Positions 1 through 64,000 of a DNA stretch of 64,000 nucleotides are shown here, piece after piece. This DNA is from a virus (Duplodnaviria > Caudoviricetes): positions 1 to 64,000 of IMG/VR virus record IMGVR_UViG_3300037047_000216; one strand, written 5' to 3'. The notes beneath the pieces are model-generated. The model made no database searches. It saw only the letters and a program-made list of their open reading frames with translations, and was not told the origin of the DNA. Both the position numbers and the translations under genes were made by a program. Position 1 is the stretch's first letter, and every line of letters begins with the position of its first letter.

Positions 1-2
1 AG

Positions 3-185
3 GTCCTGGCTGCTGTTCATGACAGCACGCTAGAGGGGATGACGTTCGAGGGCGTGGTGTGTAAAGGTGCTTTCGACCGCAAAACGGGTCGCCCCTTGAT
101 GTTCAAAGTGAAGTCTCAGGCATGGCTCGGTCGTCTGCGTGACTTTTGCAAGGGTGACGAAAGACTGTTCGAGATGCTGGCGTAG
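3..185 (+). CDS. C-terminal part of an RNA ligase-like nucleotidyltransferase (runs off window start)
   Basis: Frame reads ...MTFEGVVCKG...LMFKVKSQAW...EMLA*; EGVV and MFKVK resemble ligase motifs IV and V; the TAG stop lies inside tRNA-Thr. Confidence 0.55.
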   Translation, partial: VLAAVHDSTLEGMTFEGVVCKGAFDRKTGRPLMFKVKSQAWLGRLRDFCKGDERLFEMLA

Positions 186-253
186 CTCAGTTGGTTAGAG
201 CATCGGATTCGTAACCCGAAGGTCGGGGGTTCAACTCCCCCCGCCAGCTTCCA
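176..253 (+). tRNA. tRNA-Thr(CGT)
   Basis: GCTGGCG/CGCCAGC acceptor, loop TT-CGT-AA, T arm. Confidence 0.9.
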
Positions 254-289
254 CAGAACATGGGTATCATCCAAAGACGGAGGACTCCC

Positions 290-511
290 ATGACATACCG
301 AGAGCATTTGAGAGACAACCTGCGGGGAGCCTATGGCACCGCCATCTACGGTTTCAGGCGTGCTTTGATGCAGATCGTGCATGGTGTGTTGCCCTTATGC
401 CTGCATGATCTCAACGCCAAGTACGCTTGGCCATCAGAGGATTGTCCCGACTGTGGGGCAGAGCTTTTGATCCGGGGTGGGAAGCTGGTGTTTCTCAAAC
501 ATCGGTGCTGA
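290..511 (+). CDS. hypothetical protein with CPDC motif
   Basis: GGAGG SD before ATG 290. Confidence 0.5.
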   Translation: MTYREHLRDNLRGAYGTAIYGFRRALMQIVHGVLPLCLHDLNAKYAWPSEDCPDCGAELLIRGGKLVFLKHRC

Positions 512-593
512 GGGGGAGTGGCGTAATCGGTAGCCGCACGGGACTTAAAATCCCGGGTCTGTTGACGTACGGGTTCGAGTCCCGTCTCCCCTA
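512..593 (+). tRNA. tRNA-Leu(TAA)
   Basis: loop CT-TAA-AA, long variable arm. Confidence 0.9.
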
Positions 594-600
594 CAAAAAT

Positions 601-673
<73 letters not shown>

Positions 674-682
674 TCCTTTATC

Positions 683-710
683 GGGATCATTTCTCCCCTC
701 CTCAGAGTAG
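683..710 (+). promoter_or_regulatory. phage promoter motif
   Basis: GGGATCATT-N13-GAGTAG upstream of ORF 744. Confidence 0.75.
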
Positions 711-743
711 TCCTTCTAGGAACGGTTAGAAAGGACACTCCCA

Positions 744-1565
744 ATGGCGCACAAGTTGATTTTCGGGTACGTCTACGCCCCGCACGAGTCCATCTTCAAG
801 ATTCCGGCGAACGAGAAGGCGAAGGCTTTCTCTGTCTACTGCGAGGCGTCCGAGCGGTGCTACTGGTACGCCCAGGGCGCCTGTATCTGTCAGGTCGCTT
901 TCTCGGGCGGATGCCCGCACGGCTACCAGCGCCGGGAGGAGGGGTTCACCCGCAAGGCCCGAGGCTACGGCGACTGGGTTCGTAAGCAGCGGGAGGCGCT
1001 GGCGGGAGTGAAGGGCGCCAACAGCCCAGCTTCGATGCTGGCGGTGGTGGGGGACTACGTTCACCTGCCCTACAGCCACATGACGATGAACACGGCGGTT
1101 CCGTTCCTCCGCCATGACGCCCCGTTCCGGTCGGGATGCTCTTTCATCCGGAAAGAGCAGTTCACGCTGGACGTGGTGCTCTCCATCCTGGATTTCGTGC
1201 CCCGGAACATCTGGGGCGAGAAGATCCCCTCCTACCAGAAGGAGGAGGTTCCGAAGTTCGTGGCGCATCTGGCCACGCAGATGCCGGAGATGTACGAGGC
1301 GCTGTTGGCTGCCCGTCCCGCGCTGCGGGGGCGACTGTCGAACGTGGGTCGCAAGGCTCTGCTCCGCACCCTGGCGCCGAACGTGGGGACGTTCGAGGAT
1401 TCGGGCAACTGGACTTGGGACGGTACCTACCTTACCTCGACGGATGCCAAGATGTGGGTGGGTGGCACCAGGGTCCTCGTGATCCGGGTGGTGCCGGACC
1501 CGGAGAGCGTGGTCAAGGTGAAGGACGACGCACAGGTGACGCCGGAGACGGTGTTTCTCTCGTAG
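744..1565 (+). CDS. hypothetical protein
   Basis: 273 aa ORF, AAGGA SD, follows promoter motif. Confidence 0.75.
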   Translation: MAHKLIFGYVYAPHESIFKIPANEKAKAFSVYCEASERCYWYAQGACICQVAFSGGCPHGYQRREEGFTRKARGYGDWVRKQREALAGVKGANSPASMLAVVGDYVHLPYSHMTMNTAVPFLRHDAPFRSGCSFIRKEQFTLDVVLSILDFVPRNIWGEKIPSYQKEEVPKFVAHLATQMPEMYEALLAARPALRGRLSNVGRKALLRTLAPNVGTFEDSGNWTWDGTYLTSTDAKMWVGGTRVLVIRVVPDPESVVKVKDDAQVTPETVFLS

Positions 1566-1573
1566 GATGAGGT

Positions 1574-1837
1574 GTGATTACCATGCGACTGCGTGACGAA
1601 CTGGCGGCCCTTAGCGAGGGACGGGAAGTCCCCCTCCCCGTGCGGGAGGCCATTGTGGAGTATCTGCAGGTGCTGGCTCGTGGCGTGCCCTCTCGAAGCG
1701 TCAAGATCCCCGCGGAACTCATCCAGCGACTCCAGGTGGCGCACAAGGCAGATGCCAGCGATCTCTGGAAGTGGCTCAAGGATGAGGGCCTCAGTTGCAC
1801 CGGGTGTTCGGATGGGGGTCTCTTGGTGGTGTGGTAA
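1574..1837 (+). CDS. hypothetical protein
   Basis: GAGGTG SD, coupled to previous ORF. Confidence 0.55.
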   Translation: MITMRLRDELAALSEGREVPLPVREAIVEYLQVLARGVPSRSVKIPAELIQRLQVAHKADASDLWKWLKDEGLSCTGCSDGGLLVVW

Positions 1838-1966
1838 GGTTTGGTTGAATCCTGTTGCTGAAAAACCTTCAGCATGGTACTCTTATCCTAGCTCGCCTGC
1901 CACGTGTAGGAGGAGTATCGGGGGGGCGCCCCAGGCCGGGAACGGAGCAAGACGCCTTCCCAGTCC

Positions 1967-2039
1967 GCTGCTATAGCTCAGATGGTAGAGCAGCGCGATG
2001 GTAGTGCGCAGGTCCCCGGTTCAATTCCGGGTAGCAGCT
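1967..2039 (+). tRNA. tRNA-Thr(GGT)
   Basis: GCTGCTA/TAGCAGC acceptor, loop AT-GGT-AG. Confidence 0.9.
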
Positions 2040-2250
2040 CGATGCCCCGTAACACGGGCAAGGGATCTGCCAGGGGACGGATCCAGCGATTCAGGCTCAT
2101 AGGTGTTCGGCGTTGGAAGAACAAATCCGGTCAAGTTCGGTTCTGACGAGGGACACTGGCACCCTGTATGCGCCCAAAGTGCCCAAGGCCGGTCACGAGG
2201 CACATCCCCCTTTTTCCTCTCCCTGAATCAGTTTCGGTTTGTCCTATGTG

Positions 2251-3114
2251 TCATTCCTCTGGATCCCCACTGAGGATGGAGGAAACCGAAACCTCCAACA
2301 CGGCGGCGATTTTTTCTGCCTCCTTCCGAGTTGGCCAAGCTACAAACTGTTCGAACTTGTGAATCCGACGGGCACTCATTCCGACCGTTTTTGCCAGTTT
2401 GTCCCTTGAGAGAGTTTTCCGATACCGAGCATGGCAGAGGGTATGATCAAAAGGAGCCGGTGGAGGCACCTCCGAAGGGCGAAGTGCGTCACTTAGAGGG
2501 ATGGCGCCGGGTTCTACCCGCAGTATGGTGCAAAGTGCTGCACGCTGCCTTTTGGGGACAGCGCCCGCTTTTTCCCACCGACAAATGGCTGAGACGGATA
2601 CCTTCATGAAGTCAGCTATCTGACGCTGTTTCAGGCCCAGTGCAATCCGACGTTCCCAGATAATGCTGGTGCCTTTCCCCCCTTTAGGTGGGACCTCTCG
2701 TTTCACAGGCAGTTTAATGTCCAGGATTCGATTGAGCTGCACAGCAAACTGGGCTGACGGAAGCCATTTGCCGTGTTCCCACTGACACACAGCGGAACGT
2801 TCTGCTCCGATTTCCCGTGCCAGTCGAGCCTGACTCCAGTGTTTTCGGAGACGCCCATGTCGAATGGGGTTGCCATTAAGCATTCTGGATGATTTCTGGA
2901 CACTCACATGGATCGGCACCCGAAGGCCGAGGGTCTCAAAGATCTTTTTGGCCAATGGCCGAGTCGGAAACCGACCATTTGGTCCTCTGCAACACCATCG
3001 CTGGATAGTACTCTCGGCAACCCCTAGCTTCTCAGCGGCAATCCGCTGAGACCATCCTCGGACACGAAGTGCTTTGCGGATCTCATCAGGAAACGACACA
3101 GATACCTCCTCCAA
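2251..3114 (-). CDS. transcription regulator with four tandem XRE/Cro HTH domains
   Basis: repeats R..RGWSQ..AAEKLGV, KHWSQARLAREIG, LGLKQRQIADFMKVS, KTLSRDKLAKTVGMS. Confidence 0.8.
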   Translation of the reverse strand: MEEVSVSFPDEIRKALRVRGWSQRIAAEKLGVAESTIQRWCCRGPNGRFPTRPLAKKIFETLGLRVPIHVSVQKSSRMLNGNPIRHGRLRKHWSQARLAREIGAERSAVCQWEHGKWLPSAQFAVQLNRILDIKLPVKREVPPKGGKGTSIIWERRIALGLKQRQIADFMKVSVSAICRWEKAGAVPKRQRAALCTILRVEPGAIPLSDALRPSEVPPPAPFDHTLCHARYRKTLSRDKLAKTVGMSARRIHKFEQFVAWPTRKEAEKIAAVLEVSVSSILSGDPEE

Positions 3115-3160
3115 GCCTCCGGAGGGATCTACTCGTTTCGGATATGTTTTGGTACCGAAC

Positions 3161-3239
3161 GACCCTATCGTCTAGTCTGGCCTAGGACACCGGATTCTCA
3201 ATCCGGGAACGCCGGGTTCAAATCCCGCTAGGGTCGCCA
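3161..3239 (+). tRNA. tRNA-Glu(CTC)
   Basis: loop TT-CTC-AA, encoded CCA. Confidence 0.92.
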
Positions 3240-3243
3240 TTTT

Positions 3244-3334
3244 GGAAAAGCGCCGGAGATTGGCCTGAGCCGGGCTCGCCTCGAAAGCGAGTGTCCTGAA
3301 ACATGGACTGAGGGTTCGATTCCCTCCTTTTCCG
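3244..3334 (+). tRNA. tRNA-Ser(CGA)
   Basis: loop CT-CGA-AA, long variable arm, G73. Confidence 0.9.
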
Positions 3335-3335
3335 C

Positions 3336-4292
3336 TCACTCAAAAATCTTGGTTCTGACGACCAACGAAGGAAGGACCTCCTCCAAACGGTTGGTGCGGG
3401 TGTCCAGTTCATTGGCCTTGTAGAACTTGGCCAATGCCAGGACGTGCTTGCAGGGTCCAACTCGTTTCCCGCTCTGAGCCCAGTCCGTACAAGTGCAGTG
3501 GTGCCCGCGGGGGACGAAGGTGACTCGGGAGTGATAGGTGCCTTCGCGCGAACTAAGCACTTCTCCCGTAACGCGGTTCTGTTGGTAATCCATCTGCAAG
3601 ATCTGGAGTTTGTCGGAACGGTCGAGACGGCGTTGTTCCGCCACCTGGATGAGAGCCTCGACTGCTTCCCGCTGGATTTCTAGCACACTGATCGCGGCAA
3701 GAAGATCGTTTACGAGGGCAATGTAGTTGGTGGCTGCTTTCCTCATGTCCATGTACGCTTTGCGACGAATTTTGGCCATGAAGTCCCGACGTCGTACACC
3801 ATAGTAGGCGTACGGATCCCGATCTAGAGAATCCTGATCGGAATACTCCGCGAGTTCCGCACGGAGGGTTTCGTCGAACAGCTTTGCGGCTCCTCTTTCG
3901 CCGCCCAGAACCTCCGTCAGGAGCCTCAGGAAACCAGTGCTGAAAAGTTTGCGCCACGCGGGTGTGTCTTGGTTTTCATCGTAGACGTCCTCGACGGCTT
4001 TCAGAAGATCCTTGGGGGGTTTCCCCAGTCCCTTGATTTCCTGGAGAAACTCCAACTCGTTGCCGTCGGTGTAGTCCCCAAACTCGTTCCTGATCGTGTC
4101 CCACTGCGGGGCTCTCGGGTAGTCAAACTCATCCGGCATGTTGCGGACGCCTCGAAAACCTTTCCGCTCAGTGTAGAGAACCTCAGCAACCGATTGGGCT
4201 CGTCCCTCTACATAGGCGGTTACAGCTTTCGTGAAAGCCTGATCCCGTTTCAGAGACTCGAACAGATTTTCGAGTAGTGTATTGTCTAGCAT
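3336..4292 (-). CDS. SWIM zinc-finger domain protein
   Basis: HCTCTDW...GPCKHVLAL (CxC..CxH). Confidence 0.75.
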   Translation of the reverse strand: MLDNTLLENLFESLKRDQAFTKAVTAYVEGRAQSVAEVLYTERKGFRGVRNMPDEFDYPRAPQWDTIRNEFGDYTDGNELEFLQEIKGLGKPPKDLLKAVEDVYDENQDTPAWRKLFSTGFLRLLTEVLGGERGAAKLFDETLRAELAEYSDQDSLDRDPYAYYGVRRRDFMAKIRRKAYMDMRKAATNYIALVNDLLAAISVLEIQREAVEALIQVAEQRRLDRSDKLQILQMDYQQNRVTGEVLSSREGTYHSRVTFVPRGHHCTCTDWAQSGKRVGPCKHVLALAKFYKANELDTRTNRLEEVLPSLVVRTKIFE

Positions 4293-4346
4293 AGAAAGTC
4301 CCCTCCCCTTTCATGAAGAATTGGGGTATAGGGACTGTAATGATAC

Positions 4347-4432
4347 GGAGGCGTGGCAGAGCCGGTCGATTGCACCAGTCTTGAAAACTGGAGGGTGTAA
4401 CAGCCCCGGGGGTTCGAATCCCTCCGCCTCCG
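4347..4432 (+). tRNA. tRNA-Ser(TGA)
   Basis: loop CT-TGA-AA, long variable arm. Confidence 0.92.
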
Positions 4433-4451
4433 CTACACAACCAAGACCTTT

Positions 4452-5390
4452 TCAGACACTCCAGGTCGTCCCTTCTCGGGCCATCTGTACCGTTCCCGTG
4501 TATCCCAAATCCAAGGCATACCTTTGAGCGTCCGCCTCCATCTCTCGGAGTTTGTCATCATCGTGTTTGGGATCATGATGATGGATGATCAGGAGTTTTG
4601 CTTTCACCCCCATTGCTTCCTCTACACAGGAACGGGGAGTCCCATGTCCAAACGTCTGGCATGCCCCTCGTAACTGTTCCTCGGTGTAGGCCCCATCCAT
4701 GATCAAAATGTCGACCCCAGCGGCCAACCTCTGCACGTTGGTGTTGAGGTATCTTAGCGGTTCCGTGTCCGTGCAGTACACCAGAGATTTCCCCTGGTAG
4801 TCAAAACGGACACCCAGGCAACCATCTGGATGGTTGACCGGGATGGTTGTCATTTTGAGCGCTTCGTCTGGTTTCAGGGGTGGCATGAGGCAACGCTGGT
4901 ACCCGGTGGGGGTACGGAGGTACCAGATGGTTTCACTGAACTGTCGATTGTAGCTGAAGTATCGACGGGTGGATGGGAGGTTCCCATGAGCCACGGGGAA
5001 ATGGGGGTTGCTCTGCTGGTGTGCCAGCATCATCTCCACCGCAGTTCGTGGCTGGGAATCATCCTCGAACCCAGAGGGACGAAATCCGTGGATGTCGAAA
5101 GAGTTGCCCCCAATGAAAAAGGGAACACAGAATGGAAGACCCTGGATGTGATCCCAGTGATAATGACTGAGCCAGACAAGATAACACTGCGGGGTTCTAT
5201 TCTGGGAAACCCACGTTTTCATCATGCTGTCACTGAGTACTGAGACGCCTGTGCCGCATCCGAGAAGGATCTTGAAGGGACCCACCTCCAAGTAATACGA
5301 GTTGGTGTTCCCCCCGAATTCAACGGTGGAGAAATCCTTACGGGATGGAGAGGGGAGTGATCCACGGGAGCCGAAGCATGTGACGTTCAT
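4452..5390 (-). CDS. metallo-beta-lactamase fold hydrolase
   Basis: SHYHWDHIQG (HxHxDH), NHPDG, TDTE, HHHDP; SD before ATG 5390. Confidence 0.85.
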   Translation of the reverse strand: MNVTCFGSRGSLPSPSRKDFSTVEFGGNTNSYYLEVGPFKILLGCGTGVSVLSDSMMKTWVSQNRTPQCYLVWLSHYHWDHIQGLPFCVPFFIGGNSFDIHGFRPSGFEDDSQPRTAVEMMLAHQQSNPHFPVAHGNLPSTRRYFSYNRQFSETIWYLRTPTGYQRCLMPPLKPDEALKMTTIPVNHPDGCLGVRFDYQGKSLVYCTDTEPLRYLNTNVQRLAAGVDILIMDGAYTEEQLRGACQTFGHGTPRSCVEEAMGVKAKLLIIHHHDPKHDDDKLREMEADAQRYALDLGYTGTVQMAREGTTWSV

Positions 5391-5446
5391 GAGCACCTCC
5401 GGAGGAGCAGCTTTGTCTCATGCTACCCAATCCGGAGATTTCTGGG

Positions 5447-5896
5447 CTAGAGGAGCGGCAAGTCTCCCGTGATGGCGTCGATTTTCTCAGCGTCGTCCGG
5501 GCCGATGGCGATGGCCGTTTTGGTCGGGATCCCGTGGAACTCGGTCGTTCCGACGTCCTCGATGATGGCGCAGGGCAGCCCGGCCGCCAGCGCCTTCTCG
5601 TAGCACTCTACCAAGACCGCCTCCGAGGGTGCTCCTACGACGATCTTGGTGAAGGTGCCGAAGACCCAACGGGACATGGGCTGATCGAGGAGGATGGTGA
5701 TCTGGGTCGGAAGCACCTGGAGATCTGGGAACTCGGGAAACCCCGCCAGCTTGGGCTGCTCCTGGATGCGGTCGAAGAACACCTTCATCGAGGCGTGCGC
5801 CCCCTGGGCGCACAGCTTCCCGGTACGGGGCTTGAACGTGCCCCCTTTCCCGTCCGGGTAGCGAGTCCTGATCACGATGACCTGCTTGATGGGCAT
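5447..5896 (-). CDS. pth2: peptidyl-tRNA hydrolase, Pth2 family
   Basis: KQVIVIR, GKLCAQGAHAS, KIVV, IEDVGTTEF, TAIAIGP. Confidence 0.9.
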   Translation of the reverse strand: MPIKQVIVIRTRYPDGKGGTFKPRTGKLCAQGAHASMKVFFDRIQEQPKLAGFPEFPDLQVLPTQITILLDQPMSRWVFGTFTKIVVGAPSEAVLVECYEKALAAGLPCAIIEDVGTTEFHGIPTKTAIAIGPDDAEKIDAITGDLPLL

Positions 5897-5899
5897 GTA

Positions 5900-6157
5900 C
5901 TACTCCGCGGCTTTCTCGGCTGCTTCTGCCAGCACCTGCCGTCTCTCTTCAACAGTCAGCGTGACGGGCTCGCGCGTGTCGACGCGCGTACATGACAGCG
6001 GGGATAAGACGACGGCGGACTGGACGCGGAGACCGACCGGATACTCCGCCTCGAACACAGCCTCGACCGTGATCCCATCCGCGTCCGGAGATGCCCGCTC
6101 GAAGGTGACGGTGATCAGGGTGCGCTTGTCGACGCTGCGGGTCTGGGTGGCTCTCAT
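5900..6157 (-). CDS. hypothetical protein
   Basis: in operon order between neighbours. Confidence 0.5.
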   Translation of the reverse strand: MRATQTRSVDKRTLITVTFERASPDADGITVEAVFEAEYPVGLRVQSAVVLSPLSCTRVDTREPVTLTVEERRQVLAEAAEKAAE

Positions 6158-6172
6158 GGGGGGTACTCCTTA

Positions 6173-6658
6173 TCACGCGGTCTGACGGACCCCGGTGACG
6201 GTCAGGGTCGACCCCTTCGCCTTCACGCTCTTCTCGACCGGCGTGCGAGGAAGGGTGGCGATGACCTCCTGCTGGAGGGTCTTCATCGTCTCCGCGACGC
6301 CTTCCTGGGCCGCCAGCTTCTTGGCCGCGTCCTCGTCCATCGTGATCGCCTCGGTCATGACCTCGCGCAGGAGGGCGAGGGCGGCGTCACGCTGGAAGCC
6401 CATGCGCTTGACGAGCAGGGCCAGTGTCGGCAGCAGCGGGATGCTGCACGTCGGGGCCTTGTCGGTGTCGTGGCCGATCGACAGTTCGTCGATCTTCAGC
6501 GTGACGTCGATCTCGATGCCGTGCATCTTCTGATCGCTCGCCACCTTCGCGCGGAGGCTCTCCTTGCCCAGGGCCGCCTTGACCGCGTCCTTCATCCCGG
6601 CTTCCAGGGCCAGTGCCATCTCGGGGGTCAGCGTGATCGCCATCTTCGTGTCCGCCAT
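6173..6658 (-). CDS. hypothetical protein
   Basis: GC-rich ORF downstream of promoter motif 6705. Confidence 0.65.
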   Translation of the reverse strand: MADTKMAITLTPEMALALEAGMKDAVKAALGKESLRAKVASDQKMHGIEIDVTLKIDELSIGHDTDKAPTCSIPLLPTLALLVKRMGFQRDAALALLREVMTEAITMDEDAAKKLAAQEGVAETMKTLQQEVIATLPRTPVEKSVKAKGSTLTVTGVRQTA

Positions 6659-6704
6659 TTTCCAGGATCCTTTCGCTTTCGTTTCCGTCCCCTCTACACC
6701 CACC

Positions 6705-6732
6705 CTACTCAGATCCCGCAGCGGATGATCCC
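6705..6732 (-). promoter_or_regulatory. phage promoter motif
   Basis: GGGATCATC-N13-GAGTAG. Confidence 0.75.
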
Positions 6733-6740
6733 GAGGGGGA

Positions 6741-7007
6741 TCATTTTCGACGCAAAAATGAAAATGGACCCTCCGGTTCGGGATTTGACGCTGGTGGGGT
6801 TTCCGGCGGCAATCCGATCCCGGGGAAGTTGAAGTCCCCCTGCCGGATCGCCTCCAACTCAGCTTGGACGGCTTTTTCGTAGTCCGGGTGCTGGCGTTCT
6901 GCGTGGTCGCAGGTACTGCAAATCAGGTCGGTGTTGAAACGACTCATCGTATGGACGAGTGTCCTGTTCCCGCACTGCTGACAAAACCCGTTCCAGTTTT
7001 CAGGCAT
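6741..7007 (-). CDS. small Zn-ribbon phage protein
   Basis: CQQC...MSRFNTDLICSTC...HPDY...NFPGIG. Confidence 0.65.
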   Translation of the reverse strand: MPENWNGFCQQCGNRTLVHTMSRFNTDLICSTCDHAERQHPDYEKAVQAELEAIRQGDFNFPGIGLPPETPPASNPEPEGPFSFLRRK

Positions 7008-7037
7008 TCGACGGGCGGCTCGCATAGGTCTAGCTCC

Positions 7038-9827
7038 TTACTTGGCGATCCGTTTCCCCTTGTGCCGGGCACGGATATCCACCAACTCGTTAAGCTTGGC
7101 GACGAGCAACCGGGGGAAACCCTCCGCCGTCGGTGACCAGACCGAGTCATGGAAGAGGGTTGTGATGTACCGGGTGCCTGCACCAATGCCAACCCCTATG
7201 ATGTGGATTCCGGCCTCTTTTCCAAGTCGAATCTGCCGTCGCACCACACCTTCATGTCCGTGGTCGGGGCGGCCGTCGGTCACCACGAATAGGAACCTGT
7301 GGGTTTCATTTCGTGCGCTCAAAGCCAGAAGCGCGAACTGGATCCCGTCGGACATCGGGGTGCCTCCCCGCTGTCGGGTGTTGGCAAAGCGCCACCGAAC
7401 AGCGTGGAACCGTTCGTTCCATCCCTTGAAGATCTCGTACATCACCGATTTGTTGCGGTGGTAGTGCCCGTGGTCGACTGCGGGGGCCTGACGAGCGGAC
7501 ACCTTTCCATCCCGGAATCCGAGGGCCAAAACGGCGGCACCGAGATTATCCAGCGGGTCAGTGATCGCCGTCAGGATTCTGGTGGACGTTTCCTTGTGGG
7601 CGACCATCGAACCGGACTCGTCGATGACAATCGCCGCCGCCATGGACATGTCGATTTGATCTCCCGCAACCCAATAAGGTCGGGACGGCGTTTCGTGTGC
7701 CCTGATCGACGTCAAAGTGTCAACCAGGAACCTGTTCGAGAGGTTCCTGCCCCGCGGGACACCATGCGCGACTCCCGTTTGCTCCAGGCTCCGCACCACC
7801 GTGCGCAATCTGGAACGAAGAAAAGCAATGTCACTCCGCACGGAGGAGATGATTGCATCCGCGGCCGCAGTGTCCCACGCTTGACCCCGGGCGGAAGGCT
7901 GAACGACCCGGATGACATCGTGCGTCTGGTCGTATGGATTCCAGAGGACCTCTCCCCATTGAGGAGGGTTCTGTTCTAGGTGCTCATTGAAGCTCTGCTG
8001 GAGCGCCGTGGCCGCATCAAGGATCCCCGAGTCATGGTCTCCCTGTTTGATGGCTTCGCCCGCGACCTGAGCCCAGTCATTGCCCTCGTGCGGCTGGTCA
8101 TCGTAGTAGTGCCCTCCCGCACCCCCTCCGGTGCTAGCACCCTCCGAGTCCTTTTCCGACCCTTGGGCATCGCCGTCGGATCTCTTGGAAGATCCCTGAC
8201 CGGAATTGGACCCCGCCCCTTTTTTGTCCCCCTCTTTGAGGGAAGATCCCTGGCCGTTGTCCGGCTGCCCCGTGCTGTCGAAAGGTTTCCGCCCACCCTT
8301 GCCGTTTTGGGGGGACTCCTCCGGGGGATCTGTGGTTCCCGCGCTGCCCTGTTTCCCGTTCTCCGGGTTTGCGGCGTCTTTTCCGTCCCCTGACGAGGCC
8401 CCTTTGCCCTCTGACTCGTTGGGTTTGGACCCCTGCTCACCCGTGCCCTCTGCGGAGTTCGAGCCCCTTTCAAGGGGGTCCTTTTTGTCCCCCTTCGCCC
8501 CGTTCGGGTCAGAGCAGGAGGAGTCCTTCTGACCCTCTGCGGATCCGGATCCTTTCCCCTCCTGGTCGGGCTTGGTCGTGCCCTCTTTTTGGTCCGGGTT
8601 TCCTGAGGACCCGGATCCATCCTGATCTTTCGGTTTCTCCCCCTCGGAAGCGTCGGTTTTTTGGTCCGATTTCCCAGCAGGGTCGGGGTTGCCCTTCTTG
8701 TCTTTGGGTGGGTTGTCGAAGCCCTCAAAGACGGGTGACTCTGACGGGTCTGATTTTTTGGACTCCGATTTGGGCTTCTGGGAGATGTCGATCTCCTCCT
8801 GATAGCCACAGACGGTGCAGGTTGCAATGCCTTTGCCTGGAATGGGTCCGCTCCAGCCACTGGCTTTGGGCCGGACTACGATCTTGTTGCCCGGGGCACC
8901 GCACGAGGGACAAACGGTTTTCCCGTCTCCCGCCCCGGAGGATTTGTTTTGCTGGTCCTGTTGATTTTTCCCCGCAAGCTGTATCAGTTTGATGAGCACG
9001 TCCATGGCTAGGCGTAGACAGGACACGTCCTCTTTGACCCCGAGTCCGATGGACTCTTTGAGATAGGGGGACAGGGGGCCATCCAGCACCAGTTCCACGG
9101 CATCCGCGTTGTGGCGGAGGTACTTTTGGATCGCATCACGGCCTTTGTCCGTGTTGTACCCCAGACCGAAATCGCGGAAGGATCGTTCGATAATGGAAAG
9201 GGTCTCGATTTTAGGAGCCTGAAGGTCGGCCTGCTCCTCCATCGTGAGGATGAAATCTTGCAGATCGCACAGCATCACGAATATGCCCTCGAACTGTTCA
9301 CGCCCCCGCCGTTCAATCCTGATGTCCTCAATCAGGTTTGACCAGTTCAGAAGTGCCTCTGTTAGCAGGGACCAGTCCGGCACCAGCGGCCAGCGGGGAA
9401 AAACGATCGACCAAACCTCTTTTAGGAGTAGATCCCTTCGGGCACTGTAGAGCGTGTGCAGGGCCTCGTGATAGGCTCCGCCCGTCAAAGCCAATGCAGT
9501 ACGGAGATGGAGTTTCTCCGGGGTGTTGGCGATGAGGATTTCGCGTTCACTTGGGGCTACTACGTGGGCATTGCAGGTACGTACCCACTGAGCAACATCC
9601 GTTCGCTGGGGTACACATTTGGGATTTCGGGACGCCCATTGACACATCTCCACGATGAGCCTGCGGACTGTCCACCGATCATGGTTTAGAAACAGGGAGC
9701 CTTTGGAGACGACACGGGGGGCGGCACTGCCCAGGATTCCGATAACTGCGGACTGGTAGGTGTCCCGGTATTTGGATCCCGTCAGGATGGTTTCTGTGCT
9801 GCGGCTATCCCCTAGGATCATCTGCAT
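7038..9827 (-). CDS. vWA (CobT-like) protein with long low-complexity linker
   Basis: C-terminal MIDAS IVIDESGSM, GGTP, VVTDG; about 300 aa G/S/D/K/P-rich middle. Confidence 0.8.
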   Translation of the reverse strand: MQMILGDSRSTETILTGSKYRDTYQSAVIGILGSAAPRVVSKGSLFLNHDRWTVRRLIVEMCQWASRNPKCVPQRTDVAQWVRTCNAHVVAPSEREILIANTPEKLHLRTALALTGGAYHEALHTLYSARRDLLLKEVWSIVFPRWPLVPDWSLLTEALLNWSNLIEDIRIERRGREQFEGIFVMLCDLQDFILTMEEQADLQAPKIETLSIIERSFRDFGLGYNTDKGRDAIQKYLRHNADAVELVLDGPLSPYLKESIGLGVKEDVSCLRLAMDVLIKLIQLAGKNQQDQQNKSSGAGDGKTVCPSCGAPGNKIVVRPKASGWSGPIPGKGIATCTVCGYQEEIDISQKPKSESKKSDPSESPVFEGFDNPPKDKKGNPDPAGKSDQKTDASEGEKPKDQDGSGSSGNPDQKEGTTKPDQEGKGSGSAEGQKDSSCSDPNGAKGDKKDPLERGSNSAEGTGEQGSKPNESEGKGASSGDGKDAANPENGKQGSAGTTDPPEESPQNGKGGRKPFDSTGQPDNGQGSSLKEGDKKGAGSNSGQGSSKRSDGDAQGSEKDSEGASTGGGAGGHYYDDQPHEGNDWAQVAGEAIKQGDHDSGILDAATALQQSFNEHLEQNPPQWGEVLWNPYDQTHDVIRVVQPSARGQAWDTAAADAIISSVRSDIAFLRSRLRTVVRSLEQTGVAHGVPRGRNLSNRFLVDTLTSIRAHETPSRPYWVAGDQIDMSMAAAIVIDESGSMVAHKETSTRILTAITDPLDNLGAAVLALGFRDGKVSARQAPAVDHGHYHRNKSVMYEIFKGWNERFHAVRWRFANTRQRGGTPMSDGIQFALLALSARNETHRFLFVVTDGRPDHGHEGVVRRQIRLGKEAGIHIIGVGIGAGTRYITTLFHDSVWSPTAEGFPRLLVAKLNELVDIRARHKGKRIAK

Positions 9828-9931
9828 GCGAATACCTCCACGACCTTCTACTCGAAACGGAAAAGCCTTCTCCCGAGGCGCAAAAAACTTCTATCGAGTA
9901 GAGAACGAGGAAACTGGGAGGGTTCCGCGGG

Positions 9932-11164
9932 ATGTCCGATCCGAATCTGATCCGTTGCATGGAATGTTCCGAGGAGGTCAAAGATTTCCTCGGGGGACAT
10001 CTCCAAGACAAGCACCGCCTTGCGACGTCCGAATACCAAGTCAAGTACCCGGGAGCCCCGACGATGTCGGAGAGGCTCTGGGATCGTTTCCAAGAGTCCA
10101 TCAAAAACGTTCGGCGCACCCCACTACCGGACCCGGCCACGCTCACCGTCACGTTAGCCCCCGGGTTGACTTTCCCCGTCAACTGGGACGTCCCCGAGAG
10201 CGCGTGTCTTCCACTGCCTTCTCACTATCGGGTCCCCGAGTTTGGGCAACTCGGAGTGGATGTCACCCATGCGCTGTTGGCACTCCTGTGTCAAAGATCC
10301 CTGTATATCTGGGGCATGCCCGGTACGGGCAAGGATGCCCTCTTCCATGCCTGGAGTTGGAAAACCCGAACCCCCGCCATCATTCGCCCTGTCAAACCGG
10401 GAGCCGACATCGAGGGGTGGTTTTTTTCCCGGGCCTTCAATGAAAAGGGAACCTTCTGGGAAGAGGGGGAGGTGCTTCGGGCACTACGAGATGGCTATGT
10501 TACGGCGACAGGTCGCCGGGTCCCCTACCTCTTACTGGTGACGGATTTTGACCGTGCGGACCGACAGCAGGCTGAGCATCTCCGTTTGATCGCAGACTCA
10601 ATCCTCGGGCGCGTGGACGGGCCTGCTGGTCGTACCTATAACGTTCTCCCAGGCACCATCATTGCGGCAACCGCGAACACTGCCGGAGGGGGAGATGAAC
10701 GAGGCCGCATGATCAGTGCCAACCCGATCGATGCCTCGTTGATGGATCGTTTCGAGCGGAAGATCCAGTTTCACTGGATGGACTGGCAGGACGAGGGGCC
10801 AATCCTTCGTGCCAAGTTCCCGGTGCTCGTTCAGAAAGTTCCGAGTGTTTTTACCAAGATGGAAGATGTCACCAAAAAACTCCGGGACGCGATTGCGAAA
10901 GACGACCTTCATGCAGAGTTCAGTCACCGGGCGATCTGTTCCATTTTGGGACATGCCGAGGACATCGTCAGAGTCACGAATCGAGTAGATCCCTACCTGC
11001 TGAGTTTTGCCAAGCGGGTTTGGGTGGATGGTCTTCCGGATGAGGAGAACCGCAAAAAAGCAGATCAGATCATGAGTCCTACGATGGGTGGAATCCTTCC
11101 AGAGGGGGACAAGTCCCACATCGGAGCGGGAGAGTTGTCGCTGGCCGTCCGGGGGAAAAAATGA
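9932..11164 (+). CDS. MoxR/CobS-like AAA+ ATPase with N-terminal Zn finger
   Basis: Walker A GMPGTGKD, Walker B LLVTDFDR, ATANT, DASLMDRF; CMEC..HLQDKH. Confidence 0.85.
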   Translation: MSDPNLIRCMECSEEVKDFLGGHLQDKHRLATSEYQVKYPGAPTMSERLWDRFQESIKNVRRTPLPDPATLTVTLAPGLTFPVNWDVPESACLPLPSHYRVPEFGQLGVDVTHALLALLCQRSLYIWGMPGTGKDALFHAWSWKTRTPAIIRPVKPGADIEGWFFSRAFNEKGTFWEEGEVLRALRDGYVTATGRRVPYLLLVTDFDRADRQQAEHLRLIADSILGRVDGPAGRTYNVLPGTIIAATANTAGGGDERGRMISANPIDASLMDRFERKIQFHWMDWQDEGPILRAKFPVLVQKVPSVFTKMEDVTKKLRDAIAKDDLHAEFSHRAICSILGHAEDIVRVTNRVDPYLLSFAKRVWVDGLPDEENRKKADQIMSPTMGGILPEGDKSHIGAGELSLAVRGKK

Positions 11165-12081
11165 GCGTGCAGGGACAGACCCCCAGCGCCAAAAGTTTCC
11201 GAGAGCCTCTTCTTCTAACGCTGGGGGAGTTGACCTATTTCAAAGACGGTGTGCCCGTTTCTTACGACCGGGTTTATGATCCAATCTTCTCCCGGATGAA
11301 CATCGATCGGGCACAATACGGCGTCACAGACAACGATATCCCGTGGGTGGAACGCTGGGTTCAGTTTGCCTTCAAGGATCTTTGCGAACAGGGACTAGGC
11401 GCGCGACATGGTCGAGGGAGGTGGGGATTGACCCCCGACGGGGTGCGGGCAGCATCGGCTCTGAGCGGCACCACGTCGTCCGTTGTCCCCGTAGGGGCGG
11501 CTCCCATTACCCCGCCGCCCGTCGTGCAGCCCCAAGTCCTACCAGCCCCCGTACCAAAACCCGACACGCAGTTCCTCTCCGACCCTTACATCCTCGGTCT
11601 GGTCGCCAGTAAGATGGGCTGTATGGGGGCGCTGTCCGAACAGGCTCCAACTTGTAAGGACTGTGCCCTTCAAAATCTGTGCTCGAAAGAGGTGCAAATT
11701 AGGCTGCTGGACATCGCGGTCACACTGGACGCGGAGGACAACCGAAAAGCCACGGCTCGTCCGAAGTCGGCGGCAGTTCCAGCACCCGCTCCAGTTGTGG
11801 CACCAGCGCCGCCGGTCGCAGCGACCCCGAGCGCTGTACCAACAGTTCAGACATCTTCTACTACCGAGATGATTCCGGCCGGGACTGGAGTTTTACCCGC
11901 GGGGGCAATCGTGAATGAGGTGCCCACGAAAGCGCAGACCCCTTGTCGGCGTTGCAGACAGATCATCCCCGTGGGGGAACGCGGAGTCTGGGTGTATATC
12001 GCTGGGTCCAATGCCCGGGGACGCGGATCCGCGATGTACCACAAACCCTGTTTCAAAGAAGAGTTTGGAAGGGATCCCTGA
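11161..12081 (+). CDS. hypothetical protein, Pro/Ala-rich linkers and Cys clusters
   Basis: overlaps ATPase stop by 4 nt. Confidence 0.7.
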   Translation: MSVQGQTPSAKSFREPLLLTLGELTYFKDGVPVSYDRVYDPIFSRMNIDRAQYGVTDNDIPWVERWVQFAFKDLCEQGLGARHGRGRWGLTPDGVRAASALSGTTSSVVPVGAAPITPPPVVQPQVLPAPVPKPDTQFLSDPYILGLVASKMGCMGALSEQAPTCKDCALQNLCSKEVQIRLLDIAVTLDAEDNRKATARPKSAAVPAPAPVVAPAPPVAATPSAVPTVQTSSTTEMIPAGTGVLPAGAIVNEVPTKAQTPCRRCRQIIPVGERGVWVYIAGSNARGRGSAMYHKPCFKEEFGRDP

Positions 12082-12554
12082 TGACTGTCCAGCACTGGAT
12101 TACCTCAGTCAAACAGTCGCTAGTGCTTTTGGGGCAAGCGGAGTCCGCCCAACTGGACCAGATGTCCATTCCAGATCTGGTGGTGTTTGGGCAACGGCTG
12201 TGGTGGGTCGTCAAACGGGCCAACAAAGTACTTGATGCCATCAAGGTACGTTTTCGGGACGAGGCTGCCAAAGTGCCTTCCGACGCTCCCGCCCGTTTTG
12301 ACGCCCCTGATGGCTCACACTGTTTAGTGATTCCACACAAGGCATCTTTGTCGATGCGCTCAGATGCCGACATCCAGCATCTCAAACAAGCTCTGGGGGA
12401 TCGGTTTGGGGACTATTTCGAGGAGGTCATCTCTTACAAGCTGCGGAAGGATTTCTCCACTCGGATTGCGTCATGTGTGGGGCCAGAACGAGTAGCACTT
12501 AATGATGCCGTCGATCAGGTAGACCGCACATCCCGAGTCATCTTCAAGGACTAA
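12081..12554 (+). CDS. hypothetical protein
   Basis: TGATG coupling at 12079-12083. Confidence 0.65.
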   Translation: MTVQHWITSVKQSLVLLGQAESAQLDQMSIPDLVVFGQRLWWVVKRANKVLDAIKVRFRDEAAKVPSDAPARFDAPDGSHCLVIPHKASLSMRSDADIQHLKQALGDRFGDYFEEVISYKLRKDFSTRIASCVGPERVALNDAVDQVDRTSRVIFKD

Positions 12555-12564
12555 GGTTCCACGT

Positions 12565-13626
12565 ATGAGCAATTGGGTTTGGCCTCTTCCTGGTTACGTC
12601 GTGTGGGAGATCCCCCGATCAGGTATGAGGGGATCGTTCCAAGAGTTGCTAGAGGATCACACGTATCATTCGGGAGTGGATCTCGCGGCTCCGAAGGGTG
12701 CCCCCGTTCACGCGGTAGAGTCAGGTTTAGTCCGAAACGTCGGAACTCTGTTGCGCAACGACGCTTCGTTCCAGACCATCTGCGTCGAGGGTTTTTCCGG
12801 GGTTGTCTGCTATTGCGAGATCCAGGTCGACGAATCGATTACCCCCGGAACCCAAGTGGAACAGGGGCAGCGCGTAGGAGTCGTTAAAGGGATCTGGGCA
12901 CCAAACCCAGTTTTGCACTTGGAATTTTGGCAGGATTGGGCATCTGTTCCACACACTGCGGCAAACTGGACATCAGAGTTCTCTAGACCAGAGGGTCTTC
13001 TGGACCCCACGGAGAACCTCCTCCAGGCATGGACTCGGGTTACCCCGAGATTCCACCGAGACAGGCTGAGCCCTCCTGAGAACCTGGAAACCCGCCGGGA
13101 GTTGCTGTCCTGGTTGTCCTTGCATGACATCTGGACTTACCCCTGGACGTTTCTTGCGCCTCCGGATGGAACTGTTCCGGACGACCTTTTGGATCTGGAC
13201 TGCGACAAATCCGGTTGGGTAGAGCAGTCAACTCGTTGGGGACGCATGGAACAGTGCCTTCATTTTGACTTTGTTTACGTCGATCCGACGATAGAGGAAA
13301 TCCAAGGGTTCGGGCATTGGTCGGAGGACCCGCGCAACACAGCGTTCAGGGTCTGGATCGAAGCACATACATGGTTTGAGGCCGACCCGGAGGCACAAAG
13401 GCATGAGCGTTGGGATCAGGGACACGTCCTGAATCTCGACTGCGGTGCCGAGAGCATGGAGGACGCCTTGTGCGATCTCGCTCTCCGTGTCCGTTTCTTT
13501 TTTGGTGATCGGGATACCCCCAGGGCAGACGGTCCTCGAAAGTGTGCTGACGAGTGCCGAGATGCCGGGGACGGTTTCTGCTCCGCTTGCGGGTATCTGG
13601 TTCTCTATCCCAGAGAGGTTAAATGA
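12565..13626 (+). CDS. M23-family peptidase-like N-terminus plus unknown domain
   Basis: YHSGVDLAAPKGAPVHAVESG...LHLE. Confidence 0.7.
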   Translation: MSNWVWPLPGYVVWEIPRSGMRGSFQELLEDHTYHSGVDLAAPKGAPVHAVESGLVRNVGTLLRNDASFQTICVEGFSGVVCYCEIQVDESITPGTQVEQGQRVGVVKGIWAPNPVLHLEFWQDWASVPHTAANWTSEFSRPEGLLDPTENLLQAWTRVTPRFHRDRLSPPENLETRRELLSWLSLHDIWTYPWTFLAPPDGTVPDDLLDLDCDKSGWVEQSTRWGRMEQCLHFDFVYVDPTIEEIQGFGHWSEDPRNTAFRVWIEAHTWFEADPEAQRHERWDQGHVLNLDCGAESMEDALCDLALRVRFFFGDRDTPRADGPRKCADECRDAGDGFCSACGYLVLYPREVK

Positions 13627-13886
13627 ACGAGCCTCGAAGTTTAGATGAAGAACTGCTGTACGCTTGGTCCGAGGGTCAGGTTCAGGAGGTACTGCCTCTT
13701 GGCGGAGCTATGATTCAGCACGTGGAGCGTCTTCCGGACGGACTGCTGACCGTTTGGGGGCACATCGTGTGTGAACACTGCCGTCTGTGCCCCCCTCAGG
13801 GGGATTGTCGGGGCCTCACGTGGGACGTACTGAAGGATCGCATCGTGCCCTGGACCCCGGAACCGCTCTATCCGGATGAGCCCTGA
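13623..13886 (+). CDS. hypothetical protein
   Basis: 4-nt overlap coupling. Confidence 0.55.
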   Translation: MNEPRSLDEELLYAWSEGQVQEVLPLGGAMIQHVERLPDGLLTVWGHIVCEHCRLCPPQGDCRGLTWDVLKDRIVPWTPEPLYPDEP

Positions 13887-14538
13887 CATGCCTGAACTGG
13901 TACAAAGAGTCTCGACCCGAGACGTGATCGCTTTTACCGTCCCTCCAAAGGCACAAGCGTTCATCCGTCAGATGGCGGAAAAAGCTCAGGTCGGCGGAAC
14001 GTCTCACGTCCGGGATCCCCAGAGTCGAACACAGGCAATGGGTGAGGATCAGCTTGTAGGTCAGTTGGGGCAGTTCGCCCTATCCGTATACCTGACGGGG
14101 GATACCAAGGAGTACGTTCGGGCGCGGGAAAAGGCCAACGCCAATCCTACATCGGGAGACGGCGGAGCCGACATCCTGGACTCGAACATTGACATCAAGA
14201 CTTCCCGCATGCGTGCTGGAGAGGATCCCGTCGGGTACACCCTCCCAGTCCGTCCCGCAGAGAGACACCCAAACTGGATCTACATCCTTGCATTGGTTCC
14301 GAAAAAGAGGGACGATCTGGTGTACCTCGTTGGTTGGCTCAGGGATGAGGATCTCCCAACTGTTACTGACAGGAGCGGGGAGTTCCGGGGGTGTTACACA
14401 AGAAGGGCACGGGAACTGAGCCCTCTGCCTCCTTTCCGATGGCCTCGGGGTCAAATGGTGAACCTGGAGGGACCCCGGCAAGAGGTTCAGCCCGTGGAAG
14501 ATCCGATCGCGTCGGCACAGGATATCTTCGATGCCTGA
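13876..14538 (+). CDS. hypothetical protein, possible PD-(D/E)xK fold
   Basis: GDGGADIL..NIDIKTS. Confidence 0.6.
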   Translation: MSPDMPELVQRVSTRDVIAFTVPPKAQAFIRQMAEKAQVGGTSHVRDPQSRTQAMGEDQLVGQLGQFALSVYLTGDTKEYVRAREKANANPTSGDGGADILDSNIDIKTSRMRAGEDPVGYTLPVRPAERHPNWIYILALVPKKRDDLVYLVGWLRDEDLPTVTDRSGEFRGCYTRRARELSPLPPFRWPRGQMVNLEGPRQEVQPVEDPIASAQDIFDA

Positions 14539-14797
14539 TGAGAACAAGTTCGCCAAGCTCCGCGAAATTGGCTACACGATCCCACTAGGGTGCGAGGACT
14601 GTTCCCATGCGCAGTTCCCTCCCCGTGGGGATTGGGGGGAGTGCTCTTTTCACAGGTATGAGCACAAGAAACACACAGGACCGGATCGGGGTATCTCGAT
14701 CACCAGATTCGGAACATGCCCTCAGTTGAAGCCGGATCCGAAGCGGCCCGCTGGGCGGTACGGTGCTCACGAGGAGTTTGTTCGGAAGGTGACTTGA
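14531..14797 (+). CDS. hypothetical Cys-rich protein
   Basis: CEDC..C..C. Confidence 0.55.
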   Translation: MPDENKFAKLREIGYTIPLGCEDCSHAQFPPRGDWGECSFHRYEHKKHTGPDRGISITRFGTCPQLKPDPKRPAGRYGAHEEFVRKVT

Positions 14798-15024
14798 TGG
14801 CTAGACTGACTCAGCGGGATCTGGTAGGTGTCATCACACGGCTTCGTGTCATCGCAAAAGATCTGAGGGAGGCTTCCCTCGGAGAGCGGATCCGAAACTA
14901 CGAGCCTCCGGTTGTGATGGCTCGGGTGGACGGGCTGAATCGGTTTTCCGATTCGCTTGAGGATGCCGCGGATGAATTGGAGTCGCTCATTCCTGATCGG
15001 GCTGTTCCGGCACTTCCCGACTGA
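14797..15024 (+). CDS. hypothetical protein
   Basis: TGATG coupling. Confidence 0.5.
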   Translation: MARLTQRDLVGVITRLRVIAKDLREASLGERIRNYEPPVVMARVDGLNRFSDSLEDAADELESLIPDRAVPALPD

Positions 15025-15640
15025 GCGCGTGAAACCGGCCCACAAAAGCATCCTTGGCCATTTTCGGGGACAAATATTCGATCTCTAGCCCTGCCAGTTC
15101 CACCGGGATGTTGGGCAAACCCCAGTGCCCGGCCCTTTTCAGCACCGGGATCTGTTCCTTTTCAAACGAGGCAGCGAGGATGTCTGCCGCCTGAACCTCC
15201 GGGGCTGTGTAAAAGTCGATCCCCACTCCGAGTGCCTTCGCAATCACCTGATTGATGTTGCGCTCCATGTCCCCCCAACCGATCATCTCCCCGTTGGGTT
15301 GCACCACTCGGATGTGTTTCCGCACAGGAGCCTGAAGATCATGGGTGTACGCCTCACAGGCGTCATGGAGGAGCCCAGACAGCATCTGCTGGGAGGAAGG
15401 CCACAGGATCTCGATGATTCGAGACACCAGGATCGAGTGCTCCGCAACCGTTACCGGCTCGGATTGTCCTCCGTACCGAAACTTGTACGCCAGTCCTTGT
15501 GCGATGTCCTCTAACCGAACATCCTCCACACGAGGCGAGATCGGTCGAAAACCACTTCCAGTAAAGGTGGGGATCCATCCGTCCCAGTGCGCTGGACGAC
15601 GCAATTTGACATCGGATGGACGAAGTTTGCTGCTCGGCAT
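14987..15640 (-). CDS. HD-domain phosphohydrolase (YfdR/YfbR-like 5'-deoxynucleotidase)
   Basis: EDIAQGLA..RYGG..TVAEHS...LLHDACEAY. Confidence 0.8.
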   Translation of the reverse strand: MPSSKLRPSDVKLRRPAHWDGWIPTFTGSGFRPISPRVEDVRLEDIAQGLAYKFRYGGQSEPVTVAEHSILVSRIIEILWPSSQQMLSGLLHDACEAYTHDLQAPVRKHIRVVQPNGEMIGWGDMERNINQVIAKALGVGIDFYTAPEVQAADILAASFEKEQIPVLKRAGHWGLPNIPVELAGLEIEYLSPKMAKDAFVGRFHALSREVPEQPDQE

Positions 15641-15692
15641 TTTCTCTCCTTCGAGAAATGAGAACTCAGTGACTGTACCGAGGCAGCAAGAG

Positions 15693-15726
15693 AAAAACCC
15701 ACCCGGGTTGTCCCCGGGTGGGTTTT
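15693..15726. terminator. bidirectional intrinsic terminator
   Basis: AAAAACCCACCCGGG-TTGTC-CCCGGGTGGGTTTT. Confidence 0.8.
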
Positions 15727-15729
15727 AGG

Positions 15730-16272
15730 TCAGGTCAAAGAGCCGTGCCAGTAGCTGACGGATCCCAGGTAGTCCTTCCAGGTCTCCGGGATATCCCCAC
15801 CCCACAGGGTGAAAAGATCCTTCGACGGCAGGGACTTCGGTTTGACGGGCTGGCGCCGGAGTCTCATGCCCGCCTCTTCCGGCCTCCGGTTGGCCTTGTG
15901 CTGGTTGCAAGGAGTGCAACAGACCACAAGGTTCTCCCAGGATGCCTTACCCCCCAGGGACTCCGGGGTCACGTGGTCGAGCGTGAAGGTCTTGATGGAC
16001 AGTTTCCGCCCGCAGTACTGGCATGCGCCCTGATCCCGGATCCACAGGTTTTTGCGGTTGAACTTCACCCCCCGCCGAAAGTACCCGCTCGTCTTGCTCA
16101 AGAAACGGATGACCGACGGCATCGGGAAGAGTCCCCCGAAGCTGTGGATGAACCTGTCGGCGTAGGTCGCCAAGACCTCCGCACGTCCCTTGAGCAGGTC
16201 TTTGATGGCCCGCTTCCAGGGAACTTGACCTAGGACCATGTAGCTACTGCTGAGTACGAGCGTGTCCATCAC
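15730..16272 (-). CDS. HNH endonuclease
   Basis: CQYCG...TLDHVTPESLGG...NLVVCCTPCNQHK. Confidence 0.9.
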   Translation of the reverse strand: MMDTLVLSSSYMVLGQVPWKRAIKDLLKGRAEVLATYADRFIHSFGGLFPMPSVIRFLSKTSGYFRRGVKFNRKNLWIRDQGACQYCGRKLSIKTFTLDHVTPESLGGKASWENLVVCCTPCNQHKANRRPEEAGMRLRRQPVKPKSLPSKDLFTLWGGDIPETWKDYLGSVSYWHGSLT

Positions 16273-16402
16273 ATCACCTCATCTGTATCTCTTTCTCATG
16301 TTTGACTCCGATTGAACAGCGAACGTTGTGACTCGGCATCCCTAAATGTACTCGGAACGAGGTCTGGAAGCTAGTCTCTTCCGCGGGACGGAAAGGGGAT
16401 GC

Positions 16403-17239
16403 TTACCAACCCTGGACTGGGCCTTCACCTTCGAACAACATGACGACGCGGTTGCGGACGGATTCCGGGAGCTTTTCCACCTCGTCCATCATCTCCTGAC
16501 TGCTATGCCGCAGGGAGAAATGCGTCAGGACGAAAGTCTCGCAGCCGAGGCGCTCCAGATGCGGGGCAAGCTCGTCCAGGTGCGTATGCCCCATCTTGCG
16601 CGCGTACTCGACACTCACGTCCTTCCCCATGAAGGTACACTCGGTGACAAGCACCTTGACGTTCATCAGGTCGGGGTGCAACAGCGCCTCGGGCGTCGTG
16701 TCGCCCGTGAACGCCAAGACCGGCGTTTCGGCCGTATCCGTCACCTCGACGCCGCTCTTGCGGAGGCGCCCCACTTCCTCGCCCGGAAGGCCCACGAACT
16801 GAGCCTTCAACTTCGAGCGGGACTCGTAGAGCAGGTACCCCAGGCTCGGGAGCCGGTGACACGATCGGAACGGGACCACCCGAAGCCCTTTTTTGAGATG
16901 CAGGGACTCGCCTGGAGGCAGAGCGACGAGTTCATAGCGGAACTCCTCGTTCTGAAGGCGCCCGAAAGCCTGAAGCATCTCCCGGAACGGTTCCAGCATC
17001 TCCTGGGGCATCACGAACCGAGAGGGTTCCATACTCAGCATGTCCCGGGTTGCCGCGTGCACGACTGCCGCTGCCACGTGGTCGACGTGGGCATGCGTCA
17101 GGAGCACGGTACGGCAGCTTCGTGCAGCCGGGGTGCAGAACCCCATGTCCACCGCGACGCCGTAGTTCTGCGCCACGAGACAGGTTCCGACCCCGCTTGC
17201 CGAAGCCCCCGTCAGCTTGAGACCGTTCAAGTCCAACAT
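16403..17239 (-). CDS. rnz: short-form RNase Z (tRNA 3' processing), MBL fold
   Basis: THAHVDH, AFTGDT, TECTF, GHTH, LTHFSLRH. Confidence 0.75.
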   Translation of the reverse strand: MLDLNGLKLTGASASGVGTCLVAQNYGVAVDMGFCTPAARSCRTVLLTHAHVDHVAAAVVHAATRDMLSMEPSRFVMPQEMLEPFREMLQAFGRLQNEEFRYELVALPPGESLHLKKGLRVVPFRSCHRLPSLGYLLYESRSKLKAQFVGLPGEEVGRLRKSGVEVTDTAETPVLAFTGDTTPEALLHPDLMNVKVLVTECTFMGKDVSVEYARKMGHTHLDELAPHLERLGCETFVLTHFSLRHSSQEMMDEVEKLPESVRNRVVMLFEGEGPVQGW

Positions 17240-17261
17240 AGATCTCTTCCTCCCAGACCTT

Positions 17262-17289
17262 CTACTCGGATAAGGCCCGGAATGGTCCC
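17262..17289 (-). promoter_or_regulatory. phage promoter motif (variant)
   Basis: GGGACCATT-N13-GAGTAG. Confidence 0.7.
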
Positions 17290-17292
17290 ACG

Positions 17293-17367
17293 TACCCCCG
17301 ACCGGATTTGAACCGGCGAAGCTACGGCGTGAAAGGCCGTTGTCCTAGACCGCTAGACGACGGGGGC
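17293..17367 (-). tRNA. tRNA-Glu(TTC)
   Basis: loop CT-TTC-AC. Confidence 0.9.
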
Positions 17368-17419
17368 ACAGCCTTCTGACCGAAGGCTTCAAAGACACAC
17401 CAGGAGGGGACGGACCGAC

Positions 17420-17830
17420 TCAGATGTCGTTCTCGGACAGCAGCGAGGTCGTGGCCGTCGGGGGCGCCGCGACGGCCACCGGGGGCTCGGGGGCCACGGG
17501 CTGCGGGGCTGCCACGGGCTGCGGCGTCCCGGGGCCGACCGGCGCGGCCTGATTCGCGACCGGCGCAGGGGTCGGGGCGGGCGTCGCATCCGCCTTCGCC
17601 GTGCGCGGGCGCTTCTGCGCCGACTCGCCCAGCTTGAAGAAGCTGAAGCCGTTAACGGCCTTCTGGCGCGTGACCTCGCCCGCCAGCCTCGAGAGGGACT
17701 TGTACACCGTGCCCTCGTACTCGAAGCCCGCATCGGTCACCGTCACGTTGAACGTGGTGCCCTTGAAGGTGCGAGTCAGAACCGTACCGACAGCCGGAAC
17801 CCGCGGATCACGAACCTTTGCATCTGCCAT
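17420..17830 (-). CDS. DUF2924-like domain plus Pro/Ala-rich tail
   Basis: GTVLTRTFKG...GFEYEG..YKSLSRLA..VT...NGFSFFKL. Confidence 0.6.
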   Translation of the reverse strand: MADAKVRDPRVPAVGTVLTRTFKGTTFNVTVTDAGFEYEGTVYKSLSRLAGEVTRQKAVNGFSFFKLGESAQKRPRTAKADATPAPTPAPVANQAAPVGPGTPQPVAAPQPVAPEPPVAVAAPPTATTSLLSENDI

Positions 17831-17971
17831 TCGAATCGCTCCCATTTCCATTTTGCGTCCACCCCAACTTTGGGGGGCAACCTGATCTACTCGAACCGGG
17901 AGCTTGCCAGCATCCGGCCTGAGATGTCCAGCGAAAAAACACCTGGAAAGCAAAAAGGTGCTCGGTACGGG

Positions 17972-18475
17972 TCAGCCAAACAGCATGCGGGCGGGTGCCG
18001 TGATGTGCATGTGATCGAGGGTCATGTTTCCGGGGCCACTGAAGAGCCCGTAGCGCACGCCTGACGGGCATCTGGTCACGACCATCAGGTAGGCCGTTTT
18101 TTCCCAGCCCGGAACGCCATCCCGTTCCATTTTCAGCACCAACTCATGCAAGGATTTCATGCGGTTCCTGAGCAGCACATCCATGGAGAGTTCCTGGTGT
18201 TGCGGTCCCCAGCGCATTTCGTTCTCCGAGTGCCTGGGGACCAGTACCCGGTGACTGCCTACCTGGAAAAACACGACCGGGTCGTCGAAGGGCAGCCCCA
18301 TGTCAATAATGTGTACCGGGAGATCATCCCACGTCTCATCCCATTCCTTGAGGGTACACGCGGGTTTCGTCATCTCCTGAGCGGAAACTTTCGATCCCCG
18401 GAGTCCCAGCCAACCCCCAAGAAGGGTCGCGGCTCCCCCTCCTACAAATGCCCGCCTGTTTGCATCCATGTTCAT
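17972..18475 (-). CDS. hypothetical protein with Tat-like signal
   Basis: NRRAFVGGGAATLLGG...VSA. Confidence 0.55.
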   Translation of the reverse strand: MNMDANRRAFVGGGAATLLGGWLGLRGSKVSAQEMTKPACTLKEWDETWDDLPVHIIDMGLPFDDPVVFFQVGSHRVLVPRHSENEMRWGPQHQELSMDVLLRNRMKSLHELVLKMERDGVPGWEKTAYLMVVTRCPSGVRYGLFSGPGNMTLDHMHITAPARMLFG

Positions 18476-18546
18476 ATTCTCCTTTCATCTCTTCTACTCT
18501 ACACGGGTATGGTGCGATCGAAACAGAATTGAGGAGGAGGATTTCG

Positions 18547-19083
18547 ATGTTGATCCATGAGGAAAATTTCCAGCGGGCTCTGGAGGATGCTCGTAAAGAT
18601 TCGGACACGTTTCAGGCATTGGCGGCTGAGATCATCGGGACGATCAACTACCTGACGACGCAGCTTCTTCTCTGCATCCCGGACGTGACCAAAAAGCAGG
18701 ATTTGCATGCGGAAGAGATTATGGATCTCTACACCGAGTGGCGATCCTGTCAGGACTTGTACCCTATTCAGGTTGTCCCGGCCATTGCTCCTCTTTCTGT
18801 GGCCATCATGGCAGATGCCTTCGCACTGGTTGAGAACCGGGATGCCAAAGTGACGGCATGTTTTTTCAATCCCCGGGACTATGCCGACCTGCGGAAGTTC
18901 GGTCGAGATGTCCTGGATATCGAGTTGCGGGAAAAATATCGGGAGATGGGATGGGAATCGGTTCTCTGGGGCGCTAGGGTCATCTCGAACCCGGATGTGC
19001 CCCAGGGGAAAATTTACGTGATGGGGAAACGACGGGATACGGACGAGAACGTCCTGTCTATCATCACCGTTGTTCGCGGATAG
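18547..19083 (+). CDS. protein resembling the C-terminal half of a major capsid protein
   Basis: ADAFALVE...NPRDYADLRKFGRDVLDIE...LWGARVI; recalled similarity to a jumbo-phage HK97-fold capsid family, not searched. Confidence 0.55.
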   Translation: MLIHEENFQRALEDARKDSDTFQALAAEIIGTINYLTTQLLLCIPDVTKKQDLHAEEIMDLYTEWRSCQDLYPIQVVPAIAPLSVAIMADAFALVENRDAKVTACFFNPRDYADLRKFGRDVLDIELREKYREMGWESVLWGARVISNPDVPQGKIYVMGKRRDTDENVLSIITVVRG

Positions 19084-19157
19084 TACGCCCGGAGGGATTT
19101 GAACCCCCGACCTTTGGCTTCGAAGGCCACCGCTCTATCCAACTGAGCTACGGGCGC
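19084..19157 (-). tRNA. tRNA-Arg(TCG)
   Basis: loop CT-TCG-AA. Confidence 0.92.
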
Positions 19158-19354
19158 GTACATTTGCCTCCCCGGTGTAACTCCGGGGGCGGATCGTTTT
19201 TCCAAAAGGGCATCTCAGCCCAAAACAATCCATCCAGATTCCCTGTTCGCCGGACACTGGATCCGAGTTTCTCGGTTTGACGGGAAGCCCAAGCCAACAA
19301 TTTGGCGATGTGTTCCCTTACATTTTCGTTTCCGGCGCTCATCGGCACTCTCTG

Positions 19355-19427
19355 TGGGCGATACAGGGCTCGAACCTGTGACATGCAGGATGTAACTCTG
19401 CCGCTCTACCAACTGAGCTAATCGCCC
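19355..19427 (-). tRNA. tRNA-Val(TAC)
   Basis: loop GT-TAC-AT. Confidence 0.9.
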
Positions 19428-19437
19428 TTTCTTCGCG

Positions 19438-19866
19438 TTACTTTGCCATATTCATGTTCAGAAAGCGAGGATCCCCTGTTACTTCTTCCCCTGCCCAATC
19501 CGGGATCTCGATGCTCTCGTCCTCCGAGGCCAACTCGATTTCCGCCAGCCAGACATTCAGGTCGAGGAAAAAGTCCACGTCCCAACGGCCGATCCGACGC
19601 CGGAGTTTCGTGATCTTCGGACTGCACCGTTTCAGGATGTCCCACGCTGCCCGTTCCGGGATCTCGTACTCGAATTCCTCTCGGGAGATACCCTTTCCCG
19701 ATTTGACCGTGATCGTCCCCTTCTTGGTCGAACCGTCGAACAGGTGCCGTACCCTGACGGAGGGGTCACCGACGAGCAGGTATCCCTGCTGGATCATCAC
19801 CCCCTGCGGTAGAACTGGCAGTCGATCCGGCAGCACCAGGAACTTGCGCTCGATTTCGTAGGGCAT
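19438..19866 (-). CDS. CYTH-domain triphosphatase/adenylate cyclase-like protein
   Basis: EIERKFL, IQQGYL, VRVR, REEFEY, LAEIEL. Confidence 0.9.
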   Translation of the reverse strand: MPYEIERKFLVLPDRLPVLPQGVMIQQGYLLVGDPSVRVRHLFDGSTKKGTITVKSGKGISREEFEYEIPERAAWDILKRCSPKITKLRRRIGRWDVDFFLDLNVWLAEIELASEDESIEIPDWAGEEVTGDPRFLNMNMAK

Positions 19867-19911
19867 CCAGAACCTCCCAAGGACGATCCATTCCCGGGAG
19901 ATCCTACTCCA

Positions 19912-20415
19912 TCAGGAGCGCCCGCAGACCTCCCGGACGCGGTCGGACAGGGCAGTTGTGCTGTTCAGTTCATCGATGTCTGGGACGATGACGACCTGAA
20001 CCTTGTCCCGAGCCGTGCCCAGAGCCACCTCATTCTCGCGTCCCTCGAACATGTCGTTGCGGAACACGCGGCCCCCGCGGATACCCAGGAGGGTCTCGAC
20101 CACTCGAACGAAATCCTCCACCCCATCCTGGATGTAGGAGAAGGTCACGTTCTTGTTGGCCTCCATGAGCATCCGGCGCTGATACTCGCTCTGGAAGGGC
20201 CGTCCCGGACCTTTCACTCTGCGCACCTCGGCGTCCGAGTCCACCCCCACGATCAGGATGTCGCACCGTCTGCGACACCGCTCCAGGTACCGCTCGTGGA
20301 AATCATGGAACAGATCGAACGTCCCGCTCGTCAGCCCGACGCGCAGTTCCGGATGCGCCGCGATGTAGAGTCCCGCGCACTCCAGGCTCGTGCAGGGATA
20401 CGGATTGATGATCAT
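19912..20415 (-). CDS. cytidylyltransferase-like (RfaE/TagD) nucleotidyltransferase
   Basis: TSGTFDLFHDFH, LIVGVDSD...VKGPGRP, STT. Confidence 0.75.
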   Translation of the reverse strand: MIINPYPCTSLECAGLYIAAHPELRVGLTSGTFDLFHDFHERYLERCRRRCDILIVGVDSDAEVRRVKGPGRPFQSEYQRRMLMEANKNVTFSYIQDGVEDFVRVVETLLGIRGGRVFRNDMFEGRENEVALGTARDKVQVVIVPDIDELNSTTALSDRVREVCGRS

Positions 20416-20437
20416 GGCTCCCCCGTTTCCAGGAGGA

Positions 20438-20465
20438 CTACTCAGGGAATCGTTCGAATGATCCC
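20438..20465 (-). promoter_or_regulatory. phage promoter motif
   Basis: GGGATCATT-N13-GAGTAG; the TAG also serves as stop of the upstream ORF. Confidence 0.75.
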
Positions 20466-20962
20466 ACTCCATGAATGGGGCACGCCCACCGCATCTCTTT
20501 CCCCGCCCGGACACTTTCCGCTATCATGTGATCGATCCGCATGTTGCCGTAACTCTGGGGGTTGGACAGGTTCTTTTCCCCCGGGGTCTTGGCAATCAAA
20601 AGTTTGACTCCCGCGTTGGTCGCCAACTCCTGGGACATCCTGACTACGGCCACGGCCTCGGGGCACTGCAGTTTACGCCCGAACCACTTGAAATATTGGC
20701 ACACGGCCTGAGAGGGTACCTTGATGGTCAGAGCCGAGGCTGAAGAACTGTCGAGTTCTTTGACCGCAGTCGTGATAGCCATCGAAACGGCATACAGTTT
20801 GGCCTGAACGAGACTTTGCACCCATGACGGACAGATGCCCGTTTTCAGAATGCGCTGGGTGTTGTCCCGCACCCAGATAGCCCAGGTGCCTTTGCCATCT
20901 CCGAAACTCGCATCAGCGTAGCCGGAGAGCCAGACCTCGGAGTGGATGTCGTATCGGGGCAT
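20438..20962 (-). CDS. RNase H-like fold protein
   Basis: GYADASF..GKGTWAIW; catalytic set looks incomplete. Confidence 0.55.
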   Translation of the reverse strand: MPRYDIHSEVWLSGYADASFGDGKGTWAIWVRDNTQRILKTGICPSWVQSLVQAKLYAVSMAITTAVKELDSSSASALTIKVPSQAVCQYFKWFGRKLQCPEAVAVVRMSQELATNAGVKLLIAKTPGEKNLSNPQSYGNMRIDHMIAESVRAGKEMRWACPIHGVGSFERFPE

Positions 20963-20990
20963 TCGTAGATCCTTGCCGTTTCCCAAGGGT

Positions 20991-21018
20991 CTACTCTGAG
21001 GCGAGGGTCAATGACCCC
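20991..21018 (-). promoter_or_regulatory. phage promoter motif (variant)
   Basis: GGGGTCATT-N13-GAGTAG. Confidence 0.7.
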
Positions 21019-21291
21019 TCAGTTGGGAAGGATTTGCAGGCGCTTGGCTACCTCGATGATGCGGTCCTTTTTGGAGACCGGAACCCCCAGGCGTTCTGAC
21101 ACGGCATCGATCTCTTCGGGAGTTAGACCAAAATCCCAGATCATGGACTCGTCTGAAACCCAGGCGTCAGGATGGCCCAAGGCAATCAGAACCTGATCCA
21201 CGTAGGGATCAAGCTCTTCAACCTGCGCGGTGTCAGCGAAAATGATCCTTCGATCTCCCACCTTAGTCAATCCCCTCGTTCTCCGTTTCAA
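21019..21291 (-). CDS. hypothetical protein
   Basis: compact operon-like ORF. Confidence 0.55.
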   Translation of the reverse strand: MKRRTRGLTKVGDRRIIFADTAQVEELDPYVDQVLIALGHPDAWVSDESMIWDFGLTPEEIDAVSERLGVPVSKKDRIIEVAKRLQILPN

Positions 21292-21502
21292 ATTTGCGTC
21301 CGTCGTCCTTGTCAGGATTCACGAAGGCATAGGGTCCATGCAAGGAGCACACGGGCGCCCCTTGTACGAACGGCCCCAATTCACCGCACTGAGGACAGCG
21401 CCCTTCTTTGAACCATCTCCGCCGCTCCGCGGATAGTGCCGCGTTTTCATCCGCGGAGAGTTCATCCAACTCAGTGACGGCTGCTCGTCGTGACGTAGCC
21501 AT
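21263..21502 (-). CDS. hypothetical Zn-ribbon protein
   Basis: CPQCG...CSLHG. Confidence 0.55.
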   Translation of the reverse strand: MATSRRAAVTELDELSADENAALSAERRRWFKEGRCPQCGELGPFVQGAPVCSLHGPYAFVNPDKDDGRKFETENEGID

Positions 21503-21514
21503 GGTACCCCCAAG

Positions 21515-21587
21515 TGGGCGCAGGAGGGCTCGAACCTCCGACTTTCTGGATGTGACCCAGGTGCTCTACCAACTGAGCTATGCGCCC
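21515..21587 (-). tRNA. tRNA-Val(CAC)
   Basis: loop GT-CAC-AT. Confidence 0.9.
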
Positions 21588-21745
21588 GTAGGCTGACACT
21601 CCAGTGTGGTGGGTTGGTTTGTAGCAATGGTCTCCGGTGCCGGATCACAGTACGGGCACCCCCGGCTGGGTTTGCCCTTCTGCAGTTTGACCTTGTATTT
21701 GTTGTGGCACTTTGGACACTTCACCTTCTCTACAGGTTTCGCCAT
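21578..21745 (-). CDS. small Zn-ribbon protein
   Basis: CPKC...CPYC; stop is tRNA-Val T8-A9-G10. Confidence 0.5.
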   Translation of the reverse strand: MAKPVEKVKCPKCHNKYKVKLQKGKPSRGCPYCDPAPETIATNQPTTLECQPTGA

Positions 21746-21761
21746 TTCCCCCACACCCCGT

Positions 21762-22805
21762 TCAAAACAGACCGCCCCCGTCCGACCTCCGGACAATGAG
21801 CAAGTACTCCCTCAGGTACTCTGTATTATACTCGCGCTCGGCCTCCTCCCCATCAGATTTGTACCGGGGATACCCTTTGACGTGTACCTCGATACTCTCT
21901 GACGGGAAAGCCTCCGTCAGGATCTCAGTCAGCCGTTCCAGTTTCACTGTACCATCGGAACTATAACTGATGGCGACTAGCGACGCTCTGGTGCGGTTCA
22001 GGATGCCCTTCAAGAATCGTTCTACGGCCTCTGTACGGCCGCAGAACTCACTCCTGGCGTAACCCTCGGGCAGTCCTGTAATGCCCCGCACAACGGGATC
22101 CTGGGGCGCCACGAGGGCCTCGTAGAGATGGTAGTTGGGGGCGTACTCTCGGGATACGTAAGGAGGGTCGATGTAGAGCACGTCCTCCATGTACTGGGAT
22201 CGAAAACCGGGATCCTCCAACAGATCGTGAATGTCCCGGTTGAAAACGACCGCCGTACCATCTCCAGTTGTAGGCTCCGGAGCTACAATCAGAAGGTTGT
22301 GGGCATCTCGTTTCCACGCCTTCAGGTAAGCCCCATGGATCCCAGTGGTGTTTTCCACCTTGCACAGAGCTTCGATCAGGCACAGGTAGAGGTAGCTCTG
22401 AAGCGCTGGATCCTTTACCTGCTGAATGAACGCTCGCGCCGAGTCAACTCGTTTGGCGTTGTCTTCGGTCAGGTACTTGCGTCCCCCTGCCGGGGAGTAG
22501 GAATGGTAGAAATGTCCCTCTCTGGGAGGAAGCTGGTTGATCTCCCCGATCAGGCTTCGTGCCTCCTCCATTTGGGAAAGGGGAACACCGTACCTTCCCC
22601 GGGCAACGTGGGTCGCAAAGGGAAGTAGATCGTTCGAGATCAGTTGGAATCCTTCCTGGATCGCCCGTCCCCCCACAGCCCCACTTCCGGAGCAGGCATC
22701 GAGGAACACGGTTTTCCCCGTAGTCCACCCCAGATCCTGAACATGCCGGAGGATGTGTCGGAAAATCCAGTCCAGAAGGCTTGTTTTGCGACCGAGATAT
22801 CTCAA
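21762..22805 (-). CDS. N6-adenine DNA methyltransferase (D12 class)
   Basis: MRYLGRK, FLDACSGSGAV, YIDPPY. Confidence 0.9.
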   Translation of the reverse strand: MRYLGRKTSLLDWIFRHILRHVQDLGWTTGKTVFLDACSGSGAVGGRAIQEGFQLISNDLLPFATHVARGRYGVPLSQMEEARSLIGEINQLPPREGHFYHSYSPAGGRKYLTEDNAKRVDSARAFIQQVKDPALQSYLYLCLIEALCKVENTTGIHGAYLKAWKRDAHNLLIVAPEPTTGDGTAVVFNRDIHDLLEDPGFRSQYMEDVLYIDPPYVSREYAPNYHLYEALVAPQDPVVRGITGLPEGYARSEFCGRTEAVERFLKGILNRTRASLVAISYSSDGTVKLERLTEILTEAFPSESIEVHVKGYPRYKSDGEEAEREYNTEYLREYLLIVRRSDGGGLF

Positions 22806-22817
22806 ACCCGGGACCTT

Positions 22818-23534
22818 TCAGAAAATGTCGGACAAGTCGGGGAGATCAAACGCCGGGTCGGACTCCTGTTTCACTGGAGGAGCCTCGAACATCGTGATCA
22901 GATCTACTCCATCATCGACTGGTCTGACGTGCCCAGAGAGCGCAGTAGCACAGAATTTGTTTCGATGCAAGGATGTCAGCCCGTGCTGACGGAGGGCCTC
23001 GATGTGGGCGGCACTTCCATACCCTTTGTTGGAGTCCCACCCGTAGGCCGGGTAGTTTTTAGACTCCATCTCCATATAGGTGTCTCTGGCGACTTTTGCC
23101 AGGATGGATGCGGCACCCACCGACCAGTGATTAGCATCGGCTTTGGGCTCGAATCGGGTCGGGACCCGAAATGCGTATTTTGCCCAGATCGCGTTCCCGT
23201 CAATGATGATCTCGGAGATCGGCTCGGTTCCTTCCATCATCTTGTTGATGATGTTGCGGAAACAAGTCTCCGTTGCCCGACCAATTCCGATCCGGTCAAT
23301 CTCTTGGACGGAGGCGCTCTCGATGACCCATTTGATCTCATGGCATTTTCGGAGCGCCGCCGACAGTTCCGACCGTCTGCGGGCAGTGAGTTTTTTGCTG
23401 TCCGTGATCCCATCTACAGGATGGGAGTCGGTTTTGACCAGGACTCCGGCGGCATACACGTCCCCGGCCAGACAGCCACGTCCGACCTCGTCAATCCCGA
23501 GAATGTTCATGTGACTGAAACTCAGTTCTACCAT
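22818..23534 (-). CDS. rnhB: ribonuclease HII
   Basis: GIDEVGRG, DSKKL, IIDGN, KAD..VGAASILAKV.RD, NKGYG. Confidence 0.95.
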   Translation of the reverse strand: MVELSFSHMNILGIDEVGRGCLAGDVYAAGVLVKTDSHPVDGITDSKKLTARRRSELSAALRKCHEIKWVIESASVQEIDRIGIGRATETCFRNIINKMMEGTEPISEIIIDGNAIWAKYAFRVPTRFEPKADANHWSVGAASILAKVARDTYMEMESKNYPAYGWDSNKGYGSAAHIEALRQHGLTSLHRNKFCATALSGHVRPVDDGVDLITMFEAPPVKQESDPAFDLPDLSDIF

Positions 23535-23752
23535 TGCCGGTAGTGTTTCGTCCCATTGATGACGAGGTACGTTCCCTGGTCATCTTCTTCAACGGGACGC
23601 CATTGCCCCCCGATCATGTAGTACCGTTTGCCGTCCCGGTAGTCACAGCCCCCGCACCGGAAAACCGGCCTCATGGAGGCTGCCAGTTTGGCCCGACCCT
23701 CAGGGGTTTGGAGCATCTTCCGGATTGCACTTTTTTTCTGTTCTTCTGTCAT
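23528..23752 (-). CDS. small protein resembling a capsid-protein N-terminus
   Basis: KKSAIRKMLQTPEGRAKLAASM; recalled similarity, not searched. Confidence 0.5.
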   Translation of the reverse strand: MTEEQKKSAIRKMLQTPEGRAKLAASMRPVFRCGGCDYRDGKRYYMIGGQWRPVEEDDQGTYLVINGTKHYRQW

Positions 23753-24701
23753 CGGCTTTCACCTCAGTCCAGCCTATCTCGGGAACCGGCTCAGGTTCAG
23801 GGGGAAGATCCCAGAGTCCTTCCAAGGACTCTGCTGGTGTTTTGTCCTCGTCGAAGTACGACGAAACTTTTGACCATGCATAGGGTTCTTTCGTTTTTTC
23901 GGGTTCAACGGGAACGATCTCCCCCCAAGGATCTACCGTGAAACCGGCTACGTTGATGGATTGGAACAGGGGGCTACTCGGAATTTTCTTTTTTTCTACG
24001 GGGGACTCGATTACATCGCGATTAACAATCGCGAGAGGGGAATACGAGGGGTCGGTAGACTCCGACCTCTCTATGAGAGTTTCTGCAACCACGTCCAAAA
24101 CGTCCATGTTTCCCGACAAGCCGGGTCCCATGTAGACTCCCGGTTCCGGGGTAGTTTTTGACGGGACGTAGTTCAGATCCCACTGGATACGTCCTTCATC
24201 CAGATAGAACCCAGGTTCCAGCCACAATACGGTGAGTTTCCAGTACTCCTCTGACCCGTATTCGAGTTTGGACGACCCAGGTTCCTCGACCGGGAAAAAC
24301 TCCTGGGCCTCTTCTTCCGTTAGCTCGGGGCCTGCATAAAGCGTAGCCGTTTTCCAGCTTTCCTGCAGTTGCTTCTGGATGCGGGGTCCGAGTCGTTCCG
24401 CCGGTTGTCCACAGCCAGCCAGTGCTTGGCTGCCGCGGAGCATGACCATCTTAAACCATTGGAGACGGCGGTCGAGTTCCGCTTGGGACGTGTTCTGGTC
24501 GTCAAACGGTCCCCGCATCAAATGCTCATTGGTCTGAATGACATCCAGGAACACGGGTCGAAGCAGAAGCTGAAGCTCCCCGTCAACCCAAGACGCAAGC
24601 TCCTGTTTGACCAAGATGCGTGCTTGTGCAGGATTGCAGGTTCCGATGGGGACTTTCTGATCAGCGATCCGGGAGAACATACGAATGGTGTGTTTGCTCA
24701 T
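23700..24701 (-). CDS. hypothetical protein with PLMP/RRXRR-like N-terminus
   Basis: KVPIGTCNPAQARILVKQELASW. Confidence 0.55.
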   Translation of the reverse strand: MSKHTIRMFSRIADQKVPIGTCNPAQARILVKQELASWVDGELQLLLRPVFLDVIQTNEHLMRGPFDDQNTSQAELDRRLQWFKMVMLRGSQALAGCGQPAERLGPRIQKQLQESWKTATLYAGPELTEEEAQEFFPVEEPGSSKLEYGSEEYWKLTVLWLEPGFYLDEGRIQWDLNYVPSKTTPEPGVYMGPGLSGNMDVLDVVAETLIERSESTDPSYSPLAIVNRDVIESPVEKKKIPSSPLFQSINVAGFTVDPWGEIVPVEPEKTKEPYAWSKVSSYFDEDKTPAESLEGLWDLPPEPEPVPEIGWTEVKADDRRTEKKCNPEDAPNP

Positions 24702-24829
24702 GGCCGTCTACCTCTCGTCACAAGTAGGGGATACTTGGTGCGGGGTAGATACTCTCGCCCGGAGGCGAGGAAAGGAGGCTCCGAGTGACACACCAGGGTC
24801 AACCACGCAGGACACCATACCCATGAAAC

Positions 24830-24906
24830 TGGTGGGCTCGCTCGGATTCGAACCGAGGACCTCGAAATTATGAGTTTCTTGCTCTAACCAGTTGAGCTAC
24901 GAGCCC
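24830..24906 (-). tRNA. tRNA-Ile2/Met(CAT)
   Basis: loop CT-CAT-AA, Ile2-like body, encoded CCA. Confidence 0.85.
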
Positions 24907-24939
24907 GCACATCAAGATGTTACCCGGGGGAGGGTGGTT

Positions 24940-25515
24940 TCAGCCCCACGAAACCATCAGCAGGTGGTTCTGCCCCCAGGCGAGCAGGCGGTCGAACATC
25001 TCCAGCCGTGTGACGATCATCTCGTCCGAAAGCTCGCCCACGATGAGGCGGGGGGAGGCGGGGATCACCTCCACGTGTACCACGTTGCCCTCGGTGACGG
25101 TTTCGACCCGCTCTTCGCCCATCAGTTCGACACCCTCACGGATGCCGGGGGCTCGGCGCTTGGCGCTGTTTAGGAGCACCAGAAGGCGCTGCCGAATGGT
25201 CGCCATCTGGTCGAGGGTCAGTTCCCCGTAGAGTTCGCCGCCCGTGAAGATGGGCAGCGCGGTCTCGTTCTCGCTGGTGCTCGGGTGGAGAGTCCACTCG
25301 ATGGGCTCGGGCATGGCCGCGAGGCCCACCAGCCCGAGGATCGCGCGGGCGTTTCCGTTGCAGAGGTTGAACTCGGGGGCGTCGCTGACGCGCTCCGACT
25401 CGACGCCGTCATCGCAGTACCCGCAGCGATTGCCCGGCACGCAACCCGGAAAGTCGCAGGGCTTCGTGACCGTGCGGCGCGGAGCCTCGGGACACCAGAA
25501 GGTAACGCTCATCAT
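24940..25515 (-). CDS. hypothetical protein
   Basis: downstream of promoter motif, GGGAGG SD. Confidence 0.7.
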   Translation of the reverse strand: MMSVTFWCPEAPRRTVTKPCDFPGCVPGNRCGYCDDGVESERVSDAPEFNLCNGNARAILGLVGLAAMPEPIEWTLHPSTSENETALPIFTGGELYGELTLDQMATIRQRLLVLLNSAKRRAPGIREGVELMGEERVETVTEGNVVHVEVIPASPRLIVGELSDEMIVTRLEMFDRLLAWGQNHLLMVSWG

Positions 25516-25539
25516 GATCCCTCCCCTGGTTCAAACAAC

Positions 25540-25567
25540 CTACTCTGACCCTGAGGGAAATGATCCC
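25540..25567 (-). promoter_or_regulatory. phage promoter motif
   Basis: GGGATCATT-N13-GAGTAG. Confidence 0.75.
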
Positions 25568-25568
25568 A

Positions 25569-25880
25569 TTACCGGCGTTTCCCCCGCAGGTTGGATTCCC
25601 TGACGGTGATGGACGTACCCGGCGGAACCTTTCGGATGAATTTCAGCGCCCGCTGGAACTCTTCGTTCTCCAGGATGCCCTCCAGGGTATCCAGGCCAAG
25701 CTCTGTGTTCCGGATCTCGTTGTTCCCGAAGAGCACGTGAAACTGCCGGTGGCATTCCCGACAGATTTTCTCTGTCCCTTTCTTGTCCTTGCGGCGCGTT
25801 TTCAGGTGATGTGCCTCCAGGATAGACTGGGGGACGTGGCGTTCACACAGCGGGCACTGAATGAGGTTCTCCGTCTTCAT
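25569..25880 (-). CDS. small HNH-like protein
   Basis: CPLC...EAHHL...ICRECHRQFH. Confidence 0.7.
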   Translation of the reverse strand: MKTENLIQCPLCERHVPQSILEAHHLKTRRKDKKGTEKICRECHRQFHVLFGNNEIRNTELGLDTLEGILENEEFQRALKFIRKVPPGTSITVRESNLRGKRR

Positions 25881-25887
25881 AGGGGTG

Positions 25888-25915
25888 CTACTCTGCGCCT
25901 GGAGGGGATGATCCC
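25888..25915 (-). promoter_or_regulatory. phage promoter motif
   Basis: GGGATCATC-N13-GAGTAG. Confidence 0.75.
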
Positions 25916-26032
25916 GGAGCTTTCGGGGTTCCATATCGGTCGACTGGACTGCGGGATGTGAACACTCGGAGAGCTATGGAAGGACCCCACCCACTCTGGC
26001 ATCCCTCACACCAAGCGTGGTAGGGCGACCCC

Positions 26033-26371
26033 TCAAAGATCAGTTTCCCGTTGACTTTGATCCTGGACGGCATCGCTCTCAGAGAAGGATGCGAGCACCC
26101 GGAACGTGCCAATGGCTGTTGGTCGGTCGAATTCGCGCTGGAAAGCTTTTTTCGAGAGTGGTTCCCCATCCATGAACCGTTTCCAGAAGCCTTTGTCGCG
26201 GGGGCCATTGGGGTAGTACCCCCGCTCCATTTTGGCCCCGTGACGGCAGAAGAGCAGGAATCCTATGGAAACAACCGGAGCCATGACTCCGAGCAGGATC
26301 GGTCCAGCCCAAACGGATGGTACCCCACCCTGTTCTCCCAGCATTGCATAAACGAGCAGCAGGCCCCACAC
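26033..26371 (-). CDS. hypothetical membrane protein
   Basis: hydrophobic N-terminal segments. Confidence 0.45.
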   Translation of the reverse strand: MWGLLLVYAMLGEQGGVPSVWAGPILLGVMAPVVSIGFLLFCRHGAKMERGYYPNGPRDKGFWKRFMDGEPLSKKAFQREFDRPTAIGTFRVLASFSESDAVQDQSQRETDL

Positions 26372-26377
26372 GATGTT

Positions 26378-26695
26378 CTATCCTTGTGCAGAGTTGTCGA
26401 TCTCTACCGTTTTGCCGTAGATGCTGGAACGCCCGACCCAACCATTGATCCGGCCTCGGTTGTTCCCGATTTGGTAACGACTTTGTCTTTCAGCTTTGAT
26501 TAGGTGCAGGTAGTCGTGGCCGGAAACGTGGACGAGAACGATGTCCCCTTTGGCAAGAGGAGTCGTTTCGGTGACGGGATCGAGTGTGACCAGGGCCCCA
26601 CTTTTGACCAGTGGGAGCATGGAATTCCCTTTGGGGCGGATTTGAACGGGGCGTCCAGCACGAAGCTCGGTTTTGGCGTGATCAGTCCAACCCAT
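26378..26695 (-). CDS. S24/S26 peptidase-like protein
   Basis: GNSMLP..KSG...GDIVL. Confidence 0.75.
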   Translation of the reverse strand: MGWTDHAKTELRAGRPVQIRPKGNSMLPLVKSGALVTLDPVTETTPLAKGDIVLVHVSGHDYLHLIKAERQSRYQIGNNRGRINGWVGRSSIYGKTVEIDNSAQG

Positions 26696-26709
26696 TGGTT
26701 ATCTCCAAG

Positions 26710-26946
26710 TTAGGGCTCTGCTAAGCAATGTGGCTGGCCATTGATGGTTTCGACCCGTTTCGCCAAACCTTCTTGAATGGTATTGACCCCCAGAAAACCT
26801 TGGCCTGTTCCTCCCTCTCGGGTAACTCGTCGATAAGGGAAACCGGATTCCTGATTGCCCCCTTTTAGGATGATCATGAGCCAACCCCAAGGGTGGAACA
26901 TCCAGACATCCCCAGGATGCGGTATGCTGAGTGTTTTGGTAGTCAT
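26710..26946 (-). CDS. hypothetical protein
   Basis: AAAGGA SD. Confidence 0.55.
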   Translation of the reverse strand: MTTKTLSIPHPGDVWMFHPWGWLMIILKGGNQESGFPYRRVTREGGTGQGFLGVNTIQEGLAKRVETINGQPHCLAEP

Positions 26947-26963
26947 TTGTTTTTCCTTTTAAG

Positions 26964-27034
26964 CAGGGGCGGCAGGGATCGAACCTGCGATGCAGGAGTC
27001 AAAGTCCTGTGCCTTACCGCTTGGCGACACCCCT
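26964..27034 (-). tRNA. tRNA-Gln(TTG)
   Basis: loop CT-TTG-AC. Confidence 0.92.
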
Positions 27035-27057
27035 ATATCGGGAGTATTACTCCCGGC

Positions 27058-27184
27058 GGGACCTGTTTCAGCGGCCCTGCTTCCCCTATCCCCTAGTTTC
27101 GGCGGGGATCCCTACATCTCGTTTCAGCGATGTGCCCTATCCCTCGTTTCAGCGGGAAGCCCTAACGCCACGCTTCGGCGGCGC
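27058..27184 (-). repeat. array of five tandem hairpins with conserved GCYGAARC loops and AGGG linkers
   Basis: variable, mostly complementary stems (ATCCCC/GGGGAT, ACATC/GATGT, TCCC/GGGA, CGCC/GGCG) around a conserved loop. Confidence 0.75.
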
Positions 27185-27247
27185 CCCCTCTCCCGTAACG
27201 TGGGATTGACGCTGACTACCCCGAGGGGTAGCCTAGAAGGTAGGTTT

Positions 27248-27313
27248 GGAGCAACAAGCCGGATTTGCACCGGCTCGGGGATGGTTTCAGCCGGGTTGCC
27301 CCGGGTGCTGCTC
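27248..27313 (-). ncRNA. tRNA-like RNA: 8-bp acceptor-like stem, one middle arm, T arm
   Basis: GAGCAGCA/TGTTGCTC; AGCCGG-TGCAAAT-CCGGCT; middle arm contains GGCTGAAACC. Confidence 0.55.
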
Positions 27314-27348
27314 ACAACTAGCCATCCCCCGCAGCAGCCCCCGCGTGT

Positions 27349-27831
27349 TCACACGCCGTCGCTGCCCCTAACCTCTGTGGAGCCAGGGGGGATCGAACCC
27401 CCAAAAATCCGACGCATCGTAGCTTCTGCCCTTCTGGTTGTCCTCCGGCTTTTGCCGTAGTTGAGACTGCCATAATTAGCCGTCAGGGAGTGGCAATTAG
27501 GACAAAGCAGCCGGAGATTTCCAGGATGGTTATTCAAACAGTTTCCATCTATGTGATCGACTGTAATGGGTACGAGTCCCGTATGGGGGTTCCGCTCGTC
27601 CCATCCACATTTTGAGCACTTCTCCCCGTTTTTCTCCCTTAGAAAACGATGAAGGTGCCGAGAGATTTGGTCAGATCCTATCGTTCCTGTTTTCAGACCT
27701 GACAGCCAATCGGCAATGAAACTGCGGTACTGCAATTTCATCTGGCACGTGTTGGAACAATACCGACTCCGAAGATTCTCAATCGTTTTCCCACAAGCAG
27801 GACATTCGGGTCTTTGTTTTCGAGGTCTCAT
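27349..27831 (-). CDS. HNH homing endonuclease lying between the halves of a tRNA-Ala
   Basis: CPACG..YCSNTC; CSKCG..TVDHIDGN..NN..GNLRLLCPNCH. Confidence 0.9.
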   Translation of the reverse strand: MRPRKQRPECPACGKTIENLRSRYCSNTCQMKLQYRSFIADWLSGLKTGTIGSDQISRHLHRFLREKNGEKCSKCGWDERNPHTGLVPITVDHIDGNCLNNHPGNLRLLCPNCHSLTANYGSLNYGKSRRTTRRAEATMRRIFGGSIPPGSTEVRGSDGV

Positions 27832-27898
27832 GTAAACTGAGACCAATAGAAAGATTACCGAAGGTCTCCTGTTCGGGACTCCGTTGAGCTATGGCCCC
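27378..27898 (-). pseudogene. split tRNA-Ala (5' piece 27880-27898, T arm/acceptor piece 27378-27402)
   Basis: GGGGCCATAGCTCAA ... GGGGGTTCGATCCCCCCTGGCTCCA, G3:U70. Confidence 0.7.
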
Positions 27899-28225
27899 AA
27901 ACAGGGTCGTGCCCTCCAGACCTGCCCAAGTCGTCGTTCCGTCTGGGATGACTCTGCATCCCGAGTTAGAAAGAGGCACGACCCTGCACTTCTATCTAGC
28001 GAATTTTCTTTTTCATGTCTTCCAGAGCACGCTCGATCACCCGGCGGAACTTCCCGCGCTCCTGTGAGGATGTGCTTCCCCAGTTGCGCTTCCGAATCCG
28101 ATACTGCATCTGGTTGTCACCACGAAGTTTTGAGATCTTGCGCAACAGTTTAGCGGCTCGACCACTCATGATAGCGCATTCCTTTCAGATAAGTCAAAGT
28201 CTCGTTCTTTCGGACGACTCAAGGG

Positions 28226-28298
28226 TGGAGCCAGCCGGGCTCGAACCGGCGACCTCTACCATGCCGAGGTAGCGCTCTCCCAACTGAGCTATGGCCCC
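28226..28298 (-). tRNA. tRNA-Ala(GGC)
   Basis: G3:U70; loop TC-GGC-AT (C33, atypical). Confidence 0.88.
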
Positions 28299-28302
28299 AA
28301 AG

Positions 28303-28494
28303 TCAAGCGTAAGACAGATCCATCCGGACGGCTTCTTCCGGCGTCATTCCTTCTGAGTAGTACCCTTCCCGGAGTTCCTCGGGATCGAAATAGTTCTGGT
28401 ATGCCGCGAGGTTTTCCAGGTCCTCATGGATGTCCGCGTACACCCTGCGATACTCGGACATCCAGGTCTCAAAATCAACGGTCGGTTCGGGCAC
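28303..28494 (-). CDS. hypothetical acidic protein
   Basis: GGAG SD. Confidence 0.55.
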   Translation of the reverse strand: MPEPTVDFETWMSEYRRVYADIHEDLENLAAYQNYFDPEELREGYYSEGMTPEEAVRMDLSYA

Positions 28495-28831
28495 GGGACA
28501 ACTCCTGCACTCTCTTTGAGTAGTACTCGGAACTGGTCTCGTTTTTCCGGTGGACTTTCCGGAATCTCCGGCTTTGTTTGCGGAGTTCCTGGTACTCCGT
28601 TTCCTCCGCCTTTGTCCGGTTTCGGAGCAGGGTTTTCAGACGTAGGGATTTTTCCCTGGTGAAAATGAAGTCAGGGCCGAACCGCTGCTCCAGATCCAGA
28701 TACACCCAGGAGATTTTCCTAAGCCGTCGTTTTCCTGCAGGCATGGTTAAAGCCCAACTCCAGACGGACCGGGACATGCTCGAATCTCCTATGGGGTGGT
28801 TACTAGGGATGGCGAGACACATCCCGTTCAC
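28475..28831 (-). CDS. hypothetical basic protein
   Basis: ORF between tRNAs. Confidence 0.45.
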   Translation of the reverse strand: MNGMCLAIPSNHPIGDSSMSRSVWSWALTMPAGKRRLRKISWVYLDLEQRFGPDFIFTREKSLRLKTLLRNRTKAEETEYQELRKQSRRFRKVHRKNETSSEYYSKRVQELSRARTDR

Positions 28832-28893
28832 CCTATTTTTTAGATGCCCAAGGTCTCGCGGCCTGCTGGGGCATTACCTAGGAGTTAGCCCCA

Positions 28894-28974
28894 TGGACAC
28901 GGGGGCAGGATTTGAACCTGCGTGATTTTCTGGGTATGAGCCAGATGAGGAAAACCGGACTCCTCCACCCCGTA
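28894..28974 (-). tRNA. initiator-type tRNA-fMet(CAT)
   Basis: 1:72 non-Watson-Crick (T:G), GGAG D arm, loop CT-CAT-AC, CCA. Confidence 0.85.
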
Positions 28975-28981
28975 GTATCAG

Positions 28982-29054
28982 AGCGGGTCACGGGTCTCGA
29001 ACCCGCCACCTTCAGCTTGGGAAGCTGACGCTCTACCTGATGAGCTAGACCCGC
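28982..29054 (-). tRNA. tRNA-Gly(CCC)
   Basis: loop TT-CCC-AA. Confidence 0.92.
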
Positions 29055-29528
29055 ATTGAGGGGGACTAAGAGGGCCACCCTGCCCAGAGGACGTTCCCCT
29101 TCGGGATGTCCTCAACATAGTCCCATTACCCCCAGAGCCTCTTGGGGTTCCGTCTCTACGTTAGACGGTGTACGTTTTTGGTGCCCAGTTAAATCTGGGC
29201 CGGTTGTTAACGCACCTCCGGAAAAGCGGTCTCGATTTGTACGTGTTCGAGCCGCACGCCCAATTGGTGATGGGGCTGGGACCCCATTGGTGGCGACCTT
29301 ACGGTCGGGTGAGGAACCACCAAGTCTGCGAAAAGGTACGGGTCTACCCCCGATGGGCACCAGACGACTTAGGTCATCATTGGGTCGTCCGTCCTCTTCT
29401 CCCAGGCGAAAGATGACTCATCCCTGGTTCCGAGTACTTCATTCCGGTCGGAAGCTACCCGTTTCCCTACAGGTTATGACTCCAGTAGGGAAGTTTCTCT
29501 GGTACAGAAAGCATTCTGTACACTCAAG

Positions 29529-29896
29529 AGGAGGCGACGGGAGTCGAACCCGTGTCCGAAGTGTCGTCAACCAAGCGTCTACGTGTGTAGAACCATCGTT
29601 TTGATCTCGGGCACGGGTTTGGCCGGTCCTCGCCATCTCCCGAACCCCTCCCTCTTGTGGGTTTCAACCCGCGGTCTGTGAGGGCCACCCCCGCGGTATC
29701 AAGCTCACCTAAATAACGTTCTCCGGGGCCGATGAGCCCTCCCCTTTGAACGGGCGCGGCCGATTGTTAGGCGGCCATCGCCATGGGTGCTTCGTTGCTG
29801 TTGGCAATTAAGCTGTGTCCTGCTTTTTACGAGGTGCAAGACATCCCCGACACGCTGCTTGACCTCAGTTCACCCCGTCGAAACCGTTACGCCCCC
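29529..29896 (-). ncRNA. ssrA: tmRNA; tag reading frame 29767-29805 encodes ANSNEAPMAMAA*
   Basis: 5' GGGGGCGTAACGGTTTCGAC, 3' GGGTTCGACTCCCGTCGCCTCC, G3:U70, TTAATT before the resume codon. Confidence 0.93.
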
Positions 29897-29938
29897 AGTT
29901 ACGATCACACAAACTTAGGATGTCAGAGAACAACTGAT

Positions 29939-30011
29939 TGGAGCTTACGGGGCTCGAACCCGTGACCTCAGGCTTGCAAAGCCCGCGCTCTCCCAACTGA
30001 GCTAAAGCCCC
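29939..30011 (-). tRNA. tRNA-Ala(TGC)
   Basis: loop TT-TGC-AA, G3:U70. Confidence 0.93.
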
Positions 30012-30013
30012 CG

Positions 30014-30237
30014 AATCCCTGGGTTTCCCATGCAGATCGTCCATGGGCCGTCCCAGGGGACGGCGGGAAGGCGCCCCTTCCCTTCAACTACTGGCGGGCA
30101 TCCTACGAGCCTCCGAAGAGGGTCGCCAAGGACGTGGCCTGTTTCCGCCTGCCATCCGAGGCCCCCAAGTGCCCCGGTTTAATGTTTCGACCGCTTGGGC
30201 GGACGTTGCTAAACCCCGAGGGGTCAAGCAAGGGATT
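30014..30237 (-). ncRNA. putative 224-nt structured RNA between tRNA-Ile and tRNA-Ala
   Basis: closed by AATCCCT/AGGGATT; hairpins GGGAAGG/CCTTCCC, GCCGTCCC/GGGACGGC, CCCATG/CATGGG. Confidence 0.45.
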
Positions 30238-30241
30238 GTTG

Positions 30242-30315
30242 TGGGCCTGGGAGGACTCGAACCTCCGACCTAGCGGTTATCAGCCGCTCGCTCTAGCCAC
30301 CTGAGCTACAGGCCC
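30242..30315 (-). tRNA. tRNA-Ile(GAT)
   Basis: loop CT-GAT-AA. Confidence 0.93.
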
Positions 30316-30744
30316 TCAGTCTCCCGACCCAGTAGCACGCCGGTTCGGGCACCGTGCAGGTCGTCTATGTCAAGACCCCGAAGGGAACTATCAAGCGAGA
30401 CGTTGCCTGCTTCAGCTTGGTTTGTCAAATCCCTTCTCCACCGACAGATCCAAGCATCGTGTCGTGGAAGAGTCCGCGTGTAGCCCCCGAGAGTGCCTTT
30501 CAAGGTCGGCCTCAAGATGCCGACTCACCCCAGGACACGTGAACCGGGCCAGTGGGGGTTTCACCCGTTGCCATTCCCCTTATGAGCCCCAGTTGCTCTC
30601 AAATTCGAGGTTTGGCACCGCTTTCATCACCCTGTTCCCTAAGTGAGGGGCTGGGCAGGGCTTTACAGCGTCCGTTCAGGATCAATGCGGCCCCCTCCGC
30701 CCCGTGCCGGGTTTCTATGGGGGTCGCTCCCCTGGCAAGTGATC

Positions 30745-30772
30745 CTACTCGAAACCGCGTCCGGATGATCCC
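30745..30772 (-). promoter_or_regulatory. phage promoter motif
   Basis: GGGATCATC-N13-GAGTAG. Confidence 0.75.
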
Positions 30773-30913
30773 CAGGATTTGAAAAATCGATCCTGGAAAC
30801 TAAAATCCTGTCCGGCCAAAACATGCTGAAAACGGGGGTACGCCCCTCGAACACAGTGCTCCGGATCCAGTTGGCACCTTGGAACTCTCCCCCCTGTTCT
30901 ATCCGGGTGAGCA

Positions 30914-31141
30914 TCAAATGTCCGTGAAGTCCCGATGTTTTAAATACAGGCGCTCCCGTTCCAGCACCGTTTTGGCAGGGAGGCTGCTCCACGCTTCGGT
31001 CACTTCATAGCGACCTTCCATCGTGTCGATCCTCAGGACCCGCCCTTTCTGGGCGAACTTGGTCGGGATCCATGCAAAGTGGAACGCTCTTGTCTCCGTG
31101 TTCGTCAGTTTACACTGAGTGTAAGTTTCGGGAGTAGACAT
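30914..31141 (-). CDS. hypothetical protein
   Basis: AAGGAG SD; YTQCKL..AWIPTKFA.KG. Confidence 0.7.
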   Translation of the reverse strand: MSTPETYTQCKLTNTETRAFHFAWIPTKFAQKGRVLRIDTMEGRYEVTEAWSSLPAKTVLERERLYLKHRDFTDI

Positions 31142-31153
31142 AGGAACGACTCC

Positions 31154-31933
31154 TTATTTTTTGGCGTTCCACCGAGCAAGCCACGCTTCCGCAGCTTCAA
31201 CAGCATATTCCATGTCAAGGAAGATCCCTGCCTTCTCTTTGCGGAGACCGTTGTAAACCGTTGTTGCGGCCCAGGTGTAACCCCCAGCCAAGTTCTTTTG
31301 GACTCGAACACTACCATCCGGACGTTCCCAGGCCCGCAATCCTTTTAGATCCGGCTCCACGATAACCAGTTTGTGTTTTCTCGCGATGCGACGTTCTACG
31401 GCTTCAAAACGCATGTCCTGGTCAAGGATCTGACGGGGTACTGGTCTCCCAGTTAGGCGTCGATAACAGTCTACCCCCATCACCCCTTTGTTGGTGATCA
31501 GAGCCCATTTGGTCAAACCGGAACCACAGATGTCACAGGTATAGCTTTCGCCTTCGACTAAAGGGTCGACAACCCGTTCGATTTCCACCGAGGAGGCTTT
31601 TTTGGACGGTCGCACACGACGGGAGTCCGCATACGCAACATCCCCGTCGATGTTGATCCCCTTACCCTCGGTGAAGACTACCCTGATCCGTTTGACACTA
31701 TCGAAGTTGATCTGTTTGATATCTTTGTATGTGCGTTTCCGGTCCGGGTCGTTGTCGTTGAGGTACATGACCTCGTAGTGGTCAACTTCCCGTTTCCCTA
31801 CCGCCCGCTCAACATCCGCACGGGTCACGGAAGGTCTCTGGGCTGCGGAGTGGCACATCCCCATGTTGGCGGACAACCACCTGGAGGCAATTCGTTTGGC
31901 ACACGACGATTTTTCGGGTTCAAAGTTGAACAT
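31154..31933 (-). CDS. hypothetical protein with KRIASRWL motif and CDICG finger
   Basis: GAGGAGG SD. Confidence 0.7.
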   Translation of the reverse strand: MFNFEPEKSSCAKRIASRWLSANMGMCHSAAQRPSVTRADVERAVGKREVDHYEVMYLNDNDPDRKRTYKDIKQINFDSVKRIRVVFTEGKGINIDGDVAYADSRRVRPSKKASSVEIERVVDPLVEGESYTCDICGSGLTKWALITNKGVMGVDCYRRLTGRPVPRQILDQDMRFEAVERRIARKHKLVIVEPDLKGLRAWERPDGSVRVQKNLAGGYTWAATTVYNGLRKEKAGIFLDMEYAVEAAEAWLARWNAKK

Positions 31934-31977
31934 GAGATCCTCCTCTTGGAGAACTCATGTATAGAGACTGTAACGGA

Positions 31978-32052
31978 TGGAGCGAGCAACGGGAGTCGAA
32001 CCCGTCTAAAACAGCTTGGAAGGCTGTCGCCCGACCGCTAGGCCATGCTCGC
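31978..32052 (-). tRNA. tRNA-Gly(TCC)
   Basis: loop CT-TCC-AA, CCA. Confidence 0.92.
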
Positions 32053-32109
32053 ATTTTCCCGGGCGCCAAGCGCCCGGGAACGTTAGTATCGCAGGGATTT
32101 TCTCCCTTG

Positions 32110-32691
32110 TCAACCGATTCTGACGATCCCTGAGGGCAGGATGTGGTAACTGCGCTTCTCCCCCATCTCCAGGAACCGCTGGGCTACGAGTGCCATCTGG
32201 GCGGACACGAGCGCGTGGAACGGGAGGTTCCGTCCGTCTTCGCACGTAGCCTGCCCGGAGTCGCCTCCCTCGTCGATCCTGAACATCTCGTCCCACACGA
32301 CCCGTCCGAGCGTTCCTGCGCCATCCATGGCACCGTGGAGGCAAGGGATTCCCTGTGCCCGAACGAACCTCTGGATGACGTGCCTTGCCTCGGGGTTGTC
32401 GACGCAGTCGAGGACGAGTGCCGCCCCACCCAGGAGCACCTGGACGTTGTCAGCCGTCAGGCGGTTTGTGTTGGCCTCGATTTTGAGCCCCCACATCGCC
32501 TGGAAGGCTTGCTGGAGCGCCTGGGTTTTGTTGCGGCTCACCCCCATCTTGGTGTGGAACTGTGACTGGGTATTTTTGGTCTCTACCCGATCTGGGTCAA
32601 CAAGTCGAATCTCCAGGGGGAGATTTCTAATGAACAGCGCCACATGGCTCCCCAGCGCTCCTACACCGACGATGACGACTGGATTGGTCAT
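32110..32691 (-). CDS. ThiF/E1-like ubiquitin-activating enzyme
   Basis: IVGVGALGS, DPDRVETKN, NK, LDCVDN, candidate catalytic Cys in QATCED. Confidence 0.88.
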   Translation of the reverse strand: MTNPVVIVGVGALGSHVALFIRNLPLEIRLVDPDRVETKNTQSQFHTKMGVSRNKTQALQQAFQAMWGLKIEANTNRLTADNVQVLLGGAALVLDCVDNPEARHVIQRFVRAQGIPCLHGAMDGAGTLGRVVWDEMFRIDEGGDSGQATCEDGRNLPFHALVSAQMALVAQRFLEMGEKRSYHILPSGIVRIG

Positions 32692-32703
32692 GGATTTTTC
32701 CTA

Positions 32704-33180
32704 TCAGGATAGGGGTTCCATCGTGAACCGCCCCATCCGCATCTCCTTGATCCTGGTGACGGGCTTTTCGGCCTCGTCCCCCATTGCCAAGGCCGCCACG
32801 ATCTCCTCCGAGATTTCGTTGACGATGGCGACGGGCTCGTTGAACGCCATCTCCGGGAACCCTATTCCCCAGCCATGTTCGTCCAGGATCTCCCATATGT
32901 TCAGGTTTCCGTCTGTGACCCCACCCGCGTAGCTCAGGAACAGATCGCGGATCTCGTCCTCCCCGACCGGCTGCCATTCCCGGATGGGCTTGGAGCAGTG
33001 GGGGCACACCGGCCGGTCGTCTTTTTGGGCATGTTCCCATTCGGCGGCGATTTTGAACACCTGCCCCAGATGCCGTAGTCCGTCGAGTACCGTCTCGAAC
33101 CCCGTCCGGTGATGGAGGACGAGGCAGCCGTTGCTGCTCGACTCCACGTAGCCACCGTACAGAACGAAGATACGGATCAT
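32704..33180 (-). CDS. hypothetical protein with CPHC finger
   Basis: within Ubl operon, 4-nt overlap. Confidence 0.65.
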   Translation of the reverse strand: MIRIFVLYGGYVESSSNGCLVLHHRTGFETVLDGLRHLGQVFKIAAEWEHAQKDDRPVCPHCSKPIREWQPVGEDEIRDLFLSYAGGVTDGNLNIWEILDEHGWGIGFPEMAFNEPVAIVNEISEEIVAALAMGDEAEKPVTRIKEMRMGRFTMEPLS

Positions 33181-33386
33181 TGGGAGGACTCCTCCTCGAT
33201 CTCGACCAGGATCCGGAGTCGGGAGTTTTTGAACCCCGTCCGGGTGACCTCAGTGTAGGTCTCGATGTTCAACGAGACCCACTCGAAGGGGCTGTTGCTG
33301 TTTGGCGGACACTCTCCGTTGAGGAACCCTTTGAACGATCCCTCGGCATTCAACATCAGTGTCCGCTCGAACCGCCGAGTTGTCAT
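33177..33386 (-). CDS. hypothetical protein
   Basis: ATGA overlap with Ubl stop. Confidence 0.55.
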   Translation of the reverse strand: MTTRRFERTLMLNAEGSFKGFLNGECPPNSNSPFEWVSLNIETYTEVTRTGFKNSRLRILVEIEEESSQ

Positions 33387-33640
33387 GCGAACCGGGTCTT
33401 CGGGCGAACCAGAAGCTGATTCGGGAACCCGTTACCCGCCGGGACGCGCTCGATCTCGAAGCCGCTCAGGTCGGCGTCGGGATCCGCCGTGATGTTGATC
33501 ACGGACCCGCTCCGGATGGCCTCCTGTGCCCACGCCCGGACCTCCACGTCCGTCGCGTCGTAGTAGACCGGGTTCGGCAAATCGCCCTGTTCACCGTGGT
33601 AGGTGATGTTCAGCCGTGCCTGATTTGCTTCCATCTTCAT
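33383..33640 (-). CDS. ubiquitin-like (beta-grasp) small protein ending RPKTRFA
   Basis: ARLNITYHGEQGDLPNPV.YD...VRPKTRFA*; lies between JAB and E1. Confidence 0.7.
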   Translation of the reverse strand: MKMEANQARLNITYHGEQGDLPNPVYYDATDVEVRAWAQEAIRSGSVINITADPDADLSGFEIERVPAGNGFPNQLLVRPKTRFA

Positions 33641-34449
33641 CCTCCGTTTCGTCTGGACCGTCGTCGAAGTTCCGCACTGTCAGCTACTCGACTCGGTGGT
33701 TCGATGATCCCATAGTTGTACCGATCCGGACCCACCCACCGGAAATATCTGATGGTGGAAAATGTCACGATCGGCCAGATCAAACGTCTGCCCAGTCCAT
33801 CTTCGATGGCCACAAACGTCGTTCGGTCTTCCCAGGATGGATGAGGTTCTCCCACCCACGGATGCGTGTGAGCCACCCCACCGAGGTTCTTTCGGTGCTC
33901 CCAGATCACTTTCCACAGAAGGGAACTGTCCGGGATACTGACGGCCGTTCTTCCCGGAGGGTCGTGCCAGTAGATGGTCTTCCCGCTCGGATCGAACACG
34001 AGTGCCACCTCGATGACCTCGTGATCGTCCTCCCGCGTCCCCGCGTCAAGGGACTCGAAGATTTCCCGGACGCAGGTTTCCATCTCCAGCCAGAACTCTG
34101 GCTCCTCGAACGTGAAATCCTTAACGTCCTTTCGGAAGTCATAGGATTTCATCCACTCGACCCAGGTGCTGTATCCCCGAGCCCCCCCGGTGTCGTCATA
34201 CCACCCGATCCAGTCCCCGCCGATACGAGACAACTGAAATCGTTTGGCGATCTCCCGAGAGACGCTGGTTGCGAATTCGGAGTTTCTACCCCCAGATGTA
34301 TAGGCCACCTCCAGCACATTGGCTGGTTTCCACTGAAACCAGCATCCATACTCCCCCTCCACTCCGATCTCCGGGGCAGAAAAGAGGTACTCCTGGCATC
34401 GAGCGTATTCTTCTGGGGTGCTGAATTCGAGCCAGCGTTCTTGACCCAT
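33637..34449 (-). CDS. JAB/MPN+ metallopeptidase with N-terminal extension
   Basis: IEV...AHTHP...PSWED (E..HxH..S..D). Confidence 0.8.
   Translation of the reverse strand: MGQERWLEFSTPEEYARCQEYLFSAPEIGVEGEYGCWFQWKPANVLEVAYTSGGRNSEFATSVSREIAKRFQLSRIGGDWIGWYDDTGGARGYSTWVEWMKSYDFRKDVKDFTFEEPEFWLEMETCVREIFESLDAGTREDDHEVIEVALVFDPSGKTIYWHDPPGRTAVSIPDSSLLWKVIWEHRKNLGGVAHTHPWVGEPHPSWEDRTTFVAIEDGLGRRLIWPIVTFSTIRYFRWVGPDRYNYGIIEPPSRVADSAELRRRSRRNGG
33684..33711 (-). promoter_or_regulatory. phage promoter motif inside the JAB 3' end, upstream of Ubl
   Basis: GGGATCATC-N13-GAGTAG. Confidence 0.75.
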
Positions 34450-35399
34450 CAGTCGTCGTCCATGTCCATGTCACCGTCCCCATGCCGAAACACATGAAGA
34501 CGATGCGTATCCATTCCCTCACGGATGACCGTGGGTAGGGACTCCAGTGTGAACAGCCGGTCGTTTCCAGCCAAACACACTCCAGCCTCCACTACCCGAA
34601 GCGTCCTGGTTTCGACGACGCATTCCAATCGTCGGTGTCGATACCGATACTGGACGATCATCTCCCCGCGGTTCACGTTCGGGCGGGAAGCCAGAAACTC
34701 CGCTCCCCCGATTGCCAAGGCCGCCCGTGCGGCTGCCGGAAAATCATGTTCTGCCAGCGCACGGCGTCCCGCGGCGGTACCGATACTCCGGAGTGCCTCT
34801 TCCATCTGCTCCGCGCGCAGCCGCTGCCGATCTTCCTCCGCACGGCGTGCCGTCGCTTCCCGTTCCCGCCTCTCCGCCTGCACCCTTTGGTGGGATAGCC
34901 AACGGAATGCGAGATCAAGTGCCGGGGTAACACCGGAGATGGCATCTACAGATGTCAGGCGATCCAGATAGGCACTCTCGACTTCGGCCTCAGCCCCTTG
35001 TGGGAACTCCATTCGGGTGTAGATGAGGTTTCCGTCCCGATCCCGAATTGCGACCGCACGGCTGAAAGTTTCGAGCCCCAGTGGGACGAGGGCTACATGA
35101 ACCGTCTGATCAAACAGTTTCTCGGGGTTTGGGTCGACCCGAACGTTATCCGGGATCAGGCGATCTCCCACAAGATAGCCCCGAACGATCTGATGCCCTC
35201 TCTCGAACTCGGGATCCTGGTCGGCTTCACGACCGACACGAGCGTTACGGCTCCCGTCCACGGCGAACTCGTACCACCCGTACTCAGCAGGAAGCCGACC
35301 AGTCACCCGCCAAGATCGGTCTCGACAGTGAACTGTCCGCCCTCCGATCCATGGGAGGACAATCGCATGGCTGGTTTCGATCAGATCTCGCCATCCCAT
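34449..35399 (-). CDS. putative E2-like protein (coiled coil plus C-terminal AGVCL)
   Basis: AGVCL echoes the E2 G-x-(I/V)-C-L catalytic motif; first gene of operon. Confidence 0.5.
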   Translation of the reverse strand: MGWRDLIETSHAIVLPWIGGRTVHCRDRSWRVTGRLPAEYGWYEFAVDGSRNARVGREADQDPEFERGHQIVRGYLVGDRLIPDNVRVDPNPEKLFDQTVHVALVPLGLETFSRAVAIRDRDGNLIYTRMEFPQGAEAEVESAYLDRLTSVDAISGVTPALDLAFRWLSHQRVQAERREREATARRAEEDRQRLRAEQMEEALRSIGTAAGRRALAEHDFPAAARAALAIGGAEFLASRPNVNRGEMIVQYRYRHRRLECVVETRTLRVVEAGVCLAGNDRLFTLESLPTVIREGMDTHRLHVFRHGDGDMDMDDD

Positions 35400-35421
35400 G
35401 GACGACCCTCCTTGGACTAAA

Positions 35422-35449
35422 CTACTCGGATTGGGTGGGAGATGATCCC
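35422..35449 (-). promoter_or_regulatory. phage promoter motif
   Basis: GGGATCATC-N13-GAGTAG. Confidence 0.75.
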
Positions 35450-35462
35450 GGAAAGATCTAGG

Positions 35463-36029
35463 TTAGCGGAGAAGAGACTCCATCTCGGGGAAGTGCCTTT
35501 GAAGCATGTTCCGTTTCTGTCCCCCGAGACCGATGAGATCGTGCTGCAGTTCTTTTCGGGCAGTCCAGTACTGCTCGTTGGCTTTGTCCGCACGCTCTTG
35601 GAGCCCTTTCAGTTTCGTTTGGGTCTCTTTCGGGAGTTGCTTGAAATAGCGTCCTCCCGGTTTGACCTGATTCAAGTTGGTGACATCCCGTGTAGGGATC
35701 TGCGCCGCCGCTTCATAAGCGGAATTTTCGAGATCCCTGGAACTCTCAGAGTACTCCTTGGAGATGGGACCCTTGTCCAGATCTTCCATTTTCTTGAGAA
35801 CCGGCCCGACCTGCGGGTCGTCCTTGAGCTTCTGTTTGGTCTGCGGGTTTGCGGAGGGTTTTACCTTGTGCTTGGACTTGTCAGCATCCGGATGCTCCTT
35901 CAGATACTGCTGAAGCTGCTCCTTGGTGCTGAACTCCATAGCTGTCCTCCGTAGAATTGGAACCAGATGCTGACGCAGTTCCGGGACTTCATGTGCCAGT
36001 CGGATTAATTCATTCCTGAGCAATTTCAT
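35463..36029 (-). CDS. hypothetical protein (LIRLAH..PELR.HL motif)
   Basis: GGAGG SD. Confidence 0.7.
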   Translation of the reverse strand: MKLLRNELIRLAHEVPELRQHLVPILRRTAMEFSTKEQLQQYLKEHPDADKSKHKVKPSANPQTKQKLKDDPQVGPVLKKMEDLDKGPISKEYSESSRDLENSAYEAAAQIPTRDVTNLNQVKPGGRYFKQLPKETQTKLKGLQERADKANEQYWTARKELQHDLIGLGGQKRNMLQRHFPEMESLLR

Positions 36030-36080
36030 GTTGCCTCCACAGCTAACCTGATGGAGGCACTCAAAAGGATCTTTACCGAA

Positions 36081-36329
36081 TCAGGATGTTGGGGCTACAT
36101 AGCCCGTATCCTCGATCCATGTTTTCGTGTCCGGGTAGCCGAGATCCGACGGGGAGATCCATCCGATGCAGTTGGTTCCTTGCATGACGGCCATGGAGCC
36201 CGCGTACCCGCGAAGGGGTAGCACCGTGAAACCAGGCTCCATTTGCCGGATCCGAACATTCGGTACGAATACCCGGAGATGATCTGCTCCTGGCGCTCCG
36301 TAGTAACCCCATTCACCGTCGTGCATCAC
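36081..36329 (-). CDS. hypothetical protein
   Basis: GTGA overlap. Confidence 0.55.
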   Translation of the reverse strand: MMHDGEWGYYGAPGADHLRVFVPNVRIRQMEPGFTVLPLRGYAGSMAVMQGTNCIGWISPSDLGYPDTKTWIEDTGYVAPTS

Positions 36330-36679
36330 TTTGCCTTGTTCCGTGCCCTGGCCTGTGCTAGCTCATCCGGGTCGAGGAGCGCCATCAGGATGTCGTCCAT
36401 CGTCCGGCAGAAACCCTCCGGGAGGGACGTAATCCGACCGTTCTCGTCCGGACCAACGCACAGGCCCTTGTACATGATCCGAAGCGGAAGGTGAAGCATG
36501 CCCCGGGCGTGCATCAGGCGAGCCGCGTCGATCAGCACCTGAGACCCGACGAGAACTTGGACCTCGTCCTCCCCACGCTCATGATTGAGGATGTCCCCAT
36601 CATTCGTGACACGGATCCAGTCGAAAACGTCCCCGTCCCTGACGGCTTCACCATGCTTGGCATCGTAGTGCAGGATCAT
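36326..36679 (-). CDS. hypothetical protein
   Basis: GGAGG SD, downstream of promoter motif. Confidence 0.65.
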   Translation of the reverse strand: MILHYDAKHGEAVRDGDVFDWIRVTNDGDILNHERGEDEVQVLVGSQVLIDAARLMHARGMLHLPLRIMYKGLCVGPDENGRITSLPEGFCRTMDDILMALLDPDELAQARARNKAK

Positions 36680-36709
36680 GTAACCTCCAGGGCACCCTGC
36701 CCCCTCTGA

Positions 36710-36737
36710 CTACTCAGATGGGGGACAGGATGATCCC
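36710..36737 (-). promoter_or_regulatory. phage promoter motif
   Basis: GGGATCATC-N13-GAGTAG. Confidence 0.75.
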
Positions 36738-36742
36738 AGGAG

Positions 36743-38665
36743 TTACAGCTGGAGGAGCGGGGTGTCCAGGATCTCCTGGATCAGCGTTTTGCGCGGCTGC
36801 GCGGCGGGCGTGGCACGGCGAGCCATCGAAACCGGCGTCGACGCGATGAGGTTGCGCAGCGTGCGGGTGATCGCGTAGGGGTCGCTGAACAGCGACTCCT
36901 CGATCGTGAGGCACGGGATCCCCATCTGCTGGGCCGTCCAGCGGACGATCTCGCCGTTCTCCCCCGGAACTTTCAGGAGCCCGAAAGCTCCGGGCGTCAC
37001 CCCGTAGGTGCGGAACACTTCGATCATCCGCTGGTTGTTGTACTCGCCCTCGTCTCCGACGAACAGGAACAGCGCATCCTCATCCGGACCCGGCTTGTGC
37101 GTCCGGAGCAACACCTCGACGCCAGCGGCGTAACACGTGCTGCCACCCGCGTTGAACCTCGAGAACGCGTTCTCCACGCCCGCCGAGGTCGGTGCCTTCA
37201 GCGTAACTTCGACCCCGATCGAGTCAAACACGCTGATGTGGGTACGGTCGGTCGGGAACCCTCCGAGGAACCGAGTCAAGTACTCTTTGGCCTTCGCGAT
37301 TGCCGTATGCATCGATCCGGACTTGTCGATCACCCAGTAGACACGCATGCCCCGGGTGGCTTCCTCCATCACACGCGCCGTAGCCTTGTCCGCTGCTTCC
37401 TGGAGGGCTGCTACGTTTTCGGTTTTCCGGACACGCAAAGCGACGTTCGCTGCCCGCTGGTTGGTGGCAGTCGCCCGCGCCACGGCCACCTTAGCGGCGA
37501 CCGACGGCACCTTGAGTACGTCCAGTTCCTCCAGCAGCGCGTAGTGGATGATCATGTCCGCGTTGGACATGCACCCGTTCTCGATCGCTGCGACCGTGAT
37601 GGCGCACGTCAGCCCTCCCCGGTAGCCGTTCGCCGGGGTTTTCACGTCCGCAGGCAGCGGGGCCGGGAGCATGCCCACGATGCGCTTCCAGTTCGGCTTG
37701 TCCTTCTCGATCCGGTTGCCGATCTCGGTCTCGGACAGGCCCACCCAGGACTCTGCCACCTTGACAGCGGCTCCGATCGCCAGTGCCCGGCGTCCGTCCG
37801 CGGCCTGAACCTGCTTCCAGCGCAGCACCTCGAAGAACCTCGCCGTGAGCGGTTTGAAACCGATCCGGCGTGCGAGTTCCATGATGGTCGTACGCCACCC
37901 GCTCTTGACGTCGCGCTCCAGTACCTTCGGGTTCAGTTCCCGATTGCGCAGCCACTTCTCGACGGCTTTCGGGTAGCGCCCGAGGAACGCCGACCGCGCG
38001 GAACGGCCGAAACCGAGTTCCCGGTTGATGGCCGCGATGCCCGGCAGTTCGAGGAACTTTCCGACTCGGAGCAGAAGCTTCGCGTCGAATCCGGTTTTTC
38101 CGCGCAGGAGGCACATGGCCTCCCCGACGGTCCTGAAGTCGTCATCGAGGAATTCGACGGTTCCGTCGGCGCCCCGCACGGGCTCTCCTGTCCGATTCTG
38201 AACGAGCAGGAATGCGGCGAGCACGACTTTCAGGTCACGGTGTTCCCGTGCCCATGCCCACGAGGCCCAGTGTGCGACGAACTCATTGTCCGACTTGAAA
38301 ACCTCTGCGACCTGTCGGTACATCCAGATCGCGACCTCCGGGAAGAACCCAGAGGTGCGGTACTGGCCGATGACACGGTTCCCGTCCCTGATGGCCCCGT
38401 CATCTCCGAGGACGCCGATGCGCGTACGGATTTTCCGCATCTTGCCCCGTCCCGCGGGAACCTGTTCCTCGCGGTACACGTTCTTCTGCCCGTCCTCCAG
38501 TTTCCAGGAGCACGGTTGCCACTTCACGCCGATGTTGGCGCTCGGGTCGGGAGTGATGTAGCCTGGACGATTGTGAATCAGGTGGTCGAGGTACTGCGCC
38601 ACCGTGTTGACGATGCGCTCGGCCGGGCCGAGGGTTTCCAGACGTTCCCGAGAGACGGCGACCAT
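36743..38665 (-). CDS. Ro60-like TROVE helical domain plus vWA protein
   Basis: C-terminal VIDKSGSM, GGST, FVGDE MIDAS; helical N-half with DNEFVAHWA, LGFGRSAR..W, GWRTTIMELARRIGFKP resembling Ro60 segments. Confidence 0.65.
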   Translation of the reverse strand: MVAVSRERLETLGPAERIVNTVAQYLDHLIHNRPGYITPDPSANIGVKWQPCSWKLEDGQKNVYREEQVPAGRGKMRKIRTRIGVLGDDGAIRDGNRVIGQYRTSGFFPEVAIWMYRQVAEVFKSDNEFVAHWASWAWAREHRDLKVVLAAFLLVQNRTGEPVRGADGTVEFLDDDFRTVGEAMCLLRGKTGFDAKLLLRVGKFLELPGIAAINRELGFGRSARSAFLGRYPKAVEKWLRNRELNPKVLERDVKSGWRTTIMELARRIGFKPLTARFFEVLRWKQVQAADGRRALAIGAAVKVAESWVGLSETEIGNRIEKDKPNWKRIVGMLPAPLPADVKTPANGYRGGLTCAITVAAIENGCMSNADMIIHYALLEELDVLKVPSVAAKVAVARATATNQRAANVALRVRKTENVAALQEAADKATARVMEEATRGMRVYWVIDKSGSMHTAIAKAKEYLTRFLGGFPTDRTHISVFDSIGVEVTLKAPTSAGVENAFSRFNAGGSTCYAAGVEVLLRTHKPGPDEDALFLFVGDEGEYNNQRMIEVFRTYGVTPGAFGLLKVPGENGEIVRWTAQQMGIPCLTIEESLFSDPYAITRTLRNLIASTPVSMARRATPAAQPRKTLIQEILDTPLLQL

Positions 38666-38726
38666 GGGATCCTCCTACGTCGCCCCGCAGCGCACAGCGA
38701 AGAAGCACAGCCACGGGAGAGCCTTC

Positions 38727-38806
38727 GCTTGTAGGCTCGGGTTAAATTGCCCCCTGTTTACAGGGACGAGTTCGAGAGCAGACGCAAATGCGTCGCTCCC
38801 CCGTGT
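38727..38806 (-). promoter_or_regulatory. structured multi-hairpin 5' leader of the TROVE gene
   Basis: CACGGG/CCCGTG closing stem (3' strand at 38711-38716) with GACGC/GCGTC, CCCTG/CAGGG, GAGCCT/AGGCTC arms. Confidence 0.55.
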
Positions 38807-38814
38807 ACGGTTAG

Positions 38815-38842
38815 CTACTCGATTTCGGGATCTGATGATCCC
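38815..38842 (-). promoter_or_regulatory. phage promoter motif
   Basis: GGGATCATC-N13-GAGTAG. Confidence 0.75.
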
Positions 38843-38892
38843 AGAGGAGGGAAAAAGGATCAGGAACACGAGTTGCGAAGCTGGTTACAAGG

Positions 38893-38965
38893 TGCAGAAA
38901 GTCGGACTTGAACCGACGACACACAGCTTACAAGGCTATTGCCCTACCAACTGGGCTATTTCCGC
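38893..38965 (-). tRNA. tRNA-Thr(TGT), second copy with different body
   Basis: loop CT-TGT-AA; GCGGAAA/TTTCTGC. Confidence 0.88.
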
Positions 38966-39008
38966 GTGTAGGCTCCGACGAGTGTGTTCCTGATTTTTGA
39001 TGGAAGGG

Positions 39009-39194
39009 TTGCGGGGACGGGTTCCATCACCAAGCGGGTACTTATGAGGGGGCACCCTGCTGATCCTCGGGATCGCGCAAGCGCAAGCACCTAGATCAGC
39101 GGCTCCCGAGGGAGCCTCCTGGATCACAGAACACTGGGTTCTGGTGCCGTCCCGCAGGTGTTTCACTGCGGAAACACGGAACCCGACCCCGCAA
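39009..39194 (-). ncRNA. 186-nt multibranched structured RNA
   Basis: 17-bp closing helix TTGCGGGGTCGGGTTCC/GGAACCCGTCCCCGCAA with one U-U; inner CCGCAG/CTGCGG, GGCACC/GGTGCC, GGCTCCC/GGGAGCC, GCTGATC/GATCAGC. Confidence 0.6.
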
Positions 39195-39201
39195 TTGGGC
39201 T

Positions 39202-39300
39202 TGGATGCGCGAGAGGACAGGCGTTACTTGCGACACCCCTATGGTCGAGGTGAGAGGGTTTCCCCTCTCATGCTTGTGTGCCAGTCCATTTGCGCACCCA
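39202..39300 (-). ncRNA. 99-nt structured RNA
   Basis: TGGGTGCGC/GCGCATCCA closing; TGAGAGGG-GAAA-CCCTCTCA hairpin. Confidence 0.5.
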
Positions 39301-39367
39301 AAACTGGTTTTCAAAAGGTTGGGAACACGCGAGGCGGCAAGCTTTGGTTTCCCGCCCGCCGGGCGGG

Positions 39368-39438
39368 AGTGGAACCGGAATCGCACCGGCAACCTTCAGC
39401 TTGGTAGGCTGACGCTCTATCTAATTGAGCTATCCTTG
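39368..39438 (-). ncRNA. tRNA-like RNA, anticodon ACC, broken acceptor stem, TGCGATT T loop
   Basis: intact D and anticodon arms (TCAGC-CTACCAA-GCTGA); only 3 acceptor pairs. Confidence 0.6.
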
Positions 39439-39466
39439 TTAGCTCGCCTGTTTGCGTGCACCCGAG

Positions 39467-39538
39467 CGCAGACGCCAGGAGTCGAACCTGGGTGTACCGA
39501 CGTTAGCTTCCGCCTAGGTAACAGAAGCCCTCGTCTGC
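39467..39538 (-). ncRNA. D-armless tRNA-like RNA
   Basis: GCAGACG/CGTCTGC acceptor, GGCTTCTG/CGGAAGCT arm, CCAGG-TTCGACT-CCTGG. Confidence 0.6.
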
Positions 39539-39577
39539 AAAAAATGAGCGCGCGAGAAGACATGCTTTTTACAATGT

Positions 39578-39650
39578 CGGCAGGAGCCGGGGTTGAACCG
39601 GCGACCTTCAGTTCCTTAAACTGACGCTCAACCAACTGAGCTATCTTGCC
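39578..39650 (-). tRNA. atypical tRNA with AAG anticodon and short variable loop (nominally Leu)
   Basis: TCAGT-TTAAGGA-ACTGA; A:C mismatch in acceptor; G73. Confidence 0.6.
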
Positions 39651-39678
39651 TTGTAGGCACGTCAGTTTGCGCGCTCAC

Positions 39679-39815
39679 TGGGGGAGGGGCCGGGAGTTGC
39701 ACCCGAACTTGTGTGCTCTGCGGGTTTGTCCCCGACGAGGACGAGGAGCAAAGCGTGTTTGCTTTGTGCTTGCTTTCAACGGGCAAGTGCCATTCTGCAT
39801 GGCGACTCCCCTCCC
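39679..39815 (-). ncRNA. 137-nt tRNA-like RNA with His-type G-1:C73 end and CCA
   Basis: GGGAGGGG/CCCCTCCC+CCA, GCCAT/ATGGC, CTTGC-CCGTTGAAA-GCAAG, extra arms, TCGGG-TGCAACT-CCCGG. Confidence 0.6.
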
Positions 39816-39873
39816 ATACTTTTCAAACCTGAAGAACCTAACAGGTTTTCAGGGGCACTTCGGAACAGGGAAA

Positions 39874-39902
39874 AGGTTACTCTTTGCGATGCTCCCTGTC
39901 AA
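39874..39902 (-). promoter_or_regulatory. sigma70-type promoter for the ncRNA cluster
   Basis: TTGACA-N17-TAACCT. Confidence 0.65.
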
Positions 39903-39913
39903 GGACTTTTTTG

Positions 39914-39986
39914 AGCGGGCGAGGGGACTCGAACCCCCGGTCTTCGGCATGGCAAGCCGACGCTCTACCAACTGAGCTACACCCGC
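39914..39986 (-). tRNA. tRNA-Gly(GCC)
   Basis: loop TT-GCC-AT. Confidence 0.93.
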
Positions 39987-40034
39987 AAAGAGGACCTCGT
40001 AGTGGGTACTGTCCCACAAAAGAAGGAGGATCTC

Positions 40035-40835
40035 ATGTACGTTTTCCAGATCTTGCAGCAAGGTGATGAAGGTGTCGAGGTAAAGCACCTGCAACGAACT
40101 TTGCCCGCGTGGTGTTGGGGCAGTCCCGTCACAGCAAGCAGCATTGACGGGAAGTTCGGGTCGAAAACCCGAGCCGCGGTCACCACCTTCCAGGAGGCTC
40201 GCGGACTGCCCGGTGACGGCATTGCAGGTCCGGAGACCTGCCGTCAGCTCGGCATCTGGGCAGAGGTCATCCCGGGGATCGATGTCTCCGACCACCAGGG
40301 GAACATTGACTGGCCCGCAGTCACCGGCGTGAAGTTTGTTTACTGCAAGGCGACCGAGGGCAAGACGTTCCAGGCGGCCTCTTTCGGTGCCAACTATGCT
40401 GGGGCTCGTGCCCGCGGTTTCCTGACCGGCGCTTACCACTTCGCTCGCGGAGGGAACACCCCGCACGAGGAGGTGGAAAACTTTTTGTCCGTCGTGACCG
40501 GACCCTGCGACCTGCCCGCGGCCCTCGATGTCGAGGGGGAATTCGCTCTGTCCGGTAAGGCAGGCGTTGCCTGGATCCTGGCTTGGCTGGAAGAGATCGA
40601 ACGCCGGACCGGCGACCGCCCCGTACTTTACACCAGCAGCCGTGTCGTGAAGCTGAAAAACCTGACTGCAGAATCCGGCCTGGAGAAGTACAAGGTTTGG
40701 TTTCCCAAGTACGGCGACCAGCCCGAGACAGTTGTCCCTTGGGACAACTGGTGGATCTGGCAGTACTCCAGTTCCGGGACTGTCCCGGGTGTTCCCACCC
40801 GGGTTGACCAGAACTGGATGTGCATCTCAAAATAG
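40035..40835 (+). CDS. endolysin: peptidoglycan-binding domain plus GH25 muramidase
   Basis: DGKFGSKT.AAV.FQ..GL..DGIAGPET; GIDVSDHQG, KATEG, GAYHF, LDVE, WQYS. Confidence 0.92.
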   Translation: MYVFQILQQGDEGVEVKHLQRTLPAWCWGSPVTASSIDGKFGSKTRAAVTTFQEARGLPGDGIAGPETCRQLGIWAEVIPGIDVSDHQGNIDWPAVTGVKFVYCKATEGKTFQAASFGANYAGARARGFLTGAYHFARGGNTPHEEVENFLSVVTGPCDLPAALDVEGEFALSGKAGVAWILAWLEEIERRTGDRPVLYTSSRVVKLKNLTAESGLEKYKVWFPKYGDQPETVVPWDNWWIWQYSSSGTVPGVPTRVDQNWMCISK

Positions 40836-40851
40836 GTACTTGTTCGGACTT

Positions 40852-41000
40852 AGTGGGCAGAGCCGTCAAGGGGTACCAGAACCGCTCCCTCTCTCCGCCT
40901 TTGGGATTAGACTCGGCCGGGTCCCCTGTAACGGGGCTGCCCCATGTGGCCGAGGGGCTTTAATCGAATGCGGAGGAGCACCTGACGGATGAACCCCACT
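40852..41000 (-). ncRNA. 149-nt rod-like RNA (possibly 6S-like)
   Basis: nested pairs AGTGGG/CCCACT, CCGTCA/TGACGG, GCTCC/GGAGC, TCCGC/GCGGA, GATTA/TAATC, CTCGGCC/GGCCGAG, CCCC/GGGG. Confidence 0.5.
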
Positions 41001-41112
41001 GGACAACGGGTTACGGGACATGGTGCTGGGTCGCCTCCCGTCTTACGTATCCAGGGTCAGTACCTTTTCAGCCCCGTGCCTGAGTCTGCCGGACGACGGG
41101 GCACCCTATTTG

Positions 41113-41434
41113 TGGGCTCAGAGGGACTCGAACCCTCGACCACCCGATTACTTACCGCACCGGGTTTCCCCGGCCCTATTGGTTGCGGTCTGGACCATAT
41201 CTTCACCCGCGAGTAATTACCCGGTAGGGTGCTCGGCGTATGGCCTCTGAGGACTCTCCCTTTTCAGGGGTTGCCTGCTGATTGCCCAATCTTTCCGATT
41301 TTCACTGCCCACTGGTGGCGAGTACGGAAAGCTCTAAGGGTGTTCCAGCATACAGCCGAGTTTTCACCCGTCCCTTTCAGGACGGGGCTCCCATCACCAA
41401 AAGTCGGATGCTCTACCAACTGAGCTATGAGCCC
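41113..41434 (-). tRNA. tRNA-Lys(TTT) interrupted by a group I intron
   Basis: joining exons gives TCCGA-CTTTTAA-TCGGG. Confidence 0.88.
41151..41399 (-). mobile_element. 249-nt group I intron without ORF
   Basis: core-like ATGCTGGAA, AATCAGCAG, CAGAGGCCAT, AAGATATGGTCC; P7 GGCCATA/TATGGTC; terminal G. Confidence 0.88.
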
Positions 41435-41468
41435 GAAACTACTACCCTTTTACTTGTCACAGAACCTA

Positions 41469-41536
41469 GGGCTAGCGGTCGGATTCGAACCGACATCCGC
41501 GGGAGCATCAACATCGGCCGTCACGCAGCGTAAGCC
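41469..41536 (-). ncRNA. two-arm tRNA-like RNA
   Basis: GTCGG-TTCGAAT-CCGAC T arm, imperfect GGCTTACG/CGCTAGCC, single CTGCG/CGCGG arm. Confidence 0.4.
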
Positions 41537-41641
41537 ACGAAGGTGTTGCAAGCAACAACCAGACGCGATGTCCCGGCCTCTTTCCTCCCCTTTGGGGTTG
41601 AGGTACTCGCCAACCGTCAACGGGTTTCCCCGTGGATCATC

Positions 41642-41669
41642 CTACTCCGAATCCGCGAAGGATGATCCC
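41642..41669 (-). promoter_or_regulatory. phage promoter motif
   Basis: GGGATCATC-N13-GAGTAG. Confidence 0.75.
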
Positions 41670-41676
41670 ATTTTTG

Positions 41677-41750
41677 TGTCCTCGGCCGGATTTGAACCGG
41701 CGACCCCATGCTTAGGAGGCATGCGCTCTGTCCAACTGAGCTACGAGGAC
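41677..41750 (-). tRNA. tRNA-Arg(CCT)
   Basis: loop CT-CCT-AA. Confidence 0.92.
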
Positions 41751-41771
41751 CCCGGAAACTCCCGGATCTAG

Positions 41772-41799
41772 CTACTCGGATTCGGGGGCACATGATCCT
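41772..41799 (-). promoter_or_regulatory. phage promoter motif (variant)
   Basis: AGGATCATG-N13-GAGTAG. Confidence 0.6.
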
Positions 41800-41910
41800 G
41801 GTTTTTAGGATATGTCGAACTCCGAACAACACGGAATAGGAGATGATACCCCTGGAGGGATTTGAACCCCCCTTGGCAATAGTCATCCTTTAGGTTCAGT
41901 TCTAATGTAA

Positions 41911-41988
41911 GGCGGGCGGGGGGAATCGAACCCCCATGTGTCCTAATTACGCTTTCAACAGGGTAGAAGCCTGAGGCGATACGCCCGC
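41911..41988 (-). ncRNA. D-armless tRNA-like RNA (candidate YrlA-like Y RNA)
   Basis: GCGGGCG/CGCCCGC, CAGG-CTTCTAC-CCTG, GTTGAAAGCG, canonical T arm. Confidence 0.6.
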
Positions 41989-41999
41989 ATGAGGTTTTT

Positions 42000-42542
42000 A
42001 TGGACTTTACATGTTACAATTGTGCATCCGTTTTTCAAAGAAACCCTTCGCAAGTCCGTTCTGAAAAAACATTTTGTTCACGGTCTTGCGCTGTCACATA
42101 TCATAACCGCAGGAAACCTAAAAGATCCGTTCAGGGTATTTGTGCAACGTGCGGGACCCCGGTCCCTGTCAGGCTCAGAAAATGTTTGGATTGTCGAGCG
42201 TCCCAAAGTGCCAAAAAACGCTCCCTGACCCTAAAAGAAACGCATGACCGTTTTTCCGTGAAGGGAAAACATCGGTCCTGGGTCAATTCTAACGTCCGCA
42301 ATCTGTGCCGGAGTTGGAACTCGTCACTGCAGAAACAACCTTGTCAGAAATGTGGGTATTCACTTCATGTTGAGTTTTGTCATATCCAACCCATTACGGC
42401 TTTCCCAGAGGAAACGGAGTTGGCCGTGATCAATGACCCCTCTAACATTATTGTGCTCTGCCGAAATTGTCATTGGGAGTTTGATCATGGTCTGTTGAAG
42501 TTAGACGAGATCCAACCTAGAGCACTGCAAGGTACCAACTGA
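42000..42542 (+). CDS. HNH endonuclease with Zn ribbons
   Basis: CQKCG...FCHI..I...NIIVLCRNCHWEFD; AT-rich. Confidence 0.85.
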   Translation: MDFTCYNCASVFQRNPSQVRSEKTFCSRSCAVTYHNRRKPKRSVQGICATCGTPVPVRLRKCLDCRASQSAKKRSLTLKETHDRFSVKGKHRSWVNSNVRNLCRSWNSSLQKQPCQKCGYSLHVEFCHIQPITAFPEETELAVINDPSNIIVLCRNCHWEFDHGLLKLDEIQPRALQGTN

Positions 42543-42558
42543 GCTACAGAGGCACAAG

Positions 42559-42632
42559 TGGGCGCGGCTGGAGTTGAACCAGCGACCCCCTGCATGTCAC
42601 GCAGGTACTCTAACCAACTGAGCTACGCGCCC
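42559..42632 (-). tRNA. tRNA-Val(GAC)
   Basis: loop GT-GAC-AT. Confidence 0.92.
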
Positions 42633-42922
42633 GATCCTCTCATGACATCCGAGATGAGTGTTCTCTCGGAATCCCCGAACACAAAATGCGTATCCCTCCC
42701 GTGCGAAAACACCCAGATCAGACCATCCTGGTCGACATCTCCATCGGTGTCCCACAGGTCTCTGGTGTCTCTGTTCCGGAAAGCGAAAAACCCACTCAGG
42801 CTGAGTGTGTCCGGTTCGTAGTGAACCTCCGGCCACACACGAGCTAGATTCTGCTGGATGACCGTCTTGCGAGGCTCATCCAAAGGACCCTCCCAAATTG
42901 CGTCACGACCTCCGATACCCAT
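42623..42922 (-). CDS. hypothetical protein
   Basis: stop is tRNA-Val T8-A9-G10. Confidence 0.55.
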   Translation of the reverse strand: MGIGGRDAIWEGPLDEPRKTVIQQNLARVWPEVHYEPDTLSLSGFFAFRNRDTRDLWDTDGDVDQDGLIWVFSHGRDTHFVFGDSERTLISDVMRGSGA

Positions 42923-42935
42923 ATCATCTCCACGG

Positions 42936-43010
42936 TGAGGGCGGCGGGGATCGAACCCGCGTTTAGGCAGATTAAGAGTCTGCTGCAAAGCCAACGTTTG
43001 CTACGCCCCC
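42936..43010 (-). tRNA. tRNA-Lys(CTT)
   Basis: loop CT-CTT-AA; atypical D arm. Confidence 0.82.
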
Positions 43011-43297
43011 TTGTCTTCCTGCTGGGGTTTGCGGAATTCCGGCAGGATCTCTTCCAGGGATACCAGCGCGTGTAGGATACGATCCCGTAGGACATCTCGG
43101 TTCTGGAATCGATCCCATTTCTCTACAACAACCCGTAGGGTACGGACGGAGCGGATCACCCCAATCGAGATCTGGTGCTTGTCATGTTTCAAGTTTTGAA
43201 CAAGGATTCGGGAGTTTCGTTCCCGCCGAAGCGCGAACAAGAGCATCACCCCGAACACGACCGTGCTGAGACAACCAAGGAGTGCTAAGGTAACCAT
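43001..43297 (-). CDS. hypothetical membrane protein
   Basis: GGAGG SD, N-terminal TM; stop is tRNA-Lys T8-A9-G10. Confidence 0.6.
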   Translation of the reverse strand: MVTLALLGCLSTVVFGVMLLFALRRERNSRILVQNLKHDKHQISIGVIRSVRTLRVVVEKWDRFQNRDVLRDRILHALVSLEEILPEFRKPQQEDKGA

Positions 43298-43585
43298 GTT
43301 GCACCTCCGTCCCTTTGATGGGATGGAGGGATTGAAAGACTAGCGAGGAATTAGAACTCGCACTCCTCGGCATCGTACCACGTTTCGAAGCGACCAGGAA
43401 AACGTACCCGGAAGCACAGACCGTGGGAGTCGGAGTAGTCCGTGACTAGCCCGCGACATTCATCCACGACCTCTTTTATGGAAACTGGGAGCCCATCAGC
43501 GGTGGATCGGCGCCGCTACCCAGGTGCTCTCCCTGGGCCTCAACTACAGTTCCCTACAAAAGAGCTTTCGGGAACCTGATGGACT

Positions 43586-43659
43586 TGGCGAGGGCGAGGG
43601 GACTCGAACCCCCCTTACGTGATAGACAGTCACGCGCCTTCCCTGATGGCTACGCCCCC
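43586..43659 (-). tRNA. tRNA-Asp(GTC)
   Basis: loop CT-GTC-TA, G73, CCA. Confidence 0.85.
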
Positions 43660-43703
43660 ACAGCCGGAACCCCCGAGGGGGATCCGACGCTCCCCCCTGG
43701 CTG

Positions 43704-44036
43704 TTACCCCAAACGGGAGATGATCAACGATTCGATTGCGGACGCGAAATCGGCTCCGTAGGATCCGAAGTCACGTCCGTTCTCCAGCCGGAACTGGAGA
43801 TCCCTCCAGGTCGTCATCTCCGGCTCCCACTGGTTCTCCAAGCCGTAGCAGGAGCAGTGGTAGCCGTGGACCTCATACAACAGCCCACAACGCTCGAAGA
43901 GTACGAAAGCGTAACCCTCGTAACTCGGAATGTCGTAAGCCGCGATGAGGACGTTGACATCCTGGAGGACGTCCTCGCTGATCTGGAACTCGCGGATGAT
44001 GTCGTCGTTGGACTCGAAGTTACCGAAGTAGCTCAT
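43704..44036 (-). CDS. hypothetical phage protein
   Basis: GAGGAG SD; YEVHGYHCSCYGLE.QWEPE. Confidence 0.7.
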   Translation of the reverse strand: MSYFGNFESNDDIIREFQISEDVLQDVNVLIAAYDIPSYEGYAFVLFERCGLLYEVHGYHCSCYGLENQWEPEMTTWRDLQFRLENGRDFGSYGADFASAIESLIISRLG

Positions 44037-44125
44037 GGGATCCTCCTCTAGTTTGGAACACGCAAGTCCCTTACGAGGGAGGCCCAACGACTCAACCTCC
44101 GTGACTTCCAAGGAACCGATCTAAC

Positions 44126-44153
44126 CTACTCTAAAACGGGACTGGATGATCCC
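44126..44153 (-). promoter_or_regulatory. phage promoter motif
   Basis: GGGATCATC-N13-GAGTAG. Confidence 0.75.
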
Positions 44154-44239
44154 AAAAACTGCCCGAGTACGGAGTCCAGTTTGCACTCTGGGTACAAAGG
44201 AGGCGCTTTAGGCACTCTAACGGGGTATCCGGATTCGGG

Positions 44240-44313
44240 TCAGGGTGAGAGGATTTGAACCTCCGGCAACTGCTTCCCAAAAGCAGAGCTCTACCAAGCT
44301 GAGCTACACCCTG
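44240..44313 (-). tRNA. tRNA-Pro(TGG)
   Basis: loop TT-TGG-GA. Confidence 0.92.
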
Positions 44314-44322
44314 ATATTCAAG

Positions 44323-44390
44323 TGCTCCCGCCCGGAGTTGCACCGGGGTTGTCTGATACCGGAATCGAACCGGCGACCCTGTTAGGGAGC
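44323..44390 (-). ncRNA. RNA with two tandem T arms inside an acceptor-like stem
   Basis: GCTCCC..GCCGG-TTCGATT-CCGGT..CCCGG-TGCAACT-CCGGG..GGGAGC-A. Confidence 0.55.
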
Positions 44391-44446
44391 CCACCAGGAC
44401 TGCAGGAGCGTGCATTTAAAAAGATCGCTCTTTGTGGCGACCCTTG

Positions 44447-44521
44447 CGGTCCCAGCGGGATTTGAACCCGCGATCTCTGCGCTGACAACGCAGCGGGGAC
44501 TCCGGACTCCCCTATGAGACC
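44447..44521 (-). tRNA. tRNA-Asp(GTC), second body
   Basis: loop TT-GTC-AG, G73. Confidence 0.88.
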
Positions 44522-44588
44522 TACGAGAGCCTTCCGGAGGCGCAGTCCCGTTTGGGGGCTTTTGCAACCGTTACGGCTCACAATCTTT

Positions 44589-44616
44589 CTACTCGGAATG
44601 CCCCTTAGATGATCCC
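44589..44616 (-). promoter_or_regulatory. phage promoter motif
   Basis: GGGATCATC-N13-GAGTAG. Confidence 0.75.
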
Positions 44617-45066
44617 ATCCAAAGGATTTTTGTTGCCGCGGATCAGAATCAGGTCGAACATTTCGGTGAGTTCAGGGTTGGGCGTGCGGTCAACTACTAC
44701 GACCTCACCACCCGTCAGTCCGACCCGAGAGACCAGAAACTCTAGCACCTTGAAGGCGTCGAACGTGTGGCACGAATAGATGTCGAAGGACACCCTTTTG
44801 TGCAACGGCCATGTGTGAATGGACGTGTGAGAGGTGCCCAGGATAACAAACCCCGTCACGCCCCCACAATCGTCGTCACAGTCCGCTTTCGATTCGTCCA
44901 GCGGAATTGACAGCACCATAGGTTCCATGAGGGGTTTCATCTCTACGAGCGCAACCACGTCTGAAAGCAGTTTCGAGATGGGTGCCGTCTCCGACAAACT
45001 CGGGAGGAATTCATCGGAGACAAAACCAGTCAAGATGAAGTGAAGACCCCTGGTGCTGTTGTTCAT
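44605..45066 (-). CDS. pyruvoyl-dependent S-adenosylmethionine decarboxylase-family proenzyme
   Basis: GGVTGFVILGTSHTSIHTWP..VSFDIYSC. Confidence 0.85.
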   Translation of the reverse strand: MNNSTRGLHFILTGFVSDEFLPSLSETAPISKLLSDVVALVEMKPLMEPMVLSIPLDESKADCDDDCGGVTGFVILGTSHTSIHTWPLHKRVSFDIYSCHTFDAFKVLEFLVSRVGLTGGEVVVVDRTPNPELTEMFDLILIRGNKNPLDGII

Positions 45067-45158
45067 GGCACACCCCCAATCCCCACGAAACATCAAAATG
45101 TGGGAAATAGGAGGATCAACGTCAGCACCCGTTTTTGTAGTCGGGCAGGAATTGTTAG

Positions 45159-45237
45159 TCAGGGTGGCGGGACTCGAACCCGCGATTGTTACCTCCAGTC
45201 CCCCAGACTGGCGCTCTACCAACTGAGCTACACCCTG
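45159..45237 (-). tRNA. tRNA-Pro(GGG)
   Basis: loop CT-GGG-GG; 11-nt variable region. Confidence 0.85.
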
Positions 45238-46151
45238 AAACTAAAAAGTTCAGATAGTTCGTTTTCCGGGTACAGATTCTCCGGATATATTTCGAGCAAT
45301 TGAAACCCATATTTTTGAGCTTGTGCCCGTTTTTTGACTATCGTGTCAACATAACTTGAGTTCGGGGAGTCTAAAAATCCAAAATACTCCACCCATAATT
45401 TAGTGTCGGGCAAATAGAAATCACAGGTATACCTCCCTTCCGGGTAGTGCCAACTTCTTTCATGCTTAATATGGTGTTCCAAAAGCCATTCATCTATAAG
45501 TTTCTCTGAGACACTTTCCGCTATGTGCCCATCCTTGCAAGGAATACGTTTTCGGGGACACTTCCGATTGATGGGGATCCCCAGTTCACGCATTGCTTTG
45601 TTCCAGGTACCAAAAAATCTGGATGTAGCATATTTCAGTTTCATCGACACCAGTTTGGTACTAGGGGCATTTCCGATATCGGCATACATGTGCAAAAGTG
45701 TGCTGGTCACCTCTTCTTTGGTGTACGGCAATGCACCAAACTCTAAGATCATCCCACATGCATTAGAGCAGGCACGGTGGTTTTCTTTTTTGGGGTAAAA
45801 GGAAGCCCCACAGATCTCACACATTCGCACCGGGCGTTTTCGTAGTGTCTGACGGGTGCGTTCTTTAGTTTCCTCTGTAGGGAGTGGTCGATGTTGGTTA
45901 TTGTAAGAAGCTGCACATGAATGGGAACAGAAAATTCGACCCTTGGGAGACGAATTACGCTTTAGAGTACACCAAACAGGTACCCCACAACCAAGACAAC
46001 TTTTGGACTCCCCCGTCCTTTTCGATGCACCCTGACAGGTTGGGCTACAGTATTGGGCCCAATTGTTTTTCTGTGCCTCCCGAACTCTGTTGGCTGGTCG
46101 TTCAAAAGGTTGCCTACAACAACTACACTCGATAGTGATGCTTTTTGCCAT
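45228..46151 (-). CDS. homing endonuclease-like protein, Zn ribbons plus PD-(D/E)xK-type nuclease
   Basis: multiple CxxC/FCS.SC; SEKLIDEWL...CDFYLP..LWVEYFG; AT-rich; stop inside tRNA-Pro. Confidence 0.8.
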   Translation of the reverse strand: MAKSITIECSCCRQPFERPANRVREAQKNNWAQYCSPTCQGASKRTGESKSCLGCGVPVWCTLKRNSSPKGRIFCSHSCAASYNNQHRPLPTEETKERTRQTLRKRPVRMCEICGASFYPKKENHRACSNACGMILEFGALPYTKEEVTSTLLHMYADIGNAPSTKLVSMKLKYATSRFFGTWNKAMRELGIPINRKCPRKRIPCKDGHIAESVSEKLIDEWLLEHHIKHERSWHYPEGRYTCDFYLPDTKLWVEYFGFLDSPNSSYVDTIVKKRAQAQKYGFQLLEIYPENLYPENELSELFSFRV

Positions 46152-46208
46152 TAAGGTACCTCCAAAAAGAGGCACCTATAGACAAGCTATCGGGGGGATC
46201 AGTTTTGG

Positions 46209-46258
46209 TGTCGGGGAGGTAAGAGTCGAACTCCTGCTCCCGAAACAGGAGTTTTAAC
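46209..46258 (-). pseudogene. 3' fragment of a class II tRNA
   Basis: variable-arm hairpin CTCCTG/CGGGAG plus TTCGACT loop and acceptor strand only. Confidence 0.4.
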
Positions 46259-46288
46259 CCTCTAGCTTTTTCCCGTGCTGTTTAGAGA

Positions 46289-46359
46289 AGGCGGCACCCG
46301 GACTTGAACCGGGGATCACGATTTTGCAGACCGTTGCCTTACCACTTGGCTATGCCGCC
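46289..46359 (-). tRNA. tRNA-Cys(GCA)
   Basis: loop CT-GCA-AA, U73. Confidence 0.93.
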
Positions 46360-46369
46360 AGAAAAAGAG

Positions 46370-46440
46370 CAGGGGCGGAAGGATTTGAACCTCCGATGCG
46401 GGGGCCAGAACCCCGTGCCTTACCACTTGGCGACGCCCCT
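46370..46440 (-). tRNA. tRNA-Gln(CTG)
   Basis: loop TT-CTG-GC. Confidence 0.92.
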
Positions 46441-46446
46441 AAAAAG

Positions 46447-46522
46447 TCGGGGTGACTGGATTTGAACCAGCGAAACCTCCCGGTCCCGAACCGGGCGCTC
46501 TACCAGACTGAGCTACACCCCG
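46447..46522 (-). tRNA. tRNA-Pro(CGG)
   Basis: loop TT-CGG-GA. Confidence 0.93.
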
Positions 46523-46618
46523 AGGTTTGAGGGTAACGGGACGGCTCCCTCAGCCGGTTGACTTCTCGACCCCGTTTGTGAGTCAACAGACCTTGTGACG
46601 ACGCAGTCAACTGCAGAG

Positions 46619-46692
46619 TTGTGGTGGCGGGGATCGAACCCGCGTACTCCAGCTTATGAGGCTGGCGCTTGAACCAACTCAGCTACACCACA
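46619..46692 (-). tRNA. tRNA-Met(CAT), elongator-type
   Basis: loop CT-CAT-AA. Confidence 0.85.
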
Positions 46693-46700
46693 ATACCGAG

Positions 46701-46774
46701 TCCGTCCGGGCAGAATTGAACTGCCGACCTAGCGGTTATCAGCCGCTCGCTCTAGCCACCTGAGCTACGGACGG
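46701..46774 (-). tRNA. tRNA-Ile(GAT), second copy
   Basis: D and anticodon arms identical to 30242 copy; different acceptor. Confidence 0.9.
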
Positions 46775-46781
46775 ATAGGAG

Positions 46782-46855
46782 TATCCCCGGGCGGATTTGA
46801 ACCGCCGACCTTCGGATCCGCAATCCGACGCTCTATCCATCTGAGCTACGGGGAC
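46782..46855 (-). tRNA. tRNA-Arg(GCG)
   Basis: loop TT-GCG-GA. Confidence 0.88.
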
Positions 46856-46860
46856 ACAAG

Positions 46861-46934
46861 TACGCTCGGCCGGGCTCGAACCGGCGACCTTCGGCTTCGG
46901 AGACCGACGCTCTTTCCATCTGAGCTACGAGCGC
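46861..46934 (-). tRNA. tRNA-Arg(CCG)
   Basis: loop CT-CCG-AA. Confidence 0.92.
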
Positions 46935-46967
46935 ATTTTTCTCACCCCTCAAAAACCGGAGGAAAAG

Positions 46968-47041
46968 TGACCCCAGCGGGATTTGAACCCGCGTTCCCGG
47001 ATTGAAAGCCCAGTGTCCTGACCGGACTAGACGATGGGGTC
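46968..47041 (-). tRNA. tRNA-Glu(TTC), second copy
   Basis: loop CT-TTC-AA. Confidence 0.9.
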
Positions 47042-47107
47042 ATTTTCCGGTCTCACAACCGGAAGGGCGCTCCTTCTGTTTTCTACCGTCGCGCCTGACC
47101 GTCATTG

Positions 47108-47180
47108 TCCCTCCGGTAGGTCTCGAACCTACGACCCCCTGATTAAGAGTCAGGTGCTCTTCCAACTGAGCTACGGAGGG
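47108..47180 (-). tRNA. tRNA-Lys(CTT), second copy
   Basis: loop CT-CTT-AA. Confidence 0.92.
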
Positions 47181-47190
47181 ATGACTTTAC

Positions 47191-47416
47191 TGGTGCGGGT
47201 GAGGGGAATCGAACCCCCATATCGGAACGGTGCCTCTCAGGTCTCGCGCTTTCCTACTCGGCCCGTACTGGCTGTTTCGGTGCTTCTGGAGCCCGGCACC
47301 CGTACCCCTTCGGGGGAACGCCACAACGCAGCTTTTTACCCGTTCAGGATACCTCCGACCCTACGTAGGTCTCCGGCTCCGGTTTTCCGGCGCTCATCCA
47401 TTTGAGCTACACCCGC
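47191..47416 (-). ncRNA. 226-nt tRNA-framed RNA with about 150 nt in place of the anticodon loop
   Basis: GCGGGTG/CACCCGC-A-CCA, GCTC/GAGC D arm, T arm, extended stem GGAA..CCGGAGCC/GGCACCGTTCC. Confidence 0.7.
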
Positions 47417-47423
47417 AAACAAG

Positions 47424-47497
47424 CTCCCGGGGCCGGACTTGAACCGGCGACCAAACGGTTAACAGCCGTTCGCTACTACCAACTGAGCTACCCGGGA
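47424..47497 (-). tRNA. tRNA-Asn(GTT)
   Basis: loop CT-GTT-AA, G73. Confidence 0.93.
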
Positions 47498-47550
47498 ATA
47501 GAAGTCTAGAGGACGGCAGGGTTATCAGCCCTGCTCCCATCTATTGATTG

Positions 47551-47626
47551 GGTGGCCGATGAGATTTGAACTCATGTCGCAGGCGTCACAAGCCTTCATC
47601 CTGGGCCAGACTAGACGACGGCCACC
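47551..47626 (-). tRNA. tRNA-His(GTG) with encoded G-1
   Basis: loop TT-GTG-AC; G-1:C73. Confidence 0.9.
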
Positions 47627-47723
47627 ACAAGGGGAAAGCCCCTTCCCCCGAAGGTTCAGGGGCACCCCCTCAAACGGCGGATCCAGGCTGGGTGACCCGT
47701 TCCGCCGTGACGTTCGCTATTCA

Positions 47724-47735
47724 ATTGTCAAAGAA
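47724..47735 (-). promoter_or_regulatory. boxA-like antitermination element in the tRNA-array leader
   Basis: TTCTTTGACAAT about 100 nt upstream of tRNA-His. Confidence 0.55.
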
Positions 47736-48238
47736 TCTCCGGGCTGAACCCGACATCCCTACCCGTGTAGGGAAACTATATCCGAGTCACCATTTGTGAC
47801 AGGTATGGGATGGAATTTTCACCAACAAAAAAAGCCGAACACGTTTTTCGTGCCCGGCTTCTGACCGCTTACGCTCTGGAGAGCTTGATCAGGAGTCCGG
47901 GCGCCCCCTTGGATCGCAGCCGACGTGATTGTCGGCGGGGATCGGGGCGGGCTGCCCCTGCACGCACATCGGCTGACGCGCTTCGACGGCTTTCGCCGTC
48001 TGACGCTTCTGCCGTCTGATCTGTGCCTGCATGGACAACATCACCGAAACTCCATCCTGCTCTGCCGAACTGGCGAGCTTGCCGAAACCTTACTGCACCC
48101 TACGCCTAAGAGTCAAGAACTTTTTTCGCCCCCTTGCTTTTTCTGGAACCCCTTGACGGCATGGGGTTGAAGCGAGATCGAAACCACGCTGCAATCCGAT
48201 ACCATCAAAGGGCGCGAGGAACTGCTCCTCGGTGGTTT

Positions 48239-48266
48239 CTACTCGAAACGTGGGCAAGATGATCCC
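48239..48266 (-). promoter_or_regulatory. phage promoter motif
   Basis: GGGATCATC-N13-GAGTAG. Confidence 0.75.
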
Positions 48267-48283
48267 GGGGCTCGGTCGAATTC

Positions 48284-48526
48284 TCACTCCCCGAAGATGG
48301 GGTTGGGGATGTAGCACGCGGGTCGGAAAAACTGGGCGTCACACGAGCGGCACTTCAGAATGACGGTGTGGTATCCGGAAGCGCCCGACGGCAGCCCCCC
48401 TCTTTCCGATGGCGTACAGCGACGGGCTCCGACCCGCACGATGTCGTGCTTGGCGTGCCAGCGGAACCACAGGAACTTGCGCGGGCGATTCGGACACGGA
48501 CCCTTGGACTCATACGCCATGATCAT
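48284..48526 (-). CDS. small Cys-rich hypothetical protein
   Basis: 4-nt overlap with nadD stop. Confidence 0.5.
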   Translation of the reverse strand: MIMAYESKGPCPNRPRKFLWFRWHAKHDIVRVGARRCTPSERGGLPSGASGYHTVILKCRSCDAQFFRPACYIPNPIFGE

Positions 48527-49083
48527 CGCTCCTGGTAGAGGCCATGGTTCTGGATGTAGTCGAGCACCGGCTGCGGGACGAGCCACTGCGCTTGGTCCGT
48601 CCTACCGCTGCGGATCATCTCCCTGATCTCGGTGCTGGAGATAGGAGGCAGGTGCATGCTAAAGGGACGGTCGGAGTTGGTTCCCTCGCGACCGATGACG
48701 AAAAACTCGACCTTCTGCTGGAGTTGCTCCCAGCGCTCCCACCTTTCCCGGTCCCTCCAGTTGTCTTCCCCGATGATGAACGTGAACTTGTGATGGGGGT
48801 AGTCCCTCGCCAGGGAGTCGATCAGGTCGATCGTGAACCGGGTTTTGTAGACGCTCTCCAGCCGGGCGAGCGTGACTTTCGGGTGGCAGCAGGCGCGAAC
48901 GGCGAGTTCCATCATCTCCGCACGCTGCTCGAAGGGGATCAGGGTTTTGCCGAAGGAATGGTCCCAGCAGGGAAGGCACCAGATCTGGTCGAACCCGCCC
49001 ACCGCCAGAGCGTAGTTCATCGCCATCACGTGGGCGACGTGCGGAGGATTGAACGCACCCCCGAAAAGTCCGACTCGAGCCAT
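48523..49083 (-). CDS. nadD: nicotinate-nucleotide adenylyltransferase
   Basis: GLFGGAFNPPHVAH, TIDLI, FIIGED..W.RW, ISSTEIR. Confidence 0.92.
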   Translation of the reverse strand: MARVGLFGGAFNPPHVAHVMAMNYALAVGGFDQIWCLPCWDHSFGKTLIPFEQRAEMMELAVRACCHPKVTLARLESVYKTRFTIDLIDSLARDYPHHKFTFIIGEDNWRDRERWERWEQLQQKVEFFVIGREGTNSDRPFSMHLPPISSTEIREMIRSGRTDQAQWLVPQPVLDYIQNHGLYQER

Positions 49084-49106
49084 GTCACTGGTCCTCCCTA
49101 AGAGGA

Positions 49107-49134
49107 CTACTCTGCGGGTGCGACAGATGATCCC
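49107..49134 (-). promoter_or_regulatory. phage promoter motif upstream of nadD
   Basis: GGGATCATC-N13-GAGTAG. Confidence 0.75.
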
Positions 49135-49136
49135 CA

Positions 49137-49664
49137 TTAGGGGCCGGAGGGGGACTCCGGCGTTGGGGCATGAGGATGTGCCCGGAGGGCTTCGCGGCGG
49201 TAGCAGGCGTCAATCGGATCCCGAGCGAACCAACCCAGATTTTCCAGGCAGATGCACTGGTCGACTCCGGTCTGGGCCAAACACGCCCCATGGTTCCGGA
49301 TCCTGGTCAGTTCCTCTTGTCGGGCTTTTTCTTTTTTGGCATCCGCCTGGGCTTTCTCGACCTGGGTACGCTGAATGACGGTCTGGTACTCCTGTTGCTG
49401 GTTCTTGTCATAGGTCTGAACCAGAGGCGCGAAAACGAACACCGTCAGGACAGACAGCACCGCTCCCGTCACAACGGTCAAGAACACGTTTCGGATGGTC
49501 GAGTGCCGACTACGCCTTGCACGTTCCTCGGCTTCCAGTACCCTGCCCGTGGCCCACTCCATCTTCTGCTGGTAGTCGACAAGCTGACGGCCAGAGATTG
49601 TCCCCAGGCGCTGGCACAGGGGACAATCATTGATCGCATCCGGTTCAATTTTACGCTGTGCCAT
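49137..49664 (-). CDS. hypothetical single-TM coiled-coil protein
   Basis: TM segment then Q/K/E-rich helix. Confidence 0.6.
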   Translation of the reverse strand: MAQRKIEPDAINDCPLCQRLGTISGRQLVDYQQKMEWATGRVLEAEERARRSRHSTIRNVFLTVVTGAVLSVLTVFVFAPLVQTYDKNQQQEYQTVIQRTQVEKAQADAKKEKARQEELTRIRNHGACLAQTGVDQCICLENLGWFARDPIDACYRREALRAHPHAPTPESPSGP

Positions 49665-49672
49665 GAGATTTC

Positions 49673-50041
49673 CTAAACCGTCCACCGCTCCTCAGGCGGC
49701 CAGCATGTGCAGTTCGAGTTGCGTTCCCGACAAGTCCCGCAGTAGTAACCCCCATTATAAGTGTAGATCGGGCTCTGGGGGTTCTCCCGCCACATCGGAG
49801 TGGGCAGTTTTTTGCCACAGAAGGGACAGAACTTCGGGCTCTCTTTCAGGAACCGAAACGGAGGGACCTCCATCTGAGCACTGCCTGACAGTACCCAGCG
49901 GGGGTTCCCGTCATCACCGCACTGGAGGGAGATCAGTCCAGTCTCTTGGGACGGAGGGCAACACCCCGGAATGATGATCAATCGCCGGTAGGTGGGCTCG
50001 TTCTCAAACACGGGTTCTGTAGTCCACCTGATATCCATCAA
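49673..50041 (-). CDS. hypothetical Cys-rich protein
   Basis: CPFCG, CGTC. Confidence 0.55.
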   Translation of the reverse strand: MMDIRWTTEPVFENEPTYRRLIIIPGCCPPSQETGLISLQCGDDGNPRWVLSGSAQMEVPPFRFLKESPKFCPFCGKKLPTPMWRENPQSPIYTYNGGYYCGTCRERNSNCTCWPPEERWTV

Positions 50042-50913
50042 CCGACCTCGAAATCGATTCCCATGGCCTGAAGTTCTTTGTACCGCTCCCGGTCGAACCT
50101 GTACAGCTTTCCTGCTGGGCCACGATCCGAGGCCATGTTGGTTTCGGTGTCGATGAGCAGTCCGGATTTCAGTACCTGGCGTCGGAAGTTGCGCTTGTCA
50201 ATCGAGTGACCCAGGATCACTTCGTATAGGCGCTGGAGCATCCCGAGGGAGAACTCCTCCGGGAGCAGACCGAGACCGATCGGGTGCCCTCGAACTTTCG
50301 ACCGGAGACGTTCCAGCCCTTTCCGGACGATCTCCGCGTGATCGAAAGCCAGCGCAGGGTGGTTCTTGACGGGGAACCACTCTGCTTTTCGGGCATCATC
50401 CGCGGCCTCGACCTTCATGTTGTCCGGGGACACGAGCGCGAGGTATGCAGTCGAAATCACGTACCCTCTGGGGTCACGGTCCGGACGCCCGAACGTGTAA
50501 AGCTGCTCCAGGTAGGAGAGTTTTACGTGGGTCTCTTCCTCCAGTTCCCGTCGCACGCAGGCGTCGAGATCCTCACCGAGGTTGAGGAAGCCACCCGGGA
50601 GCGCCCAGAATCCGTAGAACGGTTCGTTCTCCCGCCCCCGCATGATCAGCAAGATGACGAGTTCGTCGTTCAGGAGTCCGAACAGCACCGCGTCCGTCGT
50701 GTTGTCCGCTTTTGGAAACTCGTAGACATGACATCTCCGAAGGAAATCCACGAATTGGTCAAGATCCATCCCCGCGGGAACGACAGGCTGCGAGACGTGG
50801 CCGAAAAGAGACCCCTCGGTCACCGGGTGCAACTGTCTCCGGGCCTGTTCCGCCATCTCCCGGAGCATCCGTTCGACGGCCTGCTCCACGGTGCGACGTG
50901 TGGGCTTGCTCAT
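50038..50913 (-). CDS. nrtR: NrtR-family Nudix (ADP-ribose) plus winged-HTH regulator
   Basis: WALPGGF...RRELEEET, YLEQLYTFG.P.RDPRG, LAFDH, LLPEEFSL..LQ.LYE, DKRNFRR, GPAGKLYRF. Confidence 0.9.
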   Translation of the reverse strand: MSKPTRRTVEQAVERMLREMAEQARRQLHPVTEGSLFGHVSQPVVPAGMDLDQFVDFLRRCHVYEFPKADNTTDAVLFGLLNDELVILLIMRGRENEPFYGFWALPGGFLNLGEDLDACVRRELEEETHVKLSYLEQLYTFGRPDRDPRGYVISTAYLALVSPDNMKVEAADDARKAEWFPVKNHPALAFDHAEIVRKGLERLRSKVRGHPIGLGLLPEEFSLGMLQRLYEVILGHSIDKRNFRRQVLKSGLLIDTETNMASDRGPAGKLYRFDRERYKELQAMGIDFEVG

Positions 50914-51755
50914 GTGCGTGCCAGTGCCTCGTCCACGAGTACCTCCTGCGAGTACTCTGGGGTCTTCCTGTCGAAGATGAAACCCTCCCGGTTGGTGACC
51001 TGGGTGAACGCCACCGGGATGCCCATCTCCTGCGTGTCCCATCGCACGACCACCAGATCCGGGTTGGCGCGGGCGTCGTGTTTCGGGGGGAGCGCTTTCA
51101 GTTCCGCCGTGGTGAACGGGCGAGCGACCCGGACACGGCGAACCCAGGTTCCCCGTTTCGCCCAGTCCGCGTAGAGATCCCAGTCGATGTCCAGTTCATG
51201 CCGGAGCATCCGGATGATCTCGGCGGTGTCCTTCCCGTGGAGCCCCTTGTGGCTGAAGTGGGCCTGCCCGGCGGACAGGATGCTGTTCCGCGTCGCGTCC
51301 AGTTCCCTCCAGAGGAAGGTGTTGGCCGCTTCCGTCTGCGACGGAACGGCCCACACCCGGCAGTCGAACATGGGCAGCAGGTTCGCTTTCTCGGGCAGGA
51401 ACGCCGGGAGGAACAGATTGAACACGGCGGTCGCCATGGCCGCCAGTACACTCGTCATCTTCTGGACGCGCCCGTCGAAAAAGATCTGGCTGCCCTCGTT
51501 CTCCTGGTGCCAGACGAGGGAGATCTCATCCGACTGGGTGTAACCCATCCGGGCGTTCGTTTCCTCCACCAGATGGCGGGTTACCCGCACCATGAGGCGA
51601 TGGAAGCGCTCGTCGAAGGGCTTCTCCAGCCCCCGGCAGAACGTGTGGAAAGCGCGCCCATCCAGCCGCGCCATTACGATGGAGTTGGGCGGGAACCGTC
51701 GTCCGGCTTCCTCGCTCTCGTACCCTTTCATCCGGTCGCCCAGCTTGTCGTCCAT
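50910..51755 (-). CDS. thg1: tRNA(His) guanylyltransferase / Thg1-like 3'-5' polymerase
   Basis: RMKGYE, RLDGRAFH, GYTQSDEISL, FDGRVQK, FDCR. Confidence 0.93.
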   Translation of the reverse strand: MDDKLGDRMKGYESEEAGRRFPPNSIVMARLDGRAFHTFCRGLEKPFDERFHRLMVRVTRHLVEETNARMGYTQSDEISLVWHQENEGSQIFFDGRVQKMTSVLAAMATAVFNLFLPAFLPEKANLLPMFDCRVWAVPSQTEAANTFLWRELDATRNSILSAGQAHFSHKGLHGKDTAEIIRMLRHELDIDWDLYADWAKRGTWVRRVRVARPFTTAELKALPPKHDARANPDLVVVRWDTQEMGIPVAFTQVTNREGFIFDRKTPEYSQEVLVDEALART

Positions 51756-51804
51756 GTGCCTCAGTCCTTGAGCATCGGACAAATCAATCCAGCCCCTACA
51801 CAGG

Positions 51805-51832
51805 CTACTCAGGCATCGGCCTGGATGATCCC
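51805..51832 (-). promoter_or_regulatory. phage promoter motif upstream of thg1-nrtR
   Basis: GGGATCATC-N13-GAGTAG. Confidence 0.75.
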
Positions 51833-52020
51833 GGAGTTGAGCCCCTTAGGGCTCCGGAATAGCCCTTAGTCGATCCACCGGATCAGGTGCCAACTGGATT
51901 TCAGGAGGGGGGCAGGTTACCTGAACTGGCGGCGGGGACCCGCAGTGACACGTAAACCCGCAACCCGTCAGTCCCAGCGCCAGTAAGGCAAGGAGAGCAT
52001 TCAGGTACTTCAGCATGGGT

Positions 52021-52401
52021 CTAACTCTTTACCGGAACCTTGTGCAGATTCCCGTCGGGGCCTCGTTCCACAGTCACGTAAACGATCTCGGTCGCGGTCA
52101 CGGCACAGGGGGCCTCCTGTCCGTCTCTGCTGGCCTCGATGTCTACCTGAACCGTGATGGATGTGTCTCCGATCTTTACGAGGCTCGTGTAGAACGTGAC
52201 CACGTCCCCGATCTGAACGGGACGGGTGAACTCGATCCCGTTCATGAACCGGGTCACGACATCGTGCTTGGTATGACGCCGAGCTTCGACGGCGCCTGCG
52301 AGATCCATCTCCGCCAGAAGGGTTCCACCGAAAACCATCCCATGATGATTCGTGTCCCTGGGAAGCAGAATCCGGCGGATCGCAATGTGACGCTCGCTCA
52401 T
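52021..52401 (-). CDS. hotdog-fold acyl-CoA thioesterase (YciA-like)
   Basis: PRDTNHHGMVFGGTLLAEMDLAG, FTRPVQIGD. Confidence 0.88.
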   Translation of the reverse strand: MSERHIAIRRILLPRDTNHHGMVFGGTLLAEMDLAGAVEARRHTKHDVVTRFMNGIEFTRPVQIGDVVTFYTSLVKIGDTSITVQVDIEASRDGQEAPCAVTATEIVYVTVERGPDGNLHKVPVKS

Positions 52402-53351
52402 GGTTCCTTCGGCAGTCCAGCCAGGGTGGCGTCCAGTTCCGTCCTACGCTTGAGCCCAGTCAGAAGCGGGTTTTCCTCCCAGTACTGGTTGATGCCGATC
52501 GCGGCACCCATCATGGCCCCAGCCACCGCAGCATTGGTGTCCGTATCCCCGCCCTCCCGAATGACCATGTCGAGGATAGACTGGAATCGGTCGTCGTGCA
52601 TGTCGTCGTACATGGCGTCGGTTCGGCGCTGGAACTCCCGCAGAGCCCAGAACCCGGCACCCGCACACTTGTAGGTGTATCCGATACTGCCCCGGGCGCC
52701 GAGTCTCAGATCCTGGATCCCCTCATTGGCATACGCCCGGATCTCAGCATCGTGCTTTTCCCCTGCCTCGATCCCGATCTGGATCGCCGCCGGAATGGCC
52801 TCCCCACGGATCAAAGCAGCGATCGTGCAGGAGACCGCCACGGAACTTGCCACACAGCGGGGGTCGGCGTGAGTCACCTTGCAGGCGAGAGCGGACATCC
52901 GCTCCGTCCAGGCATGATCCCATGGCCGAACAATGGCGGCACCGACGGTACGCATCACACCCCCATTGGGGGCTTTGACGCGACCGCTGGACTCCCAAAT
53001 CTCCTCTGCGATAGCCAGGGGCTCACAGAGATAGAGCGGGTGAGTCAGGATTTCGACCGTGAGGTTTCCAACCCCCCGGCCATCCTGGTGCAGCCAGTTC
53101 TGGAACCCCTCGGCCAGGAGCAGAACGACCGTGTCCGGATCATCCCCCGCCTCGGAGAGAGCCCGTGCCACAATGAGAGCCTGAGCCGTGTCATCGGTCC
53201 ACTCCCCGGGCAAGAAATTTCCGCCCTTGGTTACGACCTGATAACGGGCGTGCTCCCCAGGTTTCAGATCACCCGAGAACTCATACCACGCACCGAGGGC
53301 ATCCCCGATGGCCTGTCCATACAAAGCGCCTCTACGCAGATCTTTCATCAT
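52398..53351 (-). CDS. ADP-ribosylglycohydrolase (DraG/ARH family)
   Basis: GQAIGDALG, WTDDT, NGGVMR, THADP, GGDTDTNAAVAGA. Confidence 0.93.
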   Translation of the reverse strand: MMKDLRRGALYGQAIGDALGAWYEFSGDLKPGEHARYQVVTKGGNFLPGEWTDDTAQALIVARALSEAGDDPDTVVLLLAEGFQNWLHQDGRGVGNLTVEILTHPLYLCEPLAIAEEIWESSGRVKAPNGGVMRTVGAAIVRPWDHAWTERMSALACKVTHADPRCVASSVAVSCTIAALIRGEAIPAAIQIGIEAGEKHDAEIRAYANEGIQDLRLGARGSIGYTYKCAGAGFWALREFQRRTDAMYDDMHDDRFQSILDMVIREGGDTDTNAAVAGAMMGAAIGINQYWEENPLLTGLKRRTELDATLAGLPKEP

Positions 53352-53365
53352 CTATCCTTCCGCCA

Positions 53366-53683
53366 TCACTCGAAGTGAACTTCTCCGCCCACTTTTTCCG
53401 AAACGAAACGACGAGCCTCGGCCTCGATCTCCGGGGGCAGGCCCAAGATCGTCCACCACTCCTCTGGGATGATGCAGTCGTCATCCAGTGTGTGAACGGG
53501 CAGCCCGAACCCCCGGATCTCGTCCTCGTCCCAGAGATTGTCCGGAATGAGGGCATCGAGAATGCCGTCCCTGGTGAAGTGGACGTGATCCAGATCCTCG
53601 TCGATGCCAAATCCTCGACGAAGCATCTCGAGTCCGTTCTTCGAGAGGGCTTCGAGAGGAAAGGTCACCCGGTACTTGGGCAT
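53366..53683 (-). CDS. hypothetical acidic protein
   Basis: operon order. Confidence 0.55.
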   Translation of the reverse strand: MPKYRVTFPLEALSKNGLEMLRRGFGIDEDLDHVHFTRDGILDALIPDNLWDEDEIRGFGLPVHTLDDDCIIPEEWWTILGLPPEIEAEARRFVSEKVGGEVHFE

Positions 53684-53686
53684 GGC

Positions 53687-54706
53687 TTAGCCCCGGTCCC
53701 GGACGACCCACCCGATGGCGGGAGTCAGGGCCTTGGTGGCGATGTTCTGGCTGAATCCCATGAAACCGGCCACGAAATCCATCGTGAAAATCAGGTCGTA
53801 GTAGTACCACGTGAACGGGGCCACGGAGAGCCCGCTGGGGAATGACTCGGTCGTCATACCCCCGAAGATCTGATCTTCGTCCGGAAACTCGCACTGCAAG
53901 GTGCATTCTTTCGTGCGCCAGTCTTTCCGGTAAGGGAAGAACCGAGTGATGTGTCCCTGGATGTAGGGGCCACCGGATGCATCGGACTCCTTGAAAAATC
54001 CCTCCCACCACTTGATATTAGGGTTGCCCCCCATGGCTGCCACGAACTGATCCAGCACCGGGACCAGTTCTTTGGTCCACCACGAAAGGTTGAACTCTGC
54101 CAGTGCAATGGCACGTTCCCTGATCTCGACCCAGTCCGCGAGAGTTCCCTCGATCGTGATCCTGGGGATGCCGCACATCGTATGGAACTCATACTCGAAG
54201 AACGCCTTCATGGCGTCCATCATCGTGATTTCCGCGGCGGCCTGCTCGATGGCCCCGGTTGTAGAGAACCGAGGCACGATCAGACGGTGGACGCCGGGCA
54301 CCGTGTTGTCCCTGACGGCTCCGGAGAACTCCGTGAAAACCTCGGGCCAGGGGTTCTCGGCATTTCCCTTCACGAACGAGTCCCGACGAACCTTGATCGT
54401 CATCTTGCCCTGGTGGGACACGCACCGATGCCGAAGCCGCTCTGCGTGGTTGTTGATGTGCTGGGCGAACCCCTGTGCGATTAGCAGCCAGATGGCGTCC
54501 GGTGTCAGCACGAGCGGGTAGTGATCGGAGAACGCTGTGAACGCAGCGTCGACGAAGGGATGGAACCCGTGAGGGGCAGCCAGTGTCCCCGGGGTATTTA
54601 CGGCACCAGCTTCGCCTCGCCGTCCCGTGACTGTCTGCACGGAGTTCCAGAAATCGGTTGTAGGGAGTTTTTTCCGGCTGATTTTGGTGCTGAGATTGAT
54701 GTCCAT
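53687..54706 (-). CDS. DUF4419-like protein
   Basis: AFSDHYPLVLTPDAIWLLIAQGFAQHIN, FSTTG, CGIPRITIEGT..DW. Confidence 0.8.
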   Translation of the reverse strand: MDINLSTKISRKKLPTTDFWNSVQTVTGRRGEAGAVNTPGTLAAPHGFHPFVDAAFTAFSDHYPLVLTPDAIWLLIAQGFAQHINNHAERLRHRCVSHQGKMTIKVRRDSFVKGNAENPWPEVFTEFSGAVRDNTVPGVHRLIVPRFSTTGAIEQAAAEITMMDAMKAFFEYEFHTMCGIPRITIEGTLADWVEIRERAIALAEFNLSWWTKELVPVLDQFVAAMGGNPNIKWWEGFFKESDASGGPYIQGHITRFFPYRKDWRTKECTLQCEFPDEDQIFGGMTTESFPSGLSVAPFTWYYYDLIFTMDFVAGFMGFSQNIATKALTPAIGWVVRDRG

Positions 54707-54810
54707 GGAATGGCCTTTCACAGGTGGGGTTAGTTCCCACCAGTAGCTACTCAGAAACGGGTGTTAGCTGAGGAGCATCTGATAGATGAGACGATTGGAG
54801 TACGTTGTGC

Positions 54811-55062
54811 TCATTGAGTCAATCTTATGTAGCCCCACTCGCAATCCGCGGGGGGCTCACAACCCAGTTCCTGACGTTTTCGGTCGAGATGACGCTGGGC
54901 CTCGTCGGGCATGGTGAAACACCCGACGCGGGTACTTCGGGTACTTCCTGATCCGTCCCACCGGGGATCCGATTTGCAGGAGATCCCCCACGTGCCCCGT
55001 TTGGTGCCAAACATACTGCCGTCGTCCCACTCGTCCTGTTCGTCGCTGAACATCATCGGCAT
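54811..55062 (-). CDS. hypothetical protein
   Basis: GGAG SD. Confidence 0.5.
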   Translation of the reverse strand: MPMMFSDEQDEWDDGSMFGTKRGTWGISCKSDPRWDGSGSTRSTRVGCFTMPDEAQRHLDRKRQELGCEPPADCEWGYIRLTQ

Positions 55063-55264
55063 CAGATGCTCTCCCTCCGTGCAAGCATCGAGGTTAGCGT
55101 CCGCAGCCCACTTCCGACCCCGATCTGGTCAACCCAGCCGTCGGCCAGCGCAAGGGTGTAAGAGGCTCTCAAGTCCGCCACGTCCATGAGGGACGCCATC
55201 CCTTTCGGGATCTCATCCCTCAGTTCGTTGAGCCGACGGGCCAGCCCTGTACCGACCTCTTCGG

Positions 55265-55477
55265 TTACAGGTCTTCGGTCAGCACCTCGACGATCTTGCC
55301 CGCGATTTCGAGGTTCAGCGGATCCTGATCCTCCTCCGCAACGCCGCTGACCACGGCTGCCACGATCGAGTAAGGGAACACGATCGTGGCAGCTACCGCG
55401 CAGGCCACCGCACCCGTCAGGATCGCCACCTGGGCTACGATCGCATGCGCCAGATTGTCGGCCAAGTACTTGATCAC
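55265..55477 (-). CDS. small hydrophobic protein
   Basis: downstream of promoter motif. Confidence 0.5.
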   Translation of the reverse strand: MIKYLADNLAHAIVAQVAILTGAVACAVAATIVFPYSIVAAVVSGVAEEDQDPLNLEIAGKIVEVLTEDL

Positions 55478-55534
55478 GGGGAAGCTCCTTTGTCCGTCTG
55501 TTCACTGCGGGATCCCTAGACCTTTTCAGGACTC

Positions 55535-55561
55535 CTACTCTAAAACGGTGCCGATGATCCC
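55535..55561 (-). promoter_or_regulatory. phage promoter motif (12-nt spacer)
   Basis: GGGATCATC-N12-GAGTAG. Confidence 0.65.
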
Positions 55562-55564
55562 ATC

Positions 55565-55981
55565 TCAGGAACGACGGACATCCCGCCCGGCGCGGACACT
55601 TCCCCCCACGGAACCCCTGATTTCGATGTTCCGACCCGCCTGTGCGCTCCCACCGACGTTCGAGCAATGAACGTCCTCCCCGGCCTGAACGGAACCGCCA
55701 ACGTTGGAACCGCACACGACAGATCCATGCTCGACGGAAACACTGCCCCTGACCTGACCCTGAACCTTGAGATGGACGGTTCCAGAACCCTCAACCATCA
55801 GATTTCCTTTGATGTCCCCAGTGATGCATCCATCCTGATCAAGATGCAGCGTGTACGTTGGGGGTTTCAGGTCTGGAGTTGGAGCCCCCGGCTCCAGGGG
55901 GCCCCACTGAACTCCATCTACGAAAAGTCGGTCACCGCGCAAGTCGATCCGCATGCCATTGATACTGAAGGATGCTCCCAT
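55565..55981 (-). CDS. beta-helix repeat protein (bactofilin-like)
   Basis: repeats VRGSV, VGGSVQAG, VGGSAQAG, VGGSVRAG. Confidence 0.6.
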   Translation of the reverse strand: MGASFSINGMRIDLRGDRLFVDGVQWGPLEPGAPTPDLKPPTYTLHLDQDGCITGDIKGNLMVEGSGTVHLKVQGQVRGSVSVEHGSVVCGSNVGGSVQAGEDVHCSNVGGSAQAGRNIEIRGSVGGSVRAGRDVRRS

Positions 55982-57852
55982 CAGGCAATCTCCACGAGCC
56001 ACACGGTCTTGTTGTTGGCCACCCAGACCGCGGTCGGTCCGGAAACGAACACGCTGTCCCCGTCATTGACGAACGGCGCCGTGTCGACGAAAAGTTTCTC
56101 CTCCACGATGGCGCCCTGATCTGTTTTGAGGAGGAGCAGACCCTCCGAAGTCGGACACAGGATCTTGCCCCCGAACACGCATTTCCCTTTGACACTGCGA
56201 AGCATCCGGACCTGATCCGGATCCCCCTCGGTCTGGGCAACCACCTGACCATGGACGTCGACGAGCACCATCACATGGATGATCTGACCGTTGCGTTCCT
56301 CCGCCCGGCTGAACAGGACATGCTGGTCACTGAACACGGCGTCCACGTCACGCACCTTACCTTGAGGCTGCGGGATACCCACCGGGATCAGCCCGATTTT
56401 GCTGGGGAAGAATATCTGGTGGAACCACGTGTTCGCGGCCTGACTCACGGCGATGCCGAGGGACTCTCCGGCTTTGACCCATGTGTGTCCGGGAAGCACC
56501 GATCCGAGCACCTGGGTGTTTCGGTACAGGTACAGCCCTTCGATCCGGTAGATCGCGGAGGAGGAGGAATCGAACACCGGGAGGGTTCCGGAGACATCCG
56601 TGGACGTGCGCTGTTTGAGCGTTTCGTCCTCGATTTGGAGCAGGGTCCCGTTGCCAGCCCCGATCCACGTGGAACGCCCCTGCACCGAGAAACGGGTGTT
56701 GGGCGGCGGAGTGCTGTCCCAGACCTTCTTCCCGTCCTGCCGGTAAACGTTGCCGTTCTCCTCGTATACGATCTGGATCCGTCCGTTCTGCACTCGCAGA
56801 TGGCGGATGACGCCCCGGGTCTCGAAAACTCGGGTGGACTTGCAGGCTTTGTTGTACCGAATGGCCTCCACCACGAGTCCAGGGGCGGCGCATTTGGGGC
56901 ACACGTTCCGGGCGTGCTCTTCCCCGCACTTGAGGCACTTCGTCCACTGGATCTGGAGCAGACTTTCGGGGAACACCCCCCGCAGATCCTGCTCGAACAC
57001 TTTGATGAAGTGATGCACCAGATCGTCCGGGAGTCGGTCTGGCGGAATTACCCCATTGTACTTGACATCCGGGTGAAGGATGCTGATCCGGTTTTCAGCC
57101 CGGCGCAGATAGCCCCGGTGTTTCTTGTGCACGCCCCCGAATGGCAGCACGCACAGGAGGGACTGGAACAGGAGCGCCGTGAACGCATACCAGTCGGTGT
57201 CCGTGTTGAACAGACCGGCCACGTCCTTGTTGTAAAACCTCGGGTCCAGGAACCGAGGGGCAGCTACCACGCACGGGAGTCCGTTGAACTGCATGGAGTC
57301 GACGTCGATGACACGGATCACGGGCTGGGGATGGACGGCACACATCTCGTTGCCATCGTTCAAGTCCCCAACGATGACGCGGAGAGCATGCAGTTTCACG
57401 AGGATGCTGTGCAGATCCCGAAGGAAGGTGACCACGTGATCGTGCTGGACGCCCAGCGTCGTGCGCTCCTTGAAGTCCGACAGCTTGTAGATCGGGAACA
57501 TGCCGCCCAACAGGGGCATCGTGTACCCTACGATCTTGCCGGTCGTGTCCTTCACGAAATCGATGGGCGCCAGTACCCCCTCGGGCATGTTCTTCGGGAA
57601 CGCCAGGACCTTGCGCTCTTTCAACTGGAGCGCCAGTTTGTGGGTCTTTTTCTCATCCGAGGTTCGGGCCGGATCGAGATCCTCGTTCCTGTGAAACAGC
57701 TTGAGGGCTTTGTTGTTGCCGAAACGGTAAACCGCCGCTTCTCCGCCCGCCCCGAGGAACGCGGATTTGTCATCCGGATCCGCGAAAAAGCGGGTCGTCG
57801 CTCCCGTGGTTGCGTCCTCGACCAGTACAGTGCGGGACTTCAGGAACGACAT
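55981..57852 (-). CDS. Ser/Thr protein kinase (YegI-like)
   Basis: LGAGGEAAVY, ALKLF, GDLNDGN, IDVDS, TDWYAF. Confidence 0.88.
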   Translation of the reverse strand: MSFLKSRTVLVEDATTGATTRFFADPDDKSAFLGAGGEAAVYRFGNNKALKLFHRNEDLDPARTSDEKKTHKLALQLKERKVLAFPKNMPEGVLAPIDFVKDTTGKIVGYTMPLLGGMFPIYKLSDFKERTTLGVQHDHVVTFLRDLHSILVKLHALRVIVGDLNDGNEMCAVHPQPVIRVIDVDSMQFNGLPCVVAAPRFLDPRFYNKDVAGLFNTDTDWYAFTALLFQSLLCVLPFGGVHKKHRGYLRRAENRISILHPDVKYNGVIPPDRLPDDLVHHFIKVFEQDLRGVFPESLLQIQWTKCLKCGEEHARNVCPKCAAPGLVVEAIRYNKACKSTRVFETRGVIRHLRVQNGRIQIVYEENGNVYRQDGKKVWDSTPPPNTRFSVQGRSTWIGAGNGTLLQIEDETLKQRTSTDVSGTLPVFDSSSSAIYRIEGLYLYRNTQVLGSVLPGHTWVKAGESLGIAVSQAANTWFHQIFFPSKIGLIPVGIPQPQGKVRDVDAVFSDQHVLFSRAEERNGQIIHVMVLVDVHGQVVAQTEGDPDQVRMLRSVKGKCVFGGKILCPTSEGLLLLKTDQGAIVEEKLFVDTAPFVNDGDSVFVSGPTAVWVANNKTVWLVEIA

Positions 57853-57855
57853 GGA

Positions 57856-58683
57856 TCAGCCCTCCGACCTTCTCTGAAGACGAATGAACGTCGTGTCGTC
57901 ATCGAGAGGGGACTTTTTCCACCCCAGGTAGGGGCCGCAGGCTGCGAGTTTGCGCTGCCCCAGCGTGTACCCGTCCGGGCTCATGTATACGTTGTCGTAA
58001 AACTGGAGCAGTCCTCCGAGGGGTTCGCCACCATGCGCCGGGTGGTTTTTCTTGGAAAGGAACCGCTCCATCCCGTCCGATCCGATGAGAACCCGCTGTA
58101 CGTCCACCGTGGGGATCTCGATCTCGATCTGGAACGGATCCGATGTCCACCCGGTCAGCAGAGCATAACCAGGATAGTTCGGGCGATTGTCCTCGTCGAT
58201 GACCACCGGATCCTGGTCATTCACGTGCCACAGTCCGTCCCCTCGACGGAAAATGAACGTGTTCGTCGGGGTCATGACGACCCCCATGACCGTGGCCAGG
58301 AGTGCCTGCGGGACGTAAGACTCCGGCGGTTCCCCCATGGCCTGCACGACTCCGAACAGGAGCCGCTCCAAACGCCGCTGTGCCTCGCGGAGCATCCCCT
58401 CGGTAGTCAGGAGGGCGCTATACCCTCCTCGCCGTTCTGGGGGCAGTGTGACCGTTTGCGCGCGTAGCGAGAGGAGGTCCAGCAGAGTGCGGCACAGGAA
58501 TCGGGACTGGAGACGTGCTCCCACCTCGGACTCTGGTGCCGAACTGCACCCGTCGCAGATGATGCCTACGAACCCGAGTTCATGTTGACCCATCTGGTGG
58601 GCGTCCTGGTTGTTGACGCCCCGGGCAACATGGCTGGATCCTGGGACAGATCCAGCCATGCTCTGGATAGTATCGGTGATCAT
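57856..58683 (-). CDS. PP2C-like phosphatase (YegK-like)
   Basis: GSSH...NNQDA, ICDGCSS, GDG, GSDG, DDTT. Confidence 0.88.
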   Translation of the reverse strand: MITDTIQSMAGSVPGSSHVARGVNNQDAHQMGQHELGFVGIICDGCSSAPESEVGARLQSRFLCRTLLDLLSLRAQTVTLPPERRGGYSALLTTEGMLREAQRRLERLLFGVVQAMGEPPESYVPQALLATVMGVVMTPTNTFIFRRGDGLWHVNDQDPVVIDEDNRPNYPGYALLTGWTSDPFQIEIEIPTVDVQRVLIGSDGMERFLSKKNHPAHGGEPLGGLLQFYDNVYMSPDGYTLGQRKLAACGPYLGWKKSPLDDDTTFIRLQRRSEG

Positions 58684-58707
58684 CGAAACCCCTCCGGTGT
58701 CAGGCGC

Positions 58708-59577
58708 TCAGGAGAAGAAAGTCGAGGTCGACCCCGGCTGGGTCTTGCCGGACGAGACCTGCCGCACGGAGGAGGAGACCCGCATGAACGCCCGCGCGAT
58801 GTTCTGGTCGACTCCGATGGCGCCGTCCGGGAACCCGATCTCCTTCGCGGGAGCCCAGAAATGGCTGGCCTGCGGGCGCTTCGGGTCGGCGTTCTGATCG
58901 ATCCCCATGAAAGCGAGGATGAACCGCTCCGACTGCAGCAGATCGGATGCGACCTTGGCAACGTCTCCCGCCACCTTCTGGCGCTGCTGGCCATAGAGGA
59001 CGTTTTCCCCGCCATCCGTGATTACGATGCAGAGACTCGTGGTCGGGACGGGGAACGGGCTTTCCTCTTCGTTGTAGTGGTGGTGCGCGATGGCTGCCGA
59101 CAGCACCTCCTGCCACGACTGGAACAGCCGCGTAGATCCGCCCTGCGGGTTGTACTGGTGCTCGCCGGGGCCGGGACGCCCGACCGACAGGCGATTCACC
59201 TGGGCAAGCGGAACGGCGGGGTGAACGAGCCTCAGTGTCGAGTCGAACTCCCACAGGGAGAGCATCATCTCGTTCTTGCGCGAATCGCGGTTGAGGTCGT
59301 TCAGCATCTCGTTGTAGCCCTCGACGACCTTGGCCTCGTTCCCCAGCATGGATGCGGACGTGTCCAGCAGGAGCCAGATGTGGAGCGCCTCCTGCGCCTG
59401 GGCGTGCGTGATGTCGTGTCCCGCGGCGCCGAGCGCGACCAACTGGTTCGCGCCACCCGCCAGCACCTGACTGGACACGGAGGAGAGAAGGGGAGCCTCG
59501 CCCTGGGACGCGCCCGCGAGCAGGCTCTGGAGTCCGGACAGCCCGGAAATGGGCACGCTCTTGCTGCCATTGCTCAT
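58708..59577 (-). CDS. vWA protein (TerY/YegL-like)
   Basis: LLDTSASM, GGST, ITDGGEN. Confidence 0.85.
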   Translation of the reverse strand: MSNGSKSVPISGLSGLQSLLAGASQGEAPLLSSVSSQVLAGGANQLVALGAAGHDITHAQAQEALHIWLLLDTSASMLGNEAKVVEGYNEMLNDLNRDSRKNEMMLSLWEFDSTLRLVHPAVPLAQVNRLSVGRPGPGEHQYNPQGGSTRLFQSWQEVLSAAIAHHHYNEEESPFPVPTTSLCIVITDGGENVLYGQQRQKVAGDVAKVASDLLQSERFILAFMGIDQNADPKRPQASHFWAPAKEIGFPDGAIGVDQNIARAFMRVSSSVRQVSSGKTQPGSTSTFFS

Positions 59578-59638
59578 CTTGAGTCCTTTTCCGATCCTAG
59601 GTGCCAGGGAATTCCCTGGCACCTAAGTCGAACCTGCG

Positions 59639-60760
59639 TCAGGCGGCCAGCGCCTGCTCCAGGAAGTTGTCGGTGCTCTCGACCACGTTGATGCCCTCGC
59701 TCGCCCACCGCTTGAAGGTCTTCTCCGCGACCGCGGGGAAGTTCAGCGGGCTGTCCGGGTCGTTCTCCGTGCCGGGGACCGCCGGGATCGGGTCCATGCA
59801 GTCCTTCATGATGTACAGCCGCTTGACGAGGTCGGGGCTGCGCTTCTCGAACCAGTAGCGAAGCTGGTCGACCGTCTTGCCCACGCAGAAGGGCGGCGCG
59901 GCCTCGCCCACGATGACGACCACCTTGTGGCGCAGGAGCAGGTCGATGAACTCCATCCGCACCGCGTCCCCGACCATCTCGCCGTCGATCTGGGACACTT
60001 CCTCGCCGCAGATCCCGTAGCACTCCGAGAACTGGCGGTACCCCTTGATCTCCACGTTCGCCTCGGAGTACCGGGCGATCTCGTGGAACAGGGACACCTC
60101 GCTCAGGATCGGCATGAGCGGGTGGTGCGTGCTGCCCAGGCGGCAGTGAATCGGCCAGATCGTCAGGGGCGTGCTGCCCTGCGCGGCCAGCGCCCGGATG
60201 TACCCGAGTGCCTTCTTCTGGCCGAAGATCGACGTGTAGTGCCGGTTCATGTCCGGCTGCCCGTTCAGCCCGAGCGGCCGGATGACGCCCGCCACCTCCA
60301 CGAGGACCGTCAGCGGCGGCGCCGGGTTGCCGTCCTGGTCACGCCAGAAGTCCGGGTGGAAGATCTGCCACACCCGGTGGGTGTCCAGCGAATCCACCCA
60401 CTGGCCGATCAGGTTGAGGTTCTCGACGCCCCAGCGAGCGGTCCGGAACACGGTCTTCTCGGCGTTCGGGACGTAGAGGCTCCCGCCCGTGTTCTTGAAC
60501 CAGAGCCCCGGGATGTTGGCATCCCCGGGCGGGGCGCAGAAGCCGGTCTGCATGTCGACCCGGACGCAGATCGCGGAACCCCCGAGGCGCGAGGGATCTT
60601 TGACGGCAGGCGGGATCCCGTGTGCCTTGCGGTAGGCACGGGCTTCGGCGGCCACCTCCTGCTCACGGGTCATCCACAGGAGACCCGCGGCCTCCGGGTG
60701 ATCGAGGAAGGGCTCGAAGAACTTCGGGTAGGGCAGTCCATTTGGCATCAGGCGCGTCAT
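59639..60760 (-). CDS. pncA: nicotinamidase (isochorismatase family)
   Basis: VDMQ..F (Asp), SLDTH..QIFH, WPIHC, IKG (Lys), GEA..FCV (Cys). Confidence 0.75.
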   Translation of the reverse strand: MTRLMPNGLPYPKFFEPFLDHPEAAGLLWMTREQEVAAEARAYRKAHGIPPAVKDPSRLGGSAICVRVDMQTGFCAPPGDANIPGLWFKNTGGSLYVPNAEKTVFRTARWGVENLNLIGQWVDSLDTHRVWQIFHPDFWRDQDGNPAPPLTVLVEVAGVIRPLGLNGQPDMNRHYTSIFGQKKALGYIRALAAQGSTPLTIWPIHCRLGSTHHPLMPILSEVSLFHEIARYSEANVEIKGYRQFSECYGICGEEVSQIDGEMVGDAVRMEFIDLLLRHKVVVIVGEAAPPFCVGKTVDQLRYWFEKRSPDLVKRLYIMKDCMDPIPAVPGTENDPDSPLNFPAVAEKTFKRWASEGINVVESTDNFLEQALAA

Positions 60761-61056
60761 GTCTCTATCTCCTCTCTGGCATATCCGTCCGGGGTTGAAC
60801 CGGGCGACTCAGTAGCTCACGTTGAACTTCTCGTTGAAAAACGGGTCCAGATCCCTTCCGCTCTCGGCGGTCTGCGGATCCACCCGGGGCAGGCACATCC
60901 GCCGGATCGCCCTCAGGATTTCTTTTTTCTCCGTGCCCCTCTGGTGAAAGACTCCGAGCCAGTACTGCTCACCGGGCACCAGAGGGCGTCCCAGTTCTGC
61001 GGCGATCCAGTCGCTAACTGTTTCGCACGTTTCCAAGATGCCCTCCAGGATCAGGC

Positions 61057-62175
61057 TCAGTTCCGCTTGTCGGCCACCACCGGGGGAACGCCCGCCGGGG
61101 TCAGGTCGTCGCTCAGGATCCCCTCCTGGACGAGGCCCTTGCGGCTTCCCAGGTTCGGGATGTTCGGGTTCATCTTGTGGCGCGAGATGCGCTCCGCGTA
61201 GCGGGCCGCCTTCAGGAGCGCCACGACCTCGTCGGCCGAGATGCCCTCGAACAGCCGGTGCGCCGGGGCGATCTGGTAGAGCTTCTCCCAGGCGGCCTCC
61301 CGGGCGTTCCAGACGATCTGGTCGTCGTCGCACACGAGGCCGGTGTCCGGATTCGAGAAAATCCGCTCTTTCACCCAGTCGATGAACCGGGCGATGCGCT
61401 CCAGCGTCCCGAACCGGAGGATCTCGCCGGTGTCCGGGTCGACCCGGCCGTAACCGAAGGGCACCTTGTACACGGCCAGCATCTCGGCCTCGTCCGAGTG
61501 CCCGTCCCCGATGCCCCAGAGGTCGGGGCTGGGCGTCGCGATGATGGTGTCCCGCATCACGGCCTTGACTTCGGGGCCGAGCCGCTCACCGAGGCCCCAG
61601 GCAAGCTGCCAGACTTCGGTCTTGCTCAGCATGTCGAGCGGGTTCGTCCCGACTGAGCCATCCCCGAACCTGTTGTAGAATCGGATGATCCGGTCTTCGC
61701 ACTCGTTCCCGGTGCCGTGCCGGATGCCGTCGCCTTTCAGGAGCAGGAAGAACATGCCGATCGGGGTCCGCATCATGCTGCGGAGCGATCCGCCGATGGT
61801 GCGCTTGTCCGCGAACCGCTGCTGGGCGTCCTTGTACTCCGGGGAGTCGAACCCGTGGGCGCGCCCGATGGACCCGAGCGCCTTGCCCACGAGGGCGTCG
61901 TACACGTCGGTGTAGTCGTCGTCGTTGAGCGGGATGCCCAGCGCTGCGGCCAGCCGCTGGGCACGGTCGGTCTGTGCCCCGCTCGTGCTGAACCGCGAGT
62001 GGACGAGCGTGACGTTTTCGGGGCCGAGGGCGATCCACAGCAGGCAGGCCATGACCGCCGAGTCGATCCCGCCCGACAGGTCCAGTTCCGCCTTCTTGAA
62101 GCCGTGCTTCTCGTGATAGGCGCGGATCGCGGCCACGCGATTGTCGATGAGTCGGTTGACATCCAGGACCGGCAT
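61057..62175 (-). CDS. nadE: NH3-dependent NAD+ synthetase
   Basis: PP-loop SGGIDSAV, GTGNECE, FGDG, KTEVWQLA, PSPDLW; no glutaminase domain. Confidence 0.9.
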   Translation of the reverse strand: MPVLDVNRLIDNRVAAIRAYHEKHGFKKAELDLSGGIDSAVMACLLWIALGPENVTLVHSRFSTSGAQTDRAQRLAAALGIPLNDDDYTDVYDALVGKALGSIGRAHGFDSPEYKDAQQRFADKRTIGGSLRSMMRTPIGMFFLLLKGDGIRHGTGNECEDRIIRFYNRFGDGSVGTNPLDMLSKTEVWQLAWGLGERLGPEVKAVMRDTIIATPSPDLWGIGDGHSDEAEMLAVYKVPFGYGRVDPDTGEILRFGTLERIARFIDWVKERIFSNPDTGLVCDDDQIVWNAREAAWEKLYQIAPAHRLFEGISADEVVALLKAARYAERISRHKMNPNIPNLGSRKGLVQEGILSDDLTPAGVPPVVADKRN

Positions 62176-62217
62176 CGAGTCTCTCCTTCGTAGTTCGAGG
62201 TCTACCTAGCAGTTTCC

Positions 62218-62245
62218 CTACTCAGGCAGCGTTCTGCATGATCCC
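62218..62245 (-). promoter_or_regulatory. phage promoter motif at the pncB end, upstream of nadE
   Basis: GGGATCATG-N13-GAGTAG. Confidence 0.7.
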
Positions 62246-63727
62246 AAGGATCTGCTGTTCCCGTTCGGCCGTCAACTTTTCGATCAGTGCCTTGGTCGCC
62301 GGGCTGTGGATGACCCGGCAGGGTGCGTTCTGGCTGAACGCGGCGGCCCATGCCTGCTGCGCCCGGTAGTCGTAACCCTTGTCCGTCAGCAGGACGTAAC
62401 CCTCCGGGGGCGTCTCCCCGAACTGGCCGATCATGCCCTCTTCCCGCTCCATCCCGTTCCACGTCCAGGGATCGGGGCGGAAAATCACGGGGCACCCCGG
62501 GACCGAACCCTTGCCGGGCGTACCGGAGAACTTCATCCGGGGGTTGCATCCGGACATGGTCAGCTTGTAGACCGCGGAGGCCACGTCTCGGCTGTACGGC
62601 GACCGGGACGGGCCGGACACGATGAATCCGCCGTAACCGTAGAACCGCCGGGAAGCCGCGAGTCCGAGGTTCTCACAGAGGAGTTCGTTCCGAACGGTAC
62701 GCTCCGCCGTGTACCCGTCCTCGAAAATGTAATTCGGTCGGATGCCGAATTCCTTCTCTGCCGCGAGGAACCGCCGAAGCTGGTCGTCCTGATCCCCCGA
62801 GTCGAATCGGACGGAACAGGGGCGGCTGAGATCCTCCCGCATCACCTGGATGGCTGCCGGGATCCCGGAGCGGATCGGGTCGTACGTGTCGAACAGGTAG
62901 CTGGGCGGTTCCGGACGCATGTCGCGGATGGCGCGGAACCCATCCAGATCCGAACCCCAGCGCTGCTGGTGCTCGTGCCCGGTCGTTCCCACCGGGATCA
63001 TGTAGAGTTCCCAGGCCAGGAACACGTTCGAGGTCTTGTTGATGCCGTACTTCCGGCAGACCTTCAGGGCGATCCGGTGCTGCTGGATGCAGGTCGCGGC
63101 GCGCATCCCGACTTCGAACGCCCGTTCCCCCTGACTTTCGAGCGCCTGGAGGATCTCCCGGACACGGCTCCCGACATCGGTCTCGTAAGCGTTCTGATCG
63201 ACCCTGATCTCAACGGTCCTCCCGAGCGCCTCCGCCACCAGCCGGATGATGGTTGCCTCGTCCTCGCACGTGACGTCGAAAGTCTGCACCCCGTTCATCA
63301 TCGCCGTGGCGACCTGGATGGGGTAGTGCAGCATGATGCTGAGGGGTTCGAGCCAGGAGGCGAGGAACTGCGGTCCCTTGACCGTGAACACCGGCTCGCC
63401 GCCCAGCACCCACGTGCCCTGCTTGATGGCATGGATTTCCAGCGGTTTGGTCAGGGCGACCTCTTCCGCCGGATTCATCCCGTAACCGTTCGCCGTGAGG
63501 AACGCCTGCTCCTTGCTGTTGGCCGGTTCGGGCACCAGCAGGCGGACGATTTTCTCCATGTCGAACGGGATGTACCAGGGGCCTCCCTTGCGCAGGACGA
63601 GGTAGAACTTCTCGGGGCGCAGCGGGGCTCCCGCCTGCGACATGGCGAACTTGTATGCGTCGGACATCAGAGTCGACGGACGGTCGCGTCCGATGAGCGC
63701 TCGAACGAATGCTTGCTCGCGGTCCAT
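62222..63727 (-). CDS. pncB: nicotinate phosphoribosyltransferase (type II PRTase)
   Basis: SDAYK, GMR, TSNV, GTTGHE (PncB-type GTxxH), DTYD, VRFDSGD, VYKL. Confidence 0.8.
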   Translation of the reverse strand: MDREQAFVRALIGRDRPSTLMSDAYKFAMSQAGAPLRPEKFYLVLRKGGPWYIPFDMEKIVRLLVPEPANSKEQAFLTANGYGMNPAEEVALTKPLEIHAIKQGTWVLGGEPVFTVKGPQFLASWLEPLSIMLHYPIQVATAMMNGVQTFDVTCEDEATIIRLVAEALGRTVEIRVDQNAYETDVGSRVREILQALESQGERAFEVGMRAATCIQQHRIALKVCRKYGINKTSNVFLAWELYMIPVGTTGHEHQQRWGSDLDGFRAIRDMRPEPPSYLFDTYDPIRSGIPAAIQVMREDLSRPCSVRFDSGDQDDQLRRFLAAEKEFGIRPNYIFEDGYTAERTVRNELLCENLGLAASRRFYGYGGFIVSGPSRSPYSRDVASAVYKLTMSGCNPRMKFSGTPGKGSVPGCPVIFRPDPWTWNGMEREEGMIGQFGETPPEGYVLLTDKGYDYRAQQAWAAAFSQNAPCRVIHSPATKALIEKLTAEREQQILGIMQNAA

Positions 63728-63760
63728 GAATTCCCCTCGTCTCCCCGACCTTCCGAAACG

Positions 63761-63798
63761 GTGTATCTCTTACACAGATAGCCGTGTCAAGGGTACAC
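63761..63798. promoter_or_regulatory. two tandem NrtR-type operators
   Basis: GTGT-ATCTCTT-ACAC (63761-63775) and GTGT-CAAGGGT-ACAC (63784-63798), GT-N7-AC core. Confidence 0.7.
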
Positions 63799-63844
63799 CG
63801 TTCTTTTTGGCGTCCAGGGGGTGCTTTTTTGCCCTCACCCTCAG

Positions 63845-63872
63845 ATACTCTGACCCCAGCGAGGATGATCCC
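63845..63872 (-). promoter_or_regulatory. phage promoter motif upstream of pncB
   Basis: GGGATCATC-N13-GAGTAT. Confidence 0.7.
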
Positions 63873-63907
63873 AGATCCTGCACGAAGGTGCAGGTGGCTG
63901 GTTTTTC

Positions 63908-63935
63908 GGGATCATTCCCGATCTTTTCAGAGTAG
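63908..63935 (+). promoter_or_regulatory. phage promoter motif, divergent
   Basis: GGGATCATT-N13-GAGTAG. Confidence 0.7.
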
Positions 63936-64000
63936 TCTAGATGGACGGGGACGGGGAACCCCGCTGAGGAAATGATGGCTCGCCAGTTCACGCCGCGCGA

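Follow-up and report, generated by a model that had tools for sequence, protein, structure and literature searches.

The window, i. e. the whole stretch of 64,000 nucleotides that was analysed, carries a cassette of five core genes encoding, in this order, a vWA protein, a cysteine protein (A), a JAB peptidase, a ubiquitin-like protein (Ubl) and an E1 enzyme, and copies of this cassette are present in 76 contigs of huge phages and in the majority of 68 bacterial loci. On balance, we incline to the view that it is a module for Ubl activation and conjugation that serves an RNA-linked vWA complex. The source is a viral record of IMG/VR (74 kb, completeness about 14%) that contains 41 tRNAs and a tmRNA and belongs to a very large phage from groundwater. 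We found no published description of the cassette in the searchable literature.

Organization and distribution of the cassette

Six co-directional ORFs occupy positions 32110-35399 of the minus strand, at the locations given in the initial annotation, which regarded them as one translationally coupled operon led by a promoter and containing a second promoter inside the JAB gene. The coupling agrees with what we see: four of the junctions between neighbouring genes (A/JAB at 34449, JAB/Ubl, Ubl/p69, p69/p158) are overlaps of 1 or 4 bases, the E1 gene is separated from p158 by a 12-nt spacer, and the first ATG, that of gene A, is preceded by AGGAGG at 7 nt. The promoters are a different matter: a sigma-70 scan of 31900-39100 gave 2 sites as compared to 1.7 expected, and none of them lies upstream of A or inside the JAB gene. 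Moreover, the six ORFs are real but the conserved unit is larger, as it begins upstream of gene A with the vWA gene (36743-38665, minus strand, 640 aa).

All further genes of the cassette are on the minus strand as well. Between the vWA gene and gene A, there are two accessory ORFs that do not belong to the core: one of 117 aa (36326-36679; phrog_12026, 3.2e-05), with one homologue located just upstream of A in the related locus L018, and one of 188 aa (35463-36029), with homologues at the equivalent position in L006-L008 only. Gene A (34449-35399, 316 aa) is followed by the genes for the JAB/JAMM metallopeptidase (33637-34449, 270 aa), the Ubl (33383-33640, 85 aa), p69 (33177-33386, 69 aa, with an ATGA overlap at each end), p158 (32704-33180, 158 aa, with a single CxxC) and the minimal E1 (32110-32691, 193 aa). 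The vWA gene is preceded at a distance of 225 nt by a tRNA-Thr(TGT) gene (38891-38965), and the stop codon of E1 is followed after 58 nt by a tRNA-Gly(TCC) gene (31978-32052), both on the strand of the cassette; the latter arrangement is also present in L106, L110, L121 and L131. No homologue of p69 was found in 144 related loci and none of p158 in the related loci, and in about 15 of them the Ubl gene directly adjoins the E1 gene without intervening small ORFs. At the position of p158, some relatives have small ORFs with a CxxC...CxxC pattern or a Ubl that is extended by a zinc-ribbon-like tail. Similarly, the N-terminal extension of the JAB protein (about 138 aa) has no homologue in the related loci. 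As judged from these sequence comparisons, p69, p158 and the extension of JAB are extras that are local to this window. Contigs from a groundwater metatranscriptome cover E1/p158, p69-Ubl-JAB, JAB and A at a depth of 1-4, which could be DNA carry-over.

The core genes are found in the phage loci at nearly equal numbers (79 ORFs for A, 78 for JAB, 77 for the vWA protein, 75 for the Ubl and 72 for E1), with order and strand conserved, and most of the complete bacterial loci keep the identical gene order. The sequence JAB-Ubl-E1 is present in about 70 phage and about 45 bacterial loci, and the set of Ubl, E1 and JAB is always accompanied by the two partner proteins, vWA and A. Some of the bacterial copies reside on multi-megabase chromosomal contigs, among them contigs of 3.3, 5.9 and 6.9 Mb. 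Since the cassette is present in bacterial genomes, it is not a phage-specific counter-weapon.

The ubiquitin-like protein, its E1 enzyme and the JAB peptidase

The E1 is clearly a ThiF-type enzyme by its sequence: it matches Pfam ThiF with an E-value of 1.3e-22 (80.6 bits, cut-off 28.1; 80.2 bits in a six-frame search), E. coli ThiF (1zud) with 1.2e-08, the NCBIfam model for SAMP-activating E1 with 1.1e-13, the PADLOC model for Cap2-type E1-E2 proteins with 1.5e-11 and, weakly, that for BilD with 1.2e-4 (18.9 bits), and its closest relatives by sequence are ThiF and MoeB. The protein consists of the ThiF-type adenylation domain alone, and the motifs named in the initial annotation, GxGxxG, DxD (here DPD), DCxDN (DCVDN) and ATC, are all present. 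Among 85 homologues, G9, G11 and G14 of the nucleotide loop GxGxxG, D32 for ribose binding, K55 for phosphate binding and D95-C-x-D98-N99 with the Asp that binds Mg are invariant, as is T149-C150 in the short crossover loop (85/85). Cys150, which we take to correspond to the cysteine of the ThiF/MoeB crossover loop, is a candidate acyl acceptor. Two arginine residues are missing from the enzyme: in the N-x-x-R-Q motif, Ser takes the place of the phosphate-binding Arg (NTQSQ, aligned to NLQRQ of ThiF 1zud; KNxxSQFH in the family consensus), and the N-terminal helix that bears the Arg finger in MoeB is absent, with only 8 residues preceding GxGxxG. R22 and R103, which are invariant in the family, might substitute for these residues.

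In the JAB protein, the HTH...S..D motif is part of a complete JAMM metal site, E147, H194, H196, S205 and D208, that is invariant in 94 of 94 homologues. The match to Pfam Prok-JAB is below the cut-off (17.6 bits against 25, E 0.0036), and PADLOC gave no match to Cap3 or BilC. The catalytic core corresponds to about residues 140-270, and the relatives are mostly 120-140 aa long.

The 85-aa protein does end in VRPKTRFA, as had been annotated. The family, with 75 members in phage loci plus the bacterial ones, is different at this very site: all 112 non-redundant relatives carry RPKTPFG, usually with a short, variable tail behind it (from none to 15 residues or more) that in some of them is a zinc-ribbon-like fusion after FG. 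The RFA ending is thus found in one of 113 members, the one of this window, and the corresponding residue in the homologues, which the initial annotation had proposed to check, is Gly in 112/112 rather than Ala. In an ESM Atlas model (pTM 0.76), the neighbours from outside the family include PB1, FERM_N/RA and ubiquitin domains at TM 0.50-0.59, with segments of class I tRNA ligases at a similar TM; the sequence gave no match to solved Ubls. Going by this model, the protein is probably a beta-grasp Ubl. The central reading of the initial annotation, a phage-borne Ubl together with an E1 and a JAB peptidase for deconjugation or processing, holds.

Protein A, the vWA protein and their RNA context

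Protein A, with 452 representatives in the 50% library, has no match in Pfam, PADLOC, PHROG or NCBIfam. Its AlphaFold model (pLDDT 94.7) starts with two OB-like barrels (1-135), continues with a long helix (159-204) and ends in an alpha/beta domain (205-316) that carries the invariant loop G273-x-C275-L276. In phages and bacteria alike, no other feature of A is as conserved as this GxCL loop: among 116 homologues (46 of them bacterial), 115 have C275. The cysteine is located four residues after strand 4 in a D-A-G-x-C-L context, the loop is preceded by a four-stranded sheet, and an HPN motif before the cysteine is absent.

The first gene had been proposed to be E2-like on account of its AGVCL motif. 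The motif is present and its cysteine is invariant, but neither a UBC fold nor a match to an E2 profile was obtained: the protein of the window matched none of the profiles UQ_con, Prok-E2_A-E, Cap2 E2 and BilB, none of 100 members of the A family matched E2 families, UQ_con found nothing in five near-complete genomes of related phages at E values up to 1, and the AlphaFold comparison with the UBC fold that had been suggested recovered the two OB-like barrels and no UBC domain. With the whole model, the best Foldseek results were OB proteins (E 9.4e-3), and VIA aligned 90 residues with the Tsg101 UEV domain (Z 4.0, rmsd 4.0). When the C-terminal domain was used by itself (pLDDT 76), rows of the PepSY/DsbC-N type came first (Z 4.4-4.8), and the RWD-type proteins FANCL, Spc24/25 and Ctf19-Mcm21 appeared at Z 3.3-3.9. 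The UBC-type rows rank among equally scoring unrelated alpha+beta4 domains and are within the noise; the order of secondary structure elements is compatible with a UBC domain. For the N-terminal barrels, the best row was the Mpa inter-domain (Z 5.3), followed at about Z 4 by barrels of the RNase R/II and cold-shock types. In none of the sequence or structure searches that we ran was a UBC fold recovered for A. The assignment of A as an E2 is not confirmed, and it comes down to the one invariant cysteine.

The vWA protein (Pfam VWA_2, 4.7e-07) has a C-terminal vWA domain with an invariant MIDAS motif, D447-x-S449-x-S451, and about 420 N-terminal residues without an assigned fold; jackhmmer found its gene in 77 loci, and 68 bacterial loci contain it as well. 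As a protein of about 600 aa with a C-terminal MIDAS vWA domain that is encoded in many loci near tRNA or tRNA-like genes, it is reminiscent of Ro60 (Rsr), which is associated with Y RNA and encoded in the rsr-yrlBA-rtcBA operon (PMC4201824, PMC7790460). In contrast to Ro60, no TROVE or vWA_Ro60 match was obtained in 45 family members or in three bacterial members, and the genomes of five related phages, searched for TROVE at E values up to 1, gave no match. In hhalign comparisons, canonical Ro60-type proteins of Paraliomyxa aligned with the vWA part only (92% probability), and the N-terminal parts reached 0.5-1.6% probability against canonical Ro60-type proteins. The canonical Ro60 genes of Paraliomyxa are located elsewhere in its genome. 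We know of no Ubl machinery that is associated with Ro60.

The cassette is usually located among tRNA or tRNA-like genes. The phage flanks contain 863 tRNA genes in 1,220 kb, with at least one in 66 of 76 loci, and 28/70 phage and 17/63 bacterial loci have a tRNA gene no more than 700 nt ahead of the vWA gene. In the chromosomal loci L117, L118, L121, L106 and L114, tRNA or tRNA-like matches lie between the vWA gene and gene A or adjoin the cassette. The association is in part inherited synteny of related phages, so that the events are not independent. In L137, but in no other of the 68 bacterial loci, the cassette is directly preceded by the gene for RtcR, a regulator that senses damaged tRNA (PMC7790460), and the gap between them contains permuted tRNA-like pieces; this is reminiscent of the RtcR-controlled rsr-yrlBA-rtcBA RNA repair operon. 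A Y-RNA-type family of Rfam was not matched at the cassette loci searched.

Proposed mechanism and alternative explanations

We suggest that the JAB peptidase would trim the tail of the Ubl and later remove conjugates. The E1 would adenylate the exposed C-terminus and hold the Ubl as a thioester on Cys150, from where it might be handed to Cys275 of A, which would then do the work of an E2 without being of the UBC type; by an alternative route, the Ubl might reach the target directly, bypassing A. The vWA/MIDAS protein would be the partner or the target of tagging, and the tagged complex would probably handle tRNAs or tRNA-like RNAs, because the cassette is located among such genes both in phages and in bacteria. 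For the Ubl of the window with its terminal Ala, trimming would be unnecessary, and Ala is accepted by Cap2, a bacterial E1.

The role of A may be seen differently: as in archaeal sampylation (SAMP/UbaA/HvJAMM1) or with Thermus TtuB/TtuC, the E1 alone could charge the Ubl and transfer it to lysines, with A as a substrate, adaptor or RNA-binding subunit and its cysteine in a non-catalytic role. The two OB-like barrels in the N-terminal half of A fit a binding role, and the searches that found no UBC fold, E2 profile match or UQ_con protein agree with this possibility, but near-complete conservation of GxCL (115 of 116 homologues) is seen more typically at catalytic residues than at binding surfaces, and we regard tagging without any E2 as unlikely. 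Still less probable is a sulfur relay in which the Ubl would be a thiocarboxylate carrier like ThiS, MoaD, TtuB or Urm1, the cysteine of A a persulfide carrier, and the neighbouring tRNAs the objects of thiolation. ThiF and MoeB as the nearest relatives of the E1, the placement of its invariant cysteine with that of their crossover loop and the location among tRNA genes all speak for it. JAB peptidases also act on sulfur carriers, as in the pairs CysO/Mec and QbsE/QbsD (cf. PMC1779556). However, the five core genes include neither a rhodanese nor a cysteine desulfurase, there is no PP-loop thiolase in the cassette (ATP_bind_3 was above the cut-off in 1/5 near-complete relatives), the terminus is FG or FA rather than the GG of known carriers, and the vWA partner would be left without a place. 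Archaeal SAMP1-3/UbaA/HvJAMM1 and Thermus TtuB/TtuC with its JAMM protein are among the closest analogues of the cassette: like the cassette with its probable beta-grasp Ubl, these systems pair a small Ubl with one E1 of the ThiF/MoeB type and a JAMM peptidase and have no recognisable UBC E2, but their Ubls end in GG, the E1 of the cassette (about 190 aa) lacks the rhodanese domain, the zinc site and the N-terminal helix, no PP-loop thiolase is linked to the cassette, and its obligatory vWA protein and cysteine protein A have no counterpart there.

The initial annotation had favoured counter-defence, i. e. the Ubl as a decoy and JAB as a deconjugase against type II CBASS (Cap2/Cap3) or Bil, or tagging of host defence proteins. 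Its background on CBASS is correct: the substrates of Cap2 end in Gly or Ala (10.1101/2022.03.31.486616; PMC10097602), and the C-terminus of E. cloacae CdnD, ...QKTGRFA (10.1101/2022.03.31.486616), resembles the ...PKTRFA of the window. A change of the terminal Gly to Ala lowers conjugation and increases the Cap2 thioester (PMC10097602). As in type II CBASS, where Cap2 activates Gly or Ala after a short extended tail and the JAB protein Cap3 reverses the reaction, the cassette pairs an E1 that matches Cap2-type models with a JAB peptidase. Nevertheless, we consider counter-defence very improbable: RFA is unique among the 113 family members, the whole cassette is present in bacterial chromosomes, JAB and A match no PADLOC model of Cap3, Cap2, BilB or BilC, a dedicated E1 would be superfluous for a pure decoy, and the vWA protein and the link to tRNA genes would be unexplained. 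Moreover, the substrate in the cassette is a dedicated Ubl of about 85 aa and not a CD-NTase, the E1 is a stand-alone protein of 193 aa whereas Cap2 is an E1-E2 fusion, there is no effector gene, no PADLOC model for a CD-NTase, Cap3 or effector matched the six ORFs, and the cassette also occurs beyond defence contexts. Bil (BilABCD) and Bub operons likewise combine a Ubl, an E1 and a deconjugating peptidase, there together with a transfer enzyme (10.1101/2023.09.26.559546; PMC11601596). Among the six ORFs, the BilD match of the E1 is the sole Bil match, with none to the PADLOC models of BilA, BilB and BilC; the E2s of Bil and Bub are of the UBC type whereas A is not recognisably so, and Bub relies on serine oxyesters and a Ser-His protease as opposed to two candidate carrier cysteines and a JAMM peptidase. 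A vWA partner is found in the cassette but not in Bil or Bub.

Returning to the conjugation module that we favour, it is tempting to go one step further, albeit tentatively: the Ubl, the minimal E1 and the non-UBC cysteine enzyme could possibly modify or control a particle of the vWA protein and tRNA-like RNA, and would then represent an undescribed kind of ubiquitin-like system. The acceptor in this reading need not be a protein lysine; Atg8, which is conjugated to lipids, likewise terminates in F-G. If true, protein tagging would be coupled to RNA surveillance or the sensing of tRNA damage in bacteria and their huge phages.

Distribution and organization of the cassette

The five genes encoding a vWA protein, protein A, a JAB peptidase, a ubiquitin-like protein (Ubl) and a minimal E1 are kept across hundreds of protein clusters, both in huge phages and in bacterial assemblies. 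Relatives of the locus were recovered only by an exhaustive HMMER search and profile scans: Among 50,697 phage records, blastn detected no match to the window, scans of IMG/VR with protein A or JAB as single queries yielded no close relatives of the locus, and a word-based search with the Ubl returned the protein itself and nothing else. The profile scan of IMG/VR identified 76 loci, the majority of them on contigs between 130 and 620 kb, and over these phage loci jackhmmer found 79 ORFs for protein A, 78 for JAB, 77 for the vWA protein of about 630 amino acids, 75 for the Ubl, and 72 for the E1, in constant order and on one strand. The vWA gene often abuts the gene for protein A, and gaps elsewhere are filled by HNH homing endonucleases or unrelated small ORFs. 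Two families of these endonucleases lie within the cassette or next to it in 29-34 related loci (e.g. at 5941-6624 of the phage locus L002), often separating Ubl from E1, or protein A from JAB.

In bacteria, a scan with the vWA alignment over one genome per prokaryotic species identified 68 loci, and most of the complete ones have all five genes. The assemblies belong to Myxococcota, Verrucomicrobiota, Leptospirae, and Actinomycetota; carriers include two isolates, Paraliomyxa miuraensis and Spirillospora, as well as a Leptonemataceae chromosome of 5.9 Mb, contigs of 6.9 and 3.3 Mb, and a Verrucomicrobiales contig of 1.3 Mb. Many of the MAG contigs from Myxococcota (about 50% identity) may be phage sequences that were binned wrongly. 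Since this may be so and since viral and genome labels are intermixed in the vWA tree, with at least 10 label changes, the direction of transfer between phages and bacteria cannot be assigned.

The window covers 64 kb of a 74-kb IMG/VR record with a CheckV completeness of about 14%, and it contains 41 tRNA genes plus one tmRNA; we can therefore conclude that it represents part of a very large phage genome. The public sequencing runs that contain its DNA are groundwater metagenomes. Six ORFs occupy positions 32110-35399 of the minus strand: protein A (316 amino acids, 34449-35399), JAB (270, 33637-34449), Ubl (85, 33383-33640), p69, p158, and E1 (193, 32110-32691). Start and stop codons overlap by one or four bases at four junctions, p158 and E1 are separated by 12 nt, and AGGAGG precedes the ATG of protein A by 7 nt. 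The vWA gene is located at 36743-38665. The ORFs p69 and p158 as well as p117 and p188, which lie between the vWA gene and protein A, are local extras of the window. All motifs quoted in the initial annotation are present in these ORFs. The two promoters that it placed before protein A and inside JAB were not recovered: A scan of 31900-39100 for the sigma-70 consensus found no site at either position and two sites in total, compared to 1.7 expected by chance. Of the sigma-70-like sites in this region, the best one (32085-32113, minus strand; 10 of 12 positions plus an extended TG) overlaps the 3' end of E1 and is directed toward a tRNA-Gly gene (31978-32052). The 296-nt gap between p117 and p188 (36030-36325, minus strand) folds slightly better than its shuffled versions (z -2.15) and has no Rfam match. 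Further upstream, an Rfam group I intron match is found at 41170-41410 on the minus strand (56.5 bits, gathering score 50), and DNA contigs from two runs join position 39984 to about 41122-41406, suggesting forms without that stretch.

In a groundwater metatranscriptome, contigs cover E1/p158, p69-Ubl-JAB, JAB, and protein A at a depth of 1-4, at which DNA carry-over is possible, and parts of the vWA gene are uncovered; these contigs define neither starts, ends nor strand of the transcripts. Two minus-strand regions reach a depth of 130-208: the tmRNA with an adjoining ORF-free stretch (28934-29867) and a second ORF-free stretch of about 420 nt (30335-30801), where adapter sequence terminates one RNA fragment at 30723. 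These two non-coding RNA candidates seem to be abundant RNAs.

The enzymatic core and protein A

The E1 is readily recognized: It matches Pfam ThiF well above the cut-off (1.3e-22), E. coli ThiF in the PDB (1.2e-08) and the Cap2-type E1-E2 models of PADLOC (1.5e-11), and it consists of the adenylation domain only. In 85 homologues, the GxGxxG loop, D32, K55, D95/D98, and a Thr-Cys pair in a short crossover loop are invariant, and the phosphate-binding arginine of ThiF/MoeB is replaced by serine across the whole cassette E1 family. The second-best structural relatives are the ThiF-type chains 9egb, 9egc, and 9egd, for which a literature search found no paper. The JAB protein is matched weakly by Pfam (17.6 bits, cut-off 25), and its full JAMM motif (E147, H194, H196, S205, D208) is invariant in 94 homologues. 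Most relatives have 120-140 amino acids, and none has the N-terminal extension of about 138 residues seen in the window. By sequence, the Ubl matches none of the known Ubls, and searches of solved structures with the protein A and Ubl profiles gave chance-level matches only. The ESM Atlas model of the Ubl (pTM 0.76) has modest neighbours outside the family (TM 0.50-0.59), among them PB1, FERM_N/RA, and the ubiquitin domain, all of which are beta-grasp folds.

Protein A had initially been annotated as E2-like. Of 116 homologues, including 46 from bacterial assemblies, 115 retain Cys275; the assignment to the E2 family was not confirmed. The family has 452 representatives in a library clustered at 50% identity, with 155 scoring below 1e-30, and 100 members matched none of the E2 families in Pfam; nor was protein A matched in PADLOC, PHROGs or NCBIfam. 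An AlphaFold model from 100 sequences is very confident (pLDDT 94.7) and has two small beta-barrels (residues 1-135), followed by a 46-residue helix (159-204) and a C-terminal domain. In this domain, two helices are followed by a meander of four strands, the loop carrying the invariant G273-x-C275-L276, and a further helix; a minimal E2 would have its elements in the same order. With the whole model, the best Foldseek matches are OB proteins (E about 0.01), and VIA returned the double-OB inter-domain of Mpa (Z 5.3) and the UEV domain of Tsg101 (Z 4.0 over 90 residues). The C-terminal domain modelled alone (pLDDT 76) is closest to PepSY- and DsbC-N-type folds (Z 4.4-4.8), and RWD-type domains (FANCL, Spc24/25, Ctf19-Mcm21) score Z 3.3-3.9; all these matches are within noise. 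Among the matches listed by Foldseek and VIA for the whole model and the C-terminal domain, there are no Cap2, Bil, Bub, ATG3/ATG10 or UBC chains, a search of the viral library BFVD gave nothing for protein A, and an ESM Atlas feature search with residues 205-316 gave no usable match. Since neither profile nor structure searches confirm a UBC fold, we do not assign protein A to the E2 family, and since Cys275 is so highly conserved we regard the protein as a candidate transfer enzyme of an unrecognised fold. A canonical UBC gene is also absent from five related phage genomes. Should protein A indeed transfer the Ubl, it would be analogous to an E2 while differing from it in fold.

The Ubl terminus and alternative readings

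In 112 non-redundant phage and bacterial relatives, the Ubl ends in [LIV]RPKTPF-G. About a quarter stop at this FG, others carry one to 15 or more variable residues, and a few continue into CxxC zinc-ribbon-like tails. Such a tail is read through in two related phages (L057, 7103-7423; L070, 12307-12630), and in other relatives a separate small ORF with CxxC...CxxC follows the Ubl. FG followed by a variable tail is characteristic of modifiers in which a peptidase exposes the glycine. The tailless protein of the window ends in RPKTRFA, as initially reported, and it is the sole one with a terminal alanine. The accompanying statement that some CD-NTases adenylated by Cap2 end in RFG or RFA agrees with published termini: CdnD of E. 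cloacae ends in QKTGRFA (10.1101/2022.03.31.486616), and Cap2 substrates have a terminal glycine or alanine, with the exchange of glycine for alanine lowering conjugation and raising the thioester (PMC10097602). A terminal alanine is thus chemically acceptable. The initial annotation went further and proposed, as one of two options, that the phage Ubl acts as a decoy substrate and JAB as a deconjugase against Cap2 or Bil. A single outlier cannot support a general mimicry argument, and the five-gene cassette is present in bacterial genomes as well, making this role unlikely.

A sulfur relay, with the Ubl as sulfur carrier, would fit an E1 that resembles ThiF; it is improbable, as the effector is missing, a PP-loop enzyme is present in only one of five near-complete relatives, and the Ubl terminus is other than GG. 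A serious rival is tagging that is independent of an E2, as in sampylation. It departs from our preferred reading, the conjugation of the Ubl with protein A as candidate transfer enzyme, only in the role of protein A.

RNA context and biological meaning

Over a total of 1,220 kb, the flanks of the phage loci contain 863 tRNA genes, almost all of which lie on the cassette strand, and 66 of the 76 loci have at least one; in phages, this association is partly inherited synteny. In the window, a tRNA-Thr gene lies 225 nt before the vWA gene, and tRNA-Gly follows E1 after 58 nt. The RNA array upstream of vWA also contains a partial tRNA-like match (39371-39435, minus strand; 46.9 bits, model positions 5-66), for which ARAGORN makes no call. 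Among the bacterial loci, a dozen or more have tRNA or tRNA-like matches directly before vWA or directly after E1, and three chromosomal copies (L117, L118, L121) have them between vWA and protein A. On the 6.9-Mb bacterial contig (L137), a gene for RtcR, a regulator that senses damaged tRNA (PMC7790460), is located directly upstream of the cassette (6044-8000; Pfam 8e-75), and a 365-nt gap contains tRNA pieces in permuted order, with a T-arm and CCA preceding an acceptor/D-arm segment. The gap between RtcR and vWA has no sigma-54 consensus, and matches across this locus are at chance level. RtcR was rejected as a general neighbour of the cassette, since it is found in L137 only; two other loci (L115, L142) have only sigma-54 AAA+ domain proteins at a distance of 4 kb.

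The MIDAS motif of the vWA protein is invariant. Its identity as a TROVE/Ro60 protein is not supported by sequence, as every sequence test was negative. The Paraliomyxa genome that carries the cassette has two canonical Ro60-type genes elsewhere, one encoding TROVE alone and the other TROVE and vWA_Ro60; therefore, the cassette vWA protein is not simply the Ro60 of that organism.

To our knowledge, bacterial Ubl systems reported to date serve either in sulfur relays or in anti-phage defence (CBASS Cap2/Cap3, Bil, Bub). Full-text literature searches found no published description of the cassette, and an overview of jumbo phages from 2021 mentions neither JAB nor E1. The cassette, in which the Ubl/E1/JAB core is fixed to two further proteins, the vWA protein and protein A, among tRNA and tRNA-like genes, represents a third setting for bacterial Ubl systems. 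It can be tested directly, as it comprises five small genes, has two cysteines as candidate catalytic residues and offers a defined site of cleavage. Should the vWA protein turn out to be an RNA-binding particle, the cassette would tie RNA quality control and protein tagging together outside the eukaryotes.

What the first reader, a model, noticed from the sequence alone, without database searches (positions are those of the whole stretch)
47191..47416. Full tRNA frame with CCA whose anticodon loop is replaced by a 150-nt structured domain
Seen: complete acceptor (A73, CCA), D arm and T arm; the anticodon stem extends via AAC-C-GG-A-GCC/GGC-A-CC-GTT into a multibranch domain (GACC/GGTC, GCTG/CAGC, CCCC-CGAA-GGGG, GGTGC/GCACC, with a possible crossing GGAGCC/GGCTCC pairing). 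No group I or II core and no restorable anticodon were found. Architecture recalls tmRNA (tRNA-like domain plus cargo) but keeps the D stem and lacks G3:U70. Inference: an aminoacylatable carrier or scaffold RNA, an inverted Y RNA, or a new self-splicing/cleaving class.
Basis: partly seen in the sequence, partly recalled or inferred. Interest (0 to 1): 0.75.

Follow-up and report, generated by a model that had tools for sequence, protein, structure and literature searches.

The report
Anticodon-less tRNA-shaped phage RNA
This 226-base gene in a giant phage's row of tRNA genes makes a tRNA-shaped RNA that cannot read codons. It is a divergent member of a conserved phage RNA family that no searched database or paper describes and whose job is still unknown.

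Summary
The tRNA frame is real: minus strand 47416-47191, 7-bp acceptor, D arm, canonical T arm, A73 and an encoded CCA. It is not an orphan. A covariance model built only from four related elements in other huge-phage contigs hits exactly these coordinates (48.8 bits, E 4e-12); the neighbouring true tRNA scores 10.9 bits. About 20 distinct members were collected. None matches an Rfam 15 family.

A short hairpin (H1) with a near-invariant loop, AAAA(A)CGGA, sits where the anticodon arm should be. The large domain is inserted 3' of H1, in the variable-arm position, and is closed by its own helix. In most members the H1 loop pairs with a strand of that domain (a pseudoknot).

The "CCG anticodon plus 150-nt intron" that ARAGORN reports is part of the conserved loop, so it is an artefact. 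Group I intron, tmRNA and a broken tRNA gene (insertion pseudogene) are rejected.

The window's copy is a reduced, divergent member. Function is unknown. A Y-RNA-like partnership with Ro60-type proteins is the leading lead but is unproven.

The scan had already met this family on other DNA (four earlier follow-ups).

The parts
47410..47416 (-). Acceptor stem, 5' strand (gene positions 1-7, GCGGGUG)
   Evidence: Pairs 7/7 with 47195-47201. In the family all 7 pairs show changes on both sides and 100% of cells are paired.
47392..47407 (-). D arm (positions 10-25), with G18 G19 in the loop
   Evidence: Read. A D arm is present in all members.
47373..47390 (-). H1 hairpin at the anticodon-arm position (27-44): stem CCGG/CCGG, loop AAAACCGGAG
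   Evidence: The stem covaries in nearly every member. The loop consensus is AAAA(A)CGGA(G); the window differs from AAAAACGGAG by one base.
47360..47371 (-). H2 small hairpin (about positions 46-57; CCU-ACGU-AGG, or GACC/GGUC in another register)
   Evidence: A short covarying hairpin lies between H1 and the closing helix in the long-form members.
47353..47359 (-). Closing helix of the inserted domain, 5' strand (58-64, GUCGGAG)
   Evidence: Pairs with 190-196 (UUCCGAU). The equivalent helix has a different sequence in almost every member.
47294..47352 (-). Variable inner region (65-123), including the CCCC-CGAA-GGGG hairpin
   Evidence: This region is not alignable across subgroups. There is no comparative support for its fold.
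47278..47293 (-). Degenerate counterpart (124-139, GGCUCCAGAAGCACCG) of the family's invariant strand GGUUGCGGAUGCACCG
   Evidence: MAFFT and the covariance model both align it there. The exact GCGGAUGC is absent in the window.
47245..47256 (-). Conserved strand UAGGAAAGCGCG (161-172), counterpart of the family's CAGGGAAGCGCG
   Evidence: AAGCGCG is invariant across alignments A2 and A6.
47221..47231 (-). Closing helix 3' strand (190-196, UUCCGAU), overlapped by CCGUU (187-191), a possible pseudoknot partner of the H1 loop
   Evidence: Closing helix. The pseudoknot is inferred by analogy with the family. It is not established for this copy.
47202..47218 (-). T arm (199-215), GGGGG-UUCGAUU-CCCCU
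   Evidence: In the family 100% of cells are paired and 4 of 5 pairs covary.
47191..47201 (-). Acceptor 3' strand CACCCGC (216-222), discriminator A73 and encoded CCA
   Evidence: CCA is encoded in 5 of 22 members; the discriminator is A in 14, G in 6 and U in 2.

Best explanation
The gene encodes a non-decoding, tRNA-shaped RNA. It is a divergent, reduced member of a conserved phage RNA family.

Shown:
- The acceptor, D and T arms are kept.
- A hairpin with a fixed loop replaces the anticodon arm.
- A 100-200-nt domain is inserted in the variable-arm position.
- In most members a strand of that domain pairs with the hairpin loop, so the anticodon end is locked.

Inferred:
- The RNA lies within a few bases of true tRNA genes, so it is probably transcribed with the array and cut out by RNase P and the 3' tRNA-processing enzymes. 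The tRNA frame would then serve for maturation and nuclease resistance.
- The locked domain is the working part, most likely a binding module for a protein.
- The single most likely partner, at about one chance in three, is a Ro60-type protein. That would make this a Y-RNA-like adaptor with the tRNA ends left open.
- This particular copy lacks several core elements. It may work differently or be decaying.
For: Homology:
- Model R1 was built without the window. It hits 47191-47416(-) over its full length at 48.8 bits, E 4e-12. The adjacent tRNA-Lys scores 10.9 bits under the same model.
- 23 matches at E < 1e-8 were found in phage contigs.

Structure:
- On a sequence-only alignment of 14 members, 84.5% of cells pair against 60% in shuffles (0 of 500 shuffles reach the observed value). 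28 of 34 pairs change on both sides. Slid controls give 41-50%.
- The H1 and closing-helix stems differ in sequence in almost every member.
- The pseudoknot AAACG/CGUUU has compensatory variants: GAAAAGCG/CGCUUUUC, AAAACG/CGUUUU and ACUG/CAGU.

Context:
- 13 of 22 members have a same-strand tRNA within 15 nt.

Ro60 lead:
- The window's 640-aa vWA protein has Ro60 structures as its top Foldseek matches.
- 10 of 22 motif-positive records carry a Ro60-type gene.
- YrlA is a precedent for a tRNA mimic that is cut by RNase P and receives CCA (PMC4201824).
Against: - No expression data could be obtained.
- The window's copy lacks the exact GCGGAUGC strand, the three-way junction with the GUAA hairpin, and the CGUUU pseudoknot partner.
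- Only 8 of 71 records carrying the Ro60-like gene hold the RNA.
- Three complete motif-positive genomes have no Ro60-type gene.
- The YrlA model and its GNCGAAN0-1G motif do not fit.
- VIA-align confirmed only the vWA domain of the protein.
Confidence: 0.62

Rival explanations
1. It is an intron-bearing tRNA-Arg(CCG). A 150-nt intron in the anticodon loop is removed to give a decoding tRNA.
For:
- The flanks CGGAA/UUCCG can pair.
- The D loop has A20 and the discriminator is A73, as in Arg tRNAs.
- The same window holds a true group I intron in tRNA-Lys(UUU).
Against: - The 'anticodon' lies inside the family's conserved loop.
- ARAGORN gives other 'anticodons' for homologues: Asn for L094 and Lys for L063.
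- Flank pairing is not conserved in the family.
- The spliced loop would be AACCGGA, with A33 and a 2-nt linker at position 26.
- There is no group I match at E <= 10, and no U before the proposed 5' splice site.
- No RtcB or splicing endonuclease was found in the 74 kb.
- An intact tRNA-Arg(CCG) lies about 260 nt away.
Confidence: 0.03
2. It is a decaying, non-functional copy of the family: an RNA pseudogene that is still transcribed and processed.
For: - It has one of the two lowest model scores in the family, with L115.
- Conserved core elements are missing.
- The insert is no more stable than shuffled sequence.
- The array holds other tRNA fragments and HNH genes.
Against: - All frame stems, H1 and the 7-bp closing helix are perfectly paired, and the H1 loop differs from the consensus by one base.
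- L115 shows a second member with a relocated pseudoknot partner, so divergent working subtypes may exist.
Confidence: 0.2
3. It is an aminoacylated RNA that acts on the ribosome or in a transfer reaction, in the manner of tmRNA or a carrier.
For: - An intact acceptor/T-arm minihelix with A73 and encoded CCA.
- Huge phages carry many translation genes (my own knowledge).
Against: - Acceptor stems and discriminators are not conserved, so there is no shared identity set, and G3:U70 is absent.
- CCA is encoded in only 5 of 22 members.
- There is no tmRNA model match beyond the T arm.
- The phage has its own tmRNA.
Confidence: 0.07
4. The conserved core is a ribozyme or a small-molecule aptamer carried on a tRNA scaffold.
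For: - Near-invariant strands (GGUUGCGGAUGCACCGG, CAGGGAAGCGCGUUU) together with a pseudoknot and a three-way junction are typical of catalytic or ligand-binding cores.
Against: - No match to any ribozyme or riboswitch family in Rfam 15.
- No conserved gene context.
- The window's copy lacks most of the core.
Confidence: 0.08

Closest known systems
YrlA-type bacterial and phage Y RNAs (Rfam RF02553; Chen et al. 2014, PMC4201824)
   Same: Non-decoding RNAs with tRNA-like D and T arms and an acceptor stem. M. smegmatis YrlA is cut by RNase P and receives CCA. They are often encoded near Ro60 genes, including in phages.
   Different: YrlA has its ends on the anticodon side and a closed acceptor hairpin; here the ends are at the acceptor. 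The Ro60-binding motif GNCGAAN0-1G is not conserved. RF02553 scores only 18-37 bits on tRNA parts, against a gathering score of 69. Linkage to Ro60 genes is partial.
Phage T4 RNAC and RNAD, small stable RNAs of the T4 tRNA region
   Same: Small RNAs transcribed from a phage tRNA region, with unknown role (PMC3014915).
   Different: No sequence comparison was made here. The resemblance is one of context only.
Class II tRNAs with a long variable arm
   Same: An extra helix emerges between the anticodon arm and the T arm.
   Different: Here the extra arm is 100-200 nt, and the anticodon loop is replaced by a fixed 8-11-nt loop that pairs with that arm. RF00005 and default ARAGORN do not detect the gene.
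tmRNA (RF00023)
   Same: A tRNA-like acceptor/T-arm domain joined to a large pseudoknotted body.
   Different: This RNA has a true D stem, no G3:U70 and no tag reading frame, and only the T arm matches the model (9-15 bits). The phage has a canonical tmRNA at 29526-29896.
Group I intron in a tRNA anticodon loop (for example tRNA-Lys(UUU) in this window)
   Same: A tRNA frame interrupted by a structured insert.
   Different: The tRNA-Lys intron scores 56.5 bits on RF00028 and leaves a normal anticodon loop. The candidate has no RF00028 match at E <= 10 and no restorable loop.

Membership tests
   48.8 bits, E 4e-12, model positions 1-269. The neighbouring tRNA scores 10.9 bits.
   CCGG[AAAACCGGAG]CCGG; one base differs from AAAAACGGAG.
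   GUCGGAG/UUCCGAU, with linker AU.
   The window has CGAGA at that place. A relocated partner, CCGUU at 187-191, is possible but unproven.
   The exact strand is absent and only a degenerate counterpart is present. No P_y or P_a helices were found.
Canonical tRNA (RF00005) | 5-bp anticodon stem with a 7-nt loop and U33 | tested here: not met
   No RF00005 match. ARAGORN's forced solution has A33 and a 2-nt linker.
Group I intron (RF00028) | Conserved P3-P8 catalytic core and a U at the 5' splice site | tested here: not met
   No match at E <= 10 in a 401-nt search. There is no U between the D arm and position 50.
tmRNA (RF00023) | G3:U70, no D stem, and a tag reading frame with pseudoknots | tested here: not met
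   G3:C70 and a 4-bp D stem. Only 9.4 bits, on the T arm.
YrlA / Y RNA (RF02553) | Ro60-binding motif GNCGAAN0-1G in a terminal stem | tested here: not met
   No occurrence in the window, and only scattered non-homologous occurrences in the family.
YrlA / Y RNA (RF02553) | Encoded beside a Ro60 gene | tested here: inconclusive
   A Ro60-like gene lies 8.5 kb downstream on the same strand. 10 of 22 motif-positive records have a Ro60-type gene, and 8 of 71 Ro60-like records have the RNA.
YrlA / Y RNA (RF02553) | Binding to Ro60/Rsr | not testable with these tools
   Needs co-immunoprecipitation or a gel-shift assay.

The most novel reading that the evidence does not exclude
The family is a new class of Y-like or effector RNA in which an open-ended, possibly chargeable tRNA frame carries a pseudoknot-locked catalytic or ligand-sensing core. 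Phages would use it to redirect host RNA quality control or translation.
Probability: 0.12. Interest if true: 0.85.

Novelty: new variant of a known kind. Interest (0 to 1): 0.6.

Why it matters
Small stable tRNA-like RNAs have been known in phage tRNA clusters since T4 (RNAC and RNAD), and their role is still unknown. This finding belongs to a family with about 20 collected members, strong covariation and a defined architecture: a tRNA frame, a locked anticodon-position loop and a conserved core. No Rfam 15 family matches any member tested.

That gives a concrete, testable RNA for asking what such mimics do. It also gives a possible unpermuted counterpart of bacterial Y RNAs.

On the practical side, it shows that tRNA finders run with introns allowed will mis-annotate these genes as intron-bearing tRNAs.

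Tried and rejected
Searches that found no homologue:
- Exact-pattern scans for near relatives found none: viral contigs, metagenome contigs and genome contigs (where only the 19-mer itself matched, by chance).
- blastn against cultured phages found only the tRNA parts. A canonical member gave no match at all.
- The neighbouring proteins NadD and the 929-aa protein gave no close relatives.
- The insert has no paralogue within the contig.

Tools that gave no result:
There is therefore no expression or splicing evidence.

Tests with negative results:
- Thermodynamic stability of the insert is not significant.
- No RtcB, tRNA splicing endonuclease or Pfam TROVE domain in the 74 kb.
- The vWA protein has no sequence match in the PDB.
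- VIA-align's list was filled by vWA domains, so the TROVE-like N-terminal part was barely tested.
- No conserved protein neighbour of the RNA.
- Matches of 22-31 bits to model R1 were adjacent tRNA pairs or another kind of tRNA-like RNA.
- GAGTAG inside the insert is not part of the phage promoter motif, because no GGGATCAT lies upstream.
- Literature searches found no description of this family.

Full report
SETTING. The window is the first 64 kb of a 74-kb IMG/VR virus record that CheckV rates 14% complete, so it is a fragment of a huge phage. It holds 41 tRNA genes, a canonical tmRNA (149 bits) and a group I intron (56.5 bits) inside tRNA-Lys(UUU). A phage promoter motif, GGGATCAT-N13-15-GAGTAG, occurs 19 times against 0.01 expected. 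The candidate lies on the minus strand in a tight run His-Asn-candidate-Lys-Glu-Arg-Arg-Ile-Met-Pro-Gln-Cys. Upstream of this run are a terminator-like hairpin (47862-47830) and then a sigma-70-like promoter (47802-47775).

THE OBSERVATION. On the minus strand, 47416 to 47191 reads as a perfect 7-bp acceptor, U8 A9, a 4-bp D arm with G18 G19, about 170 nt, a canonical T arm, A73 and CCA. Spacers to the flanking tRNAs are 6 and 10 nt. Default ARAGORN and Rfam tRNA do not call it. No Rfam family matches the insert even at E <= 10; the YrlA hit of 24.6 bits spans the T arm of tRNA-Asn and the candidate's D arm, so it is an artefact. The fold energy of the insert is no better than that of shuffles (z = +0.45; whole gene z = -1.37). 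With introns allowed, ARAGORN calls tRNA-Arg(CCG) with a 150-nt intron, but the loop would be AACCGGA (A33) and position 26 would need a 2-nt linker. The frame is most similar to the phage's own tRNA-Gly(GCC): the 5' acceptor strand is identical and the T arm matches at 16 of 17 positions.

FINDING RELATIVES. Exact-pattern scans and neighbouring proteins found nothing. The breakthrough came from the 640-aa vWA protein at 36743-38665. It has more than 1,200 homologues, the 120 best listed at 50-61% identity, on contigs of up to about 536 kb. An alignment of it fetched 72 loci from huge-phage contigs of up to about 620 kb. In these loci nhmmer found elements related to the candidate in L094, then L061, L054 and L063. 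A covariance model (R1) was built from those four only. It hit the window at exactly 47191-47416(-) over its full length, at 48.8 bits and E 4e-12. Under the same model the adjacent tRNA-Lys scores 10.9 bits. Scans of the whole records found family members in 8 of 71 related records. The weaker hits of 22-31 bits were tRNA pairs or another tRNA-like type. A motif scan (TTGCGGATGCAC, a 45-70-nt gap, GGAAGCGC) added 16 further viral contigs. In all, 23 matches passed E < 1e-8. No member overlaps any Rfam 15 match apart from a weak T-arm hit to tmRNA.

ARCHITECTURE FROM COVARIATION.
1. Every member has a different, fully Watson-Crick 7-bp acceptor stem and a canonical T arm.
2. Directly after the D arm lies hairpin H1. 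Its 3-6-bp stem differs in almost every member (for example CAGU/ACUG, AUCGU/ACGGU, UACCG/CGGUA, CACCG/CGGUG, CUGG/CCAG and GCCC/GGGC; the window has CCGG/CCGG). Its 8-13-nt loop (8-11 nt in all members but one) is nearly constant, AAAA(A)CGGA(G). The window's AAAACCGGAG is one base from AAAAACGGAG.
3. After an optional small hairpin H2, a long-range helix closes the inserted domain and ends 2-6 nt before the T stem. Its sequence again differs in each member; the window has GUCGGAG/UUCCGAU.
4. Inside the domain are two near-invariant strands (GGUUGCGGAUGCACCGG and CAGGGAAGCGCGUUU) and a three-way junction. Its helices covary, for example GCUGUG/CACAGC, CUCUUG/CAAGGG, GCCAUG/CAUGGC and ACAAUG/CAUUGU. 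One arm ends in a GUAA tetraloop.
5. In about 18 of 22 members the H1 loop can pair with CGUUU, five bases into the AAGCGC strand. Compensatory variants occur at the same place: GAAAAGCG/CGCUUUUC in the second L146 copy, AAAACG/CGUUUU in L144 and ACUG/CAGU in L129.

On a MAFFT alignment that was not fitted to any structure, 84.5% of cells pair against 60% in shuffles (0 of 500). 28 of 34 pairs show changes on both sides. Sliding the partners gives 41-50%.

WHAT THIS EXCLUDES. The loop at the anticodon position is the same in members with quite different acceptor stems, so it is not an anticodon. ARAGORN's 'CCG' is part of that loop, and for homologues ARAGORN proposes Asn (L094) or Lys (L063). 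Pairing between the H1 5' strand and the region before the T arm, which a spliced tRNA would need, is good only in the window and L144, where repeated CCGGA or AUCG words create it. No RtcB or splicing endonuclease is present in the 74 kb. Intron, tmRNA and broken-tRNA readings are therefore rejected. The large domain sits in the variable-arm position, not in the anticodon loop.

THE WINDOW'S COPY. It keeps the frame, H1, H2, the closing helix and the AAGCGCG strand. It has only a degenerate counterpart of GGUUGCGGAUGCACCG. It lacks the three-way junction. It has CGAGA where the pseudoknot partner should be. L115 shows a similarly relocated partner just before its T arm. Whether this is a working subtype or decay cannot be decided without closer relatives. 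It is the only copy in the 74 kb.

HOW IT MAY WORK. Thirteen of 22 members have a same-strand tRNA within 15 nt. Maturation by the tRNA-processing enzymes is therefore the natural inference; it has not been shown. Acceptor stems and discriminators are not conserved, and CCA is encoded in only 5 of 22 members. This argues against a shared aminoacylation identity. The conserved, locked domain is most simply read as a binding module.

The best lead for a partner is Ro60.
- The AlphaFold model of the 640-aa protein (pLDDT 81.8) has Ro60 and Rsr structures as its top Foldseek matches over about 560 columns, including a phage Ro60. VIA-align confirmed only the vWA domain, and Pfam TROVE does not match.
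- Of the 22 motif-positive records, 6 carry this protein and 4 others carry a Pfam-TROVE ORF on the same strand, 2-15 kb from the RNA.
- In L061, L063 and L054 the RNA lies 0.15-1.6 kb upstream of the gene.
- Bacterial YrlA Y RNAs mimic tRNA, and M. smegmatis YrlA is cut by RNase P and receives CCA (PMC4201824).
- Jumbo phages are known to carry TROVE proteins. In cellular organisms such proteins work with a tRNA-like partner RNA (PMC7824862).

Against this lead:
- 63 of 71 records with the Ro60-like gene lack the RNA.
- Three complete motif-positive genomes have no Ro60-type gene.
- The YrlA motif GNCGAAN0-1G is not conserved.
- tRNA arrays flank the Ro60-like gene in this clade, so proximity may be incidental.

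EARLIER SCAN NOTES. After my own analysis, a look-up by sequence showed that the scan had met this family four times on other DNA, including the L061 element itself. Those follow-ups reached similar conclusions: a tRNA-shaped RNA with the anticodon position locked, and YrlA as the closest known family. They are AI notes. I used them as leads and checked the pseudoknot, the Rfam absence and the Ro60 linkage myself.

VERDICT. The feature is real and conserved. It is a divergent member of a non-decoding tRNA-shaped RNA family that Rfam 15 and the searched literature do not describe. Its structural reading and its intron and tmRNA ideas are not. Its scaffold idea stands, and its 'inverted Y RNA' idea stays open.

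Noticed in passing
window 41112-41434 (-): tRNA-Lys(UUU) is interrupted by a 249-nt group I intron (RF00028, 56.5 bits). Removing it restores a normal CUUUUAA anticodon loop.
   Followed up: partly
window 36743-38665 (-): A 640-aa protein with a C-terminal vWA/MIDAS domain is conserved at 50-61% identity among the best of more than 1,200 homologues from metagenomes and in 72 huge-phage loci. Its AlphaFold model has Ro60/Rsr structures as top Foldseek matches, although Pfam TROVE misses it. The N-terminal part was not confirmed by VIA-align.
   Followed up: partly
window 41912-41990 (-) and 42533-42556 (-), with ORF 42000-42542 (+): A tRNA-Gly-like element that ARAGORN does not call (acceptor GCGGGCG/CGCCCGC, canonical T arm, odd middle) and a lone tRNA 5' half flank an HNH endonuclease ORF on the opposite strand. 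This points to tRNA gene turnover in the array.
   Followed up: no
window, 19 sites (for example 48239-48266 -): The bipartite motif GGGATCAT-N13-15-GAGTAG occurs 19 times against 0.01 expected, mostly on the minus strand. It looks like a phage-specific promoter.
   Followed up: partly
window 47830-47862 (-) and 47775-47802 (-): A 14-pair terminator-like hairpin with a T run is followed by a sigma-70-like promoter just upstream of the His-to-Cys tRNA run.
   Followed up: no
L123:1501-1634, L124:1501-1648 and L126:1501-1637 (minus strand of each locus): Related huge phages carry a different 134-148-nt tRNA-like RNA type. It has a 7-nt loop without U33, a long extra arm and shared CAACA and AUACAAGC words before the T arm.
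   Followed up: no
L146:7548-7790 (-) and L146:2157-2396 (-): One viral contig carries two diverged copies of the family. The second has an 8-bp version of the loop-to-domain pseudoknot.
   Followed up: partly
window 48523-49137 (-): The NadD-like gene has no close relative in any collection searched. The best non-self hits are 42% identical; among the next-best (38-39%) are Myxococcota-type sequences (Anaeromyxobacteraceae, Deltaproteobacteria). This is a weak hint at the host.
   Followed up: no
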